IMG/VR virus record: IMGVR_UViG_3300030333_004588
Span: 1-64,000 of that record
Source: a virus
Direction: 5' to 3' (one strand)
DNA: 64,000 bases
Shown here: one piece after another, positions 1-64,000 of the stretch
Layout: every line of letters begins with the position of its first letter
How positions within the stretch are numbered: position 1 is the stretch's first letter
Made by a program: the position numbers and the translations under genes
Notes under the pieces: generated by a model
What the model was told of the DNA's origin: nothing
What the model saw: only the letters and a program-made list of their open reading frames with translations
Database searches by the model: none

Positions 1-63
1 CCCCAAGATGATAGTGACCATTATTAACTCAATCAATGTAAATCCTTTTTGATTTTTTATCAT
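1..63 (-). CDS. Type IV prepilin, 5' end only (runs off the window)
   Basis: Not in ORF track. Manual translation from ATG at 63 gives MIKNQKG|FTLIELIMVTIILG, a canonical class III signal peptide (G|F, E5). AGAGAGGAGA RBS just upstream. Confidence 0.9.
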   Translation of the reverse strand, partial: MIKNQKGFTLIELIMVTIILG

Positions 64-85
64 GACCAATCTCCTCTCTACTAAC

Positions 86-742
86 TTATGGTGTTAGTGT
101 TTTATGCATTTGTAATGGGTTCTCAATATCTGCCACAAGTAAGGCAGGTGCCTTTGCAGTTGTTCCACTACCACTTCCAGGTATCACAAGATAAATGTAT
201 CCACCATCCTGAAAGGGTGAGTCAATTCCTTGATTACCAAAGTTCTTCTTAAAGGCAACTGCACCATCTTCATCAAAACCAACATCTACTTGATGAACAT
301 TATCACTATCTACACTCATCCAACCACCTTGTAATGCATCTTCATCATCTACTGCCGGTGAAAACACATATACGAAATCAGTTAGGTCTGAAGTATATCC
401 AGTTATACCAATTAAAACATCTTCAAGATATGTTTCTAATGCCTCATCTGTATCAGTATCGGCAGGTAAATCAAATCCACCTACTTTTGAGTCGTATTTA
501 GATTGTCCAGGAAATCTTCCCTTACCCTCTTCAGATACTGCCTCATTATAATAGTTGTTTGCTACGGTCAGAATTTTATCAATGTTTGCCATCGTTTTCT
601 TTTCCTTGGCACCTGCACCAACACTACCAAATTTAGGGGCAGCAGTTGTCGCGAGAGTTGCCATCATTGCAGTAGTAACTGCAAATTCTGCAAGAGAGTT
701 TCCACTCCTACTTTTTATTTTTTTAATTAGGTTTATCAACAT
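86..742 (-). CDS. Type IV pilin-like / pseudopilin protein
   Basis: Basic leader, then KSRSG|NSLAEFAVTTAMMATLATTAAPKF (E5, hydrophobic helix, P22) and an amphipathic helix. Adjacent to a canonical prepilin. Confidence 0.75.
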   Translation of the reverse strand: MLINLIKKIKSRSGNSLAEFAVTTAMMATLATTAAPKFGSVGAGAKEKKTMANIDKILTVANNYYNEAVSEEGKGRFPGQSKYDSKVGGFDLPADTDTDEALETYLEDVLIGITGYTSDLTDFVYVFSPAVDDEDALQGGWMSVDSDNVHQVDVGFDEDGAVAFKKNFGNQGIDSPFQDGGYIYLVIPGSGSGTTAKAPALLVADIENPLQMHKTLTP

Positions 743-779
743 GATTTTTCTCCTTTAATTAATGTTGTTACCTATATAC

Positions 780-795
780 TACAAAAAGCATACCA
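780..795 (-). promoter_or_regulatory. Sigma54-like -24/-12 promoter upstream of the pilins
   Basis: Minus strand TGGTAT-GCTTT-TTGTA versus consensus TGGCAC-N5-TTGCW, ~40 nt upstream of the start codon. Confidence 0.45.
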
Positions 796-888
796 AACCG
801 CGTAATTTTTGAAAAATAATTTAATTTATTTTTAAGTCTGTATATATGTGAAGTTAGAGATGAGAAATTTTAAATAATATTAGGCATT

Positions 889-911
889 AAAAAACCACCG
901 AATTGGTGGTT
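889..911 (-). terminator. Intrinsic terminator
   Basis: AACCACC-AATTC-GGTGGTT hairpin running into a T tract on the minus strand. Confidence 0.6.
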
Positions 912-930
912 AATTATTTTTGTATTGAAT

Positions 931-949
931 TGTTACATTAAATGTAACA
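931..949. promoter_or_regulatory. Perfect inverted repeat, candidate activator-binding site
   Basis: TGTTACATT-A-AATGTAACA, ~140 bp upstream of the sigma54-like element. Confidence 0.4.
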
Positions 950-964
950 TTATGTGAAGTGTGG

Positions 965-1252
965 TTACACTCCTTTAAACATATCCCAAACATGTTTAAA
1001 TAATAATCCTAAAAAACCTGTTCCAATAACACCTCTCCATTTTTGAGAATCCTGTCTAAATTGTGTGTTTTGTTTTGTTTCTGCCCATAATCCCTCATGT
1101 GGATTAAATAGGTTTTCTTTGATAAACTTTAGATTTTCTTCAGTTTTGACATGTGCAGCATTCATTTCTACTTTTAAATCATCAATTGATTGTGTAATAT
1201 TATCAATTTTATTATGAATTAAGTCAAATTCTGTTCTATCTTTTTGGTTCAA
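965..1252 (-). CDS. Small coiled-coil protein with C-terminal hydrophobic segment
   Basis: ORF track; heptad-like N-terminus, C-terminal GVIGTGFLGLLF. Confidence 0.5.
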   Translation of the reverse strand: MNQKDRTEFDLIHNKIDNITQSIDDLKVEMNAAHVKTEENLKFIKENLFNPHEGLWAETKQNTQFRQDSQKWRGVIGTGFLGLLFKHVWDMFKGV

Positions 1253-1304
1253 GGTAATTCTCCATAGTTTGTATTCTATTATAAATATCTAACTTCTAAA
1301 AAAC

Positions 1305-2069
1305 TTATATGGAAAACAACTCATTAAAAAAATTATTTTTTCTACTGATTTTTGTAATTCTCTTTGTGATAAATCTATTTTTATTATTGTGTTCAATGTA
1401 GTTAAAAACTTCCATAGATTTGTTCATACATTCAATGTATTTTTCAGTAAGTATGTTGTCCATAAAATCTATCTTTTTAAATCTATCATCATCTCTTAAT
1501 ATAATTTTTAATGATTTTACTTCTTCCATGTGACTTATTACATCCCCATAACTACTTTTCCAATCAATACCCTCAATTTGTTTTGACAACAACCATTCTA
1601 CATAATAACTCCAATGTCGTTTTAGATTAACAAAATGAACTTTATTCAAATCTTTAAATTCACTAACTTGTTTTATCCTTGTATGTAAATCTATAACTGA
1701 ATGGTTATGAAAAAGAACTTTATCTTTTTCTTTTGTATAGACATCGTATAACCTATCAACTAAATCTGGTCTATTCGCAATCATATTATCATGCCATACA
1801 TGACCCTCAAAATATCCTCTCAAATCTTGGACTTGACCAGATAAAAATCTTTCCATTGGATTTCTATATATAAATACTTTTAAATAATCTTCATATTTTT
1901 CATAATCAATCTCATGTCCATAAAATTCACCTGACTTATGTCCACATGAAAAATGTTCATAATTAACATTTTTTAAATAAATGTTTCTAATGTGACTTGA
2001 ACCAAGTTTGGCACCAGTATATATCATTATTTTACTTTTAGGTATTGTAAATACTGATGCCATACTCAT
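1305..2069 (-). CDS. Sulfotransferase-family protein
   Basis: AKLGSSHIR (5'-PSB-like) and FIYRNPMERFLSG (3'-PB-like) motifs. Confidence 0.6.
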   Translation of the reverse strand: MSMASVFTIPKSKIMIYTGAKLGSSHIRNIYLKNVNYEHFSCGHKSGEFYGHEIDYEKYEDYLKVFIYRNPMERFLSGQVQDLRGYFEGHVWHDNMIANRPDLVDRLYDVYTKEKDKVLFHNHSVIDLHTRIKQVSEFKDLNKVHFVNLKRHWSYYVEWLLSKQIEGIDWKSSYGDVISHMEEVKSLKIILRDDDRFKKIDFMDNILTEKYIECMNKSMEVFNYIEHNNKNRFITKRITKISRKNNFFNELFSI

Positions 2070-2320
2070 TATTTTTTATAACTTTTCTTATAAGGTCTTC
2101 TTTTTCTTGGTTGTGGTTTACTTTTTTTAGTAACTCTAAATATCTCTTGTTTTAGTGCATTTCTTTGTGCCAGTAACTCTTCTACTCTATTATCTAATTC
2201 AATAACTTGGTCTCTTTGTCTACTATCTTTATTAATATTAACAAACCCTAATACTAATACTCCTAAACAACTACCAATCAATAATCCACATCCAAATGCA
2301 ATCCATGCCGATTCAATCAT
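2069..2320 (-). CDS. Small membrane-anchored protein
   Basis: N-terminal TM helix, coiled coil, basic tail. Confidence 0.55.
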   Translation of the reverse strand: MIESAWIAFGCGLLIGSCLGVLVLGFVNINKDSRQRDQVIELDNRVEELLAQRNALKQEIFRVTKKSKPQPRKRRPYKKSYKK

Positions 2321-2321
2321 T

Positions 2322-2543
2322 TTATTCTCCTATTATTACTACTCCTGTATTACCATCCCATGATGGTTCTACATTAAATTTTTGTTTTGAACATTCCTCT
2401 TTCACAATGTTCTTCATTTTTTCACTATTACCTGTGATAACTTTAATTGGAAAATTACCCATATTATATTGTAATATAACCCAATTTATTAATTTATCTT
2501 TTACTTCTTCGTGTTTCCAATTATGTAAATCAATTTCTACCAT
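2322..2543 (-). CDS. Stand-alone Smr-domain protein
   Basis: EIDLHN...KVITGNS...GNTGVVII matches the Smr DLHG / IxGxG / NxG pattern. Confidence 0.7.
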   Translation of the reverse strand: MVEIDLHNWKHEEVKDKLINWVILQYNMGNFPIKVITGNSEKMKNIVKEECSKQKFNVEPSWDGNTGVVIIGE

Positions 2544-2549
2544 CTTTTA

Positions 2550-2852
2550 TCATTTTGGTGGCCCTACTCGTCTTTTTCTCTCAAACAACGACATTTCATC
2601 ATCAACTATTGCCTTTTCTTCTTTCCACCAATCGTATCCTTGTGATTGTGATGATGGTTTTCTTGTAGTTGCCTCATATATTCTATCATATTCTGTTCTT
2701 GTCATAACTTTCCATAAATTACTAAAAACTTCTCTATCAGGCATCTGTTTTACACCTTGAAAATAAGTTGTTGCACCACCAATACCAACATCACTTGCAA
2801 GGTTTGCAGAAAACACAATTTCATCTTGTTTATTAACTAATACATATTCCAC
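2550..2852 (-). CDS. Hypothetical protein
   Basis: ORF track; AGGAG RBS upstream. Confidence 0.55.
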   Translation of the reverse strand: MEYVLVNKQDEIVFSANLASDVGIGGATTYFQGVKQMPDREVFSNLWKVMTRTEYDRIYEATTRKPSSQSQGYDWWKEEKAIVDDEMSLFERKRRVGPPK

Positions 2853-2862
2853 ATTATTACTC

Positions 2863-3447
2863 CTAATTTAATATTATTCCGAATGTCCTATCTTTATATT
2901 CTCCATACCAATCAGTAAAGGACACATTTACATGAACGGTATCTCCAACCATAGTTTTTACTGGCCCAAATATCGTATTTACTTCACCATATGTTTCGGG
3001 TTGTGTTGATGGGTATGATGAACCATTTACGGTTGGAACTTCAAATCCACTAAAATGTGTTACATAAGTTGTATCATAAGAGACATATTCTAAATCATCT
3101 GTTACTCCTCGTTTAACTATGTAACCAAGTGTATCACCAATTGTCCAATAGTGTGTAGAACGCCATCTTACTGGTAACCATTCCATGTCATCTCTTTCCC
3201 ACCAATCATAATCTTTACCCTCACTTGTGATATGTGCAGTCAATCGTTTTATTGATTGCCACTTATTCATATCAAGAGACATATGATAATAACCATTTTC
3301 ATCTTGTGGTAACTCTACACTCAATTCAATATTGAAGTCAGGATAATCATATTTTGTATCCTCACATCCAATAAATAATAATAAACTAATTCCTATTAGG
3401 ATGTTTTTTATTGAACTTCGTGTTTTGTTTTTTATTAATTTCATCAT
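2863..3447 (-). CDS. Putative lipoprotein
   Basis: Basic N-terminus, hydrophobic stretch and lipobox LLFIG|C. Confidence 0.65.
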   Translation of the reverse strand: MMKLIKNKTRSSIKNILIGISLLLFIGCEDTKYDYPDFNIELSVELPQDENGYYHMSLDMNKWQSIKRLTAHITSEGKDYDWWERDDMEWLPVRWRSTHYWTIGDTLGYIVKRGVTDDLEYVSYDTTYVTHFSGFEVPTVNGSSYPSTQPETYGEVNTIFGPVKTMVGDTVHVNVSFTDWYGEYKDRTFGIILN

Positions 3448-3547
3448 AACTTTTTTTCTTCCTTTTTGGTTTTATTTTTGGTTGTATTCTTTTACGGAAA
3501 GTCTCTTCTTCCAGTTCTTCCCATTCTTCCCAATCATATTTCGGCAT
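3386..3547 (-). CDS. 53-aa acidic/basic peptide (not in ORF track)
   Basis: Manual translation MPKYDWEEWEELEEETFRKRIQPKIKPKRKKKSYDEINKKQNTKFNKKHPNRN*; AGGAG RBS and a sigma70 promoter immediately upstream. Confidence 0.7.
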   Translation of the reverse strand: MPKYDWEEWEELEEETFRKRIQPKIKPKRKKKSYDEINKKQNTKFNKKHPNRN

Positions 3548-3560
3548 CTATATTACTCCT

Positions 3561-3590
3561 AATATACTAATTTTTTATTGTTAATGTCAA
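3561..3590 (-). promoter_or_regulatory. Sigma70-type (early) promoter
   Basis: TTGACA-N18-TATATT preceded by an A tract; same architecture at 23977-24006 and 36402-36431. Confidence 0.7.
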
Positions 3591-3598
3591 GCACTTTT

Positions 3599-3865
3599 TT
3601 AATTTCTTTTACCACACATGGTTCTTATTTTTAATTTCTCAATAACATCAAGAAATTCCTCAACACTATATACTTTTCCTTTCTCATCAAGAATAGTATA
3701 ATTCTCTATTGATTCAGGACTTATATTCATCATGTTATTCAGTGCAACCCAACCTTGTTCAGGATAGAATTTACCCAAACTTTCTTCTCCCAATATATTA
3801 CTACTGAACATTAGGTTTTCTTTTGATTCATTTTTATGTATTATAAAGTATGTCATGAATATCAT
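3599..3865 (-). CDS. Hypothetical protein
   Basis: ORF track; overlaps neighbour in operon fashion. Confidence 0.5.
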   Translation of the reverse strand: MIFMTYFIIHKNESKENLMFSSNILGEESLGKFYPEQGWVALNNMMNISPESIENYTILDEKGKVYSVEEFLDVIEKLKIRTMCGKRN

Positions 3866-4520
3866 TTGCTACTATTTCGTAACCCTTTGTTGATGGATGT
3901 GCTCTTCCTTTGATAAATTTCTCTTCATTCTTTCTACTTTGTATATCCAATCCTCTTTCAAATAATGTAGGTTCTTTCTTATCTAATAACATATTTGTAA
4001 TAGAACTATTTGTATATAAATAGTTTTTCTCATCAACAAAATCAGGTTTTTTATAACTCTCTACCGTATTTACAAACAAATAACCTTTAACATTTGGTGT
4101 ATTATCAAGTAAGTGTTTTACCTTTAACATCCAACATTTATATATTGTATTAAAATACTCCTCATCATAACAATAAATTAAATAGTCTTTCCATAATTCA
4201 TTATTTTTTGTATCTGTAAGATTAGGATGGTCATACTTATCCTCTCTTAATATATTTCTTCCCCATGAAGATGCAAAATCTAAAAATGGTAAGTTTTCCC
4301 TTAAAAAAGAAGTAACACCTACAACACAAAAACTCTCATCAACAAATGGATATTGTTCTATACTTGATAATATTTCTGTATTATTTGAACCATTATAACC
4401 ATGATTAGTTGTATTCCAATTTTTTTCTTTTAAAAAGTAATCAATGTTCATTTTTCTATCATTATCGTAATCTGCACATGACCCATAAATAAAACTATCA
4501 CCAAACAAATCAATTATCAT
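3834..4520 (-). CDS. SGNH/GDSL hydrolase-like protein
   Basis: FGDSF block I, GxNG block II, C-terminal HPSTKGY. Confidence 0.7.
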   Translation of the reverse strand: MIIDLFGDSFIYGSCADYDNDRKMNIDYFLKEKNWNTTNHGYNGSNNTEILSSIEQYPFVDESFCVVGVTSFLRENLPFLDFASSWGRNILREDKYDHPNLTDTKNNELWKDYLIYCYDEEYFNTIYKCWMLKVKHLLDNTPNVKGYLFVNTVESYKKPDFVDEKNYLYTNSSITNMLLDKKEPTLFERGLDIQSRKNEEKFIKGRAHPSTKGYEIVANDIHDILYNT

Positions 4521-5700
4521 TTTTAATTAACTCCTCTTCTGAAGTTTGTAGATTAGTAATTCTAATTTTTAATATACCTAACTCAAAAGAACCAAAGTCT
4601 CCACTATCGTTAATTATTTCAGGTAACTTCATAATGTATTGAAAATTTTCATCGTTTAATCTTTCACCATCAACTCTAACAACAACACCATTTTTAGGAT
4701 ATGCCCTATCACGATGAACTCTTCTTCTTAATGAGTAATCAGTTCTTGGTTGTTCATTCTTTATATACTCTTGTAGATAACCACCATCTGGAACAAATAT
4801 ATTATTACACCATGGTTCACAATTAGATAAGATACTATAATCACAATAATTCTCAATCACAATACCAATATCATATTTAGGTGAAATGATTGGTTTCATA
4901 TGTTCATCATGTTGAACTACACTTCCCCATTTTCTGATAAAGTTTCTCATGTTTTTAGTGGTAGTCTCAATCCATTCAGGACTATCTTTTCCAACTCCAC
5001 CTCCAGACATTGGGTTAAATCTACTACCACGACAAGTCATATGATATACAAATCCTTGCCAAGTCTGTATAAATTTTGTTCCATTTAAATGTAGTCTATT
5101 AAAGATATCACTATCTTCTTTTGATTGTGGTCTGAATAATTTATCGTGACCACCTATTTTTTGAAAATCTTCTTTATAGATTGCCCATGGTGCAAATACT
5201 CCCTCGGTGTATTTATCTTCTGAATATTCCCTATCATTTTCTAACCAATCCATTAATTCTTGTTCCTTAAAATTATCAGGTTCTATTCCAAAATCTTGTA
5301 ATATTTTCTCTGGGCCATCAGGATGTAATGGTGGTTCTATTCTTGTAAGTGATACAACTTTACCTGGTTCTAATAAATTATCTATCTCTACATCTGCATT
5401 TGGACACAAATACATATCAGAATGAAAGAACATAACTCTATCATTAGTTGCATATTCATTTACTAATTTATCATATAGTATTGTAAGACCTTCTCTTTCA
5501 GGGCCTTTGTTTACATGAAGTTTAATATTTTTATCTCTCTTCATCCAAACTAATATATGTTCTAATGTTCCATCTGTTGAGGCATCATCTGCAAAACATA
5601 TTTCATGTTCTACTGATGAGTTTTTACGAATACTTTCGTAACACCATTTCAAATAAGTTAAATTGTTTCTACTTGGTATTATAAAACTAATCGGTTTCAT
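4510..5700 (-). CDS. Glycosyltransferase family 2
   Basis: ISFIIPSRN...DDASTDGT...HSD...IGGHD...EDSD. Confidence 0.85.
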   Translation of the reverse strand: MKPISFIIPSRNNLTYLKWCYESIRKNSSVEHEICFADDASTDGTLEHILVWMKRDKNIKLHVNKGPEREGLTILYDKLVNEYATNDRVMFFHSDMYLCPNADVEIDNLLEPGKVVSLTRIEPPLHPDGPEKILQDFGIEPDNFKEQELMDWLENDREYSEDKYTEGVFAPWAIYKEDFQKIGGHDKLFRPQSKEDSDIFNRLHLNGTKFIQTWQGFVYHMTCRGSRFNPMSGGGVGKDSPEWIETTTKNMRNFIRKWGSVVQHDEHMKPIISPKYDIGIVIENYCDYSILSNCEPWCNNIFVPDGGYLQEYIKNEQPRTDYSLRRRVHRDRAYPKNGVVVRVDGERLNDENFQYIMKLPEIINDSGDFGSFELGILKIRITNLQTSEEELIKNDN

Positions 5701-6700
5701 GTTGTTCCATCCACTCTCTTAAATGTTCTAATCGTTTCTCTTCACTTGGGAATGCTCCTTTATTACATTTTCTACACATTCTAAGTTTATCTCTATGTCC
5801 TTTTTTTAGTGTCTCTCTGTAATGAGTATATGAATCATTAATCCATACATCTTCAATTCTTTCATTCAATACATTACCATGTATCACTTTATATTCCCAA
5901 TCACAACAACATAACAAGGCATCCCCGTTCCATTTGATATACATTTGTGAACTTGGAAAATGACAATCTTTTTGTGGAACTGGCATATCAGGATTCACAT
6001 TTGTTAAACCACCACGATTCCAAAATGTAAATGGGCCGAAGTGACTATCCTTTGACATACCCTTTTTCATTTGTGTCACATTGTAATTTGATGATAATGT
6101 AATGAAACATTTACCATTAACACCTTGGAATGGTTCCAATTGTTTTAGTAATTTAGTGGCATATTTATCATCAAAATAATCATCTATTTGTATTGAAGTT
6201 AGTCCTGCATCAATCATGTCACCAAGAAACTCTGTGGTTAATCCTGTTCCATTTGTATTAATTTTTATTGGATTTTTTGGTAAATATTTTCTTGTTATTC
6301 CAATTATCTCTACCATTCTATCTTTATCCATTAATGGTTCATTCATAAGATAAGGTGAAACTCTACCAGTAAAATTTAAGTCTGCCAAGTTCTTTACTAT
6401 TTTGGTATAGTTTTCAATAGACATTATATTATAAGGAATACCTTTTTTCTTTCCCTCTAACCTATCCCATATCATATAATGATTAGGACAAAAGTCACAT
6501 TTCAAATTACAAAATTCTATTGTTTGAATTTGTATCTGACCAAATAGTGGAAATCCTTCTATTTTTGGTGGTTCATAACCTAATGATAAGTGTGGATTAA
6601 CTGCATCATGTGTTGCAACATCTTCAGATGGAACACCAATTAATATATCTCTAATTGGATAAAACTCTATGTGTTTGTTTGGTTCCAATGTTTTAACCAC
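5687..6700 (-). CDS. Radical SAM protein with C-terminal SPASM/twitch domain
   Basis: CNLKCDFC; C-terminal CxxP...LCCCD...GN...W...CRKC. Confidence 0.85.
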   Translation of the reverse strand: MVKTLEPNKHIEFYPIRDILIGVPSEDVATHDAVNPHLSLGYEPPKIEGFPLFGQIQIQTIEFCNLKCDFCPNHYMIWDRLEGKKKGIPYNIMSIENYTKIVKNLADLNFTGRVSPYLMNEPLMDKDRMVEIIGITRKYLPKNPIKINTNGTGLTTEFLGDMIDAGLTSIQIDDYFDDKYATKLLKQLEPFQGVNGKCFITLSSNYNVTQMKKGMSKDSHFGPFTFWNRGGLTNVNPDMPVPQKDCHFPSSQMYIKWNGDALLCCCDWEYKVIHGNVLNERIEDVWINDSYTHYRETLKKGHRDKLRMCRKCNKGAFPSEEKRLEHLREWMEQHETD

Positions 6701-7593
6701 GCCTCCTCTGTATAATAATCATTAAATCTTTTCAATGCAGTCTCACTACATAATTTATAAAACTTTTCATCCTTTAGTTTCTTACCCAATTCAACTGCCT
6801 TATCCAAATCACCAACATCTACTGAAGTTAATGGATGAATTAACTCTTGTGTATCTAATCCCTTGTATCCAATACATGGTATTCCATGAAATCCACAATT
6901 CATTGCAAATGTCCCTGCGGCATGTGTTCTCATTAAATGAACACCTATATTATATTGTGATAAACAATTTATCCATTCTCTCCAACTCATATAAGGTAGA
7001 TAATTTATATCCTCAATCAAACTTTCTTGTTCTTGTTTCCTACCCATTGATGGTGCAGATATAGGGTCTCCAATCTCTCTTGCCACCATATAAGAATCAA
7101 ATCCACCATACCAATTAACAAAGTTACCACCAATCATTGTTGCATCTCCCCATTCATTTCGTGGAATTAATCCTTCAGGAATCATCAAACTTCTCATCAC
7201 TCTTACATCTTTACAACCTAATCCTAAATAATAATTTACATCACTTTCATTATGACAATATACCCAATCGGCATCTAATAATGTATTATAATAATGAAAT
7301 TGATTTTCAATAGTATAGTCTTGGAAATACCAATGTGGGCCTTCTTGCATTACTGCAACCTTATCACAATATTGTTTCATTTGATTTAAATCTACATTAG
7401 GATTATTTTTTGGTATAATAACAATACCCAAGTCAAAGTGTTCATTTGTGAAAGGGGCTTCTCTTGGACTTTGACCTATCGGACACCACTCTGCATCTAA
7501 TGCAACACTCCAACCAAATTCTGTTCTGGCATTTTCAAAATCTCTTGGAACTTTACCTCTAATTTGACTCTCTGAAAAAAATACTATATTCAT
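6667..7593 (-). CDS. Putative GT-B fold glycosyltransferase
   Basis: C-terminal GTFAMNCGFHGIPCIG resembles the GT-B ExxxxGxP region; gene context. Confidence 0.55.
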   Translation of the reverse strand: MNIVFFSESQIRGKVPRDFENARTEFGWSVALDAEWCPIGQSPREAPFTNEHFDLGIVIIPKNNPNVDLNQMKQYCDKVAVMQEGPHWYFQDYTIENQFHYYNTLLDADWVYCHNESDVNYYLGLGCKDVRVMRSLMIPEGLIPRNEWGDATMIGGNFVNWYGGFDSYMVAREIGDPISAPSMGRKQEQESLIEDINYLPYMSWREWINCLSQYNIGVHLMRTHAAGTFAMNCGFHGIPCIGYKGLDTQELIHPLTSVDVGDLDKAVELGKKLKDEKFYKLCSETALKRFNDYYTEEAWLKHWNQTNT

Positions 7594-8264
7594 AACTCTG
7601 ATATTGTTTTGAACTCTATTGTGAATTGTAATAATAAATAGTCTAAAATTCTCTGAAAATAGTTAAAATTTTCTTCATTCCATGTATTATCATTCCAATC
7701 TCCCTGTATGTGTGACTGAAACATAAATGTGTTACCATATAACTTTACATCATCACTTTGATGAATACCATCTGCACCCCAAAATAATTTAGTGTCAAAT
7801 CGTATACCTTGATTTATTTGTTCATGTTGTGCAACCCATTCAAAGTTTTCACTAACTACCTCTGCAGCCTCTTGTGATATTCCCCAACCTGGTGCTCTAA
7901 ATCCTTTTGGTTTGTGTCCACATTGTTCCCATAGGTTTAAACTATCTCTAACTCTATCTACTGCCTCATCTTTATTTAATTCTAAAAATTCTTGTTCACC
8001 TATTTCTTCTTTGGTGTATTTTTTGACATCGTGATAGTGGCCGTGATTACTCAACTCTACCCAATCAAATTGTTTCCAATACGAAACCCAATCTTTTGTT
8101 AATGGATATTCATTATGATAATAACTCGGACAAAATAAATTAAATTTAACTCCATATTTTTCATTGAGTTCTTTTAGATACTCTACTTGAATATCACCCT
8201 CACAACCCCAACCTTTTTGTGGATGTAAATCATCTATTGCAACTATTAAATTAGTGTTTACCAT
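7590..8264 (-). CDS. Polysaccharide deacetylase-like (NodB/DUF2334)
   Basis: IDD, HGHYH and GFRAPGW motifs. Confidence 0.75.
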   Translation of the reverse strand: MVNTNLIVAIDDLHPQKGWGCEGDIQVEYLKELNEKYGVKFNLFCPSYYHNEYPLTKDWVSYWKQFDWVELSNHGHYHDVKKYTKEEIGEQEFLELNKDEAVDRVRDSLNLWEQCGHKPKGFRAPGWGISQEAAEVVSENFEWVAQHEQINQGIRFDTKLFWGADGIHQSDDVKLYGNTFMFQSHIQGDWNDNTWNEENFNYFQRILDYLLLQFTIEFKTISEL

Positions 8265-8463
8265 ATCTTATCCTATTCCAAACTCTTTCGTGAAAATAAA
8301 ACATTATCATTCCTGTTACATTCATAATTACTGCATTCCAAAATGGTATCTCTGTAAAACTCATTGATAATACTAACCATGAATTACTAAATGCAATCAA
8401 TCTCCAACTAATTGATTTACTTGTAGACCTACTCCTTGTCTCTTTGAATACTTTCATACTCAT
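8251..8463 (-). CDS. DUF2061-like small membrane protein
   Basis: RSTSKSISWR...FYFHERVW pattern. Confidence 0.7.
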   Translation of the reverse strand: MSMKVFKETRSRSTSKSISWRLIAFSNSWLVLSMSFTEIPFWNAVIMNVTGMIMFYFHERVWNRIRYGKH

Positions 8464-9502
8464 TATAAAACTCCAAATTATATTTCTTTGACAAAACTTT
8501 TACTTCATCATTAAAAACTTTTATTTGTTCCTTACTTGGTAATAATTTATCATAAGAATACGATGGTATCATTACTCTAAAATCTAAAAAATTAAATCCC
8601 TTTTCTTCTGCAAGTCTAAAAATATCTCTAACTTCAACAATATTTTCATTTGTAAGAATTACGACATACTTTAAATTTGGTTTAGAACCTACTTTTTGAC
8701 TATTAATATAATCAACTCTTTCCCATAAGTGTTTCCAATCTTTTGGTTTTAATCTACGAGAGTCACAATATGTTTTTTCAGTTCCTGCAGATATATTAAT
8801 TTCAAGTCTGTCTACCTTTACATCTACAATTTCTTTTAATTGTTTGTCTGTTAGTCTTGATAGATTAGTAAATACCTTTAAGTAAAATCCTTTTTCTTTT
8901 GTGTATTTAATCATCTCTGTCATTTTAGGAACTAAAAATGGTTCACCACCACCACTAATTGATATCCATCTACAACCACCCATAGAATATAAATCATCAA
9001 TAATATTTTTATATATATCAAACTCAATAAAATGTTTAGACCACTCTTTCCAACCATCCCATTGTTTACCATCGTCTAACATATCTTTTGACCACGACCA
9101 ACAAAAATTACATCTATGATTACAAGGATTACCAACTTCAAATTGAAATTCTGTTGGTGCCGACATTGGTTTACCACTCAATATTCCTTGTCTAACTTCT
9201 GTAGGGAAATATTTCTCTATATTCTCCCAACTATCTAAATTATCTTGAATAACATTTTCTACGGTATAATGTGGACAATGAACACAAGAGTCATTCCACT
9301 CTTCATTCATTTCAGATAAATTATTTTTTAAGTTTTTTCTTAACTTAAAATATTTTTTAGAATTCCAAAATTTTTTAAATGAACCATCTTCACCATAATC
9401 ACCTATACTTGGAACTGAACCACAACATAACCAATATTTTTTATCAGGCGTTATCTTTCCAAATCTATAACCTATATTACACTTTGGAAGTAATTCGTTC
9501 AT
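8429..9502 (-). CDS. Radical SAM protein with N-terminal SPASM/twitch-like domain
   Basis: N-terminal C...LCC...FWNS...CVHC precedes CNHRCNFC and GGGEP. Confidence 0.85.
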   Translation of the reverse strand: MNELLPKCNIGYRFGKITPDKKYWLCCGSVPSIGDYGEDGSFKKFWNSKKYFKLRKNLKNNLSEMNEEWNDSCVHCPHYTVENVIQDNLDSWENIEKYFPTEVRQGILSGKPMSAPTEFQFEVGNPCNHRCNFCWSWSKDMLDDGKQWDGWKEWSKHFIEFDIYKNIIDDLYSMGGCRWISISGGGEPFLVPKMTEMIKYTKEKGFYLKVFTNLSRLTDKQLKEIVDVKVDRLEINISAGTEKTYCDSRRLKPKDWKHLWERVDYINSQKVGSKPNLKYVVILTNENIVEVRDIFRLAEEKGFNFLDFRVMIPSYSYDKLLPSKEQIKVFNDEVKVLSKKYNLEFYNEYESIQRDKE

Positions 9503-9961
9503 TTACCAACTTACTTCCCAATCTTTAAACTCTGATGCAATACAATCTATCTTGTAGTCTTTTCTACCACCAACTCGTTCCATAATTTTGTTCACGGCAG
9601 TGTTTCTTATACCATTAAGTCCATGTGTTAACATTAAATTATCGGAACCTCTTTCACCTTTCCTAACCATTGACTCATTATACCAAATATGAGCATTCAT
9701 TTGTGATAAAACTATAACTGCTCTGATGAATTCACCATCAATTTTACCACCCTTTTCTTTAAGTATTAATTCAATATCATGAACCATATCTTTCATCTCT
9801 TTTGCATAGTTATCTTTATTCTCAGGTATAAATACCTCTTTCAACTGATGAATACTTAATCTATCAATTAATTCACCTAATGTTGGTAACCACTTTCTAC
9901 TTTTTGACTTCATCTTTAAACTCCTCATATGTATTAAATTTAACTTGTCCTTGGTCTTCAA
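9503..9961 (-). CDS. Hypothetical protein (DUF6165-like N-terminus)
   Basis: TLGELIDRLSI motif; true start may be an internal Met. Confidence 0.45.
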   Translation of the reverse strand: MKTKDKLNLIHMRSLKMKSKSRKWLPTLGELIDRLSIHQLKEVFIPENKDNYAKEMKDMVHDIELILKEKGGKIDGEFIRAVIVLSQMNAHIWYNESMVRKGERGSDNLMLTHGLNGIRNTAVNKIMERVGGRKDYKIDCIASEFKDWEVSW

Positions 9962-10982
9962 ATCTCTTAATGTTCTTACGACTCATTTTAGTAATTATTT
10001 GAAACCAATTATTATCTCTTCTTTTTTCGTGTGTCATTTTATCTTGGTCTTCATCTTTGACATAAAGTCTTTTTCTTGGATGATTTCTATTATGAACCTT
10101 TAGTATATTCTTAATAACAAATTGTCTATAATCACTACCCATCATTTTCAAACATGATATTAAAAAACTTGTATCATCACCAACCATAGAAACTGCAGGT
10201 GGTAAGTTAACTCCACCTCTCACTAAATCTGATGACATCACTAAACAACTACCATCAAATTTTGGTTCTGTAATCAATTGAACATCAAGTTCTTTTGTTT
10301 TGGAATTAACTTCTTCCATTTCTTCTTGTGTCATAGTGTATCTAATAGACCAAGGTGATGTTAATGCCTTTCTTGTATCTTCCTCTGTATCCATATCATA
10401 ATATGGTTTATTAGTAAACTCAGGGTGTTCTAAAACTCTCCAAGTCTCATCCCACATTTTTCTAAGTGCAAATGTTAATGTATATCTGTAGATTTCTTGA
10501 GAGTCTGCATATTCTTTTACACCCTCTAATACATGAAAGAATTCTCTTGGTAATAAACAATCACTTTCACCCCACACTAAATAGTCACAAGGCATACACC
10601 ATTTTAAATTGAAATCTCTTCTATAGTCTGCAATACAATATGGTTTATCTGCCTGATAAACATTACTTTTTACCAACACTCCCCACTTACTAACTTCAGA
10701 ACATTTTTCATTAAATCTTTTGATTAATTCTTTTTTAGTAATTACATCATCATCTACTGATTCAAAGAATTCTGATATATTAAAGAATAAATCCACAATT
10801 ATATTTTTGGGATTTTCTACTATTTCAAGTGCTCTTTTTATTGAATTTAGATACTCATCTAACATCTCAATCTCATAAAACATTACATGACAACCTATTG
10901 CATATTTATTTTTTAAGTTCATCAAACAACTCCATTTGGTTTTTATCTTTTGGATATGGATTAAACCATTCACCATATTCAT
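9897..10982 (-). CDS. Putative GT-A glycosyltransferase
   Basis: DYLVWGESDCL (xxD motif), GDD; gene context. Confidence 0.5.
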   Translation of the reverse strand: MNMVNGLIHIQKIKTKWSCLMNLKNKYAIGCHVMFYEIEMLDEYLNSIKRALEIVENPKNIIVDLFFNISEFFESVDDDVITKKELIKRFNEKCSEVSKWGVLVKSNVYQADKPYCIADYRRDFNLKWCMPCDYLVWGESDCLLPREFFHVLEGVKEYADSQEIYRYTLTFALRKMWDETWRVLEHPEFTNKPYYDMDTEEDTRKALTSPWSIRYTMTQEEMEEVNSKTKELDVQLITEPKFDGSCLVMSSDLVRGGVNLPPAVSMVGDDTSFLISCLKMMGSDYRQFVIKNILKVHNRNHPRKRLYVKDEDQDKMTHEKRRDNNWFQIITKMSRKNIKRFEDQGQVKFNTYEEFKDEVKK

Positions 10983-11160
10983 CTACCCACAATTCCCATC
11001 CACGAAGATTTTCTCTTTTACTTCTCTTTTCATCATACATGAGATTTAATTGTATTGTCTCTAACATATCAGGTGTCAATCTATCACTACACTCTAAAAC
11101 TATTGGTAGTTTACTATGTCTAATTTTCTTCATAGTTTTCCTTAATTTCATTCCATACAT
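10906..11160 (-). CDS. Hypothetical protein
   Basis: ORF track. Confidence 0.45.
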   Translation of the reverse strand: MYGMKLRKTMKKIRHSKLPIVLECSDRLTPDMLETIQLNLMYDEKRSKRENLRGWELWVDEYGEWFNPYPKDKNQMELFDELKK

Positions 11161-11872
11161 TCATCATTAATTGATTTCTCATTTTCTTTTCAAATCCATT
11201 AAAGTGCCAAACATAACCAACTTCCCACATAGGACATAGATTACTTTGTAATACACCTCTTAAATGTAATTGTGATAAGTTAAATCTTTCATCAAGATAG
11301 TTTAATTTATGTTCACTTGCCCTTATCATATAATTAATTGGTGTTTGGTCTGACCCTTTTTTCAATGTTTCGTGTTGTCTTCTTCTTAACTCATCTTCAT
11401 TTTCAAGATAAAAATCCATAACACCTTTACACCAATCTTTGTGTTTTTTACTCATTACAATAAATCCACAATTAAAATAATCTGTCCAATCAAACTTTGT
11501 ATCTGGCCAGAAGTCTTGATATCCTTTTATACTATTGTGTGTCCATTCAATATTAAACTTATCCATCACTGCACTAAACTCACCATCAGTTTGTTCAAAG
11601 AAATTAGGACAATCCCAATGAACCATTGTGTCTACATCCACTAATGCAACTTGGTCATATTCTATCTCATTAGATTCAAGTATTTCATGAACCCACCATC
11701 TTTGCCATGTTGGTTTCATAATTGATTTATCTCTTATCTCTGTATCAAGAACAAATAATTCTACATTATTTTTCTTACACCAATAGTCCCATGATTTAAA
11801 ACACCATTCCTTGTAATCAAGATAGTCTGGTGCCCCATCCATACATGTCATAAATACTACATTATTCTTCAA
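11120..11872 (-). CDS. Glycosyltransferase (GT8/GT34-like)
   Basis: LVDVDT, YFNCGF, SDQTPINY and WHFNG motifs. Confidence 0.8.
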   Translation of the reverse strand: MKNNVVFMTCMDGAPDYLDYKEWCFKSWDYWCKKNNVELFVLDTEIRDKSIMKPTWQRWWVHEILESNEIEYDQVALVDVDTMVHWDCPNFFEQTDGEFSAVMDKFNIEWTHNSIKGYQDFWPDTKFDWTDYFNCGFIVMSKKHKDWCKGVMDFYLENEDELRRRQHETLKKGSDQTPINYMIRASEHKLNYLDERFNLSQLHLRGVLQSNLCPMWEVGYVWHFNGFEKKMRNQLMMNVWNEIKENYEEN

Positions 11873-12113
11873 TTAAACCACTCCATTTTTTTAGTTTTTC
11901 TCTTTTTATATCTGACCTTAAATCTACATCATCCCAACTGATTAAGTCATATTCATGTAGTAAATCAACCATACACATAACATCACCGACTTCTTCAGTT
12001 AGTTTTTCGTTATCGTAATACTTATCACATCTGATTGCCTTACTACATTCTTGAATTAATTCACCACACTCTTCCATAGTGATTGTTAATAGTTCTTGTA
12101 ATTTATCCTTCAT
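11862..12113 (-). CDS. MazG-like nucleotide pyrophosphohydrolase
   Basis: MEECGELIQ...EEVGDV. Confidence 0.8.
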   Translation of the reverse strand: MKDKLQELLTITMEECGELIQECSKAIRCDKYYDNEKLTEEVGDVMCMVDLLHEYDLISWDDVDLRSDIKREKLKKWSGLIEE

Positions 12114-12999
12114 TAGTCCCTCTTACACCCTCAATATAATCTAATAAATCTATTGTTGGATTCCAACCCAATAGTTCTTTTGCCTTAGTATCTGTACAAA
12201 GTGTTTCTTTTACTTCACCTGGTCTTTTTGGTATGTAAGTATATCCCCAATCAAATGATTGTGCAACAACATTAATTGAATAATTTTCTCCTCTACCCAA
12301 TTCAAATATTTGTCCATTTACTTTATATTTGTTTGTATCTAATACTAATGCATCACCACATTTAACTAACCCATCTACAATATCATATACATGAGTAAAG
12401 TCTCTTCTCTGTTCACCATCACCTGTAATAGTTAATTCATCTCCATTTTTATATTGTGTTTCAAATATACCAATTACAGTACAATATTCACCCTCTGTTA
12501 ATTGATGAGGCCCATATACATTATAAAATCTACATATTGCCATTGGTAAATCAAATAGTTTATTATACATTTGAATAACTTCTTCACCTTGCCACTTTGT
12601 AAATGTGTATGGATTTTTATATACACCACCATGAAAACTACTTGACCCTGCATAAACTATTGGGATATCATCTTCTTTATTTCTTACCCATTCTAATAAA
12701 TTCAATGTTCCAAGAACATTTGCCTCAAAAGTTATTGCAGGAAACTCAAATGATGGTTGTATCCTTGGTAATGCAGCTAAATGATAAATTAAATCAGGTT
12801 TTTCTATAAAGAAATCAAAGTCAACTGCATCCCTTAAATCTACATTAAAGTATGTTACATTTTTATGGTCAATTTCATTTTCTTCTTTACCTGTTGAATA
12901 ATTATCTAAACTAACTACTTTGTGTCCATCGTCCAATAATCTCTTTATCAGATTTGTTCCAACAAATCCTGCACCTCCTGTGACTAATATTTTCATCAT
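12103..12999 (-). CDS. NAD-dependent nucleotide-sugar epimerase/dehydratase
   Basis: GGAGFVG, YxxxK (YTFTK), RFYNVYGP, RDFTHV. Confidence 0.9.
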   Translation of the reverse strand: MMKILVTGGAGFVGTNLIKRLLDDGHKVVSLDNYSTGKEENEIDHKNVTYFNVDLRDAVDFDFFIEKPDLIYHLAALPRIQPSFEFPAITFEANVLGTLNLLEWVRNKEDDIPIVYAGSSSFHGGVYKNPYTFTKWQGEEVIQMYNKLFDLPMAICRFYNVYGPHQLTEGEYCTVIGIFETQYKNGDELTITGDGEQRRDFTHVYDIVDGLVKCGDALVLDTNKYKVNGQIFELGRGENYSINVVAQSFDWGYTYIPKRPGEVKETLCTDTKAKELLGWNPTIDLLDYIEGVRGTNEG

Positions 13000-13008
13000 C
13001 TTTTTCTC

Positions 13009-13689
13009 CTATATTTTGTAAGTCTCAAATTTTGTTCCCTCTAATCTTAAATTAATAAAAGGATTTAAAGAACATATATTAACTTCATGAAAGTTTAATA
13101 ATTGTTTTAATGCAATTGTTTCTCTTTCCATGTTGTTTAAAAATCCTTTTATACCATCCCAATTACTTGCAGATGTCCAATCTTTTTCTACATATTCATG
13201 ATAATACATTTTACCATCAATCTCTCCACCATCATGTCCACATAATATTATATTTTTTGCTCCCATATAGTATGCAATGTGAACTGCAGTGGTCACGGTT
13301 GAACGACTAACAATAATTTCTTCATCAATGTCAAGTTCCATTAGTTCCATGTCAAAATCTTTTTTTCTTGGATTATGAGTAAACATATATGAATTAGGAT
13401 TATTACAATTATTCACTCCTTTGTCTTCATAACCTTTATAATACTGACTATAAATTAATGGTATATCTTTTTCTTTTAATTCTTCTACCAATCTTGTAAA
13501 TCTTGGTTCTTCATTACAATCTTTTACAACTACATAATCACATTCAAAGTATCTGAAAATATCATTTACACCAAGAACTATTTTATTATCAAAAAAACTT
13601 TTGTCAATATGATTTAATGATGGGCCACCACTAACAACATAAATGTCTTTGTCTTTATGAATATTTTTTAATGAACCGAAATCTTTCAT
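13009..13689 (-). CDS. Maf/DUF115 (MptE-like) putative ulosonate transferase
   Basis: VVSGGPSL...GVN...AYYMGAKNIILCGHD. Confidence 0.7.
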   Translation of the reverse strand: MKDFGSLKNIHKDKDIYVVSGGPSLNHIDKSFFDNKIVLGVNDIFRYFECDYVVVKDCNEEPRFTRLVEELKEKDIPLIYSQYYKGYEDKGVNNCNNPNSYMFTHNPRKKDFDMELMELDIDEEIIVSRSTVTTAVHIAYYMGAKNIILCGHDGGEIDGKMYYHEYVEKDWTSASNWDGIKGFLNNMERETIALKQLLNFHEVNICSLNPFINLRLEGTKFETYKI

Positions 13690-14357
13690 TTTGTGAATCT
13701 CCTATATAAAAATTTACCAAAATCAAAATCAATTTGATTATCAACATCAACACCCTCTACATCATCAATCTCATAAAAATGTGGTTTATACCCAATTATA
13801 TTTTTACTATCAATCATAACATTTCTATCAATAATAGAAAGACTATAAGTTAGTTTATAGATATCAGGTAAGTCTTGTGTATTTGGTGAATTCATTGGGT
13901 CATAGTTTAATGGTTTATCATCTAACCACATATGATGTTTCAATACATTCACGGTAGTCAAACTATCGTATCCATTATCTATACCATTAATAAATCTGTT
14001 AATAAAATCATAATATGTGCTTTCTTTAACTAATGGTGCAGTGCAAGGACTATAAATTAAATAATCTGTATCTGTTGTTTTTGCCATGTTCTCAAAGAAT
14101 TCACTATTAGTACATTCGTTACTTGCATAATATGTTTCTCTTCTTTTTTTACTAACACCATATTTGTCTGCAATGTCCATGGCTCTTTGTGAATCAGTAT
14201 TAACAATAATCTCATCAATTAAAGTAATCTTTTTCAACATCTCAAGTTTAACCTCAAGTAAACTTTTACCATCAACAAATGGTATAAAGTTTTTATCAAT
14301 TATTCTTTGTGACCCTTTCCTAATAGGAACCACCGCAGTTATTTTTTTTCTACTCAT
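13686..14357 (-). CDS. neuA: Acylneuraminate/ulosonate cytidylyltransferase (NeuA-like)
   Basis: VPIRKGSQRIIDKN, TAPL, DVDNQIDF. Confidence 0.8.
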   Translation of the reverse strand: MSRKKITAVVPIRKGSQRIIDKNFIPFVDGKSLLEVKLEMLKKITLIDEIIVNTDSQRAMDIADKYGVSKKRRETYYASNECTNSEFFENMAKTTDTDYLIYSPCTAPLVKESTYYDFINRFINGIDNGYDSLTTVNVLKHHMWLDDKPLNYDPMNSPNTQDLPDIYKLTYSLSIIDRNVMIDSKNIIGYKPHFYEIDDVEGVDVDNQIDFDFGKFLYRRFTK

Positions 14358-14721
14358 CTAACAATCTCTCCAATAAAAATAATGTTCTATCTCTTGATTC
14401 ATCATCACCAAATTCTAACGCCTTATCATCAATATAATAATCTGCAATTATTTTTGGACTTGGGCCTGATACCTTTTTTGTATATGGATTAACTTGATGC
14501 ATATCAAATATCAATCCTTTACTTTCACACCAATCAATTGCTTCTTGTAGTGCAGGTTCACCTCTACTTGTCCATAAAATTAACTTGTGTCCTTTTTTCT
14601 GTAATTTTTTTAGAATACTCATTAATCGTTTTTGTTTTTTAGTTTGTTCTCCTATGTCAGGAAAATTATACTCTGTTAAACAACCATCAAAATCAACTGC
14701 GAATATAAGTGTTTGACCCAT
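14350..14721 (-). CDS. HAD-family phosphatase (capless)
   Basis: VDFDGCL, WTSR, K...YIDDKA. Confidence 0.8.
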   Translation of the reverse strand: MGQTLIFAVDFDGCLTEYNFPDIGEQTKKQKRLMSILKKLQKKGHKLILWTSRGEPALQEAIDWCESKGLIFDMHQVNPYTKKVSGPSPKIIADYYIDDKALEFGDDESRDRTLFLLERLLDE

Positions 14722-15817
14722 AACTTTCTCCTTTATTTATATTACTATCTACTAATTCTTTTCCTATAAGATATGCCTCACGAATATTATTTAAATCATT
14801 ATAAAACCCATTATCATTATAATCGTAGACATCTTTAATATGTTTATAAATAAGATTTCTTGCAAATGTTCCAACTGCAACTCCTTGAAATCTTACATTA
14901 CCTTGAACTGCTAAATCTGCAGTCAATGAATTTGTTCCACCTGATAAGACAACATTCAATTGTCGTCTTCTCTTGTATATCAATTGTTTATCTTTTTTAT
15001 TTAATCTCATATTAAATTGTTTATTAACTACATCTGCAGTTGCAACTGCCTGTAATGTAGTATTGAAATCATTTCTACCACCACTCATTGGATAACCATC
15101 TGCCTGTAATATCATTAGTCCAGGTTTTGTCATATCTAATGCCTTCTCAATTCTATTTTTTAATTCAAAGTTTCCAATGTGTAATCTATCCAAACACATA
15201 CTATTGTGTCCATCTGGATTTGCCTTCACAACCATTTCCCATTCTTTCATAATCACATCGGTTTCTGCAACTGCCGCATGTAACTCTATATTCTCTGCAC
15301 CTAACTCTATACATTGTGGTAATAATTCTTCTAATGCCTTTTCATTATGACTATAAGTTATACACTCTACAATAGGACAAACTGCACTACATGCACCACA
15401 CCCAATACATTTCTCAGTAATCACAAATGCAGTTTCAACTTTTATTTCAATAGGTTCAATTGCCTCTGTAGGACAAACTGGTGCAACACATAAACCACAT
15501 TTTACACACATATCTTCATGTATGAATGCCTTCCTAACATGGTGGTCACCTGGCATTCCAACACTAACCATAACATATGGTCTTACACCAATATCAATAC
15601 CAAGTTTATCTGACACATCATATGCCCTATCAATACCATCCATTGCTGCCTTTACAACATCAGGTGTTGTAGAAATATCTAATCCCTTTGCACCTGCCAA
15701 TGTATAAATCATTGCAAGTCTACGAACTTCTTCAGTATCTTCGTTACCTGCCCCACATATCATCTTGAAATATTGATTGTTATGAAATAATTCTTGTAAT
15801 TGTTCTTGTCTTGTCAT
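14693..15817 (-). CDS. LdpA-like 2x[4Fe-4S] protein
   Basis: FKMICGAG...YTLAGA N-terminus, DHHVRKA, two ferredoxin motifs (CVKCGLC..CP; CIGCGACSAVCP), QADGYPMSG, SGGTN. Confidence 0.75.
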   Translation of the reverse strand: MTRQEQLQELFHNNQYFKMICGAGNEDTEEVRRLAMIYTLAGAKGLDISTTPDVVKAAMDGIDRAYDVSDKLGIDIGVRPYVMVSVGMPGDHHVRKAFIHEDMCVKCGLCVAPVCPTEAIEPIEIKVETAFVITEKCIGCGACSAVCPIVECITYSHNEKALEELLPQCIELGAENIELHAAVAETDVIMKEWEMVVKANPDGHNSMCLDRLHIGNFELKNRIEKALDMTKPGLMILQADGYPMSGGRNDFNTTLQAVATADVVNKQFNMRLNKKDKQLIYKRRRQLNVVLSGGTNSLTADLAVQGNVRFQGVAVGTFARNLIYKHIKDVYDYNDNGFYNDLNNIREAYLIGKELVDSNINKGESYGSNTYIRS

Positions 15818-16566
15818 AACCTATCCTGTATTTCTTTTGACCTTGTATTATATTCTGTTGAGAACCTATTGTAATGTGATGCCTTACTTTCTAACCACAA
15901 TGATTCCCACTCTAACATAAGTGAAATGATTGTGTTTAAATCATTTATATTACTTTCATCTAAACTCAAAATAACATTTCTTGTCTCAATACAATCTAAT
16001 ATTTCTTTCTTAAATAATTCTTGAATAAACTCTATACTTTGTGTTCCAATGTTTCCACCCATATAAGTTTTCAATCCTAATTTCTTTGACTCTTGTAAGA
16101 TATGAGTTACCACCTTACAAATTTCAGAAGACATTACATCTTGTTTACCATAACCAAATGACTTTGTTAAATCAGAACGACCAACTACAATACCACTTAA
16201 CATTTTACTTGTAGGTGATTCTAATATATCATTCAAATTATTATATGCCTGTTGACTTTCAATATTAATAAATTTATTACCATCATAAGGTAATTTATTA
16301 ATTGATTCTGAAAACTTTTGTAATGCAAATCTTGATTCAACCATTGGTGCAACAATCCCATCCACATTTAAATCAATACAACGATTGATATCAGAGATTG
16401 CTTCACACCCACCAATTTTAACACTCAATTTTAAATCTAATTCTCTACAAACTTTAGATATTTTCCAAAGGTCTGAATCTAAAACTCCTTCATCTTCAAA
16501 AGATTGTTTTATTCCTATGACACCATTATCTTTAAGTTCATCCAATAATTTTACCATATAACTCAT
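15814..16566 (-). CDS. HpcH/HpaI aldolase / citrate-lyase-beta family protein
   Basis: KIGGCEA, GIVAPMVES, INIES, VGRSDL. Confidence 0.75.
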   Translation of the reverse strand: MSYMVKLLDELKDNGVIGIKQSFEDEGVLDSDLWKISKVCRELDLKLSVKIGGCEAISDINRCIDLNVDGIVAPMVESRFALQKFSESINKLPYDGNKFINIESQQAYNNLNDILESPTSKMLSGIVVGRSDLTKSFGYGKQDVMSSEICKVVTHILQESKKLGLKTYMGGNIGTQSIEFIQELFKKEILDCIETRNVILSLDESNINDLNTIISLMLEWESLWLESKASHYNRFSTEYNTRSKEIQDRL

Positions 16567-17164
16567 TTTGTTTTTCTTGTTTTTCTATTGTTTTTGGGTG
16601 ATAAATACACAATTCTTCATGTGGTGGTAAATGTGAATATGTTTTACAACCTGTAATTATTTCGTGTACTGGTTTCTCCCATCTGATATCATCTCTATTT
16701 CTAAAAACTCTACTTTGATAATCAGGAAAATTAATCCACCCTTTTTCTGTTACTGACCATCTCCATTTATCAATATGTTCTTGTGTAATACCATCTACGG
16801 TATTAATTCTTGGTATCCAAATTAAATCAACATCATTAATTTCTAATATTTGTTTTAATTGTGACATAAGAACTTTATGTGGTATTTCATCTGCATCCAA
16901 ATGAAATATATAGTCACCTGTAGATTTTTCTATAACTGAATTTTTCTTTCTTGAAAAATCATTATTTAATTGTTGTTCATAAAAAACTATATCAGGATAT
17001 TGTCCATGTATATATTCATCAAATACTCTCCAACATTGATAATCAGAATGGTCGTCACATATAACAATTTCGTCACCCTCATCACGATGTTCAACAAGAA
17101 ACTTAAGTAGTTTTTCTATTTCTTTATGTTCATTATGAACGGTTATACCATAGGTAATCTTCAT
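16538..17164 (-). CDS. Glycosyltransferase family 2
   Basis: VHNE, DDHSD, HLDADE, VHE. Confidence 0.85.
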   Translation of the reverse strand: MKITYGITVHNEHKEIEKLLKFLVEHRDEGDEIVICDDHSDYQCWRVFDEYIHGQYPDIVFYEQQLNNDFSRKKNSVIEKSTGDYIFHLDADEIPHKVLMSQLKQILEINDVDLIWIPRINTVDGITQEHIDKWRWSVTEKGWINFPDYQSRVFRNRDDIRWEKPVHEIITGCKTYSHLPPHEELCIYHPKTIEKQEKQNELYGKIIG

Positions 17165-17646
17165 AATTCAATATCAAGTTCCATTATTTTTTGTTCTATA
17201 ATCAAATCATCTAAGGCTTCTTGTGGTAATTCATGATACTCATCTTCAAGATAAACTCTTCTTTTTCTACACTCTCTTAAAGTATAAGTTCTGAATATTT
17301 TATATTGTTCTATATAATCTTTTAATGTTCTGTATAATTTTTTTACATCTGATTGTGAAATTGTATTTTGGAAATCACCAACCTCTGTTGTGTTTTTATC
17401 TTTACTTAATCCACCAAATTGTTCAATCAATGCTTGAAATTTTGAGGCAGTGATTGGTCTTGTGACTGCAGTGTCTAATTGTAACCCAACAAAAAAGTAT
17501 GTAAGTCTTCCATTCTTTTTTCTATATGGATATCTTGGACTTAAACATAACACGGTTCTTCTAATTCCTTTTGTTTCATTTTTACTCTTATAAATAAAAG
17601 AAACTATCTGACCTGGTTGAACTTTATCCCATGAAGTATTTTTCAT
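17161..17646 (-). CDS. Hypothetical protein
   Basis: ORF track; overlapping start/stop codons. Confidence 0.55.
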   Translation of the reverse strand: MKNTSWDKVQPGQIVSFIYKSKNETKGIRRTVLCLSPRYPYRKKNGRLTYFFVGLQLDTAVTRPITASKFQALIEQFGGLSKDKNTTEVGDFQNTISQSDVKKLYRTLKDYIEQYKIFRTYTLRECRKRRVYLEDEYHELPQEALDDLIIEQKIMELDIEL

Positions 17647-18086
17647 TCTTTTATAATTCCCATATCTTTACATGCATCCATGAACTCGTGTTGTCCATAT
17701 GACTTTGCATTATCAACATCTAATTTATGTTCATGTCCCTCATATTGTGGGTCTTTCATTTCTTCTTCTGTTAATTTAGTTACTTGTGCAAATTTCCACA
17801 TCCAATTATTTTTAGTCCCATCTGGATAAATTATTCCAAACTTACCCATGTTTAATACTGATGGAAACCATGTAATCTTTCTATCATAATCAAATACTGA
17901 TATTTCATTCATTAATTGTGTTGATGATTCAACTGCCTTTTTCAGTTCTTCTGTATCGTTTTTGTAATATGAATTACTTGTGAACCCACATTTAAAACAA
18001 ATATAGGAAGTAAAGTGTTCAGTAGATTCTTCAAAACATTGATTCTCAGTAAAACAATTTGGACATTTAGTTTTTACTTCTGACAT
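17643..18086 (-). CDS. Zn-ribbon hypothetical protein
   Basis: CPNC...CFKCG. Confidence 0.6.
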   Translation of the reverse strand: MSEVKTKCPNCFTENQCFEESTEHFTSYICFKCGFTSNSYYKNDTEELKKAVESSTQLMNEISVFDYDRKITWFPSVLNMGKFGIIYPDGTKNNWMWKFAQVTKLTEEEMKDPQYEGHEHKLDVDNAKSYGQHEFMDACKDMGIIKE

Positions 18087-19408
18087 TATATCTTCCTCAA
18101 TTTAGGTAAACCCTTTTCTTTTGGTTTATCTTCTGTTTTCATATTGGGTAATTTTATATCAACTTGTTTAGGTAATGTATCTAATTGTTGGTCAATAATT
18201 TGTTCTAATCTTTCTCTCATTTTATCATGAGTAAACTTTTTTCTATTCATCAACATTAATTTTTTACCTTTAACTGCATACTTCGTATAATTTTTATATA
18301 CATCTCTAAGTATCTGTGATGCAAGACCATAATTAACACCAAACCACTCACAAGTATCAACCATAAATTCTTTTGGAAATGCACCTTTTGGAACTTTTAC
18401 ATATTGTCCAATAAGTTTTACGGTATTATTTTCATCAAGAAAATCTTTTTGTCCAGTCTCACATGGTGCAATAATTGGTTTACCACTAAATGATGCTTCA
18501 AGTAATGGACGACCAAAACCCTCACCATGAGTAAAAGATAAATGTGCCTTTACCTTTGGATGATTATATAAACAATTCATTTCATCATCAGTCAAGTCCC
18601 CATGTAATAACCAAACTTTAGGATATGTTTTTGCCTTTACATCTTTCCTTATATATTCAATTTTCTTTTTTATATCTTCTCTATCTATAACTGAAAATCC
18701 TGCACTACTTGTTTTTAAAATAAGTCCTGGTGGATTTGGCATATTTTTAAATACTTCAAAAAATACTTTAATCATCATACCGACATCTTTTCTATCTTCA
18801 CCGAGACCACCTTGTAACCAATGACCTGTATATAAAAAATTCCAATCTGTAGTTATCTTTTCAAACTCATCAACAAGTTGTTTTGAAAATTCATTAGTCT
18901 CTTTAAATATCTCTGGGTCTGCACCTTCAAATAATGTTGTTAACTGACTATTAACTTTTAGTTGACCTACTACTTTTCCACTTTGGTCTTTTTTATCATA
19001 AGATACATTTTTAAAATTAACTGCACTCCACTCTGATGTTATAATATTAACATCCATACGATTCAAACCCTCAACCCATGGTGCTGGTGGTATAGTATGT
19101 TCTATACCTGCCGTTACACCAATATTCTTTTTTGCAATTGGTGAAAATTCATTAGGTACACTAATTTGTAAATGAACTTCAGGTTGTCTTTCAATGTTTG
19201 GTTGTTTTAATATTCGTTTATGTATTTCTCTATGCCAATGATTGTGTTCTTCTAATGCATTCATTGGTGTGGTTCCCCATCTCATAGATTGTATTCTAAC
19301 ATCATATTTATCAGATTCAATAAGTGCCCTACAAATATCTCTTGTGTGATTTCCATATCCACTTCTTGTTGAAACTGGTCCAGTAACTAATACAATTGGT
19401 TTACTCAT
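18086..19408 (-). CDS. Glycosyltransferase family 4
   Basis: SGYG N-terminus; GEGFGRPLLEA. Confidence 0.85.
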   Translation of the reverse strand: MSKPIVLVTGPVSTRSGYGNHTRDICRALIESDKYDVRIQSMRWGTTPMNALEEHNHWHREIHKRILKQPNIERQPEVHLQISVPNEFSPIAKKNIGVTAGIEHTIPPAPWVEGLNRMDVNIITSEWSAVNFKNVSYDKKDQSGKVVGQLKVNSQLTTLFEGADPEIFKETNEFSKQLVDEFEKITTDWNFLYTGHWLQGGLGEDRKDVGMMIKVFFEVFKNMPNPPGLILKTSSAGFSVIDREDIKKKIEYIRKDVKAKTYPKVWLLHGDLTDDEMNCLYNHPKVKAHLSFTHGEGFGRPLLEASFSGKPIIAPCETGQKDFLDENNTVKLIGQYVKVPKGAFPKEFMVDTCEWFGVNYGLASQILRDVYKNYTKYAVKGKKLMLMNRKKFTHDKMRERLEQIIDQQLDTLPKQVDIKLPNMKTEDKPKEKGLPKLRKI

Positions 19409-20829
19409 ACTTCAAATACCTCATAACTTTTTCTTGGTGTCCATTTTTCAAATGCAGTTTCCATATGGTCAATAAATAATTGAGACATATGTCTTGCAGT
19501 CATCATTGCATCATCTCCTGTTACAAATTCATGTCCGAGTTGACCTGCAGTTGTTCTTTCTTCTGGTGTTTTATCATACCAATATCTTATTGCATCTGCA
19601 ACATCAATCCAATCTGCTCTATCATCCATAATATATGGTGTTGGAACTGAACCTTGTAATGACCTTGTTCTCGGCCATACTGGTTTAACCCATTCACCAT
19701 GAGTTAAATCCTCGTTGTGTTCCCACTTTCTCCAATCGTGTAGTGAATGAATATCTTTGTAATCTTGATAAGTAATATACTCATCCTTTAATTTAAAACC
19801 ACATTGGTCTTGTAGTCCACCCGTAACATTAACAATGATTGGTGTTCCACTCATTAATGATTCACAAGTTCCTAATCCAAATCCCTCATTGGATGCAATA
19901 TTAATCGTTACATCAACTACATTATACAATTGATTCATACCCTCAGATGTAAGTTTCTCTGTTGAAAAGACAACATTTAAATCAGGACAAATTTCATCTA
20001 TGACTGCCGGTAAATCTGTTCCATTATTATCAACTGGTTGTGTATGTAAAACAAAACCAACTTTATCTCTTTGTTCTTGTGTTAATCCATCTGCAAATGT
20101 TTTAAATGCCAAGATTAAATCTGAAGTCATCTTTCTTCTAATATTTCTATTGTTAAATAAAATACAAAAATCTACCTCTTTACCATTAAACAATTCATTT
20201 TTTAGTTTATTAACTTTAAACTTTTCATCCTCATCAACTATTGGATAAAAATATTTCTCATTAATACCATGTGGAATATATGTTGAATCCCATTCTGTTC
20301 TTTCTTTATTCTGACAAACATTCTGAACAATATTGTGTGTTTGTTTAGAAATATTCATAATCAAATCACAACTCTCATAAAATGGTTCATTCCATTTTGG
20401 ATAAGGTAAGTCATCCCAAATATTATAATAGAAGATAGGAATACTTTGTCTAATTTCATGTTCCATTTGATACAACCAAACCCAAAATCTTGGGTCTGTG
20501 TAGTGTAGAATTGCATCTGGTTTTTCTTGAACTAAAAGTGACCTAACTAACTCTTGACTACCATAACCATCTATTGGATATATTGTTAATTTTGCATCTT
20601 CAACACCTGTTTCTTCCCTAACGGCCTGATTCATATCAATAATCTTTCCATTATCTGGATGTTTTATTGCTCCACCCACTTGAATCCAATCGTATTTATC
20701 AATAGTTCCGAAAACTATTTCCCTTGACATTGTTCCGACACCACTATGCATTCGTAAGTCATCTGACAATAATAAGATTTTCTTCTTTTTTGGTTTAGAA
20801 GAAATCTTCTGAAGTTTTGGTAATTGCAT
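19405..20829 (-). CDS. Glycosyltransferase family 4
   Basis: NRNIRRK; NEGFGLGTCESLMSGTP. Confidence 0.85.
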   Translation of the reverse strand: MQLPKLQKISSKPKKKKILLLSDDLRMHSGVGTMSREIVFGTIDKYDWIQVGGAIKHPDNGKIIDMNQAVREETGVEDAKLTIYPIDGYGSQELVRSLLVQEKPDAILHYTDPRFWVWLYQMEHEIRQSIPIFYYNIWDDLPYPKWNEPFYESCDLIMNISKQTHNIVQNVCQNKERTEWDSTYIPHGINEKYFYPIVDEDEKFKVNKLKNELFNGKEVDFCILFNNRNIRRKMTSDLILAFKTFADGLTQEQRDKVGFVLHTQPVDNNGTDLPAVIDEICPDLNVVFSTEKLTSEGMNQLYNVVDVTINIASNEGFGLGTCESLMSGTPIIVNVTGGLQDQCGFKLKDEYITYQDYKDIHSLHDWRKWEHNEDLTHGEWVKPVWPRTRSLQGSVPTPYIMDDRADWIDVADAIRYWYDKTPEERTTAGQLGHEFVTGDDAMMTARHMSQLFIDHMETAFEKWTPRKSYEVFEV

Positions 20830-20840
20830 TTATAACCTCT

Positions 20841-21035
20841 TTAAAATTTAGAACCACTTGTTTCTAAGTCGCTATTTTTTAGTACTTTTTCCTTAAATTC
20901 ATCATCGTATACAAATAAATGTAAACTACGATTAACTAATTTTTGTAACGAAAATTCTTCAGAGATAGATTTCTCTTTAAATTTACGATATAACTCATCA
21001 ATAACTTTTACTGATGTTAATTTTTCTTCACTCAT
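20841..21035 (-). CDS. Small putative DNA-binding protein (ribbon-helix-helix-like)
   Basis: LTSVKV strand followed by two helices. Confidence 0.5.
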   Translation of the reverse strand: MSEEKLTSVKVIDELYRKFKEKSISEEFSLQKLVNRSLHLFVYDDEFKEKVLKNSDLETSGSKF

Positions 21036-21089
21036 AATAATCTCTTTGTTTTAATTATCTATATATACATATATATATAAATATGTTAA

Positions 21090-21569
21090 TTAATCAAAAA
21101 TAATGAATTTTTTATCTATTTTTTTAGAATACTTTAATGCAGAACTTGTTCCATCTGTGACTTTACCATCTTTACAAAATGCAACTACATTATCACTATA
21201 TTTAACTAAATCCTTATTTCGTTTATGGTAATTTCCAACATTATATTGTTTATTATATCTAAATGCCCCAAACACACAATGTTGGTTATGTGATTCATGA
21301 TAAGGTGGAAACTCACTATAATCTATATCAAAGTCAAGTGAGAATTGTTTTGCATATTTATCTGCACCTTGTTTTGCACCACCACTAACTATTTCTAAAT
21401 CACTACCAATTTTTTCTTTTAATTTAAAAATAAAATCCTTTATTTTTCTTTTATTAGTATAACTTCTACTTCCTATGATTGCTACTTTCATCATCGTTTC
21501 TTTTTTGTCTCCTTGGTTTCTTATCTGGGTCTCTATTGACAAACTCCCAAGTCTGTTTAAAATTCTCAA
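21090..21569 (-). CDS. SLOG/DUF2493 (YspA-like) protein
   Basis: IIGSR, VSGGAKQGAD, RN, GT; true start is likely MMKVAIIG near 21494. Confidence 0.75.
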   Translation of the reverse strand: MRILNRLGSLSIETQIRNQGDKKETMMKVAIIGSRSYTNKRKIKDFIFKLKEKIGSDLEIVSGGAKQGADKYAKQFSLDFDIDYSEFPPYHESHNQHCVFGAFRYNKQYNVGNYHKRNKDLVKYSDNVVAFCKDGKVTDGTSSALKYSKKIDKKFIIFD

Positions 21570-21933
21570 TACCCTTTACTATACCATTACTTGGGTCATG
21601 GTATCTCCAACTAAATCTTGAATATTGTATATGATGTGCATCATGAACTTCCCTTGGTATAATATCATACCATATAAAATATAATTGTCTATCAAAAAAT
21701 TCAGGTCTTATTATAGTTTTTTGTGGTCTATCAGTAACAGCTTCCCTTTGTTTTAAAAATTCACTTAATCTACTTAAGTCTATAGTCTCGGTTTCCCTAT
21801 CATACCAAAAGTAAATTGTAAAGTGACATTGAAATGTATCTTCACTTATAGAAGATAAGGCATCTAATACTTCTTTTTCCCATGGTTTGTCAATAAAATC
21901 TGACAACTTTATTCTTAATGTTGGTGTAATCAT
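21466..21933 (-). CDS. Hypothetical protein
   Basis: ORF track. Confidence 0.5.
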   Translation of the reverse strand: MITPTLRIKLSDFIDKPWEKEVLDALSSISEDTFQCHFTIYFWYDRETETIDLSRLSEFLKQREAVTDRPQKTIIRPEFFDRQLYFIWYDIIPREVHDAHHIQYSRFSWRYHDPSNGIVKGIENFKQTWEFVNRDPDKKPRRQKRNDDESSNHRK

Positions 21934-22766
21934 TATAAGTCCTTACATAGTCTACATTTTTTATGTTTTTCACATTTTTCATAATCATGTGCGATAATTT
22001 TACCATTCTCGTCATAACACTCAGCCATAAATTCATCTAATCTACTCATAACCTTATTAATACTTGGTTTACCACTCGCAGGTGAAAACACTTGTAACCT
22101 TTTTTGTGGATATTGTATATTCTCATACAATTTTCTCTTCAATATTAAATATTCAATATCTATTTTATCCATTGGAATATCAGTAGTATCTGAAAAGAAT
22201 TTTTTATACAACAATAACTGATTAGTTTTATTCTTATCTGCCTTTTGATATTTATTCCAACCAAATGTTGCAGTTTTAATATCAATAATCTTAATACGAC
22301 CTGTTACTTTATTATGAATTACCACATCCATATATCCAACAAAAGTTAATTTATTTTCTAATTCAGATTTTATATCTAACTCAATACCAACTAATTCTGT
22401 ATTCTTTTTTGGAAAATGACTTGACTTTCTTTTTAGAAACTCGTCTATAATATTAATACCATCCTGAAAGAATGATTTCATATCTTCTAAACTTACATCA
22501 AAATCATCACCATGTTGTTCTTTAGATTTCTTGTAGTTCTCTTCCATTCTGTATTGTAGAATGTCATGTAGTGGTAATGAATCTGCATATTTAATTGTCT
22601 TACCATAATATGCAACCAAGTATGCCTGTATAGTTTCATGGATTGCAGTTCCAAATAAAGTATAAATGTTACCAACAAAAGTTTCTGCCTTATCTACATA
22701 ATCAAGTTTCCAAGTGTAAGGACACTTATCCCATTTTGAGAATTGACTATAACTAATTCTACTCAT
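21933..22766 (-). CDS. PD-(D/E)XK nuclease (RecB/Cas4-like)
   Basis: SYSQ..CP, GTAIHE, GYMD...IIDIKT, QLLLY, C-terminal Cys cluster. Confidence 0.8.
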   Translation of the reverse strand: MSRISYSQFSKWDKCPYTWKLDYVDKAETFVGNIYTLFGTAIHETIQAYLVAYYGKTIKYADSLPLHDILQYRMEENYKKSKEQHGDDFDVSLEDMKSFFQDGINIIDEFLKRKSSHFPKKNTELVGIELDIKSELENKLTFVGYMDVVIHNKVTGRIKIIDIKTATFGWNKYQKADKNKTNQLLLYKKFFSDTTDIPMDKIDIEYLILKRKLYENIQYPQKRLQVFSPASGKPSINKVMSRLDEFMAECYDENGKIIAHDYEKCEKHKKCRLCKDL

Positions 22767-23580
22767 CTATAATTGCTCTTCCTTTCATATCTTCCCAATC
22801 TCTATTCTTTCTTACTTTATTATTTACATTAAGAACCGATTTTAATAATTCTGAATCAAACTCACTAACTATGGCTGAAACATCTTTAGGTAAACAATGT
22901 CCACCAAATCCCAACTCACCATCTGGTCCTGGAACTGCCCAATGTGATTTACCTAATCGTTCATCATATGTGGCATACTCAACTACTTTGTCGTAGTCAA
23001 TTCCTATCTCATCACATACTATTTTCATTTCATTTGCAAATGATACTTTAGTTGCCAAGAAACAATTAATAAAATACTTGACCATTTCTGCAGTCTTACT
23101 ACCTGTCTTAACTATTGTGGCATGTGGAAATACTTTTGAATAAATTTGTCTTAACTTGTTAGTTCCTTTTCTTGTTCCACCTAATACTATACGACTTTGA
23201 TTCTTGAAGTCTTCAAGGTAGTTTGCTTCTGTTAAAAATTCTGGATTAAAAATAACACTAATATTATTATATTTTTTGTTCAAACTATCTGTAGTTCCAG
23301 GTGGAATGGTAGACTTAATCACTACAATATGTCCATTTCCATATTCATTAATCTCACTAATAACTTCTTCTACAATATCAATATGACAAGTTCCATCTTG
23401 TCTCATTGGTGTTGGGACACATACAAAGATTACTTCACATCTATCAACTAAATTTTCTATAGTATCACAAGTACTTCTTTCTTCAAGTTTATCATATACT
23501 TCTATATCATAGTATGGTTCAAACCCAACCTTAATTGCAGTTCCAACATAACCTTGACCAACTATTCCTATTTTCCCCAT
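22759..23580 (-). CDS. UDP-glucose/GDP-mannose dehydrogenase family (lacks C-terminal domain)
   Basis: GQGYVG, CVPTP, KST, NPEFL, GFGGHCLPKD. Confidence 0.85.
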   Translation of the reverse strand: MGKIGIVGQGYVGTAIKVGFEPYYDIEVYDKLEERSTCDTIENLVDRCEVIFVCVPTPMRQDGTCHIDIVEEVISEINEYGNGHIVVIKSTIPPGTTDSLNKKYNNISVIFNPEFLTEANYLEDFKNQSRIVLGGTRKGTNKLRQIYSKVFPHATIVKTGSKTAEMVKYFINCFLATKVSFANEMKIVCDEIGIDYDKVVEYATYDERLGKSHWAVPGPDGELGFGGHCLPKDVSAIVSEFDSELLKSVLNVNNKVRKNRDWEDMKGRAIIDE

Positions 23581-23963
23581 TTACCTCTTCCAACTATAGT
23601 TGCCATAATACCATAATTACTAACATCAAGATATGCATCTTCCATTGGTTCACCCTCAACTGCATTTTCTCTACCACTCATCAACAATGTTTTTAATCTC
23701 TGTAGTTTATCGTTCATCCTAAACCATAAACCTGTAAGTGATAACTTAACTTCATCATCTGTCTGTAATTGTGTTCCAACTGAAATATTACCTGGGCCGT
23801 AATCATGTTGTTTGTGTAAGAACAATTTATATTGTTCTGCCTGAATTCTTTTGAATTCTGTAGTCATCTCTGGCCACTCCTTTTCCATCTGTTCTACAAC
23901 ATCATATTCATGTGTAGTGGATGTAGGATTATCTTTGATAACCTTTACCATATTTTTCTCCAA
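23568..23963 (-). CDS. DUF1599 / nucleotide-modification-associated domain protein
   Basis: KQHDYG...RMNDKLQRL...DAYLDVSNYG. Confidence 0.7.
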   Translation of the reverse strand: MEKNMVKVIKDNPTSTTHEYDVVEQMEKEWPEMTTEFKRIQAEQYKLFLHKQHDYGPGNISVGTQLQTDDEVKLSLTGLWFRMNDKLQRLKTLLMSGRENAVEGEPMEDAYLDVSNYGIMATIVGRGKWGK

Positions 23964-23976
23964 TTTACTATATGTT

Positions 23977-24006
23977 AATATACGACACTTTTGGTATAAG
24001 TGTCAA
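23977..24006 (-). promoter_or_regulatory. Sigma70-type (early) promoter
   Basis: A tract-GC-TTGACA-N18-TATATT. Confidence 0.7.
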
Positions 24007-24014
24007 GCTTTTTT

Positions 24015-24569
24015 TTATACAATTTTATCAATGATACCATACTCTAAACATTTATCTGCATTTAAATATGAATCATTTCTTCCTGCAAGTTCCCAAAACC
24101 TTGCATCTTGATTTGTGATTTCACCCAACAATTTATTAATATCTTTTTGTAACTCTTTTAAATGGTCAACACCTTTCATAACATCTGTAGTTTTACCTGC
24201 CTCAAATGCTTGTCCCTCATGAACCATTACGGTGGAATGTTTTGTCATTGTTCTTTCACCTGTCCCACTTGCCAACAATACTGATGCAGCACTCATACAA
24301 GTTCCAACACAATGTGTATTTACTTTAACTGGTAAACTTCTAATATAATCTACCAACCCTAACATCGCATAAACATCACCACCATACGAAGCAATATTTA
24401 AATTGATATCAGTATCAGGGTTTACTCTCACTAAATAATCACACTTTACTATCGTTGAATACAATGAATCTATATCAAACTCATAATTCATATAAGTGGT
24501 ATTGGTTTTTGAATTAACACCCCACTCCATTTCTTTCATATAAAATGATTCTTCTTTTCTATAACTCAT
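24015..24569 (-). CDS. clpP: ClpP-like protease
   Basis: IASYGG, CMSAAS (catalytic Ser), VMVHE, YGIIDKI. Confidence 0.85.
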   Translation of the reverse strand: MSYRKEESFYMKEMEWGVNSKTNTTYMNYEFDIDSLYSTIVKCDYLVRVNPDTDINLNIASYGGDVYAMLGLVDYIRSLPVKVNTHCVGTCMSAASVLLASGTGERTMTKHSTVMVHEGQAFEAGKTTDVMKGVDHLKELQKDINKLLGEITNQDARFWELAGRNDSYLNADKCLEYGIIDKIV

Positions 24570-25000
24570 TACTTACTCCATATTTTTTTTAATTGTTTGT
24601 CTTCTACACCATATTTCATTATAATTGTGGTAACTTGTTCTTTTGTTAATAACTCTAAATGGTCTTCTACTTCTCTTGTACTACATTGAAAATAATCTAC
24701 CAAATGTTCCATTGCCCAACTTTCAACTTTAGATTTCTTTTTTGGTTTTACATATCTTAAAAAAGTTCTACCTCTTGGTAATATATCAATATAAAACTGA
24801 TAAAGATTCTTTGGATTCATTTCCCAATATTTTTGAACTTCATTTACAACTTGTATCCAATCTGATTTCATACTTAAAAACCTATTTACCATGTAATTTG
24901 ACCAAGTTTTCTTATCAGATTCAGATAATGAATCCCAATACAATGTATTTTGGACATTGGTAATTTGTTTTATATGGTCAAATAGTGTTTTTGCTTTCAT
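24569..25000 (-). CDS. Clamp loader small subunit (T4 gp62-like)
   Basis: LFDHI...YMVNRFLS...N...FLRY pattern; replication context. Confidence 0.65.
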   Translation of the reverse strand: MKAKTLFDHIKQITNVQNTLYWDSLSESDKKTWSNYMVNRFLSMKSDWIQVVNEVQKYWEMNPKNLYQFYIDILPRGRTFLRYVKPKKKSKVESWAMEHLVDYFQCSTREVEDHLELLTKEQVTTIIMKYGVEDKQLKKIWSK

Positions 25001-25050
25001 GTTGAATAACCTTTAGATATATATAAATAGTTTATCACTAATCAAAAACA

Positions 25051-25482
25051 TTAATTTTTTTCTTTCTTTGATAGAAAATCAACTATATTTTCGTAGTATA
25101 AAATTCTATGATTTGGATGTAATTGAACTAAACCTTTCATTTTTTTATTTGCACTCATTATTTCATAACGAGTTAACTTTATTCCCTCAAGTTTATAATA
25201 AGAATCAACTTGTGCTCCTATATCTTTTCTTAACAATAAAAATACCATATCGGCATAATCAATTATTTCTTTAAGATAATCTTGACTTTTTACAAAATCA
25301 CACTTCATACTTTTCCATTTGGATTTTTCCATAAACTTTTCAAATCCCATTGATTGAATTGTATTTTTATGTTTATCAAAATCTGGTTCATTCCAAAATT
25401 CTTGACCTGTGATTTGTTCTAAGGTCTTTTTGAAATTAGTTGAACCAACTCTCCAATGTGATAATATTACTATTTTAGACAT
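25051..25482 (-). CDS. Short sulfotransferase-like (P-loop) protein
   Basis: HWRVGST, NEP, LLRKD..AQVDS, YYE. Confidence 0.55.
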   Translation of the reverse strand: MSKIVILSHWRVGSTNFKKTLEQITGQEFWNEPDFDKHKNTIQSMGFEKFMEKSKWKSMKCDFVKSQDYLKEIIDYADMVFLLLRKDIGAQVDSYYKLEGIKLTRYEIMSANKKMKGLVQLHPNHRILYYENIVDFLSKKEKN

Positions 25483-26024
25483 TCCATTTCCTTACATTGA
25501 AAACATTCACCACAAATTTCTTCCTCTCTACACCACCAAACTTCCTCTTGTATTCCACTTCCTAATAAATTCCAACACTTTTCTTTAGTAAACTTTTTCA
25601 ATGGTGTTGTTAATTTTATTTTATGTTTTGTATAAACATCGTTCTCATTACATGCATCAACCATTTGATATAATGTTTTTAAATTTGTTGGTGAATCTTC
25701 AGTATCATTATCTGATTTTGTAAACCCTACTGATACTTCATCATACTCTTCTTGATATGCAATTCTCATACCATCAACCAAACATATAAACACATCACCA
25801 AGAACACTTGCATATTGAGTAGATGTAGTGAACTCAAATGGTTTTATTTTTTGTAATATTGGTTCTATATTTTTAACGGCATTCAATTGTTTATTAACCA
25901 TACCACCTCTGTTTAACAATTTAACATGGTGTGCATGAACTTCACAATTTGTTTGTTCTAAATGAAACTTTAAAAGTGCAGTTGAATCAACTCCACCACT
26001 CCATAATATCAAAACTTTTACCAA
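25470..26024 (-). CDS. QueC-like PP-loop ATPase
   Basis: SGGVDS, PLKKFTK, WWC...CGECFQC. Confidence 0.7.
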   Translation of the reverse strand: MVKVLILWSGGVDSTALLKFHLEQTNCEVHAHHVKLLNRGGMVNKQLNAVKNIEPILQKIKPFEFTTSTQYASVLGDVFICLVDGMRIAYQEEYDEVSVGFTKSDNDTEDSPTNLKTLYQMVDACNENDVYTKHKIKLTTPLKKFTKEKCWNLLGSGIQEEVWWCREEEICGECFQCKEMECLK

Positions 26025-26557
26025 TTTAAATCCTCACCCATTGTCCATGATAATAATGTAATTCGTTTACCCTTTACTACAGGAGTAACTCTATGATATA
26101 AAAATATTGGAAACACTAATGCAACTCCAACTTCTTGTTTTACTTTAAAAACTTCACCTTGAAAAAATTCAAGTTCTCCACCCTCACAATCTAAACTTAA
26201 TGGTATTGTAACTCCCAATCTACGATTATCATTTAACACATCAGTATGCCAATCAAAACCATCATTAACATTATACTCTTTTATAGAGATATAGTCTACT
26301 AAACCCTTATATTGTGTATTGAAGTATTTTTCATTAATGATTGATAAATAGGTTTCCATCCTTTCTCTCACCCATGTATCATTATTTAAAATCTTTGCTG
26401 GATAATTTCCGTAATTCTTTGAATATTTTTTCTTTTGTTCAATTGCCTCTTTACTATCCTCAGTAATTAATTTGGATGGTAATTCTAATATCTTTTCACA
26501 CTCTTCTTTTGAAAATATCTTTTGTGTAATAACTAAATCTTTCATTATACAAAACAA
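26018..26557 (-). CDS. 2OG-Fe(II) oxygenase
   Basis: HTD...GGEL...HRVTPV..GKR. Confidence 0.85.
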   Translation of the reverse strand: MFCIMKDLVITQKIFSKEECEKILELPSKLITEDSKEAIEQKKKYSKNYGNYPAKILNNDTWVRERMETYLSIINEKYFNTQYKGLVDYISIKEYNVNDGFDWHTDVLNDNRRLGVTIPLSLDCEGGELEFFQGEVFKVKQEVGVALVFPIFLYHRVTPVVKGKRITLLSWTMGEDLNW

Positions 26558-27111
26558 TCTCCCTCTATTGTAAACATTACTACAAATCTATCTGCCCCAC
26601 TATATTTTAATGGACGATGTGCTGCAAATGATGGATACATAACTAATCTTCCAGTTTTTGGTTCAACTTTTCCTTTTAAAATTTCAAGTTCACCACCATC
26701 AAAATCATCATTCAAAAATACTATACCAGTTATCTTATGTGTTGTCCCATTTATACCAGTTTCATCTTCACCATTAGCAAAATCTGAATGTAATGTATAA
26801 TCACCACCATGTTCTCCATCAGGATAATATAAACCAGTTGAGTTTGTAATGTCCTCAATATCAAATTTCCAATATAAATTATTTGCAATTTTAAAATTTA
26901 CATAGGCCCTATCAACTAACCATTGATAATCAGTTTCTTCACCTTTATTATATAAAATTGATTTCCATTGTATACCCTCAGGAATATAACCATAATTTTT
27001 ACAAGTAGATTTAATGTGTTTTTTTAAATTATCACATTCTTCTTGTGATAAAAAATTATCTTTAATTACACTCCATTTAAAATCCCTATTTTCTTTAGGC
27101 AAAATGGTCAC
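26545..27111 (-). CDS. 2OG-Fe(II) oxygenase
   Basis: HSD...FDGGEL...H...R. Confidence 0.8.
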   Translation of the reverse strand: MTILPKENRDFKWSVIKDNFLSQEECDNLKKHIKSTCKNYGYIPEGIQWKSILYNKGEETDYQWLVDRAYVNFKIANNLYWKFDIEDITNSTGLYYPDGEHGGDYTLHSDFANGEDETGINGTTHKITGIVFLNDDFDGGELEILKGKVEPKTGRLVMYPSFAAHRPLKYSGADRFVVMFTIEGDCFV

Positions 27112-27730
27112 CTATAAACAATTCTTGTAACACATATCGTTTACCCTTTGTTACAGGTTTTACTCTATGTGATGTGAATGCAGGGAAGAATGTTATTGAA
27201 CCTTTTTTCTTTTCCATCTCATACCATTTTTTATCTTCATCTTGAAATCCAAACTGAACTTCTCCACCCTCATATTCACTTGGGTCTGTTAATTGAACTA
27301 TTGCAACTAATTTTCTTAAAGAACATATACCTGGATTAAAATCTGCATGCCATGTGTAATGTCCACCCTTATCATACTCAATCATTTTTAGTTCACCATC
27401 AGTATCTTTAATATCAAAATGAAATACACCATCATTAACAACTCTCATCATCATTTCTATTTTTTTAGATAACCATGTCCAATTACCATTTGGATAATCT
27501 GGTCTAAACTTATTTTCTAATTGTGGTAATAAATAATATTCTTTTGTGGTTCTAACCTCTGGCATTATTTGATTCTCTAATGGTTTACCATCTTCATCTT
27601 CTGAACCAACACAACCTATTACATTTGTTTCTTGTGATTTAATTTGTTCTACAAGTTCATCACACTTTTCGTCTGTTAAAAAGTTTGGTATCTGTATTGA
27701 CCATTTAAAATCGTTATTTTGTTTATACAA
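27095..27730 (-). CDS. 2OG-Fe(II) oxygenase
   Basis: HAD...RKL...YEGGE...HRVKPVTKGKR. Confidence 0.85.
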   Translation of the reverse strand: MYKQNNDFKWSIQIPNFLTDEKCDELVEQIKSQETNVIGCVGSEDEDGKPLENQIMPEVRTTKEYYLLPQLENKFRPDYPNGNWTWLSKKIEMMMRVVNDGVFHFDIKDTDGELKMIEYDKGGHYTWHADFNPGICSLRKLVAIVQLTDPSEYEGGEVQFGFQDEDKKWYEMEKKKGSITFFPAFTSHRVKPVTKGKRYVLQELFIGDHFA

Positions 27731-28295
27731 AAGTATCTCCTTCCATCCAGGTAATTATTGAATATCTTGTTCCTTTAGTTATTGGTGTAACTCTATGTGA
27801 TAAGAAAGATGGAAATACTAATAAACAACCTTTACCTCTATTTCCCTTTACTAAATCATCACCCTTAGCATCTGTTATACCAAATTCAAAATCACCACCC
27901 TCATAATCTTTATCATCACTCAACTGAATGATTGCAGTAAGTTTTCTCATAGAACACTCATGTCTTCCATAATCTGTATGCCAATTGTAAGTTCCACCTA
28001 TTCCATACTTTAAGAACCTAAGTGTATCTATACTTTCTATATCATATCTAAAGTAATTTATATTTGCAACTTTAATTGCTGAATTTATTTTATTGAATAG
28101 GTTTTTATCAAGGAAATCAACATTGAGTGTTTGTCTGACATTATTATTGATATTTTTTTTACCACTATAATCTCCTACTACCTCACCCTCTGTTAATTCA
28201 TCAGTATCAAGAGATTGAATTAATTTATCACATTCTATATCACTTAAAAAATTCTCTTTGAATACTACAAACTGAAACCTATCATTTTTTTTCAT
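27723..28295 (-). CDS. 2OG-Fe(II) oxygenase
   Basis: HTD...RKL...YEGGD...HRVTPITKGTR. Confidence 0.85.
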   Translation of the reverse strand: MKKNDRFQFVVFKENFLSDIECDKLIQSLDTDELTEGEVVGDYSGKKNINNNVRQTLNVDFLDKNLFNKINSAIKVANINYFRYDIESIDTLRFLKYGIGGTYNWHTDYGRHECSMRKLTAIIQLSDDKDYEGGDFEFGITDAKGDDLVKGNRGKGCLLVFPSFLSHRVTPITKGTRYSIITWMEGDTFV

Positions 28296-28300
28296 ACAGC

Positions 28301-29662
28301 CTATTCTTTTTTTGGAATATTGTGAACTAATATGTCAGAACTAAAGTATGTATCAATATCTTCCACATCTAATGAATAAAAAGTTTCTTGTGATTGAACC
28401 AATGATATAGAATTGATATTTTGTTGTGAACCTGTTACATCAAGTAGTTTATCATCTTGTTGTAATTGATAAGGATACTTCCATGACCATGTTCCATCAC
28501 TACCAGATGCAAATACTGCACCATTAGTATCATCGGCAAGAACTTTCATACTACCATTTATTAGATAATATGATTCTCCAACTTGTGATTGTTTACCAAC
28601 AACTACAGAACCACTAAATGAACCCGATAAGGTACTCATACTAAAATTTTTAAAATTCATATCTGATAATGACATTCCTACTGGTTGATATGACTTAACA
28701 ACATCACCAACTTCTACATCTTGAATCTGTTTTGTAGAATTATCATACATACGAATTAAACTACCACTAACACCAAATGAACTATTATTAACAGAATATC
28801 TCCATGTATCATTACCACTATCTTTATGTAATTTTGTTCTTTGATTGACCCACCAATCTTGTAATATATGTGTAGATTCTGGTGTAGATAAATAAAGTAT
28901 TCTACCAGATGATACATAAGGTGAATCAGAATAACTACCTGAACCTATAATAAACTTCTCTGTTATATTTTCATTATCAACTGCATCTTTATAAGAATCT
29001 GTAGAATTATCAAAAGTATAAAAATCAATTGATGCATTTGATATACTATTATCAATTGATGAAGACTTACTTATATAATCAGGAAAATTAGTATTTGGTG
29101 TATATGATGAAGAATTAAATAATGGTATTAATGACCCTGATTCAGGAGAATTTCCTAATAATGTTCTAAAACTATTTTTAGATATAGAACCACTTGTGAA
29201 CTCTGCTAAATTATCTGTAGTAAACCAAGGTGTATCTATGAATAAATGAAAACTACCAGAATGTTGTGCCTCACCAAAATGGTCAATGTATGTAGAATCA
29301 TACCATTTATCATCTTCAAAATTAACAGATATATTATTAGTTGCAAAACTTGAACTAATTATTGGTCTTTGATATTCTTGTGGATTTTTTTGTCCATCAA
29401 TAGTAACACCATAAACATAGGCAGTATTAAAATTTTGGGATGATGCATAATCACTTATCTTATTAAAAATACTTTGTTGTGTTGATAAATTTCCTGTTAC
29501 ACGAACATTAGTATTCATCTCACAAAAATAAATGTCATTGGAACCTGTCTCTATTATATAGTCAAATCCACCTAATATACCTGCACGACTTAAATTAGGC
29601 CAGTTTCCACCACTTCCTGTGATATAATTAACGATATTTTTTACTTTGTTTTCTATAGACAT
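28301..29662 (-). CDS. ATP-grasp-like N-terminal region fused to a C-terminal Hint domain
   Basis: N-terminal FDYII...IYFCEMNTN. C-terminal GSLIRMYDNSTKQIQDVEVGDVV ... YSLDVEDIDTYFSSDILVHN (Hint blocks A, F, G). Confidence 0.65.
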   Translation of the reverse strand: MSIENKVKNIVNYITGSGGNWPNLSRAGILGGFDYIIETGSNDIYFCEMNTNVRVTGNLSTQQSIFNKISDYASSQNFNTAYVYGVTIDGQKNPQEYQRPIISSSFATNNISVNFEDDKWYDSTYIDHFGEAQHSGSFHLFIDTPWFTTDNLAEFTSGSISKNSFRTLLGNSPESGSLIPLFNSSSYTPNTNFPDYISKSSSIDNSISNASIDFYTFDNSTDSYKDAVDNENITEKFIIGSGSYSDSPYVSSGRILYLSTPESTHILQDWWVNQRTKLHKDSGNDTWRYSVNNSSFGVSGSLIRMYDNSTKQIQDVEVGDVVKSYQPVGMSLSDMNFKNFSMSTLSGSFSGSVVVGKQSQVGESYYLINGSMKVLADDTNGAVFASGSDGTWSWKYPYQLQQDDKLLDVTGSQQNINSISLVQSQETFYSLDVEDIDTYFSSDILVHNIPKKE

Positions 29663-29684
29663 ATTTTTTTCCTACCTATAAATA

Positions 29685-30242
29685 TCATTTCTCTAATAAA
29701 TCTATGATGTTTGAATTTAAACTTTTTATACAATGAACTATAGTATATTTATTCCAAATTTCAACATCATGTATTATAGAATCTTTACCAATTCTTTCCA
29801 TCTCTCTAAATGAACGAAGATTTAGATGTTTACCTGAACCACGATATTTTTTAGTAATCCATGTATTATAAGAATAACTATTATTTTCACCAACACTCAT
29901 TACTTCACAATCATAACCACAACTTGGTGAATCAAAAGCTGGTGACCCATTTTCATCCCAATATTTTAATACTTCTCCATTTGGTGATTGCCATACAAAT
30001 CCTATTATTTCATTATCTTCAATTAAGTAATGAAATTTTCTACCATTTTCTATTCTCCACAGATAATCATCTATGTTCCACATACCATCATAATTACCAA
30101 TATCTTTATGAAATGATAATAGTGCTAATTCTACTAATTCTATAGTAGGTTCTTCTGTATGAAAACTCCAACCAAGTGGTAACTCTTCTAAATCCCAGAC
30201 ACCATTACATGGTCTTTGAAATCTAATTTGTTTATTAAACAT
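29685..30242 (-). CDS. GNAT-like acyltransferase
   Basis: IIGFVW; YNTWITKKYRGSG (motif A); WN. Confidence 0.55.
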   Translation of the reverse strand: MFNKQIRFQRPCNGVWDLEELPLGWSFHTEEPTIELVELALLSFHKDIGNYDGMWNIDDYLWRIENGRKFHYLIEDNEIIGFVWQSPNGEVLKYWDENGSPAFDSPSCGYDCEVMSVGENNSYSYNTWITKKYRGSGKHLNLRSFREMERIGKDSIIHDVEIWNKYTIVHCIKSLNSNIIDLLEK

Positions 30243-30483
30243 CAGTTTGTTGAATTTGACTCATCATGTTCTTTGGTATAGAACCACAATTACCACATGC
30301 AAATACTTGAATTGGAACAATTGCTTCTTTACCTGTTGGTGATACTAATGGTGATATTCTTTTTAGAAAGAATGATTGTATGAAAGATGCGTTTCCACAC
30401 TCTTCACAAAGTATTGTTTCTGTATCACCGATATCTATTTGTTGTGGTGGTTCTTGTCCCACGAACTTTCTATCTTTACTCAT
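30235..30483 (-). CDS. Zn-ribbon protein
   Basis: CEECG...CGNCG. Confidence 0.6.
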   Translation of the reverse strand: MSKDRKFVGQEPPQQIDIGDTETILCEECGNASFIQSFFLKRISPLVSPTGKEAIVPIQVFACGNCGSIPKNMMSQIQQTDV

Positions 30484-31424
30484 TTTATTTTCCCTATTAT
30501 TTCTATGAACATCGCCATAACATTAATTTCTTTATCTACTACTACCGCATCACTTTGTTGGTATTGTGAAAGTATCAATATACATTCTGCAATATGACCT
30601 CTTCCCCAATCTTCTACGGTATCAAACAACAATCTAAATAAATCACTAAAGTCTGTAACTTTAGAATCTGCCAATAGTTGTCTTATATTTTTAAAACTAT
30701 TCTTTTTATCTTGAGTTTTTAAAATCTCTAAAACTTTTACCTTATAATCATTTTGAATACTCATTCCCTCGTCAATAACTAACTTACCATTCACTACTTG
30801 TCTTTGAGATGCATTTATAACTCTTCTTATATCTGGATAACCACCATTTACAATTGTTACGATATCATTAATATCAGATTCTACTTTTTCTTTGGTTAAT
30901 ATATTACCCAAGTGAACGGCAACTTGTTTTCTATCAGGTGGAACTATCTGAAATGATTGACATCTTGATTGTATCGGGTCAATAATTCTCTCAACATAAT
31001 TACAAGTCAATATAAATCTACAATGTTTACTAAATGTTTCCATAAGATTACGAAGTGCAGCCTGTGATGCTGGTGTAATGTAATCTGCCTCATCTAAAAT
31101 AATGACTTTCATATTTGAAAACCCAATAGTTGATGCAAAGTTTTTAACTTTATCTCTAACCATTTCAAGTTTTCTCTCATCCGAAGCATTAATATATAGA
31201 TAATCACAATCTATATTGTTAACTAATAATTTAGCGAGAGTGGTCTTACCTGTACCGGCTCTTCCATATAGTAGAAGATGTGGTAAGTCTCCACTCTCCA
31301 AATAAACCTCAACCTTACTTTTTAGGTGTTCATTACCTATATAAGATTCAAGATTTGAAGGCCGATACTTTTCTACCCATAACGAGTTTTTAATTTCATC
31401 CATTATAACTTTCTCCATATCCAA
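30480..31424 (-). CDS. Clamp loader large subunit (gp44/RFC)
   Basis: WVEKYRP, GRAGTGKT, DEAD, SRC. Confidence 0.93.
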   Translation of the reverse strand: MDMEKVIMDEIKNSLWVEKYRPSNLESYIGNEHLKSKVEVYLESGDLPHLLLYGRAGTGKTTLAKLLVNNIDCDYLYINASDERKLEMVRDKVKNFASTIGFSNMKVIILDEADYITPASQAALRNLMETFSKHCRFILTCNYVERIIDPIQSRCQSFQIVPPDRKQVAVHLGNILTKEKVESDINDIVTIVNGGYPDIRRVINASQRQVVNGKLVIDEGMSIQNDYKVKVLEILKTQDKKNSFKNIRQLLADSKVTDFSDLFRLLFDTVEDWGRGHIAECILILSQYQQSDAVVVDKEINVMAMFIEIIGKIK

Positions 31425-32629
31425 ATTGGTTCACAAAACCTTTTATCTTTTGTTTCTTCTGCTCTTTGTATTGTAGTGTCTTGAAACCTTTCATCTGTTG
31501 CTCTTGCCATTCCTGCACCACCACTATTTGGTCGTTTTGCCATTTCCATTCCTATACAACCTTGATATTCTGAATCACTAAATGTTGATAAGAAATCATT
31601 CATAGGATTACAAATCTCTACCATATTTCTTTGACCTGCAGTTCTTGCAAATACATCAGCAATGTTCACTAATAAATATCCACCACTCTTAATAGAAATC
31701 CATAAATTTTTAATAGTTTTCTGTAAAAATTCTTCATTCCATCTGTCAATAGTTTTATACCTTACCCAACTCTGAGTATCATCATAACTATATCGTTCAA
31801 CACTAAAGTATGGTGGTGATGTAAATACGGTATCAAATGTATCTTTGTATTTAGTGAAATCAACATCTTCTGCTGGTGATTCTAAGAATTCATATTTCTT
31901 TTCAACTTCAAACAATGTTCTATGTTTATCATAAAACTCTGCCTGTTCTTTGTAGATTGGATGATTTTCTTTTCGTGGGTCAATACCAAGATAATACTCA
32001 CCTGTTTCACTACCATAAAATCCTGCCAACCTATCTCCCCAACCTGCACTAAAGTCTAATATGTTTTCACTACCTAACTTATCATATAGAACTTTGGCAA
32101 CATTTGGTTTGAATTGAGAACAAATATATTTTCTCAAACCAATCATAACACGAAATGCACTCTTATCAATTTTTGGTAGTTTTAGAGAGTAGGCAGAACC
32201 AATTAATGTAGTCATAAATTTATGACTTTCCCATGTTCTATGTGGGCCTGGGGCAATAGTCCCATCAACACTCCAACGATTCTTTTGTTGAAAATAATTA
32301 CTTACATCATTTCCTGTATTAATTCGTTTGAAGTATTGTTGTTTACCCTCATAAGTTAAGTCATATCTATATTCAGTTCCTTCACGAGCAAACCACTCAC
32401 CATCAACTAAAATTTCATTATGTCTCATACCTTTTAGTTTTTGAAGTTCTCTTCTGACATCCTTTTCGGATATATCCATGTATGGTGGTGGATATGACAT
32501 AGCAACTTTTGCAAGACTTTCTCTAACATCTTGTTTATCAAAAGTTTTTTTGATATATTCCCACTCTTCCTCATCTATGAAAAGATATGGTTCCATATCA
32601 TAGAATTTGTCAAAGTATGAAAGATACAT
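31403..32629 (-). CDS. Amino-(N6A/N4C) DNA methyltransferase-like protein
   Basis: DFSAGWG (motif I) followed by FTSPPYF (motif IV). Confidence 0.75.
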   Translation of the reverse strand: MYLSYFDKFYDMEPYLFIDEEEWEYIKKTFDKQDVRESLAKVAMSYPPPYMDISEKDVRRELQKLKGMRHNEILVDGEWFAREGTEYRYDLTYEGKQQYFKRINTGNDVSNYFQQKNRWSVDGTIAPGPHRTWESHKFMTTLIGSAYSLKLPKIDKSAFRVMIGLRKYICSQFKPNVAKVLYDKLGSENILDFSAGWGDRLAGFYGSETGEYYLGIDPRKENHPIYKEQAEFYDKHRTLFEVEKKYEFLESPAEDVDFTKYKDTFDTVFTSPPYFSVERYSYDDTQSWVRYKTIDRWNEEFLQKTIKNLWISIKSGGYLLVNIADVFARTAGQRNMVEICNPMNDFLSTFSDSEYQGCIGMEMAKRPNSGGAGMARATDERFQDTTIQRAEETKDKRFCEPIWIWRKL

Positions 32630-33360
32630 TATGTATTAGTTTGTGTTGATACTAAATAATATTCAGATTCATAATCATCTATTGTAAAGTTTATTTTAGA
32701 TAAACCTGCAGATGAAACTTTCATAGTTGCATTTTGACATTCTTTGTTAGCACTTAAGATATTTGAAAACATTTCAGCACTGAATGAAATAGGTTCAATA
32801 TCTGAATAGTTATCTACACTAACAGGAATTGTAACTCTATTTGATGCAATATTTGAAAAACCAATAACTATGTTAACTTTACCATTATCTGAAATAATAG
32901 TAAATGTTTCTGTTTCTGGTAAAGCACTTTTACCACTAATGAAAGTTCCAATGAAATATGAATCCAATTTCAAAGATAACTCAAATTCACTTGGTAAGTT
33001 TTTCAAAGGTGGTGGTGTTGGGATTACTGATAAATCACTCAACATATATTTAGATGTTGTTCCATGACCTGTATCTTTCATCTGTAATGATACAAATTTT
33101 CCACCCATATTATCTATTGTGAAATCAACATCGTCACCTACTACAGAAAGTAATGATAATAATTGTGATGTATTATATACACCAATTTCACTTGGGTCAA
33201 ATGCATCAAACTTATCCATTTTAACACTACCTACAACTGATTTATCACCTGAGATAAATCTTGTTACAAGAGTTTTACCATCTGATTCTATCTTAGTAGA
33301 TTTGATTTCTCCACCAAGATGATATTTGTTAATAAAACCTACTAACTTGTTTTTATCCAT
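32629..33360 (-). CDS. Sliding clamp (gp45-like)
   Basis: 243 aa, EIGVYN..QLLSLL, ends YYLV; lies next to PolB and the clamp loader. Confidence 0.75.
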   Translation of the reverse strand: MDKNKLVGFINKYHLGGEIKSTKIESDGKTLVTRFISGDKSVVGSVKMDKFDAFDPSEIGVYNTSQLLSLLSVVGDDVDFTIDNMGGKFVSLQMKDTGHGTTSKYMLSDLSVIPTPPPLKNLPSEFELSLKLDSYFIGTFISGKSALPETETFTIISDNGKVNIVIGFSNIASNRVTIPVSVDNYSDIEPISFSAEMFSNILSANKECQNATMKVSSAGLSKINFTIDDYESEYYLVSTQTNT

Positions 33361-33427
33361 TTTTCATTCTCCTATTGTTAATAATTTAATTGTCTCTATA
33401 TATACATATATATAAGTTTTCTCAAAA

Positions 33428-33868
33428 TCAAAAAAATCTTTCTATTTTTACAGGGTCACCAAACATTTCTTTTAAAAATTCTTGAAACTTATCTTCAGGA
33501 TAATTAGACCTACCAAGATTCATAAACCTTGTAGTGATTACAAAATTACCCTTGACATAACCACCCTTTGGGTCAGGCCATCTGTCAACTGATGGTGCTT
33601 TAATTGAATGTGGAACAAATATTTCATTCAAATCTATTTGATAATGAGGCATCCAATAATCACAACCCTTTTGTTTTTTAAATTGTTCCTCTAAGTCATC
33701 TCTTGTTATACCAACTTCAAGTTGTTTTTTGTATCTGTAAATCCTACCCTCTTTACTAACTGCCAACTCTCTTTTTAATTTTGAATTTAAATTTCCTCTT
33801 GTACTTCCTTGATTCTGTGATGACATATTTACATTTGACATCATTTTTTTAAATGGGTCTTTTGCCAT
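33428..33868 (-). CDS. Degenerate HNH-like endonuclease
   Basis: PSVDR...GYVKGN......N pattern. Confidence 0.5.
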   Translation of the reverse strand: MAKDPFKKMMSNVNMSSQNQGSTRGNLNSKLKRELAVSKEGRIYRYKKQLEVGITRDDLEEQFKKQKGCDYWMPHYQIDLNEIFVPHSIKAPSVDRWPDPKGGYVKGNFVITTRFMNLGRSNYPEDKFQEFLKEMFGDPVKIERFF

Positions 33869-36369
33869 TAGAAAAACCTCTCTATACTTTTTGTATTATC
33901 TACAACCTTTTCCCATTTCATTGCTTTATAAAACATACCAATCTTTTTACTCATTGCCTGTTCAAACATTCTTTCATGGTCAATATGTGTTTTAATTAAA
34001 TCTAAAATCTGTGGTGGGTCTTCGTAACCTTTATAACCTATAGTATCAAAACCAAACTCGTTATTCTTTAAATACACCCATTTAATCTTACTACCATTTG
34101 TAATCTTTTCATATTTCCTACCCTCATACCAATATTCTAAAAGTGAATTATAATTAATTGCAGATTTTACATGAACTGGTGTTCCCTTTTTATATCCACT
34201 AAATGCAGAGTCTTCTATTTTTACTTCATACTTACCAATACCCTTTACACCGATTGGATTTGCCATAACATCATAGTGAAGTGAATTCATGTTCCTTTTA
34301 AAAATACTAATTCTTTCATCAATTTTATCCTTTGGAACATCTGCCAAAATATCATCCAACACATTTTGTAATAACTCTTTCATTGCAACTGCAAAGTTAC
34401 TACGAACCGTATCCAATCCCTTTACATGTATTTTATTTACCTTACGACCTGCATCATTAATGATTCGTAACCCATATCTTTTCTTTGTAATAAATAATCC
34501 ACTCTTGGCAATCACCTCTTGTTTAATATCAAATACATGTTCATCAAGATTAAGAAACTTCTTTGCAAAATAATTATAACTTTGATTTAGATAATCTTGA
34601 ACCTCACCACATACTTCCAATATTCGTTGAGTCATCATTGCCTCAGATAATTTATCTTTCGGAAATCTTTTCTTTATCAATGGAATTGCAGAGGCGAAGA
34701 TTGAATCTGTATCAATGTATATAACATAATCATCGTTATCTCCAAGTTCTTTGTTATAAAAATGATTCGTTATCTTCTTACTGAACTTAATTAAGGCTTG
34801 ACCGGTAAGAGTCGTCGCCTCTGCGTTATCCAAGTCATAAAATCTAAATACTGATAGTCCTAACACACCATATAATGAATTTAAAATAATTTTCTGTATA
34901 TATTGTCGTCTGTCAAAGTAATCCTCTAATTCCTTGTCACCCTCTTCGTGATATTTCTTCACGAGTTTTCTCATCTCTACTCTTTCATTAAACCACTTAG
35001 TTAAAAGTGCAGGTATTAATCCTTGTTTATCTGTTCTATACATCACACCATTAGATGCAATACTAATTTTATTTGTTATTAAATAATTTTCTAATTCACC
35101 ATTTGTAAATTTACCAACTTCTTTTCCTTTATTATTATTCATCGTATATGTTTTTGTTAACCCTTTTTTCAAAAACTCTTCTGCATCCCAACCTTCAACT
35201 TTACCAAGTTTAGTTTCAGGACTAATATTCAATGAACGAATAACACTTGGATACATAGATGTGATATCTAAATCATAAACCCAATCGTGTTTACCTGCCT
35301 GTGGTGATTGAACATATGCACCTGCAAACTTATCATCAAGAAATTTCTTTGGTCTTGGTGGTTTATTTGGTGCAACAATACCAAGTTTTTTTAGATAAAC
35401 TAATATCGCACCCTCAAGATATCTTGAACTCATAAATACTTCCTCATAAGGAATATGTCCAAGATGTGCAATACCACGAGATATTTCTATTAGATTAAGT
35501 TTTTTATCTAATTCAACTAATATTTTTACATCTCGGATATTATAGTCAATAAATGTTTGTAAATCATTTTCATATAAATCATTAAGTGTTCCCTCATATG
35601 AAACCTTTTTCATACCAACTTCAACTTCACCAATGTAATCCAATCTATAACTTGATTGTTGGGAAAATGAAAACTTTCTATATAATGATAAGTAATCTAA
35701 ACAACTAACACCTGCAATTACATATCTCTTTTTAAATTCATTATAAAAGACTTGAGAGATAGGTGATAATAAATTTGCAACACTAACACCTAATACATTA
35801 ACTGCTCTATTATAAAGATATGGTATATCAAAATAGTCTGAATTCCAACCACTTAATATAGTTGGTTTTATTTCTAAATACTTTTGGAAGAACTTGTTCA
35901 ACATTTCATATTCAGTATCATATACCTCTACGATTTTATTATCTTTAGTATATGATTGAAGTCTCTTCTTTGCATCAAACACATATGTATAATATTTCTC
36001 TGTTAAAAAATCATAAAGTGCTATGGAAGTTATAACATTATTTGCCTTCATCACATCAGGAAAACCATCTGTAACCTCTACCTCTATATCAAAAAATATT
36101 TTTCTATGTCCCTCTGATACTTCATCTGAATCTGTATATTGGTCAACTAAAAATCTTGTTGTTGGTGGGACATCACTTTCGTGAAGTGTTGGGTCTTCCT
36201 TATCATAATTAAATACTTTCTTTACTCTATCACCATATAGTGAAACATGTTGACCACTTGAATTTTTTACATAGGCATACTTTTTATATGGGATAATTAA
36301 ATATCCTTTTTTATCATCCCAAAGATGAACTTTTTGTTTACGATTATCAAAATATATATTTTGGTACAT
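33868..36369 (-). CDS. Family B DNA polymerase (gp43-like)
   Basis: DIE exo I, DITSMYPS, KIILNSLYG, YIDTDS; C-terminal clamp-binding-like IERFF. Confidence 0.96.
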   Translation of the reverse strand: MYQNIYFDNRKQKVHLWDDKKGYLIIPYKKYAYVKNSSGQHVSLYGDRVKKVFNYDKEDPTLHESDVPPTTRFLVDQYTDSDEVSEGHRKIFFDIEVEVTDGFPDVMKANNVITSIALYDFLTEKYYTYVFDAKKRLQSYTKDNKIVEVYDTEYEMLNKFFQKYLEIKPTILSGWNSDYFDIPYLYNRAVNVLGVSVANLLSPISQVFYNEFKKRYVIAGVSCLDYLSLYRKFSFSQQSSYRLDYIGEVEVGMKKVSYEGTLNDLYENDLQTFIDYNIRDVKILVELDKKLNLIEISRGIAHLGHIPYEEVFMSSRYLEGAILVYLKKLGIVAPNKPPRPKKFLDDKFAGAYVQSPQAGKHDWVYDLDITSMYPSVIRSLNISPETKLGKVEGWDAEEFLKKGLTKTYTMNNNKGKEVGKFTNGELENYLITNKISIASNGVMYRTDKQGLIPALLTKWFNERVEMRKLVKKYHEEGDKELEDYFDRRQYIQKIILNSLYGVLGLSVFRFYDLDNAEATTLTGQALIKFSKKITNHFYNKELGDNDDYVIYIDTDSIFASAIPLIKKRFPKDKLSEAMMTQRILEVCGEVQDYLNQSYNYFAKKFLNLDEHVFDIKQEVIAKSGLFITKKRYGLRIINDAGRKVNKIHVKGLDTVRSNFAVAMKELLQNVLDDILADVPKDKIDERISIFKRNMNSLHYDVMANPIGVKGIGKYEVKIEDSAFSGYKKGTPVHVKSAINYNSLLEYWYEGRKYEKITNGSKIKWVYLKNNEFGFDTIGYKGYEDPPQILDLIKTHIDHERMFEQAMSKKIGMFYKAMKWEKVVDNTKSIERFF

Positions 36370-36401
36370 TTAGGTTGTAATATCCCTATTTTTCATAACT
36401 G

Positions 36402-36431
36402 AATTTAATAATAAAACCATATACTTGTCAA
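36402..36431 (-). promoter_or_regulatory. Sigma70-type promoter of the DNA polymerase
   Basis: A tract-GC-TTGACA-N18-TAAATT. Confidence 0.65.
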
Positions 36432-36443
36432 GCTTTTTTTTTA

Positions 36444-36472
36444 ATAAAGTGGGCGGTATGTTTCAACCGCCC
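36444..36472 (-). terminator. Terminator after the TonB-dependent receptor
   Basis: GGGCGGT-TGAAACAT-ACCGCCC stem-loop followed by ACTTTATT. Confidence 0.65.
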
Positions 36473-36481
36473 AAATTATAG

Positions 36482-39223
36482 TTAGAAATTAATAGTCAAT
36501 CCAATATTTGCATATCGTGGTGTTCCTAAGAATACCTCTGCATTGTGAGCCAAGTGAAGTTTATCACCAAACCCATTGTATTTACTATTATCTACGGCAT
36601 CTTGTACGAATACTTCATCAAGTGCATTGAAGACATGTCCTGTTAAAGAAATGTCATATCCCTTGATTGGAAGTTTATATGATGCGTGTAAATCAAGTTT
36701 TGAGTAACCTGGGGCTTCCCAAACTTGTGCTCTGTCTGCAACTCCATCCTCAATCTCTCTTGCTGCTGGACTCCAATCAGAGTAGTTTTTATCATATGTT
36801 TTATACAACGCCTGTAATCTCAATCCTTTTACTGGTTTAAGAGTTAAACCTAAGATATAAGATGTTTGTGGCATATCACCTACATACAATCCATCAAGTG
36901 CATATCCATATTCGGTTGAAGTTTGTCCAATTACTTGTCCATCTTCATTATATTCCATTTCTTGGTAAGTACCATTGGCATCACCATCAAATGTCCATTT
37001 ACCAAATGATGCGATAAAATCAAGTTCTACCATATCGTGTGGATGAACTTTTGTTTCAAGTTCTACACCTGAGTGTTTTTGGTTTACACCTTTTAGGAAG
37101 ATAATATCAGTATCACCTGATGAACCTTGACCAGTCTCTACTGATTTAGTCAAGTTTCTATCTAACCAATCTGTGTTATATGCACTAACCCTAACACCAA
37201 GTTTATGTGCTTCGTAGTTTAAACCAACTTCATTTGCAATGAATTTTTCATTTGCAGGGTCGGTTGCTACGGTTCCATCATAGTAGATAACATTATCTAA
37301 TATAGGTGCCTTTTGGACATATCCACTATTAACGAATACTCCAAGATTATCACTTACATCATATAATGCACCACCTTTAACTTGATATGTTTGTATTGGG
37401 TCTGCAGTAATTACTTCATCCTCAATTGTAAAGTGGTCTTGATAAGAATACTGAATAGATGAAACTCCACCCATACCATATAGGTTTAATTTATCTGTAG
37501 TATAATTACCTTGTATGAAACCACCTAACCAATCTACGGTTGTTTCATTGTGATATGCAATGATATCACCTAAACGAACAACTTTACCATCAGGTGCGTT
37601 ATCATCGGCGAAATCTACATAGTAGTCTCCACCAAGTAAATCACGAACCTCACGAGCATGTTCAATTCCTGCTGTTCTCCAGTCTAAACCAACTTGTAGT
37701 TCTAAATTGTCATTTACATCATAGTTTAATTTAGAAATCAAACCATATGTGTTTTGACGATTAATAGAATTACGAAGTATACCTTTTGAACGAGCTTCAG
37801 TTTCAGAAAAATCAGCATCTATGTTATTAGAATTAACACTAATCGCTTCATTCCAATTCCATCCCCATGGTGAACTAGCCCACCAATTGTTTCCTTCAAC
37901 TGCTGGACTTCTGAAAGAAGAACCATAAGTTCCTGTTCCACCACCTGAACCACCACTCCAATAAAGAACTGAACTCAAACGAGTTTTATCATTTATTGTT
38001 AAAAAGTGATTTAAATTAACAAGTGGTTTATGAAAGAAGTTTTCTCTTTCGTTAAGGAAGTTAGGATTGTATCTATCGGTTGTTCTTGCACCATACATAT
38101 ACCAATATTGTTTACCTGTATATGATGGGTCAACAGGACCCCAGTTCTGATTGAAAAATCTACCAGCTTCATGTTCAAACTTATTACCCTCTGCGAAGGC
38201 ATCTGTATCGTATCCATCAATACTACCTGCCAACTCTTGAGAATAAGTTGCAATGTTCTGTTTGTATAGATTTTGTCCATGTCTTTGTGGAGCTCCGATG
38301 GCATATAATTCAAATCGTTGGTCTTCACTTACTGCATAACTACCACCAAAGTAGTATGCCCAAGCATCAGTCCAAGTTCCATCTATAATCCCATCACCAG
38401 TTTTACGAACAATCGTTCCACTCAAAGCCAACTTATCTCCAATGAGACCAGTATTATAGTTTAAGGTTGTTTTAAGAAAACCACCATCACCAGCTTCTTG
38501 TTTGAACTTTCCACCCTTTTCAAAAGATGTAGGGTCGGTTATGATATTCATGGTTCCACCAATTGATGGTGTGGCAAGATTTACAGCACTTAGTCCTCTT
38601 TGAACCTGTATAGATGCAGTTGCATCTCCTACTCCATCCCAATTAGACCAGTATACCCAACCATTTTCCATGTCGTTTTGTGGAACACCATTTATCATTA
38701 CTGCAACATTTCGTTGATTAAAACCACGAATGTTGATACGAGCATCACCCGCACCACCACCTTGTTGAGTTGCATATACACTTGGTGTAGTGTTAAGAAT
38801 CATTGGAATATCTTGTGAACCAAGTCTTACTTCCATTTCTTCTTTACTAACATTAGTGTAAGCAACGGGTGTAGTCTCAGATGCACGAGATGCTAACACC
38901 TCAACATCTGATAGAACAACTGCACCGACCTCTAATACAAAGTCAAGATTTGTTGTTCCTGTATCACCAATAACAACTGATTTAGTTATTGATGAATAGC
39001 CAATAAAAGAAGCAGTTACATCATATGTTCCTGTTGGAACTTCGTTGATTGTAAAAGCACCATCTGGATTAGTGGTTGCTCCTAAATCTGTTCCAACAAG
39101 GACAACATTTGCCCCTTCAAGTGGCATTGAGTTAGTACCCCATACGGTTCCTACTACATTTTGTGAAAACAATGTAGTAATCATCATAAGTGATACCATT
39201 AGATTACGATATTTCATAATCAT
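36482..39223 (-). CDS. TonB-dependent outer-membrane receptor with N-terminal carboxypeptidase-regulatory-like domain
   Basis: Signal peptide; PLEGANV...GTYDVTASFIGY; plug IRGF...INGVP...IQVQRG...GGTMNIIT; beta-barrel; terminal Phe. Confidence 0.92.
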   Translation of the reverse strand: MIMKYRNLMVSLMMITTLFSQNVVGTVWGTNSMPLEGANVVLVGTDLGATTNPDGAFTINEVPTGTYDVTASFIGYSSITKSVVIGDTGTTNLDFVLEVGAVVLSDVEVLASRASETTPVAYTNVSKEEMEVRLGSQDIPMILNTTPSVYATQQGGGAGDARINIRGFNQRNVAVMINGVPQNDMENGWVYWSNWDGVGDATASIQVQRGLSAVNLATPSIGGTMNIITDPTSFEKGGKFKQEAGDGGFLKTTLNYNTGLIGDKLALSGTIVRKTGDGIIDGTWTDAWAYYFGGSYAVSEDQRFELYAIGAPQRHGQNLYKQNIATYSQELAGSIDGYDTDAFAEGNKFEHEAGRFFNQNWGPVDPSYTGKQYWYMYGARTTDRYNPNFLNERENFFHKPLVNLNHFLTINDKTRLSSVLYWSGGSGGGTGTYGSSFRSPAVEGNNWWASSPWGWNWNEAISVNSNNIDADFSETEARSKGILRNSINRQNTYGLISKLNYDVNDNLELQVGLDWRTAGIEHAREVRDLLGGDYYVDFADDNAPDGKVVRLGDIIAYHNETTVDWLGGFIQGNYTTDKLNLYGMGGVSSIQYSYQDHFTIEDEVITADPIQTYQVKGGALYDVSDNLGVFVNSGYVQKAPILDNVIYYDGTVATDPANEKFIANEVGLNYEAHKLGVRVSAYNTDWLDRNLTKSVETGQGSSGDTDIIFLKGVNQKHSGVELETKVHPHDMVELDFIASFGKWTFDGDANGTYQEMEYNEDGQVIGQTSTEYGYALDGLYVGDMPQTSYILGLTLKPVKGLRLQALYKTYDKNYSDWSPAAREIEDGVADRAQVWEAPGYSKLDLHASYKLPIKGYDISLTGHVFNALDEVFVQDAVDNSKYNGFGDKLHLAHNAEVFLGTPRYANIGLTINF

Positions 39224-39247
39224 CTCCTTGTTTGTTTACTTGTGAAC

Positions 39248-39280
39248 GGCACATTTTTATTCTGGTGTGCCTTCTGCCAG
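39248..39280 (-). promoter_or_regulatory. Putative H-type pseudoknot in the nrdJ-TBDR spacer
   Basis: CUGG-CAGAA-GGCACA-CCAG-AAUAAAAA-UGUGCC: two interleaved stems and an A-rich loop 3. Confidence 0.45.
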
Positions 39281-39292
39281 GGTATGTGAAAT

Positions 39293-41305
39293 TTAATTTG
39301 CATACTCTTGGTCGTCATTATCTCCTGTCAAACTCGGTACCTCACAAGAGTCATTATTACAAAATTTATCTATCTCTGCCTCTTCATTTTTAATAACACC
39401 AAAAGATAATTTACCAAGTTTTTTGATTTGTTTCTTATAAACTTTTTCATCAATAGATTCATATGGCATTTGTGGATATGCTCCCCAATCATGTCTTGGT
39501 AGTAAACTGATACCTTTCAAATGATATTGGAAATAATTCAATACATTTGGTATTTCATGTCCCTCTTTCTCTGGGTCAAATGTTACTGTACAACTTACTT
39601 GGTTATCTGCCCAATGTCTTTGTAGGAAAGATGCTATACTAAATTGTTCCCATATAGAAAGTTCAGATGCAGTTCTAATTCCCTCACCAACATCAACTGG
39701 TATCTCAACCACTAATGTTGAATCTTCTGAACCGAAGGCAGGTTCAATTTTGTAACCTGCCTTCTTCAATGGTTCTACTAAATCGGAATTAATTGATAGT
39801 CTAATTCTTCTAATATAAAATCTTGATTCTGGATAGTGTAGTCCTGGTGTTGCCCCCGCTAACAATGATACGGTTCCACTTGGTTTTACTGATGTAGTCT
39901 TGATTGACTTTGGAATAGCAAACCAATCACTATATACTTTATCCCAATCTTGTATTGTGTCATAACCTGCTTCTAACCAATTTTGTAATTCATTTAATCC
40001 ACGATTTGTAATGAATTGTGCAACTCCACTTACAGAACATCCTATTCTTCTGTTTCTTAACATCACTCTATTAGTATCTGCCCAATGTGTTCTTCCAAGT
40101 GTTACGGTTTTTGCATATAAATATGCATATTTTAATGTTCTTTGATAGTCCTCTAATGAATCATGATTATCTGGAAATGTTTCTACTAAACAACATAATT
40201 CATAACTTTCTAATGTTTGTTCCAAACAAGGATTACCACCAGCCGCTCTATGGTCTTTATCATCTCCACCATTCTTCATTCTTGAATAATGTCTCATATT
40301 ATCTAACCATGCTAATCCTGGTTCACCATTGTCTACAATTCTCTTTGATACTTCTGTATAATCCATACCTAACTCTGCAAATATTGAATTGTTTGAAGTC
40401 CAACCATATTGGTCTCTATGTGGATTAACTTTATAATTCTTTAAATCTAAATATTCTTCTGAATCTGAATCACCAAATACAATCTCTGCAGTTCTTCTAA
40501 CATTACCTGCCACAACACACTTACCGATTAAATTCATAATATCTACGATGGTTGTGATTGTGATTGGATTACCACTATTCTTCTCTAATACTTTTCTAAT
40601 ATCTTCGTGAACTTCTTCTAATGGTTCTGGTCCTGAAGATAATCCACCAAAACCTTTGATTGGTTCTCCTGCACCTCTTATTTCTGAATAATCAAAGTTT
40701 ACTTCTGCCTGACCATGAAAATAACTTTCTAATAATAATCTCATGGATTCAACCCAACCCTCACGAGTGTCTGGTATTACAAACATAGTTCCTCGTGTTT
40801 TATCAACACCTTTAACTATAATTTCTCCTGCTCCTTTGGTATCAAATCCTACACCAACACCTAACATTGAGGCATCCATTAAAAAACAAAAAGGTTTTGA
40901 ATAATCTTCTTTAATTGTTTCTGTAGAAACGAATGCACAATTATTTAATGCAGCATACAATCCTTTTTCTTCGGTGATTGGTGTTCCCATAGCCCACAAA
41001 CCACGACCTGGTGGTAAGAACTTCATATTGAAAATTCTATCATACATATCTTGTGCTGACTTTTGTGCTTGCCAAGGATTCCAACCTAACTGATGTGATT
41101 CAATCCAATTCATTTGCATTGAGTAGGTTCCCTCTACAACTCTCTGAACGGTTTCCCACCATCTTTCGTTTTTACCATTGTCTTTAATACGAGAATATGT
41201 TCTCATATAAACTAATTCACCTAACCCATTAAAACCGAAAGGTGGTTTCTTTCTTTTGTATTTTGAAACAAAATTATCTGATAACTTGAACTTGTGTTTT
41301 CCCAT
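39293..41305 (-). CDS. nrdJ: Class II (adenosylcobalamin-dependent) ribonucleotide reductase
   Basis: PPGRGLW, NNCAF, NPCLEQ, KPSGTVS, C-terminal CxxxxC. Confidence 0.92.
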   Translation of the reverse strand: MGKHKFKLSDNFVSKYKRKKPPFGFNGLGELVYMRTYSRIKDNGKNERWWETVQRVVEGTYSMQMNWIESHQLGWNPWQAQKSAQDMYDRIFNMKFLPPGRGLWAMGTPITEEKGLYAALNNCAFVSTETIKEDYSKPFCFLMDASMLGVGVGFDTKGAGEIIVKGVDKTRGTMFVIPDTREGWVESMRLLLESYFHGQAEVNFDYSEIRGAGEPIKGFGGLSSGPEPLEEVHEDIRKVLEKNSGNPITITTIVDIMNLIGKCVVAGNVRRTAEIVFGDSDSEEYLDLKNYKVNPHRDQYGWTSNNSIFAELGMDYTEVSKRIVDNGEPGLAWLDNMRHYSRMKNGGDDKDHRAAGGNPCLEQTLESYELCCLVETFPDNHDSLEDYQRTLKYAYLYAKTVTLGRTHWADTNRVMLRNRRIGCSVSGVAQFITNRGLNELQNWLEAGYDTIQDWDKVYSDWFAIPKSIKTTSVKPSGTVSLLAGATPGLHYPESRFYIRRIRLSINSDLVEPLKKAGYKIEPAFGSEDSTLVVEIPVDVGEGIRTASELSIWEQFSIASFLQRHWADNQVSCTVTFDPEKEGHEIPNVLNYFQYHLKGISLLPRHDWGAYPQMPYESIDEKVYKKQIKKLGKLSFGVIKNEEAEIDKFCNNDSCEVPSLTGDNDDQEYAN

Positions 41306-41422
41306 TTGAAACTAACTCCTATTTTTGATTCTTTATCGTCCCAATATAACTATAATATATATTAAGAATAAGGGCACATTTATTATTTTTTTAGAAGTTT
41401 TAAAAAGATTTTCTTTGAAGTT

Positions 41423-42790
41423 TTATTCAAACCCATCATTGTCAAAATCTTTCTTCTTCTGTGCCAATGTCTTACGAATGTATTCATCAGCATTATTCAT
41501 TTTACCTTGAACTTCCTTACCACCTTGTGTGTTACTTTCATAAATCTGAATGTATCCTGTATTAGTATTTATGGTTGCTGGGAATGTGATACCATCTGGA
41601 CCAAATCTATTTTTGATAACATGAAATCTACCTGTGTTTGCAATCTTGTCTTCTACTTTTCTACTCATACTCATAACAAAATCTGAAGTCATAACTTTAC
41701 TATAATCTTCACTAACTTTCTCTGCACCAATTACATCTTCCTCTAATGATGAACGATTTGCCTGTGATGCAGTCCATATTGGAATATCAAACTCACCTGC
41801 CATACCACGAAGTTCTTCATATACATGACCTATCTGATGTCGTTTCTCATTGAAGTGTTGTGTAGATTTCATAATGTCTGCATAATCAACAATAACTAAA
41901 TCAGGTTTGATACCTTGTAGTTCACATTGTTGTAAGTGTGCAGTTAATGTGTTTACACTTGCAGTTCTTGTTGGATAATATTTGATAATCAGATTACCCT
42001 TTAACTGATTAATTTTCTTTAATACTTCTTCTTTATAATATTGTAAGTTTCCAGTTGGTTGTCCTGATACAATCGTATCATATCTTAATCCAACATACTG
42101 AGCATTTAACTCTAATGTATAATGAATCACGGTCATACCTTTTTTAACTGCATGTGCACCGATTGCCTGTAGTGTCCACGATTTACCAATACCAGCAGGT
42201 GCAACTACAACTCCAAGTTCACCACCTGCCAATCCACCATCCATTAAATCATTAATACTATCCCATTGAGTTGGTAATGTCTCTCTTGTTTGTTGTGTCA
42301 TTCTTTCTTCAAAACCTGTAATGTATTCATGTCCGATATCTCTTTCAACACCTGCAGTCATTGCATTATCTATAACACTTTTTATCTCATCATATTTTTG
42401 ACTATCAAGTAATTCAACTGATTCCATAATGGCACTTTTTATAACTTGATTCTTACAAAACTCAAGAGATTTCTCTTTGACAAATTCTAAGTCTGGGTCT
42501 TCTCTATGTTGCCATGCATTCCTCAACGAATCAACTATACTCGTTTTTAATACATCATTCTCTACATCATCAATCACCACTTTTAATGCTTCCATTGTTG
42601 GTGGTGTTTTGTATTTTTTAAAATAATCAACGATTGATTTTACAAGAAATTTGTTTGAATCAGAATCAAAATAACTAACCTCTAAAATGTCACCAATAGT
42701 TTTAATAAACTTAGTATCAACTATTAAAGAAGTAATAATTTTACTCTGAAAAGATGTTCCATATTTAATTAAAGATTCACTCATAACCAA
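41423..42790 (-). CDS. Replicative DnaB-like helicase (gp41)
   Basis: APAGIGKS, LE, VDYAD, ASQANR, KNRFG. Confidence 0.92.
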   Translation of the reverse strand: MVMSESLIKYGTSFQSKIITSLIVDTKFIKTIGDILEVSYFDSDSNKFLVKSIVDYFKKYKTPPTMEALKVVIDDVENDVLKTSIVDSLRNAWQHREDPDLEFVKEKSLEFCKNQVIKSAIMESVELLDSQKYDEIKSVIDNAMTAGVERDIGHEYITGFEERMTQQTRETLPTQWDSINDLMDGGLAGGELGVVVAPAGIGKSWTLQAIGAHAVKKGMTVIHYTLELNAQYVGLRYDTIVSGQPTGNLQYYKEEVLKKINQLKGNLIIKYYPTRTASVNTLTAHLQQCELQGIKPDLVIVDYADIMKSTQHFNEKRHQIGHVYEELRGMAGEFDIPIWTASQANRSSLEEDVIGAEKVSEDYSKVMTSDFVMSMSRKVEDKIANTGRFHVIKNRFGPDGITFPATINTNTGYIQIYESNTQGGKEVQGKMNNADEYIRKTLAQKKKDFDNDGFE

Positions 42791-42799
42791 TTATAATTA

Positions 42800-43933
42800 T
42801 CATTTAGTTTTCGGAAAAACACGATTTATTTTATCATTATAGTTTTTTATTTCCATATAATTTCCACTTCGTGTTCCCATAAATTTTAAAATATTATTTA
42901 ATTCTATTTTTGTTTTTTCTGTTACATTATCCATATTTTTTTCAAAGGTATTTATAACCTTAAACTTATCTCTCTCTTGTAAATTCTGTATACATATACC
43001 ATCAGGTGCCCATGCATAATGAAATGATATATCATCAGTACTCTCAATAATACCTAAATCAAGGAATTGTTCAATTGATTCAAATATGTGATGTATGTTA
43101 TATGTGGATACGGTATATTGAATTCCATAGTGAATATCATTATCTTTTAGTTTTTGTATATTACTTACAAACTTTTTATGATTAAAACCAACTCTGATAT
43201 ACTCACCCAAATCGTAAAGTCCATCACAAGATACTGCAATGTATATGGTTCCCTTTTCTTTAATCTTATTCCAATACTTAAATAATGATTCTTCTTGATA
43301 TTTTAATGTAGATAAGTTTGTATTATAATGTAAATGTAATTTCAATTCTTTATCAGTAACAAATTTAAGTATATCCATGTGTTCAGGCATTATCAATGGT
43401 TCTCCACCTGCAAAATATATTTTATTAAGTTTATCTAAATGTCCTTTTAAATTTTGAATAAAATTATTTTTTACTTTTATTACTTTATTTGTATCTGGGG
43501 ATAATCCACCCATTAACATTTCAGGTTCATACCAAGATGACGAGAAATCATGACAACATGTTCTACATTTAAAATTACATTGATTAGAAAATCTAATATC
43601 TATATACTGAAACTCTAATGGAACTTCACCATCGGTAGTTTCTGGTATTTCAAATTCATTATTCTGTGGTTCTAAAAATCCTTGTCGTGCACTTATCTCA
43701 CCTCTATCTTCTGCAAGATAACAAATATCACATAACTTATTTCTTTCCCCATTTAACATATCAACACGAAGTTTTTTCATTTCTTCTGAGTTGAATACCT
43801 CATCTATTGTTTCATTATTTAAATTATGTGTGTATATAGTCTCTGCTATACAACAGGGTTTAACATGTCCTGATGGTTGTGCATATAAATGAACGAATGG
43901 TAAGGGACAAAATGTTTTACTTGTTTTACTCAC
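42800..43933 (-). CDS. Twitch-domain radical SAM protein
   Basis: N-terminal CPLPF...KPCC...CDIC, then CNFKCRTC and AGGEP. Confidence 0.85.
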   Translation of the reverse strand: MSKTSKTFCPLPFVHLYAQPSGHVKPCCIAETIYTHNLNNETIDEVFNSEEMKKLRVDMLNGERNKLCDICYLAEDRGEISARQGFLEPQNNEFEIPETTDGEVPLEFQYIDIRFSNQCNFKCRTCCHDFSSSWYEPEMLMGGLSPDTNKVIKVKNNFIQNLKGHLDKLNKIYFAGGEPLIMPEHMDILKFVTDKELKLHLHYNTNLSTLKYQEESLFKYWNKIKEKGTIYIAVSCDGLYDLGEYIRVGFNHKKFVSNIQKLKDNDIHYGIQYTVSTYNIHHIFESIEQFLDLGIIESTDDISFHYAWAPDGICIQNLQERDKFKVINTFEKNMDNVTEKTKIELNNILKFMGTRSGNYMEIKNYNDKINRVFPKTK

Positions 43934-44115
43934 TCAATGTTCCCATACATATCTTGCACTTTCTTATCATAAAATTCTTTTCTTTTTTTCTCACGATATT
44001 TTTGACGAGCCTTTGCCTTTATTTCTTCTGCATTTCTTTTATAATGTTCCATTTGCCATCTTCTTTGGGCGTCTCGTTTTTCTTTATCCGAGAAATATTT
44101 TCTTTTTCTACCCAT
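43930..44115 (-). CDS. Small basic helical protein
   Basis: ORF track; overlapping start/stop codons. Confidence 0.5.
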   Translation of the reverse strand: MGRKRKYFSDKEKRDAQRRWQMEHYKRNAEEIKAKARQKYREKKRKEFYDKKVQDMYGNIE

Positions 44116-45172
44116 GGGTTTTCTCCGCCATAAAATTTAATCTATTAAATGTATTTGCTAACCAACTATTTAGATTAGGTAAGGCAGTATACATTTTATC
44201 TTCAAGAAACATTTTTTGAAATTTATGTTTTATTATTCTTTGGATTGGTTGTGATGTAATATTTTGTACTTTTAATTTACTATTACCTGACATAATACCA
44301 TCATCTAAATCCATCAATCTTCTATTAAGGAAAATTTTATCTCTTTCATCTACCATATTTTCACACAACTTATATTGTGTCTTTTTAGTATCAGCACTTT
44401 TTAATAAATCTTCAATTGTATATTGATGTGGTTCTCCCAACCAAGGAAACATTTTCAATAATGTTTTAATACCAGCACCTTTGATACCTGGTATACTATC
44501 TGACTTATCACCATCTAAAACTCTGAATAAAAGAAAGTTTTTTGGATGTATACCATATTCCTCTAAAACTCTCTCTTGATTATACATTAACTTTTTAGTT
44601 GGTGAGTAAACTTGAATTCTGTCATCTATTAATTGTAAGAAATCTTTATCAGTAGACATAATGGTGACTTTATCTTTAAATACATGTTTACTACAATAAC
44701 CAATGACATCATCTGCCTCTATATTATCTATATTGATTATTGTTAATGGTAAACATTCAAGATATTCCACAACACGATTTAACTGATGAACCATCATTCG
44801 TTGTTCATCTTCACGAGTTAAGAAATCATGTGCACGATTTAAACGATGAGACATCTTTCGTCCCATTTTGTATTGTGGAAATATTTTTCTACGGCGGTTA
44901 GACCCACCTTTACCATCAAAAACTATAATGGTTCGTGTAGGTCTAACCATATTGATTGTGTAAGCCAATGACCTTAAAAAACCAACTATTCCACCAATGT
45001 GAACCCCATCATCATTAGTAGTTGGTATTGCTGAAAACACTCTAATAAAGGTGTTCAGTCCATCTATAAGTAAAACCGAGTCATTTGGTTTTCCACTATC
45101 TATTTTACCGCCAGATTTTTTAATCTCTTCAAGTATTGAAAGATATCTCTGCTTAGTCACCGAGAACCTCAT
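44108..45172 (-). CDS. 5'-3' exonuclease / RNase H (T4 rnh-like)
   Basis: IDGLN, FDG, EADD, STDKDFLQL, GDKSDSIPG. Confidence 0.92.
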   Translation of the reverse strand: MRFSVTKQRYLSILEEIKKSGGKIDSGKPNDSVLLIDGLNTFIRVFSAIPTTNDDGVHIGGIVGFLRSLAYTINMVRPTRTIIVFDGKGGSNRRRKIFPQYKMGRKMSHRLNRAHDFLTREDEQRMMVHQLNRVVEYLECLPLTIINIDNIEADDVIGYCSKHVFKDKVTIMSTDKDFLQLIDDRIQVYSPTKKLMYNQERVLEEYGIHPKNFLLFRVLDGDKSDSIPGIKGAGIKTLLKMFPWLGEPHQYTIEDLLKSADTKKTQYKLCENMVDERDKIFLNRRLMDLDDGIMSGNSKLKVQNITSQPIQRIIKHKFQKMFLEDKMYTALPNLNSWLANTFNRLNFMAEKTHG

Positions 45173-46250
45173 CTGTAAATTCTACATCATCAATACCAAG
45201 TTTTTCCTTGTATTGTAATATAACCTTTTCACAAATGAGATTGTATATGTATTCTCGTAACTCTTCATTCTTAGAAATTAACTCTTCCCAATCTTTTGAT
45301 TGGAATTTATGTTCTTTTCCATCTTGGTCAACAAGAGTATACCATGCACCACCAACCTTAACTAATTTATGTTCTTTAAGAACGGTCAACCATGCACCAT
45401 AATTATCAATACCTCTATCAAAATACATGTCATAATCTGCATGTCTCAAAGGTGGGCCTAAACGATTCTTAATAATCTGTGCTCTACACTTCATACCAAG
45501 AACATTCTTTGCACTATCTTTGATTTGCCCCATATTCTTTAAACGAATACGAGTTGATGAATGAAATGGTAATGCCTTTCCACCACTTGTTGTCCAAGGG
45601 TCTCCAAACATTACTCCAAGTTTTTGTCTTAATTGATTTGTAAATACGAGAGCTATTTTTTCTCTACCGATGAGTTGAGTGATTTTTCTCATTGCCTTTG
45701 ATATAATGATTGCCTTGGCTGTTGCCCAACCATCTTTATCAAAATCTGCCTCTAACTCTACTTTAGTAGATGCGGCTGCAAGTGAATCAACCAAGATAGT
45801 TACCATTCTATCTTTATCACTTTCTCTTACCTTAGTTACAATTTCTTCAATTGCCTCAAAGATATCCTCTACGGTTTCTAAGTGTAAGTATAACATTTTA
45901 TTTAAGTCTAAACCAATCACTTCCATAAACTCTTGTGAAACTGAAGTCTCAGTATCTATATAAACTGCTACTCCACCTTTCTTTTGAGTTTCTGCAAGGA
46001 TGTGTGCACCAAGTAATGATTTACCACTTGATTCTAATCCATTGATTTCTGTAATTCTACCAACTGCGATTCCACCATTTGGACGATTTGAAATCGCCAA
46101 GTCTAACATACTACTACCTGTAGAAATAAACTCTTTTATGTCTGTAGGTGTAGTGTCACTCCCATCCAAAAAGTATGCAACTTTAGTATCTTTAAACTTC
46201 TTGTTTAGACTATTTGCCAAAGTGTCGGCCAATACATCATTTACTGACAT
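45153..46250 (-). CDS. uvsX: RecA/UvsX recombinase
   Basis: GLESSGKS, DSLAA, NQLR, TSGGKALPF. Confidence 0.93.
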   Translation of the reverse strand: MSVNDVLADTLANSLNKKFKDTKVAYFLDGSDTTPTDIKEFISTGSSMLDLAISNRPNGGIAVGRITEINGLESSGKSLLGAHILAETQKKGGVAVYIDTETSVSQEFMEVIGLDLNKMLYLHLETVEDIFEAIEEIVTKVRESDKDRMVTILVDSLAAASTKVELEADFDKDGWATAKAIIISKAMRKITQLIGREKIALVFTNQLRQKLGVMFGDPWTTSGGKALPFHSSTRIRLKNMGQIKDSAKNVLGMKCRAQIIKNRLGPPLRHADYDMYFDRGIDNYGAWLTVLKEHKLVKVGGAWYTLVDQDGKEHKFQSKDWEELISKNEELREYIYNLICEKVILQYKEKLGIDDVEFTDEVLGD

Positions 46251-46271
46251 TCATTTCTCCTATCATTAATA

Positions 46272-46296
46272 ATGGGAGCCAATATATGACTCCCAT
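46272..46296 (-). terminator. Stem-loop between gp32 and uvsX
   Basis: ATGGGAG...CTCCCAT inverted repeat; weak U tail. Confidence 0.4.
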
Positions 46297-46309
46297 ATAT
46301 TGTTATTGT

Positions 46310-47074
46310 TTATGAATTAAATAATTCATCAAAAGCTTCTGAAGTGTCTTTCACTTTGGAAGACTCTAAATCAGCACTTGTTACGGTATCTTTTTCTTCA
46401 TTATCATTTGATTCTGTATCGTCTTCTTCTGATGGATTTAACCATTCATTCAATACACCTGATAAATCATCATAAGATAACTCTTGATAAATTTCACGAA
46501 TGTCTTGTTGTTCTTTGACCTTTTCCAAAATTTCAGGTTCATCTGAAATTGGTGTTTGATTAGGTTTTACTCTAATCTTTGTTGTAGGGAAACTCGCTCC
46601 AGTTTCCTCTGCAGATATGAACTCAACAACAACATCACGACCATTAACTGGGTCTGTTATGTCACCATAATCAGGGTCAGCAATTACTGAAAGAAGTTCT
46701 TGGTATACGGTTTTACCGAATCCCCAAAACTTTACTCCTGCCTTTTCCTCACCTCTAACGATGACTGGTGCAAAAGTTCTCATTTTTGCCTCTAATTTAC
46801 GAGCCAATTGATAATCTTCTTTATTACCACTTCCACGAAGTTTCTGTGCAAACTCTTCAATCGGGTCTGGTCTACCAAAGGATATTGGTGAAAGATATGA
46901 ACGATTGTTAAGATTGTAGTGGAAAAATAACTCAATAAAAGGATTGTCTTTATTGAATGAATAAGGTACGATTCTTATTTGAGTTTTACCTGGTTGTGGT
47001 TTCCAAAGACTTGATGTTCTGTTGTTTGTAGTTTGAAGTTGTGATAACCTCTTACGAATAGCATTTAAGTCCAT
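46310..47074 (-). CDS. Single-stranded DNA-binding protein (gp32-like)
   Basis: LWKP...IRIVP, FGKTVY, DPVNGRD; acidic tail ending FDELF. Confidence 0.85.
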   Translation of the reverse strand: MDLNAIRKRLSQLQTTNNRTSSLWKPQPGKTQIRIVPYSFNKDNPFIELFFHYNLNNRSYLSPISFGRPDPIEEFAQKLRGSGNKEDYQLARKLEAKMRTFAPVIVRGEEKAGVKFWGFGKTVYQELLSVIADPDYGDITDPVNGRDVVVEFISAEETGASFPTTKIRVKPNQTPISDEPEILEKVKEQQDIREIYQELSYDDLSGVLNEWLNPSEEDDTESNDNEEKDTVTSADLESSKVKDTSEAFDELFNS

Positions 47075-47187
47075 TATTTATCTCCTATTAATTTATATTC
47101 ATTGTTCAATTTATAATCAAGTGTAACCTTGATACATTAATAAGTATAAGATATATTTGTAAAAAACGGATTTATTTTTATTTTTCG

Positions 47188-47260
47188 CAAAAAAAATGGT
47201 CATCTTGTTTTTAAGTTTGTAAATAAGGTGGAAACTAAAAATCGTGTGACCATTTTTTTT
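47188..47260 (-). terminator. Long imperfect hairpin with T tracts downstream of the ncRNA
   Basis: AAAAAAAATGGTCA...TGACCATTTTTTTT with an inner TTTTTA(A)GTTT/AAACTAAAAA pairing. Confidence 0.6.
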
Positions 47261-47278
47261 AAATCTATGAAATTTTTT

Positions 47279-47665
47279 GGGAATGTGGGATTAACGATTA
47301 CCCACAACTTAAAGCTTGGATTTTTTCTACCTTGAACCTAACACCCATCAGTTACGATGATTCTCCTCAGGATGGTTAATCCCATTGAAGTGGTTACAAC
47401 ACCTGTGTCATTACTTTATCTCTCCAAGTTTAGATTGATTCAGTCATAAAGTGGGATTTCAGTATTACCCTTACCCACAACAAGGTCAATAGAATCGTTT
47501 CTATTGTTTTTTCTTCAAGTACATTAGATGATTGATGTCTCAACTACTCCACCATTCGGCCTTGTAGGTTCACCACGAACTCATCTTGGATTACCTTATG
47601 GGCTTCTAAAGGATACCCATTATTCGGTCAATTCCATACAGAGTTAATTACTCTCTGTACTTTCC
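47279..47665 (-). ncRNA. Large structured non-coding RNA (family not identified)
   Basis: No ORF in the track, GC-richer than its flanks, 10 or more local and long-range helices; G-U pairs favour the minus strand. Confidence 0.7.
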
Positions 47666-47779
47666 AAAATTTCAAATTGTCAAAAAACTAATTTACTTAA
47701 GACCAATTAAGTAAGTTATATTTATATATATATACGAAAAATCTCAAACCGTATTTTTTTTTATTTTTTTTTTAATTTT

Positions 47780-48187
47780 TTATTTTAACCACTCATTTAC
47801 ATCAATAATTGAGTGTATTTTAGTAGGTATTTTTGTTAGACCACTCTCATTTGTTAATAAAAGTGTATTTTGAAACTCATTCCAATCAACTATATATTTT
47901 TTATCTAAAATTCCATTATTCTTTGAACGAATAACTTCATTTAATGCATTGATTGTATAGAGTGTATTAGATTGTTTCTTTCTATGAAGTGATATAGTAT
48001 CTATTGTTGGTTCTTGAAAGTCTTCATTGAATTCAACATTGTATGTGCATAACAATTGATTTGGGTCATTAACATCTGTAAAGACATAAATCTTATCATA
48101 TAAAATTTTATTACATGAAACTATAATATCAATAGTCTCATTGAGTTTCTCTTGTTTAGTGAATGTGCATAGTAATTGAGTCTTCAT
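47780..48187 (-). CDS. Hypothetical phage protein
   Basis: ORF track; QLLCTF...HRKKQSNTLYTINALN. Confidence 0.6.
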   Translation of the reverse strand: MKTQLLCTFTKQEKLNETIDIIVSCNKILYDKIYVFTDVNDPNQLLCTYNVEFNEDFQEPTIDTISLHRKKQSNTLYTINALNEVIRSKNNGILDKKYIVDWNEFQNTLLLTNESGLTKIPTKIHSIIDVNEWLK

Positions 48188-50280
48188 TATCTTTTACCCT
48201 TTTTTTCAAAACATTCTTTCATATCTTTAGACCAATTATATACGGTTTGTAATTTACCTGTCTTACCAGTTTTGGTTCTCATTACCTTTTGACCAATTTC
48301 AATTCTTTTACCACCTGAAGTTATCGCATATACAATTTGTTTACCACCTGTTGTTTTTCCTTTTTGTGTTCCACTAACACCCTTTTGGTCTTCTATATCA
48401 CCAACCTCAAATCTCTTTATAAAATCATTTTTATTTTTAACATCACCACCCATACATTCAATTAGTGTTTCACCATCAACTGAAAGTCCACCATGATTAG
48501 TTTCAAACATACCCGGGTATTTGTGAACTCCTACTTCTGAATTAGAATTAACTGCCTCTAAATGGAATTGTTTCCATACGGTTCCACCCTCTAAAAATGT
48601 TCCCAATCCTACATCTTCACCATCAACATCTATTTTTATTTCATCATTATTTTTAATGAAATCTCTTTGTGCCTGTAATGTTCTATTTCTAATATCTTCT
48701 AATTGAGAAAATATATCAGGTGCACCCTTTTCAATAAATCTTGAATTTAATCTTTCCATCAATGTTACTTGGTCTGCAGTAGGTTCTTCTTCTTTATTTT
48801 CATCGGACATAAACTTTAAAAATGCTTCAAGAGCTTGTTCTTCTGATGGATTGTTTGGGTCAGCACCTTCTGGTAAATATTTTACTAAATTACTATTAAT
48901 CTTACCAGTTTTTTTACTTATAACTGAATTCCATTTAGATTTTGTTGAATTATTATCTGTACTTCCATCAAGATTCTCATCATTCATAATACTCTTTAGT
49001 GCATCTTTTGGTTTTACATTTTTTAAGAACCAATTACCTGGTCCTGTAACAACTTCTTTTAATTCGGTTTCAATTTCATTAAGTGTATCTACTAATTCTC
49101 TATTTTCACCTTTAATTGCCTGTCCTTGTTCTTCTGTTATTTTACCACTCTCAACTAACTTATCAATATTTTTTTCATTTGCTTCTGCTTCTGCCTTTGC
49201 ACTTGATTGTGCAACAAGGGCTTCAGTACTATCTTTATCAGAATGGAATAACATTATCACTTTATTTGAATCTTTATCAAATACTAATGTGGCGGTATCT
49301 GATGGATTATCTCCACCACCACCTGACCTAATTAAGTGTTCGGCTTCTTCTTGTGATATCTCTGTACCATCTGGCCCAATAACTTGTTTACCCTTTATAT
49401 CATTAACCATTGCATCAAATGATGATGAATGTCCATAATAATTTTCTATCTTTGAGTTTTTAAATCCATTCTTTTTTGCAACTTCTTGAGCTTTCTTATG
49501 TTTTCTTTTTCCACTTCTTACTGCCAAAATTAATTTACTATGTAAACCTTTGTTCTTACCCTCAGGTATATCCTTAGCTTTTAAACCACCTGCAATTGTA
49601 TTACTCATATTTCCAATTTTAGATTTAGTGGTTGCTGTAAATAATGGTTTGTCACCAAATCTCTTATATAATATATCAATAAGTTCTTCTTCACTTAAGT
49701 TTGGATTTTCTTCTAACATCTGTGCGACTTCACCCGATACAATTTCATTTAACATAGAACCCGCATTACCTGGTGCGGGTTTAAATATAATATTTCCATC
49801 TTTATCTGTTACTTCTTTAAATCCATATTCAAGTGCTTGATTTTTTACTTCACTATCTCCACCTCTATCTATTGTATTTGACATAGATACTTTTGAATCT
49901 CCACTATCATCTGTGGATTTTTCAGATTGTTTTTCAATATCATCATCAGATACACCTTGGTCACCTAACCAACTTTTTGCTACATTATATGCATTTCGGT
50001 CTGATTTCTTTTTACCTAATAATGTTGAAACTTGATTTAAGTTACCAGTTGTTGGATTCTTTAATTTGTGTTTCAACAACTTATCATCAATTTCTACTAA
50101 GTTATCTTTATTAGATTCAGTAAGATTATGGATAAGTTCTACGCGTGCTTCTATCGGCCAGTTAAACTCTTTCAATACATCCCATAACTTAATAAGATGT
50201 TGTTCATTGTTTAAATTTGGAATCCCATCCTTAACACGATAGGATAGTTCGGTTAATATTTTCTTAAGATTAGTTTTCAT
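48187..50280 (-). CDS. Large hypothetical protein (possibly virion-associated)
   Basis: 697-aa ORF; no recognisable motif. Confidence 0.6.
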   Translation of the reverse strand: MKTNLKKILTELSYRVKDGIPNLNNEQHLIKLWDVLKEFNWPIEARVELIHNLTESNKDNLVEIDDKLLKHKLKNPTTGNLNQVSTLLGKKKSDRNAYNVAKSWLGDQGVSDDDIEKQSEKSTDDSGDSKVSMSNTIDRGGDSEVKNQALEYGFKEVTDKDGNIIFKPAPGNAGSMLNEIVSGEVAQMLEENPNLSEEELIDILYKRFGDKPLFTATTKSKIGNMSNTIAGGLKAKDIPEGKNKGLHSKLILAVRSGKRKHKKAQEVAKKNGFKNSKIENYYGHSSSFDAMVNDIKGKQVIGPDGTEISQEEAEHLIRSGGGGDNPSDTATLVFDKDSNKVIMLFHSDKDSTEALVAQSSAKAEAEANEKNIDKLVESGKITEEQGQAIKGENRELVDTLNEIETELKEVVTGPGNWFLKNVKPKDALKSIMNDENLDGSTDNNSTKSKWNSVISKKTGKINSNLVKYLPEGADPNNPSEEQALEAFLKFMSDENKEEEPTADQVTLMERLNSRFIEKGAPDIFSQLEDIRNRTLQAQRDFIKNNDEIKIDVDGEDVGLGTFLEGGTVWKQFHLEAVNSNSEVGVHKYPGMFETNHGGLSVDGETLIECMGGDVKNKNDFIKRFEVGDIEDQKGVSGTQKGKTTGGKQIVYAITSGGKRIEIGQKVMRTKTGKTGKLQTVYNWSKDMKECFEKKGKR

Positions 50281-50495
50281 TGTGCCGTTGGAACATTTTT
50301 TGGTTCTTTCTCATCACTACCAGAATCAACTATTATCGTTAGACCATCTTTTTCTAAACTCTTATCTTTCTTCAATTGAAACAACTCATCTTTTGTTATA
50401 TGTATTATGGTTGGTTTATTGAAATCAATTTTCTTTACAACAGGATTACTTAAACCTTCGTCTTTTTCGTTGATAAGTTTTGATAGTTTAATCAT
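50277..50495 (-). CDS. Small hypothetical protein
   Basis: Begins MIKLSKLINE; overlapping start/stop codons. Confidence 0.5.
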   Translation of the reverse strand: MIKLSKLINEKDEGLSNPVVKKIDFNKPTIIHITKDELFQLKKDKSLEKDGLTIIVDSGSDEKEPKNVPTAQ

Positions 50496-51763
50496 TTAAA
50501 TCTCTCCGTTATATCTTTCATCTCGTGGTAATTATTACCCATTGAAACTTTTGTTGGATACTTACCATCTTGTTCAAGTATCTCTTTTACATTCTTTAAG
50601 TAATCTAAACCATCTGATATATCAAAGTCAAACAAAAAAGCATCATAATTATAAAGTATTAGTTTACTTTTATCATCTTCAATTTCAAATAAAAGGTCTT
50701 CTAATACACTAACATTATGTTCTGTTTCCATCAACTGAATCATATAATTAAATAATTTATTAGGATTCATATCAGATAGATTATTTCTACTTATTATTCT
50801 ATTATAAATATCAGATTTTATGATTTTATCCCTTTTCCACACATTCCAAAGGTCTTGTATATACTCATCTACCTTACTAAAAAATGGATTATCTTTCATT
50901 TCATTAGTAATTCCACCATATAAATACTTAAATGTTAATTGTTTACCCTCATCATAACTTAATCCATATGTATCTGCCAAGTGTTGATGAACACTACCTT
51001 GTGGAAATTCATAATCTATTTTATCTCCAATCAATCGTGGATGATAGGCATCATAATCAAATTCAACCAACACACCATTCTTAAATCTACTAATAAATTG
51101 TTTTCTACTACCATCTTTTTTATTTAGTGCCGCAAAGTTCATACCACCAAAACGATTACTTGGACGACCTGTTGATGTGTAAGGATTATATTCCGTATAA
51201 ACCATACCATTTGTAGTTTGTAATCCATTCTTTTCTACATTAGATAAAACTTCTAAGATTGTTTGGTCATAATAATTTACATCTTCCATGTAACTCAATA
51301 AGTCTTTTCCTACTCGTTCAAGATATTCTGCATGTTTTACTAATGGTATAACATCATTGATATTTTCTTTATCATAATGTGTTCTATAATACCAATGATG
51401 TGCTGATGTTAAATGTTTATCCATATCATATGGTTCATTTGTCTTCATATAATGACACCAATTCATATCCACTAATCCAAACCATCCATCATATTTAACC
51501 ATTGAATTATGTAGGAATGATTTCATATCATTCACACATATTTTACTATTGTCTACATCAATTTTTTCTATGGTTCCAAATCTCTCATTATGATTTACAG
51601 GCACAATATATCCCTCTGTCATTGTTTGTATATAAAAACAAGACACACGATTTTGTTTAGGATGTTTATTTACATCCGATAACATTTGTAGATATACGAA
51701 GTGTTGTACCCTCATCCTCTTTTGAAGATGAGACCACTTCTCTTTAGAATTTACTATAACCAT
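50492..51763 (-). CDS. Short divergent family A DNA polymerase-like protein
   Basis: TGRPS, motif A FDYDAYHPRL, motif B KQLTFKYLYG, NYMIQ, motif C YNYDAF. Confidence 0.75.
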   Translation of the reverse strand: MVIVNSKEKWSHLQKRMRVQHFVYLQMLSDVNKHPKQNRVSCFYIQTMTEGYIVPVNHNERFGTIEKIDVDNSKICVNDMKSFLHNSMVKYDGWFGLVDMNWCHYMKTNEPYDMDKHLTSAHHWYYRTHYDKENINDVIPLVKHAEYLERVGKDLLSYMEDVNYYDQTILEVLSNVEKNGLQTTNGMVYTEYNPYTSTGRPSNRFGGMNFAALNKKDGSRKQFISRFKNGVLVEFDYDAYHPRLIGDKIDYEFPQGSVHQHLADTYGLSYDEGKQLTFKYLYGGITNEMKDNPFFSKVDEYIQDLWNVWKRDKIIKSDIYNRIISRNNLSDMNPNKLFNYMIQLMETEHNVSVLEDLLFEIEDDKSKLILYNYDAFLFDFDISDGLDYLKNVKEILEQDGKYPTKVSMGNNYHEMKDITERFK

Positions 51764-52654
51764 TTAACCCAACTTATATTTTACATAAGTAACTATTTGT
51801 TCTGCAATGTTTGTTTTACAATATTTATCCATTCCTTCAAATCCTGGTGATGAATTTACTTCACATATTTTATAACCACCATTATCAAATAATAAATCAA
51901 CACCCGCAACATCTAAATTTAATAACCTCGCACACTCACCACCTAACCATTCTATCTCTTCTGTAATTTGATAAGGAATTCCCTCACCACCTCTTGTGAT
52001 GTTAGCTCTGAAATCATCATCGGTGGATTGTCTCATCATACAACCCACTACTTTACCATTCAAAACAAATACTCTTAAATCTTTTCCATAACTATCTTTT
52101 ATATATTCTTGTATAATGATATCATAATTTTCATTTGTTATTTCTGCCATTTTTATCAGTTGTTTTAATTGTTTTCTTGTCTCTGCCATAAAAACACCTG
52201 CACCAAATGACCCACTTAATGTTTTAATAATTGCTGGATAACCTATGTTACTTTCCACAAACTCAACATCAATAGGATGTTTAACCAATAATGTTTTTGG
52301 AACTGGTAGATTTGATTGTCCGAGAATTTGTTGTGTATATAACTTATCTTTAACTGCATCTATTGAATTACTTCCATTAATAAGTATCACTCCCATTCTC
52401 TCTAAATGACGAATAATTGCCTTAATAAAGTAAGTTGTTCCACTACCTGTTCTTGGTAATACAAAATCAGGTAATTTTCTTGGTTTTCCACTAACTCTAA
52501 TACTCTTTCTATCATCTCTATCTACAAAGATATCTACATCTTGTGGATTAACTACACGAATAGAAATATCTTGTTTCTCAAATTCTTCAACTAATCTCTG
52601 AATTTCATAAGACTCTTCAATATCTTTTTTATATAATATCCAACCACTCATCAA
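51764..52654 (-). CDS. rimK: RimK-family ATP-grasp alpha-L-glutamate ligase
   Basis: DK, PVPKT, GSFGAGV, QEYI, DLRV, FRANITRGG, EVNSSPG. Confidence 0.88.
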   Translation of the reverse strand: MMSGWILYKKDIEESYEIQRLVEEFEKQDISIRVVNPQDVDIFVDRDDRKSIRVSGKPRKLPDFVLPRTGSGTTYFIKAIIRHLERMGVILINGSNSIDAVKDKLYTQQILGQSNLPVPKTLLVKHPIDVEFVESNIGYPAIIKTLSGSFGAGVFMAETRKQLKQLIKMAEITNENYDIIIQEYIKDSYGKDLRVFVLNGKVVGCMMRQSTDDDFRANITRGGEGIPYQITEEIEWLGGECARLLNLDVAGVDLLFDNGGYKICEVNSSPGFEGMDKYCKTNIAEQIVTYVKYKLG

Positions 52655-53349
52655 TCTAAATAAATTTCACTCCATAATTTTGTTGTTTCAGGAAATACAT
52701 CTAACATTATTTCTTTCATTGCTTTTGCATATTCTTGTATTTCTACTTGTGATGTTGACTCATCTCTTAATTCAATAAAATTCATAATACTTTGAAATGA
52801 TGCAGTCCACCACACTTTTGTATAAACCGTAAGTGGTAAGATACTACGAGCTTGTTCTTTTGCCATACCATTTCTTAACATCTCTTTATATGCAGAGATA
52901 GAATTTTGTTGAGAGATAGTCCATAATTGTTTCATCTCTTTTTGATTATCCACTAATCCATCACTTGCCTGTTTATTATCATCACTTTGTTTTCTGAATT
53001 CTGATGGCATATAGAACTCATCATATGGAACATATCTTCCACTAATCTCATTCCATGCATGGTCTTTAGTAGGATGATTACTTGTGGTTTCAATACCTAC
53101 GACATGTTTATACCATTGTCTCATCACAAACTCTGGTGCCTTTATAATAAACATACAATGTTGGTGTCTGAATGGTGAGAAGTGTTTGTGTTTAATTAAG
53201 AACTTAGATAACTTTCTATCTTTCTCTTCAAATGTTTCACTCCTACCACCAAATGATACTCTTGCGGCATTAACTGGTGTTAAGTCATCACCAAGTGTAT
53301 CTACTAATTCTATATATCCTTTATCTAATACATTCACTTGAGTTTTCAT
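52651..53349 (-). CDS. thyX: Flavin-dependent thymidylate synthase
   Basis: AARVS, HFSPF, RQWYKH, NEISGRY, EQARSILP. Confidence 0.92.
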   Translation of the reverse strand: MKTQVNVLDKGYIELVDTLGDDLTPVNAARVSFGGRSETFEEKDRKLSKFLIKHKHFSPFRHQHCMFIIKAPEFVMRQWYKHVVGIETTSNHPTKDHAWNEISGRYVPYDEFYMPSEFRKQSDDNKQASDGLVDNQKEMKQLWTISQQNSISAYKEMLRNGMAKEQARSILPLTVYTKVWWTASFQSIMNFIELRDESTSQVEIQEYAKAMKEIMLDVFPETTKLWSEIYLD

Positions 53350-53683
53350 ATAATTTTCTCCTAATTTCAGTTGCAGATATTTTTTTTATATTTTCAGGTG
53401 GTTTATGTTCAATAATATCATAACCAACACCTCTTCCATAATTAACAGATTCAATATCAGGAATTATCATTACCTTAACTTTACCCTCATCTATAAACTC
53501 TTTTAATTCTATTTGTAAATTATCATATACTTCTTCACAAGTATAAGGATTATTCTCATCAGGTAACATATCACGAATACATATCAAAACATTTTTACCT
53601 TTTTTTAATCGTTGGTCAATTAACCATTGATGACCATCATGCCAAGGTTGCCATCTACCTATAAACATTGAGTATTTCATCAA
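53321..53683 (-). CDS. Small HxGH nucleotidyltransferase
   Basis: GRWQPWHDGH, YGRGVGY, ISATEIR. Confidence 0.75.
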   Translation of the reverse strand: MMKYSMFIGRWQPWHDGHQWLIDQRLKKGKNVLICIRDMLPDENNPYTCEEVYDNLQIELKEFIDEGKVKVMIIPDIESVNYGRGVGYDIIEHKPPENIKKISATEIRRKLYENSSECIR

Positions 53684-54071
53684 TACACTCCTCTATTGGT
53701 TTGTCTGTATTTATTTCTGTAAAGTTTTCTAAGGGTGGTTCAAAATTATCAACATGATATTCTTCCCTAAGTGGTCGTGTTGAATTAAGATAAAATATAT
53801 CTCCAAATCTTAAATCACGATAAGGTGAGACTAATGATACCAATACACAATAACCTTTGTTTTCCATAACTTTTGCCATATTAATAGCAAACTGAATATT
53901 TTTTCTACGACCTTTTTCTGAATAATCTTTATTATCTAAGATATCTCTTAAATCATCACCATCAATTTGAAATGTTTTTTCACAATATCCCATTGAAATA
54001 AGAACCTCTGAAAGTTCATTACACAATGTTGTTTTACCACTACCTGGTTGTCCTGTAAACCATAGAATCAT
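53655..54071 (-). CDS. cysC: Adenylyl-sulfate kinase
   Basis: WFTGQPGSGKTT, DGDDLR, LVSPY, FEPP. Confidence 0.82.
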   Translation of the reverse strand: MILWFTGQPGSGKTTLCNELSEVLISMGYCEKTFQIDGDDLRDILDNKDYSEKGRRKNIQFAINMAKVMENKGYCVLVSLVSPYRDLRFGDIFYLNSTRPLREEYHVDNFEPPLENFTEINTDKPIEECIDEILNVYR

Positions 54072-54129
54072 TATAACCTCATTTATTTATTAATAAATAT
54101 ATACAACTAAGTTCAAAATAAAAAATATT

Positions 54130-56925
54130 TTATGATTTGTATACATGACCAGTAGTTGTTTTGAAAGTTTTACCAGTCTTGATAGCTTCTTGAACATTAT
54201 CCTCATATTCTTTAGCAGGATTAGTAATACTACCTGCACCACCACCCCAATAACTTGTATTTTTACGATTTGAATTATTAGATGCCTTAGTTTTCCCTCT
54301 AAGTTTTTCTGCTAAATCATCATAGGCCTCATCAAGGTCAGAAAATCCATCATAATTTTTAATAAGTTTTTGTAAATCATCATCACTTGCTTGACCACCT
54401 CTAATTTCTCTTAATTTTTCACCATTAATTTGCATTACTGCCTCAATTTTTGTAAACCAACCACTTGGTGTAACATCATGTCCAATTTTTGTTATCATGA
54501 AATGTGTACATTGACGATAAACTTCTGGTAAATAATCCACTACAAATAAATTACCTATTCGTAGACCACCTAATCCATCTATTGTTAAACTTAATCTTAT
54601 TGGTATTGGAATTACTGCTTTATAAAATTTACCTGCATTAAAAGTACCTTGTGCCTCATTAATTAAAAAATTATGAATTTTTTCAAAATATTCATCCATT
54701 TCACCACTTTTAGTATAAACCTTACTTAAATCACTTTCTGGCCAAAATAAATATTTACCCTCTTCTTTTAATTCGTCTGCAATTTCATCTACTGATTTAT
54801 TTCCATATTCCTCATTTGCTTTTTGAAGTCTTTTTATTTTTTTACTTGTAGATTTATCAACATCATCCACACTACTAAAATCAAAACCAAAATATGAATT
54901 AGCCGCTAATGGTTTTGGATGTGCAACTTGTTTTCTTGTGATAGTGGAACCAGGTGTAAGGTTTTGTTCTATTGCAAAAGTAAGTTCTTTCATAACCTCA
55001 TCAGGTGTTGACTTCTTATGTGGTGTTGATTGTCCACTACTATTAAATAACATTCCAAGTGCACGAACACCCAAATCATCCATACCTTGTGGTGGACTAC
55101 CACCACTAAGTTCAATGTCTGCCTGTGAACCATAAACTGCTTGAGTTGCCATTTGTGAATTCATTTTTACATCCAGACTAAAATCTTTTACAATAGAGTT
55201 ATCACTATAGATTGGCATTAAAAACATTCGTTGTGGGTCTTTTTTAGTTCCATTATAAGTTAAATAATCATTTATATTTTTAGTAGAATTACTAACTAAA
55301 TCTTTATAATTAGTATAGTAGTCCAAATTAGTAGCAACACCACTTGAACCAAAATATTCTACCATACCTATTCTTCCAGTATCCATATCATCATTAACCA
55401 CATCAAAAGCCCAAAAATTACCATAAAGTGAAGAAACTGCACCCCAAAAACTTTTTAATCCTTGTTCTATACTTGTGATACCTTTAAAATGTTGTTGTAA
55501 AAATTGAACAGGAAATACCATATTTCTAATCACACCCACATTTGACATAGCTGGATTTGGATTTTTATCAAATGGAGTACCTGTTAATTCTTTAATTTCA
55601 AATCGTGGAAATTTTGAATCAATAAGTTGAAATAATTTAACTATTTCTTCTTGACCTGATGCCTTCTTTGGAAATTTATTATTACCTGGTAAAATACATG
55701 TTGTTAATCCATGTGAAACTAAATATGGATGTGAATTACATGTATTATTTTCCTCAGTTAATTTACCATCGTTTTCAATTAATGTAGTGCTTCTAATTGA
55801 AGTTCTGAACTTCTCATCAATCGTTCCATCAACTAATGAATTACCTGGAACTTGTTTACTCATAAAAGAAAAATAAGTATTTAATACAACATCTTCAAAC
55901 CATCCCCAAGTTACATAATCTCTCTGTGGTCTTTCACCCCACCTAAACCAATCAATATTTGGCCAATCAACAATATGTAATGCACCATTTCTGTATTGAT
56001 AACTTCCTTTTCCACCAAAGTAAGGCGTTGGTTTTGAACTACCTACTTTACAATATTCTTTAACAACATCATCTAAATTTTCTATTACAGATTCAAATGC
56101 AGTAAAATTTTTCATAAATCTATTTGTTGTTTCTTCTGATACTTCTTCTTTTGATTCTGCAATTCTACCTATGATATCATCAGGCCCACCTTTTTGTATA
56201 TGTTGACCTAAAACATTTATACCTTGTGATGCAATTGTAAAACTACATTCATATACACCAGAATTATTAATATTAAATGAAAAATCAACTATAACACCTA
56301 ACATTCCATGATAATTACCTTTAGAAGTCTCATTAATTTTAGTTAATCTTGATTGTAGATTAACAAAGGAACTAAAATCTGTCTTCTCATAAGAGACTCC
56401 TGTATCCATTTCTTCTGTTGAATAACCAAATTCTAAAAATATTAAATTACCATGTCTTAAAAATCCCTCTTGTAAAATATCAAATTCTCTTGGATTAGGA
56501 ATTTGAAAACTTACGGTAGCCTTATTCATAAAAAAGTTTTTAGTATCAACACTAATATTAGTAATACCCGATGCACCTCTGAATATTTCACTTCTATCAA
56601 GTGTATAGATATTTCCCTTTTTACTTCTTGATTTTAATGGATTTTGTGTTGAGATATGTTCTTGAACAACTACACCCTCTTTATATGCAGAACTTAATCT
56701 CATTATACCTAATTCTTCTACTACCTTTTGATTATCATCCATAATATATCTTGGTGTATGACATCTTGCCCATACTCCTCTTGACATCATGGTTCCCCAA
56801 GGTGAATCATTACTATTATAATCTTTAGTTTCAAGTATATTATTAACTTTACTTCTTGAAATGCGTTGCATTTTACTCAAAAGATTTTTTTGAACGAAAG
56901 GTGATATGTGGGTTCTGAATTTCAT
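54130..56925 (-). CDS. Baseplate hub / tail-associated protein
   Basis: GITNISV, EFGY, LSLTIDGLGGLRIGN.F.VDYLP...GWFT; position after the LysM/wedge gene. Confidence 0.6.
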   Translation of the reverse strand: MKFRTHISPFVQKNLLSKMQRISRSKVNNILETKDYNSNDSPWGTMMSRGVWARCHTPRYIMDDNQKVVEELGIMRLSSAYKEGVVVQEHISTQNPLKSRSKKGNIYTLDRSEIFRGASGITNISVDTKNFFMNKATVSFQIPNPREFDILQEGFLRHGNLIFLEFGYSTEEMDTGVSYEKTDFSSFVNLQSRLTKINETSKGNYHGMLGVIVDFSFNINNSGVYECSFTIASQGINVLGQHIQKGGPDDIIGRIAESKEEVSEETTNRFMKNFTAFESVIENLDDVVKEYCKVGSSKPTPYFGGKGSYQYRNGALHIVDWPNIDWFRWGERPQRDYVTWGWFEDVVLNTYFSFMSKQVPGNSLVDGTIDEKFRTSIRSTTLIENDGKLTEENNTCNSHPYLVSHGLTTCILPGNNKFPKKASGQEEIVKLFQLIDSKFPRFEIKELTGTPFDKNPNPAMSNVGVIRNMVFPVQFLQQHFKGITSIEQGLKSFWGAVSSLYGNFWAFDVVNDDMDTGRIGMVEYFGSSGVATNLDYYTNYKDLVSNSTKNINDYLTYNGTKKDPQRMFLMPIYSDNSIVKDFSLDVKMNSQMATQAVYGSQADIELSGGSPPQGMDDLGVRALGMLFNSSGQSTPHKKSTPDEVMKELTFAIEQNLTPGSTITRKQVAHPKPLAANSYFGFDFSSVDDVDKSTSKKIKRLQKANEEYGNKSVDEIADELKEEGKYLFWPESDLSKVYTKSGEMDEYFEKIHNFLINEAQGTFNAGKFYKAVIPIPIRLSLTIDGLGGLRIGNLFVVDYLPEVYRQCTHFMITKIGHDVTPSGWFTKIEAVMQINGEKLREIRGGQASDDDLQKLIKNYDGFSDLDEAYDDLAEKLRGKTKASNNSNRKNTSYWGGGAGSITNPAKEYEDNVQEAIKTGKTFKTTTGHVYKS

Positions 56926-57224
56926 TAAATTCTATTTAGTTTATTAAGTTCACTTATTGCCTCTGATATATCGGTTGGTATATATAACTCTTGACCTATA
57001 ACAGGATAAATAGTATTGGTGAATTTATTTCTTCTTGCAATAATCCAATATAAATCTACATCACCATAATATTCAAAGGCAAGTTTAGTAAGATTATCAC
57101 CATATTTTGCAATAATTTTTACATCAGTATCTTGTTCTTCTATAACAGGATATTTAGTTCTACTTAAAAATTGAACTTCTGTATCTTTATCTCTTCTTAT
57201 TGGTTGAAATTTATATCTTCTCAT
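56925..57224 (-). CDS. LysM-like baseplate wedge protein (gp53/GpX-like)
   Basis: GDNLTKLAFEYYGDVDLYWIIA..N...GQELYIP. Confidence 0.75.
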   Translation of the reverse strand: MRRYKFQPIRRDKDTEVQFLSRTKYPVIEEQDTDVKIIAKYGDNLTKLAFEYYGDVDLYWIIARRNKFTNTIYPVIGQELYIPTDISEAISELNKLNRI

Positions 57225-57236
57225 TGTTTAACCCTA

Positions 57237-59597
57237 TTATCGTGGTATTTCGTCAATTGGTAAATCAACTGGCATATCTTCCCCATCAAATCCTACTTCT
57301 GGTAAGGGTATTTCTGGTCTTTCAGCTGATAGATGTTCTTGAGTCATTGCAACACTTGGTTTTGTTCCACCTGAACCCAACCAACTATTATAAGTCACAT
57401 CCCTATCATCTACCTTTTGAGTACTTCTTTCAGGATATTTTATTGATGTCTTTTTAGGGTCATCGGTTCCAAATATACCAAATTTATCTTCACCAACTCC
57501 ACTATCTTTTAACCATGGTATATCATAATGTTTACCAAGTGTTTGTGGTATTTTCTTACCAAGGTATACAAATTCAACTGAAACATCTGCAACATGTGGA
57601 TACTGAACTCCATCGGAAATTTCCCATGACATTGTATTATTAATTTGAACATTTACACTACTGAAATAACCAGGTGTATTGTTGAATAAATCACCAATAG
57701 TTAAATAAACATATGGTGACACTGGTCTAACTTCTTTATCATCAGTTAAGAATTTTTTAAATGATGGTGTTGTTAAACCTTTAAGTGCATTTAACTTTTC
57801 CCAAATTATTGGAACATCATTTCTTTTTAATGCAGCAACTTTGAAAGTTAATGATATATTTCTTGTATATCCTTGATAAATATGAACTGCGTCTGGTCTA
57901 CCAATATATCGTTCTTGTGCATATTCCGCACTTGAATTATCAGTAATATCTTCAATATATGCAGGGAAGATAATCCATTTACCATTTACTGCATCTCTAA
58001 TTCTAAATTTAATTAAATCTGTTGGAAAATCTTTGTCATTTGTTAATTTTTTAATCTGACCAAATTGTCCTTGATATGGTACTTGTGGGTCATTATCGTA
58101 ATCAATCGTTACACCTAATTGTTTAACACCAATCTGACCAAGTGAAAGCTTTCTTTGATTTCTTACCATGTTTATACCAAATGAAGAACCATCAACCTCA
58201 CGACTATTATATTTCATACCACCAATTAGTTTTGCAGTTTGTTTATCTGTTTTGGTACTATCTTCTTTTGGTAATCTATCTGATTTAAATTTTTTCTCGT
58301 GAATTATATTTTCATATCTTGGTACTTGTCCTATTGGATTTGCAAATAAACTACCAAGAAACCCATCTCCTGATGGTTCATTATGTCTTGGTTCATGAAA
58401 GAGTCCTGTGGAACTTAAACTTGTTGATAATACATTAAAACTTCGTGTTTCTTTTCTTGGATTCATTTTCTGTAGAACGAATTGTTTTACATTCCATATT
58501 AATCCTTTTGGTGATAATAAAAATTTACCAATTCTTTCTGCATCAGTTATCATTCTATTAGTATAAGTAACAACTCCACCTCTAAATAATCCTTCATCAA
58601 ATACATAAGGTGAACCTGCACCAAAATCTCTTTCACCAATCTCTCTAATCACATATGGTTCTGTAAAAAATCTTGAACTTCCTCTTAATCCTTTATTACC
58701 ATCAAATTTACCATACATCTTCTTTAAAAAATCTTTTCCTGCAATGGTATCACCAATATATGGCCCGAATGGTAATTCAATATTACTTTTTAATCCTGAA
58801 ACTGCAGAAACGGTTCCAATTTGTATTTGTTGTCCTTGACCAACTTTAATTGAACCTGCATTACCTTGGTCTATACTTGTTAAATTTACATCTAACATAT
58901 TTCCAAGTTTTGTTTCTGAGGCTATTGTAAAATCTGTTTCATTATGACCATCGTGTGCCAATGGTGGTTCCGAATCTCTTCTTGGCCCATGAACTCCACC
59001 GAAATTAGTATCATAATTTTTAACACCTGCATTACTAAAAATTTTTATTTCTTCATGATTTTGTGGATTATTCTTTGACCCAACTTTATCATCAAAAATA
59101 CTTGAACCATCAATATATTCTGATGGGTCTTTCTCTTTTCTATCTAATGTGAATCCTGTTGCATTGTTATTATGAAAATAATCAACTGGTCCTGGCCAAG
59201 ATTCTTTAAATATAGATGACTCTAAGTCATATTCTGTAACATCACCTTGTTGTCTATTTAATGTGAATCCTGTTGCATTATTATTGTGAAAATAATCAAC
59301 TGGTCCTGGGAATCCATCTAACTTAATACTTGATTGTGTAAAATATTCTGTTGGGTCTTGTTCTTGTCTACCAATTGTAAATCCTGTTGCATTGATATCT
59401 TTCATAAAATTAACAGGTCCTGGCCAACCATCAAGTTGAACCGAAGACTCTACTGCATATTCTGTAGTATCACCATATACTCTATTAGGTGTAAATCCTG
59501 TTGCATTATCTTCTCCAAAATATTCACCATGTTTGGTTCCTATTTTTGAATAATCAAATGAACTTAAATCTGTTTTTAATTTATCTAATAAACTCAT
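57237..59597 (-). CDS. Baseplate/tail-tube initiator-like protein with N-terminal repeats
   Basis: C-terminal FPAYI..ITDN..A.Y....YIGR....Y.GYTR.ISLTF; located after the tape measure gene. Confidence 0.6.
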   Translation of the reverse strand: MSLLDKLKTDLSSFDYSKIGTKHGEYFGEDNATGFTPNRVYGDTTEYAVESSVQLDGWPGPVNFMKDINATGFTIGRQEQDPTEYFTQSSIKLDGFPGPVDYFHNNNATGFTLNRQQGDVTEYDLESSIFKESWPGPVDYFHNNNATGFTLDRKEKDPSEYIDGSSIFDDKVGSKNNPQNHEEIKIFSNAGVKNYDTNFGGVHGPRRDSEPPLAHDGHNETDFTIASETKLGNMLDVNLTSIDQGNAGSIKVGQGQQIQIGTVSAVSGLKSNIELPFGPYIGDTIAGKDFLKKMYGKFDGNKGLRGSSRFFTEPYVIREIGERDFGAGSPYVFDEGLFRGGVVTYTNRMITDAERIGKFLLSPKGLIWNVKQFVLQKMNPRKETRSFNVLSTSLSSTGLFHEPRHNEPSGDGFLGSLFANPIGQVPRYENIIHEKKFKSDRLPKEDSTKTDKQTAKLIGGMKYNSREVDGSSFGINMVRNQRKLSLGQIGVKQLGVTIDYDNDPQVPYQGQFGQIKKLTNDKDFPTDLIKFRIRDAVNGKWIIFPAYIEDITDNSSAEYAQERYIGRPDAVHIYQGYTRNISLTFKVAALKRNDVPIIWEKLNALKGLTTPSFKKFLTDDKEVRPVSPYVYLTIGDLFNNTPGYFSSVNVQINNTMSWEISDGVQYPHVADVSVEFVYLGKKIPQTLGKHYDIPWLKDSGVGEDKFGIFGTDDPKKTSIKYPERSTQKVDDRDVTYNSWLGSGGTKPSVAMTQEHLSAERPEIPLPEVGFDGEDMPVDLPIDEIPR
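59095..59515 (-). repeat. Four tandem 114-bp (38-aa) intragenic repeats
   Basis: AATCCTGTTGCATT recurs at about 59152, 59266, 59380 and 59494; protein unit PGPVxxFxxxNATGFTxxRxxxDxxEYxxxSS. Confidence 0.9.
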
Positions 59598-61774
59598 TAC
59601 ACATTTCCTACCAAGTCACTAAATCCTTGTTTCTGTTCTCTTCTTAGTGCCTGTAATTCTGAAACAATACCATTATTACCTTCTTCTTGTTTATTAACAA
59701 GTTTATCGGTTGCAAAAAGACCAAGTGCTGCTCCACCTAATGAACCAACGATACCACCGATTGCAGTTCCAATACCTGGGGCAATTGCTGTACCAATCGC
59801 GGCTCCAAGTTTTGCACCACCCCATGCACCTGCACTTGTTCCGACTCCTGTTGCAACTTGTCCCATATCACCACTCATTATTCCACCTATCATATTAGGT
59901 GCACCTGCTAATAATCCACCAACTCTTGCATATCTCATCGCACTCATTGCTCTTGGTGAGTTTTGCATTGCTTTTTGTATTTGGTATGCCTTACCCATTT
60001 GAGTCATGTTCATACCTCTACCCGCATTTGCCTTTCTAAATTCATTGAAATTTTTAAAGTTTTTTGGAACACCACCACCACCTGGAGTAAATGGTAAAAC
60101 ATTACTACCCTTTTGAGCTCTGTGAGTTCTGTAAAATGCAGCAATGTTTTTGCCCAATGCAATAGTATTTGCAACAAGTGCAACTATTAAAGTACCTATC
60201 ACACCATTTAAAAAGGCCATCAAAATATTATTTTTATCAATACCTTCTGCCTTAAACTTTACATTACCTTGTGCAAGTCTATTTAACTCTGAAACCTCTA
60301 TACCAAGTGATTGTGCCAATGACCTTCTGGCCACTACATTCATGTTTTGTAATTGTTGTTCACTTCCAACTTGTTTTACAATTTCTTTTTGTAAGGCCTG
60401 CATATCACCCGCCAATGCAAGTTCACGAGCCCTATTAAGATTTAATTGTCTACCAATCAGTAATGAGGCCTCTAATTCATTCTCAATACTACTTTCAAAA
60501 TCTAATAATGAGTTTGCAATCTTCGCAGTTGTACCTAAACTCATTCCAAGTTTACGAGCTTGAATAGCAGTTTGTGCCATATTTTTACCACCATCATTTG
60601 TAAACTCTGCAATTAATTGTGAGTTGTCTGCCATATCCTTTATGATATCTGCTGGTAATACTCCTGCTCTTTTTGCCTGTCTGGATATATCTCTTTGAGT
60701 TGCAAGTGCTTGGTCAATTGATAAACCTGATATAGAACTTTGTATTTTTGCAAGTTCAAGTGCTTCTTTTTTCTGTATACCAAATAGGATAGCGTTAAGA
60801 GATAAGTTTTTTGAAATACTAAATGAAAACTGACTTATATCCCCAAATACCTCTACAAAATCTCTAAAACCTGGTATAAATTGTTTTGAAATATCTTGTA
60901 TAGGTAATTTTGAAATACCATCTTGAAGACCTTTGAATAGTGCAACTGCACCAAGTGCACCTGCAACTCTCCACGCAGTTTTCCATTTTCCACCACTTCT
61001 AAACCCTTCAACAAGTCTGACGGTGGCATCTCTTTCACCTTTACCAATCAAACTATCAACCATGTCATTTAAACCACTATTTTCATCAGCAAAGGCAAAT
61101 TGAAATCCACTCATATCAACATTTCCACCAGCCCTTTCAATTGCAGCTGCAACTTCTGCCGCGATTTCTTTTTTTGATTGTGGATTTGCCCTAAACATAT
61201 TAGATATAAATCCACCAACTGCCTCTTGTCCTGCACCTTTCCAGAATTTTTCAGGTTTAAATGCTTCTCTAACTGCATCCGCCATATCTTGACCTAAACT
61301 ATCAATACCCAATGCAGTAGATAAGAATCCACCTATTACAGGTATACCACTTACCGCACTACTAATATTATCACCAAATGACTTTGCAGCATTCGCAGAC
61401 GCATTGATTTGACTATTTATAGATTTTTGAATTCTTTGTTCGTGTTTTAAAACTTGAAGGATTGCTTTCCTATTCTTTAATCCTTGTTTTGAAAACTCTG
61501 CAGATAATTCATCTAAATCTACGGTTTCAAAAGTTTCTTTATTTATATTTCTACGATTACCTAATATTTGTTGTTGAAGGTCATTAGATTTTTTTAGTGT
61601 GTTGAGTTGGCTGTCGGATAGCTTTTTATAGTCTGAAAATGTTTGAACTAATCTCTTACCATAATTTACTATATCAGGAAACTCTTTAGATATTTCTTTA
61701 ATAAATTTTTCAGTTTCTTGAACTGATTTTTGGATATCCTCAAAGTTTCTTTTTGCTTTATCAGATTGTGCCAT
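59597..61774 (-). CDS. Tape measure protein
   Basis: Helical, Ala/Gly-rich; LLDFESSIENELEASLLIG; Gly-rich hydrophobic C-terminus; follows the chaperone genes. Confidence 0.8.
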   Translation of the reverse strand: MAQSDKAKRNFEDIQKSVQETEKFIKEISKEFPDIVNYGKRLVQTFSDYKKLSDSQLNTLKKSNDLQQQILGNRRNINKETFETVDLDELSAEFSKQGLKNRKAILQVLKHEQRIQKSINSQINASANAAKSFGDNISSAVSGIPVIGGFLSTALGIDSLGQDMADAVREAFKPEKFWKGAGQEAVGGFISNMFRANPQSKKEIAAEVAAAIERAGGNVDMSGFQFAFADENSGLNDMVDSLIGKGERDATVRLVEGFRSGGKWKTAWRVAGALGAVALFKGLQDGISKLPIQDISKQFIPGFRDFVEVFGDISQFSFSISKNLSLNAILFGIQKKEALELAKIQSSISGLSIDQALATQRDISRQAKRAGVLPADIIKDMADNSQLIAEFTNDGGKNMAQTAIQARKLGMSLGTTAKIANSLLDFESSIENELEASLLIGRQLNLNRARELALAGDMQALQKEIVKQVGSEQQLQNMNVVARRSLAQSLGIEVSELNRLAQGNVKFKAEGIDKNNILMAFLNGVIGTLIVALVANTIALGKNIAAFYRTHRAQKGSNVLPFTPGGGGVPKNFKNFNEFRKANAGRGMNMTQMGKAYQIQKAMQNSPRAMSAMRYARVGGLLAGAPNMIGGIMSGDMGQVATGVGTSAGAWGGAKLGAAIGTAIAPGIGTAIGGIVGSLGGAALGLFATDKLVNKQEEGNNGIVSELQALRREQKQGFSDLVGNV

Positions 61775-61815
61775 ATGTTATTATCTCAACTTAAATATAT
61801 AACCGAATATGTTTT

Positions 61816-62073
61816 TTAAAGTATGTCGCTGATATCTCTTCCAAACAAATCATCCATATCTGATTTCCAATTTGGGTCTCTCATTTTTTTATTAAGATAT
61901 TTTTGTGTTTGTTTGTCAATTTGAGCTATTTTTTCAATACTCTGTTTAATAACAGGGTCTTTAGATAATTTCTTAATCACATTTTTTTTCGCTCTCTTTG
62001 TCGCTAAGGCTTTCATAAGAGAACCCACAAACTCTGGTATTAATTTTTTATCTTTGATTATTATTTTAGACAT
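61816..62073 (-). CDS. Hypothetical protein
   Basis: ORF track; AGGAG RBS. Confidence 0.55.
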   Translation of the reverse strand: MSKIIIKDKKLIPEFVGSLMKALATKRAKKNVIKKLSKDPVIKQSIEKIAQIDKQTQKYLNKKMRDPNWKSDMDDLFGRDISDIL

Positions 62074-62112
62074 TTTGACTCCTGTTTAATCATTAATAAA
62101 TATCAGGAATCA

Positions 62113-62341
62113 TTATTTTTTGAACTGAGGCATCTGAACTCCACCTTGTCCTTTTTGAGCTTTATCCATTCCCTTTTTCTGTTCTTCTAAGGCCTTTAAT
62201 ATCTCTTGAATATAGAATTTTCTGAGTGGAATGGGCATATTATAGACTTCTTGGTGGGTAAACCCTCCGTTACCATAATATGTTAGGCTGAAGATTTCTT
62301 CGTGTATTGCCGGCCTGTTACTCGCCGGCTGGCCAAAAAAA
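62113..62341 (-). CDS. Tail assembly chaperone C-terminal (frameshift) segment
   Basis: No ATG/RBS at its 5' end; overlaps the upstream gene at a U7 run; YNMPIPLRKFY motif. Confidence 0.7.
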
Positions 62342-63088
62342 GTCAATCCCAAGTGCAATGGGAATTTTGTGTTGTTTACCCACCTTACTTGTATAGTTTA
62401 TACTAACATCAACATCTGGTTGAATCTTACTTACATATTTTCTGAATTCACGAGTATCTAATGCAAGAAATTGGTTATCTACAAAATTATCAATTTCTTT
62501 TTGGTCTGTTACACCATCAACTGAAAGTATTTGGTGTTTCAAACGAAGTGTCATTTCATTACTTACACCTGTTACATTAGTTACTTTTTCATATGATTGT
62601 ATCAATTTATCTATTGTTTCTTCATCACTATGTGTTAGTAATTTAAACTCAATAACCTTTTTAGAATTAGGTAATGTGAATGAAAATTTATTTTCACCCT
62701 TGAATACTGATTCATCAAACTTAGTATTTTTAAGTTTAGTTAAATCAATTTCTGTTTCTACTGAATCACCTGTATCTGGGTCAGTCAATGTCACAGGATA
62801 ATCTTTACCATATCCCAAAACACGAGTCCCAATCATTATTGCGTTTTTATCACCAATAAGTAAGTCACCTAACTTAACACCCTCTGTTGCAATAATACTA
62901 TCTAATAGTCTATCAATTACAACACCTTGTTGTATAAGATTTTGTGAAGTTAAGATATCTTCTTCTTTTGCTGTCATATATTTTACATCAATTGTTCCCT
63001 TACTTAAAGGACTATCTTTAGGATATAGTAATCCCTTTGATGGTAAAGATAGCACTTCAGTAGGAAATGCATACTGATTTTCTGCCAT
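62318..63088 (-). CDS. Tail/baseplate assembly chaperone (T4 gp26-like)
   Basis: LPSKGLLY, MTAKEEDIL, ends DFFWP; between tube and tape measure genes. Confidence 0.75.
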   Translation of the reverse strand: MAENQYAFPTEVLSLPSKGLLYPKDSPLSKGTIDVKYMTAKEEDILTSQNLIQQGVVIDRLLDSIIATEGVKLGDLLIGDKNAIMIGTRVLGYGKDYPVTLTDPDTGDSVETEIDLTKLKNTKFDESVFKGENKFSFTLPNSKKVIEFKLLTHSDEETIDKLIQSYEKVTNVTGVSNEMTLRLKHQILSVDGVTDQKEIDNFVDNQFLALDTREFRKYVSKIQPDVDVSINYTSKVGKQHKIPIALGIDFFWPAGE

Positions 63089-63162
63089 GTTATTAATCTC
63101 CTTGATTAAGAATTAAATTTAAAACCATATATTATAACTATTTTTGGATTTTCAAAATTTAA

Positions 63163-63390
63163 TTATTTTTTATTTCCAAGAACTTTTTCTGCACCTGCGA
63201 TACCGAAAGACCCTAAAGTAGTGAATAGAAATGAATTATAAACAACATCATTAATCACTAAATCTTTTCCAAGTATTCCAGTAACGACATCTGCCATTGC
63301 GAACATAACCATTATTGTAAATGCTCCGAATCCAATGATTGATTTTTCATTGTAATCGTTATCGTCCTTGAATATTTCCCACATTTTCAT
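63163..63390 (-). CDS. Small two-TM membrane protein (holin-like)
   Basis: Two hydrophobic helices, basic C-terminus. Confidence 0.5.
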   Translation of the reverse strand: MKMWEIFKDDNDYNEKSIIGFGAFTIMVMFAMADVVTGILGKDLVINDVVYNSFLFTTLGSFGIAGAEKVLGNKK

Positions 63391-63403
63391 ATATCTCCGA
63401 TTG

Positions 63404-63895
63404 TTAGAATTGTAGTATTGCGTAATCGTAACGAAGTGTTAAAGAAATATCAGCAACATCTGTTCCATTTGCGAAATCTAAATCATTGAAGTTTGCTGAT
63501 TGAATTTGTGCACCTTTTAATGTCCACTCTTCTACTTTATCACCTACTGGCCCGAGTAAATTGAAAGTAATATCTTTTTTATAGAAATCAGAATATCCAT
63601 CACGACCTGTTACTGATTCGTGGTGTAATCTTACCCACTCCATAACAGCTTGTGCTCCACTTGGAACAACTGGGTCATATAGAGTTACTTCTAAAGTTTC
63701 CCATGCTCCTTTACCTTTAACATATCGTTTTACATTGATATGTTCTAATACGATTTCTTCAAAAGTTATTGTTGGTCTATTCGCAGTCTTTACAAGATAT
63801 GCTGGAATGCCATCAATGTACATGATGAACCTATTTTTTGTTTTAGGTTCAAACGGGGTATAAAAAATTTCATTTGGGTCAATTAATTCTGCCAT
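63404..63895 (-). CDS. Tail tube protein (gp19-like)
   Basis: FEPK..NRF, RP, W..L.VTLYDP, WVR, EEWTLKGA, LTLRYD. Confidence 0.88.
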   Translation of the reverse strand: MAELIDPNEIFYTPFEPKTKNRFIMYIDGIPAYLVKTANRPTITFEEIVLEHINVKRYVKGKGAWETLEVTLYDPVVPSGAQAVMEWVRLHHESVTGRDGYSDFYKKDITFNLLGPVGDKVEEWTLKGAQIQSANFNDLDFANGTDVADISLTLRYDYAILQF

Positions 63896-64000
63896 TTTAT
63901 TTCTCCTATTAGGCCAGTTTTACTTTCATATATAAATATAAGAAAAGGAAAAAAAGTGTATTAGTATATTATTATATTTTTAGAAGTTTTTTTGAAGTTT

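What the first reader, a model, noticed from the sequence alone, without database searches (positions are those of the whole stretch)
47279..47665. ~390-nt ornate non-coding RNA upstream of the ssDNA-binding protein gene
The only long gap in the window is densely self-complementary. Local hairpins (plus-strand coordinates): 47637-47659 (UACAGAG/CUCUGUA), 47598-47620 (AUGGG/CCCAU), 47487-47506 (CAAUAGAA/UUCUAUUG), and two related GUGGG...CCCAC hairpins at 47451-47478 and 47284-47306. There are also CUUCA-AUGG/CCAU-UGAGG and UCAUC/GAUGG stems. Long-range helices: UGAACCUA (47565-72) with UAGGUUCA (47333-40); ACAAGG (47560-65) with CCUUGU (47480-85); UCCAAG (47585-90) with CUUGGA (47423-28), which crosses the first and so forms a pseudoknot; and GGAAU/AUUCC closing the ends. 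A second UCCAAG near the 3' end could compete for the same partner. An AT-rich promoter-like region lies upstream and a long T-tailed hairpin downstream. I see no tRNA, tmRNA, RNase P or group I/II intron hallmarks. Inference: an independently transcribed large phage RNA in the spirit of GOLLD/ROOL, possibly a new class.
Basis: partly seen in the sequence, partly recalled or inferred. Interest (0 to 1): 0.88.

Follow-up and report, generated by a model that had tools for sequence, protein, structure and literature searches.

The report
Nested two-core manA phage RNA gene
The gene-free gap before this marine phage's DNA-binding-protein gene encodes a real, very abundant, intricately folded RNA of about 410-430 bases; it is not a new class but an enlarged form of the known "manA" RNA, with a second manA-like core built inside the first, and it looks like a gene of its own, not a switch for its neighbour.

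Summary
The flagged gap holds a genuine structured RNA on the minus strand. Rfam places it in the manA family (RF01745): 60.9 bits against a cut-off of 55.2 for the 3' half, and a weaker second match for the 5' half.

On 44 non-redundant homologues from uncultured marine phages, a 19-helix model is 98.7% paired, and 62 of 95 pairs change on both sides. The two halves are nested, not tandem. A covarying 8-bp helix shows that the second core sits inside stem P8 of the outer manA.

Its three long-range helices and its pseudoknot partner do not; each strand has a better, covarying partner.

Contigs from four marine metatranscriptome studies cover only 47266-47699. Neither flanking gene is covered. 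A template-switch adaptor marks the 5' end.

With its own promoter-like motif and a terminator before ssb, this points to a stand-alone, stable RNA.

A 2026 preprint shows that single-core manA RNAs build RNA-only cages through kissing loops. The matching loops covary here.

This scan has already reached the same reading on at least five other genomes.

Verdict: a new variant of a known kind.

The parts
47715..47760 (-). Promoter-like region: A-tract, conserved TTTGRGA, then a TA-rich box (ATATATATAAATATAAC at 47731-47715)
   Evidence: Conserved across homologues. The box WTAYWTWTWWWTRTAWC occurs only twice on the minus strand of the 64-kb window, here and in front of ssb. Its function as a promoter is inferred.
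47693..47715 (-). Variable 5' stem-loop (CUUACUUAA..UUAAGUAA) ahead of the conserved leader
   Evidence: A hairpin is present in nearly all homologues with different sequences and lengths. The fold is weak in the window (-6.2 kcal/mol). The one adaptor-marked RNA 5' end (47699) lies inside its 3' arm.
47675..47689 (-). Conserved leader AGUUUUUUGACAAUU (boxA-like)
   Evidence: Nearly invariant in 40+ homologues; variants read AGTTCTTTGACAATT. That 15-mer lies up to 222 nt upstream of 16S rRNA in 2 of 120 bacterial genome hits. This is a weak lead, not proof.
47266..47699 (-). Extent of the accumulated RNA as seen in metatranscriptome contigs
   Evidence: contigs of runs X15, X17, X18 and X19 (four studies) cover only this span. 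The 3' limits are 47266, 47268 and 47273. The letters beyond 47699 match a template-switch oligo, and those beyond 47273 are T17.
47666..47674 (-). P0, 5' strand (UGAAAUUUU); pairs with 47268-47276
   Evidence: Every homologue tested has a leader/tail duplex, with different sequences (GAAAUC/GAUUUC, UUGGAAU/AUUCCAA). Cognate duplexes average -7.97 kcal/mol against -5.81 for non-cognate pairs, permutation p < 2e-4.
47636..47660 (-). P1 hairpin; the loop holds the self-complementary UAAUUA
   Evidence: 8 bp, 98.3% paired, 3 pairs change on both sides. The loop reads UAAUUA or a near variant in most of the 44 sequences, and the variant UUAUAA keeps the palindrome.
47631..47635 (-). P2, closing helix of the outer core, 5' strand (GGAAU); pairs with AUUCC 47280-47284
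   Evidence: 100% paired in 44 sequences; G-C changes to A-U in 9.
47593..47628 (-). P3a: the manA signature hairpin (GACCGAAUAA ... UAAGGU) of the outer core
   Evidence: Matches the Rfam consensus GaCUGAAUAA..UAAgGu. Eight of its 9 pairs change on both sides.
47526..47586 (-). P4a-P7a: three-way junction of the outer core; L5 reads GUGGU(G)
   Evidence: P4a has 6 of 6, P5a 4 of 4 and P7a 4 of 4 pairs with changes on both sides. P6a is variable and poorly aligned.
47513..47520 (-). P8 lower stem, 5' strand (ACUUGAAG); pairs with CUUUAAGU 47307-47314. This is the helix that makes the architecture nested.
   Evidence: 8 bp, 98.6% paired, 6 pairs change on both sides.
47487..47506 (-). P8 upper hairpin (CAAUAGAA-ACGA-UUCUAUUG); loop L8 is ACGA 47495-47498
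   Evidence: The hairpin is visible in all homologues, though the MAFFT register is imperfect (74.8%). L8 covaries with L9.
47329..47486 (-). Inserted inner core, closed by ACCUUG 47481-86 with CAAGGU 47329-34. It holds a P9-like hairpin (47451-78), P3b (47413-44) and the three-way junction P4b-P7b (47339-47410).
   Evidence: In the closing helix, 4 pairs change on both sides. P3b, P4b, P5b, P6b and P7b are all 98-100% paired with changes on both sides. Rfam aligns this part, plus P9, to manA at 60.9 bits.
47315..47320 (-). Pseudoknot strand UCCAAG; pairs with the L3b loop CUUGGA 47423-47428
   Evidence: 100% paired; two positions covary (CUCAGA/UCUGAG, CUCUGA/UCAGAG, CUUAGA/UCUAAG).
47285..47305 (-). 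P9 hairpin (GUGGG..CCCAC); the loop centre UCGU 47294-47297 is complementary to L8
   Evidence: Stem 100% paired. The L8/L9 pairing is 100% paired and 3 of its 4 pairs change on both sides (ACGA/UCGU, GCGA/UCGC, AUGA/UCAU). The Rfam consensus loops aCUgu/acAgu are also complementary.
47186..47261 (-). Terminator-like long hairpin: A-run, AUGGUCA...UGACCAU, U-run
   Evidence: -17.3 kcal/mol, z -4.5. The stem covaries among homologues (GGUUC/GAACC, GCCCC/GGGGC, UGGCC/GGCCA, GUGAGC/GCUCAC). It is not covered by the RNA contigs.
47113..47147 (-). Second copy of the TA-rich box (ATACTTATTAATGTATC), plus a hairpin, just upstream of the ssb ribosome-binding site
   Evidence: Inferred to be ssb's own promoter.
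46310..47074 (-). gp32-like single-strand DNA-binding protein gene (the neighbour, not part of the RNA)
   Evidence: Pfam gp32 (PF08804), 3.4e-13; PHROG SSB.

Best explanation
This is a stand-alone gene for a structured, non-coding RNA of the manA family (Rfam RF01745) in an enlarged, two-core form.

Architecture. The outer core has all the manA modules: P1, closing helix P2, the GACNGAAUAA/UAAGGU hairpin P3, the three-way junction P4-P7, P8 and P9. A second, partial core is inserted into the 3' side of the internal loop of P8. That inner core has its own closing helix, a P9-like hairpin, P3b and P4b-P7b. It is tied to the outer core by a pseudoknot between loop L3b and the P8 strand. A leader/tail helix (P0) clamps the whole fold.

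Expression. The RNA is most likely transcribed from its own promoter-like element and read into a long terminator hairpin before ssb. It then accumulates, at far higher levels than its neighbours, as a trimmed species of about 410-435 nt whose 3' end sits at the foot of P0.

Mode of action (inferred, not shown). It acts as a folded RNA particle, not as a cis switch. By analogy with single-core manA RNAs, which form 8-, 10- and 60-mers through L5-L7', L8-L9' and L3-L8' kissing loops, it probably pairs with copies of itself. In that picture the nested form would act as a covalently linked pair of protomers.
For: Family:
- Rfam manA scores 60.9 bits (cut-off 55.2) at 47280-47479(-), and there is a second manA-like match of 23.4 bits, E 9e-4, at 47486-47659(-).

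Structure:
- 95 pairs in 19 helices are 98.7% paired in 44 sequences. 62 pairs change on both sides. The covariation score is 0.518, against at most 0.10 for slid controls, and 0 of 500 shuffles reach it.

Nesting:
- The helix 47520-13 with 47314-07 has 6 of 8 pairs covarying.
- The inner closing helix and the pseudoknot also covary.

P0:
-.

Stand-alone and abundant:
- Contigs from four metatranscriptome studies cover only 47266-47699, with summed word depth up to about 15,000 and none on ssb or the upstream ORF.
- One 464-nt contig ends in the reverse complement of a SMART template-switch oligo beyond 47699 and in T17 beyond 47273, which sets the strand and a 5' end.
- The same rare TA-rich box precedes both the RNA and ssb.
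- A covarying terminator hairpin lies between them.
- Three homologues have an extra gene between the RNA and ssb, and one has no ssb downstream.
- Relatives with the same ssb, including Mel-JY01 and Flavobacterium phage immuto, have a gap of about 100 nt and no manA.
- The canonical manA of cyanophage S-SSM7 abuts a tRNA gene, not a coding start.

Assembly:
- Preprint 10.64898/2026.07.01.735769.
- L8/L9 complementarity covaries here.
- The P1 loop is a 6-nt palindrome, and a double change (UAAUUA to UUAUAA) keeps it.
Against: - The RNA evidence comes from assembled contigs, which cannot give exact ends, strand or level. The 5' end rests on one contig and on an adaptor sequence that I recognised from memory. 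The T17 could reflect oligo-dT priming on the encoded A6 run.
- The promoter is a conserved motif only. The generic sigma-70 scan found nothing convincing there.
- The RNA lies upstream of ssb in 41 of 42 informative homologues, so a link to ssb expression is not excluded.
- Covarying kissing loops cannot tell intramolecular from intermolecular pairing.
- No two-core manA has been tested for assembly, and cages have been shown only in vitro.
- L5a (GUGGUG) and L7a (GACA) of the outer core are not complementary to each other, unlike in canonical manA.
Confidence: 0.6

Rival explanations
1. It is a cis-acting leader, either a riboswitch or a protein- or temperature-sensing element. It would control read-through of the 47186-47261 terminator into ssb, and the abundant short RNA would be the terminated or processed leader.
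For: - Rfam and the 2010 description class manA as a candidate cis-regulator or riboswitch.
- The RNA lies directly upstream of ssb in 41 of 42 homologues.
- A terminator lies between them.
- The A-run at the foot of the terminator could pair either with the leader U-run (47682-87) or with the terminator's own U-run, which is a possible switch.
Against: - ssb has its own copy of the promoter-like box downstream of the terminator.
- The RNA contigs stop at 47266-73, about 80 nt before the terminator's U-run, and none covers ssb.
- Three homologues have another gene between the RNA and ssb.
- Sister phages run the same ssb without the RNA.
- The canonical manA of S-SSM7 precedes a tRNA.
- Only the U-run/A-run alternative is seen; no other mutually exclusive pairing is supported by covariation.
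Confidence: 0.2
2. It is a stand-alone stable RNA that acts as a monomer. It would bind and sequester, or scaffold, a host or phage protein (for example an RNase, Hfq-like protein or ribosomal factor), with all covarying loop contacts being intramolecular.
For: - The same expression and structure evidence as the best explanation.
- L3b pairs within the same molecule with the P8 strand. This suggests that contacts which are intermolecular in single-core manA have become intramolecular here.
- Several long, invariant loops, such as UAAGGGUAAAACUGAAAU in the P9-like hairpin, have no RNA partner that I could find.
Against: No protein partner is indicated by gene context. The 135-aa and 697-aa upstream ORFs have no family, and the upstream gene varies. 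Single-core relatives self-assemble without protein.
Confidence: 0.15
3. It is the translational operator through which the gp32-like SSB represses its own mRNA, as in phage T4.
For: It lies upstream of a gp32-family gene. T4 gene 32 mRNA carries a 5' pseudoknot followed by an AU-rich tract; I state this from established knowledge and did not test it here.
Against: - The RNA is separated from the ssb start by about 190 nt that include a terminator and a promoter-like box.
- It belongs to a family found next to many unrelated genes and tRNAs.
- Relatives with the same SSB lack it.
Confidence: 0.02
4. It is a new class of giant ornate RNA unrelated to any known family.
For: Its size, complexity and stand-alone expression resemble those of GOLLD and ROOL.
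Against: manA matches above the Rfam cut-off. The signature P3 motif and the three-way junction are present twice, and L8/L9 complementarity matches the manA consensus. No GOLLD or ROOL match reached the gathering score.
Confidence: 0.03

Closest known systems
manA RNA motif (Rfam RF01745; Weinberg et al. 2010, PMC2864571); canonical example Synechococcus phage S-SSM7, 151363-151563
   Same: - It shares the P1 hairpin, the G-rich closing helix and the P3 hairpin with GACUGAAUAA...UAAGGU.
- It shares the three-way junction with a GUGGUG-type loop.
- It shares a P8 stem-loop whose loop is complementary to the loop of the terminal GUGGG...CCCAC hairpin P9.
- It occurs in marine phages.
- It scores 60.9 bits against a cut-off of 55.2.
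   Different: - It is about 410-435 nt, not about 190-200 nt.
- A second partial core (closing helix, P9-like hairpin, P3b, P4b-P7b) is inserted in P8 and tied back by a pseudoknot.
- An extra leader/tail helix P0 is present.
- The inner core has no P8 of its own.
- Inner L6 is not a GNRA loop.
- Outer L5 and L7 are not mutually complementary.
- The carrier phages are not T4-like cyanophages. Their nearest cultured relatives by SSB are Microcystis phage Mel-JY01 and Flavobacterium phage immuto, which lack the RNA.
- S-SSM7 scores 123.6 bits, against 60.9 here.
Cage-forming manA RNAs (manA_A0F1 60-mer; manA_pho34_A767 and others as decamers; bioRxiv 10.64898/2026.07.01.735769)
   Same: Same family. 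The loop pairs used there as intermolecular contacts (L8-L9', L3-L8', L5-L7') have counterparts here that are complementary. For L8/L9 and L3b, the complementarity is kept by covariation.
   Different: Those RNAs are single cores under 200 nt and were studied in vitro. Here two cores are joined covalently, and the L3b contact is with a strand of the same molecule. Assembly of this form is untested. The helix numbering I map onto theirs is my inference, because the figures were not available.
GOLLD, ROOL and other large ornate phage RNAs
   Same: It is a large, multi-helix, phage-borne RNA expressed apart from coding genes and of unknown function.
   Different: There is no sequence or structure match. 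It is smaller, and it belongs to a different, identifiable family.
rRNA-operon leaders (boxB-boxA, with a leader/spacer processing stem)
   Same: A variable hairpin is followed by a conserved U-rich GUUYUUUGAMAA-type element. A leader/tail helix brackets a stable RNA whose 3' end lies at the foot of that helix.
   Different: The resemblance is only partly tested: 2 of 120 genome hits to the 15-mer lie upstream of 16S. Most phage copies read UUUUUU, not UUCUUU. No Nus-factor or RNase III evidence exists.

Membership tests
manA RNA (RF01745) | Covariance-model score at or above the curated gathering score (55.2 bits) | tested here: met
   60.9 bits at 47280-47479(-). Note that the aligned span is a chimera of the inner core plus the outer P9. 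The outer core alone scores 23.4 bits.
manA RNA (RF01745) | P3 hairpin with the conserved internal loop GaCUGAAUAA ... UAAgGu | tested here: met
   Present twice (47593-47628 and 47413-47444). The stems covary.
manA RNA (RF01745) | Three-way junction (P4-P7) with a GUGGUG-type L5 loop | tested here: met
   The outer core has GUGGU(G) and the inner has GUUGUA. All junction stems covary.
manA RNA (RF01745) | Closing helix (consensus GGGaG / CuCCC) enclosing P3-P9 | tested here: met
   GGAAU/AUUCC in the window and GGGAU/AUCCC in most homologues. 100% paired, with one covarying pair.
manA RNA (RF01745) | Complementary L8 and L9 loops | tested here: met
   ACGA/UCGU; 3 of 4 positions covary and pairing is 100%. 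The consensus aCUgu/acAgu and S-SSM7 CUUU/GAAG are also complementary.
manA RNA (RF01745) | A single core of about 190-200 nt | tested here: not met
   There are two cores in about 410 nt, nested through P8. This is why I file it as a variant.
manA RNA (RF01745) | Homo-oligomerisation into closed assemblies (2026 preprint) | not testable with these tools
   Only loop complementarity and a palindromic L1 could be examined.
Riboswitch / cis-regulatory leader | An aptamer coupled to an expression platform with mutually exclusive pairings, on the same transcript as the regulated gene | tested here: inconclusive
   A terminator is present, and alternative pairing between the U-run and the A-run is possible. 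Against this, ssb has its own promoter-like box and no RNA contig bridges to ssb.
GOLLD / ROOL / other Rfam large RNAs | A match to the family covariance model | tested here: not met
   In the 64-kb window, only manA reached a gathering score.
tRNA / tmRNA | ARAGORN detection | tested here: not met
   No genes were found in the window.

The most novel reading that the evidence does not exclude
In infected cells the two-core RNA self-assembles, through its palindromic L1 and its L8/L9-type loops, into an RNA-only multimer or cage. Its geometry would differ from that of single-core manA because each chain already holds two interlocked protomers. If so, cage formation would be a natural, selected function of an abundant marine phage RNA and not an in-vitro curiosity.
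Probability: 0.25. Interest if true: 0.9.

Novelty: new variant of a known kind. Interest (0 to 1): 0.6.

Why it matters
manA has been listed since 2010 as an orphan riboswitch candidate. In 2026, single manA units were reported to build RNA-only cages in vitro, but with no evidence about what they do in nature.

This locus adds three things:
- It is a natural form in which two manA cores are fused and interlocked in one chain. That means the inter-unit contacts are under selection.
- Four independent ocean RNA data sets show that the RNA accumulates as a discrete, very abundant species while its neighbouring genes are not seen.
- Gene-context evidence (its own promoter-like box, a terminator, and a canonical manA abutting a tRNA) points away from the riboswitch idea.

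It also offers a defined construct of about 410 nt for structural work, and a widespread marine phage lineage in which to test the function of RNA assemblies.

Tried and rejected
They were 51-75% paired and no better than shuffles, so I rejected them.
- A tandem (side-by-side) reading of the two Rfam matches was rejected in favour of nesting, because of the covarying P8 lower stem.
- blastn of the gap against 50,697 phage records found no match.
- A pattern scan of viral contigs gave about 26 unrelated loci that turned out to be a coding motif (IVGKGK). None had an Rfam match, and I discarded them.
- The generic sigma-70 promoter and terminator scan was not above shuffles, and AT-rich stems fail its GC rule.
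- A conserved ORF was excluded. The longest sense ORF has a median of 31 aa, its position is not conserved, and every frame has many stops.
- Candidate tertiary pairs such as AAUGGG/CUUGUU and L5a GGUG with CAUC appeared in the covariation scan. They clash with better-supported stems, so I did not adopt them.
- Host link: the boxA-like 15-mer hit two Pelagibacteraceae single-cell contigs, but these hold neither the RNA nor the SSB. No host call is made.
- No back-joined (circular) form was seen among the contig joints.
- The terminator hairpin has no RNA-contig cover. I take this only as a hint of 3' trimming.
- A literature search for boxA sequences returned nothing.

Full report
SETTING

The window is 64 kb of a 74-kb IMG/VR phage record. 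It is about 30% G+C, and all genes lie on the minus strand.

The flagged stretch lies in a 705-nt gap. Upstream is a 135-aa ORF of no known family (47780-48187). Downstream is a gp32-like single-strand DNA-binding protein gene (46310-47074), followed by genes for RecA/UvsX, a 5'-3' exonuclease, a radical SAM protein, DnaB, a class II ribonucleotide reductase and a TonB-dependent receptor. ARAGORN finds no tRNA or tmRNA.

Yes. The minus strand folds to -101.4 kcal/mol (z -2.34; 0 of 100 shuffles as good). The plus strand folds less well (z -1.92).

Rfam gives one hit above its gathering score in the whole window: manA (RF01745) at 47280-47479(-), 60.9 bits against a cut-off of 55.2. A local search adds a second manA-like match at 47486-47659(-), 23.4 bits, E 9e-4.

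RELATIVES AND COVARIATION

The SSB protein recovered about 600 related viral contigs.
- Those with SSB at 79% identity or more share a gap of about 700 nt that aligns with ours at 70-88% identity.
- A sister set with SSB at about 70-73% identity has a gap of only about 96 nt.
- The cultured relatives Microcystis phage Mel-JY01 and Flavobacterium phage immuto also have short gaps.

A motif scan added more copies. After removing chance coding hits, 44 non-redundant RNAs were aligned.

My own covariation scan, followed by the pair-counting tool, gave a model of 95 pairs in 19 helices:
- 98.7% of cells are paired, against 34-43% when the partners are slid.
- 62 pairs change on both sides.
- The covariation score is 0.518, against at most 0.10 for slid controls.
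- None of 500 shuffles reaches these values.

An earlier version with four poorly aligned helices gave 94.0%.

All its local hairpins are supported, and so is the closing GGAAU/AUUCC helix.

Its three long-range helices are not. They are 51-75% paired and show no more covarying pairs than shuffles. The real partners are:
- CUUGGA (47428-23) pairs with the 3'-proximal UCCAAG (47320-15), and two positions covary.
- ACCUUG (47486-81) pairs with CAAGGU (47334-29).
- GAAC (47571-68) pairs locally with GUUC.

ARCHITECTURE

The decisive helix is ACUUGAAG (47520-13) with CUUUAAGU (47314-07). It is 8 bp, 98.6% paired, and six of its pairs change on both sides.
- Its 5' strand follows the first three-way junction, just as the 5' strand of P8 does in the manA consensus.
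- Its 3' strand directly precedes the last GUGGG/CCCAC hairpin (P9).

So the two Rfam matches are not tandem units.

The outer manA consists of:
- P1 (47636-60)
- P2 (47631-35 with 47280-84)
- P3a
- P4a-P7a
- P8
- P9

Inside the 3' side of the P8 internal loop it carries an inserted partial core with:
- its own closing helix
- a P9-like hairpin (47451-78)
- P3b (47413-44)
- P4b-P7b (47339-47410)

The L3b loop of the insert pairs with the P8 3' strand, forming a pseudoknot.

The loop of the upper P8 hairpin (ACGA, 47498-95) and the loop of P9 (UCGU, 47297-94) are complementary in every sequence. Three of these four positions covary. The Rfam consensus loops (aCUgu/acAgu) and the S-SSM7 loops (CUUU/GAAG) are complementary too.

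Outside P1, a leader/tail helix P0 (47674-66 with 47276-68) is present in every homologue tested, with differing sequences. Cognate leader/tail pairs are more stable than non-cognate pairs (-7.97 against -5.81 kcal/mol; permutation p < 2e-4).

No ORF is conserved.

EXPRESSION

Twenty public runs hold part of the stretch, and six are recorded as RNA. I laid contigs from four marine metatranscriptome studies on 46900-47900.
- Cover is confined to 47266-47699 in all four. There is none on the first 175 nt of ssb or on the upstream ORF.
- Summed word depth reaches about 15,000 in one run.
- The 3' limits are 47266, 47268 and 47273, at the foot of P0.
- One 464-nt contig from a poly(A)/SMART-type library carries CCCGTACTCTGCGTTGATA beyond 47699. 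I recognise this, from memory, as the reverse complement of the SMART template-switch oligo, which is added at RNA 5' ends.
- The same contig carries T17 beyond 47273. This is either an A-tail or oligo-dT priming on the encoded A6 run.

The adaptors set the RNA on the minus strand and give one 5' end at 47699.

Contigs cannot prove ends or levels. Even so, DNA contamination would not stop at the RNA's borders in four separate studies.

FLANKS

Upstream, homologues share an A-tract, TTTGRGA and a TA-rich box. These are followed by a variable hairpin and the nearly invariant leader AGUUUUUUGACAAUU.

Downstream, an A-run/stem/U-run hairpin (47186-47261; -17.3 kcal/mol, z -4.5) has a stem that covaries among homologues.

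After it comes a second copy of the TA-rich box and then the ssb ribosome-binding site. On the minus strand of the window this box occurs only at these two places.

I read the layout as: promoter, RNA, terminator, promoter, ssb. This is an inference.

The leader resembles rRNA-operon boxA. Its 15-mer variant lies up to 222 nt upstream of 16S rRNA in 2 of 120 genome hits, where about 0.2 would be expected by chance. That is weak support only.

LINKAGE

ssb follows the RNA in 41 of 42 informative homologues. Three of these have another gene in between, and one homologue has no ssb within 1.5 kb. The upstream gene varies.

Synteny is therefore strong, but strict adjacency is not required.

COMPARISON WITH WHAT IS KNOWN

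manA was described in 2010 as a riboswitch candidate of marine metagenomes, T4-like cyanophages and two gamma-proteobacteria. Later genome papers simply repeat that label.

Cyanophage S-SSM7 has one canonical 201-nt manA (123.6 bits). It ends exactly where a tRNA-Gly gene begins, a context typical of stable RNAs and not of leaders.

A preprint of July 2026 reports cryo-EM structures of manA RNAs under 200 nt.
- They form octamers, decamers and a 60-subunit T=1 cage.
- The cage is built from pentamers held by intermolecular kissing loops: L5-L7', L8-L9', L3-L8' and a GNRA-receptor contact.

Mapping their numbering onto the Rfam helices is my inference, but it is self-consistent:
- L6 is the GNRA loop.
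- L5/L7 are the GUGGUG/ACCA loops.
- L8/L9 are the complementary loops described above.

I found no paper that describes a two-core or nested manA.

MECHANISM, WITH ODDS

- That this is a manA-family RNA with the nested fold described above: about 0.95.
- That it is a stand-alone, stable, abundant RNA and not a cis leader for ssb: about 0.75.
- That it acts through self-assembly: perhaps 0.35.

For self-assembly, the support is that the contact loops are conserved by covariation and that the P1 loop is a 6-nt palindrome in most sequences. A UAAUUA to UUAUAA double change preserves that palindrome. Sequence alone cannot separate intramolecular from intermolecular pairing, and outer L5 and L7 are not complementary to each other.

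The rivals are:
- a terminator-controlling leader (0.2)
- a monomeric protein-binding RNA (0.15)
- a gp32 operator (0.02)
- a wholly new class (0.03)

EARLIER WORK IN THIS SCAN

After I had reached the manA, nested and preprint conclusions myself, a look-up showed that follow-up agents had reported the same two-core manA RNA upstream of ssb on at least five other genomes. They had also reported other enlarged manA-like RNAs elsewhere.

Two leads came from those notes, and I only partly tested them here: the boxA-like leader and the self-complementary loops.

VERDICT

The feature is real and highly structured.

Noticed in passing
L324:1501-1772 (Synechococcus phage S-SSM7, record 151363-151634): The canonical manA RNA ends at the very base where a tRNA-Gly gene starts. 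The annotated hypothetical CDS SSSM7_180 lies inside the manA RNA and overlaps the tRNA, so it is probably a mis-called ORF.
   Followed up: partly
window 47675-47689 (-): The nearly invariant leader AGUUUUUUGACAAUU, after a variable hairpin, resembles the boxB-boxA layout of rRNA operon leaders. The variant AGTTCTTTGACAATT lies up to 222 nt upstream of 16S in a Hoeflea and an Omnitrophota genome (L243, L271).
   Followed up: partly
window 47715-47731 and 47131-47147 (-): The same rare TA-rich box (WTAYWTWTWWWTRTAWC), each followed by a hairpin, precedes both the RNA and ssb. It occurs nowhere else on the minus strand of the window, and a looser relative sits near 21066-21101. It may be a phage-specific promoter class.
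   Followed up: partly
window 47645-47652 (-), P1 loop: The loop holds the self-complementary hexamer UAAUUA in most homologues. A minority has UUAUAA, a double change that keeps the palindrome. One clade instead has the canonical manA-like CGACGG loop.
   Followed up: partly
L091, L130, L153, L081, L082 (3' of the RNA): A subclade carries an extra conserved module of about 70-80 nt after the closing helix (UUGGAAAGUAUCC...GUAUUCCC...CUUUCCAA). It repeats the GGAAAGUA and AUUCCC motifs of the RNA's ends, as if it were a third partial unit or a second outer clamp.
   Followed up: no
L005 versus L027 and the window (P8 lower stem): L005 has the 5' strand of P8 seen in L027 (AUCUUCUG) but the 3' strand type of the window (CUUCAAGU), so the helix is mismatched. 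This looks like a recent recombinant between RNA variants.
   Followed up: no
window ~3490-3540 and ~36390-36430 (-): Canonical GCTTGACA-17-TATATT / TATTAA promoter-like sites follow ordinary GC-rich terminators. The phage also carries a SusC-like TonB-dependent receptor (CarboxypepD_reg plus Plug). The two features hint at different host groups, so the host remains open.
   Followed up: no
window 47498-47588, run X15 contig 2: One RNA contig replaces 89 nt of the outer three-way junction with 94 unrelated letters. Co-occurring strains therefore differ mainly in the P4a-P7a region, which is also the most variable part of the alignment.
   Followed up: no
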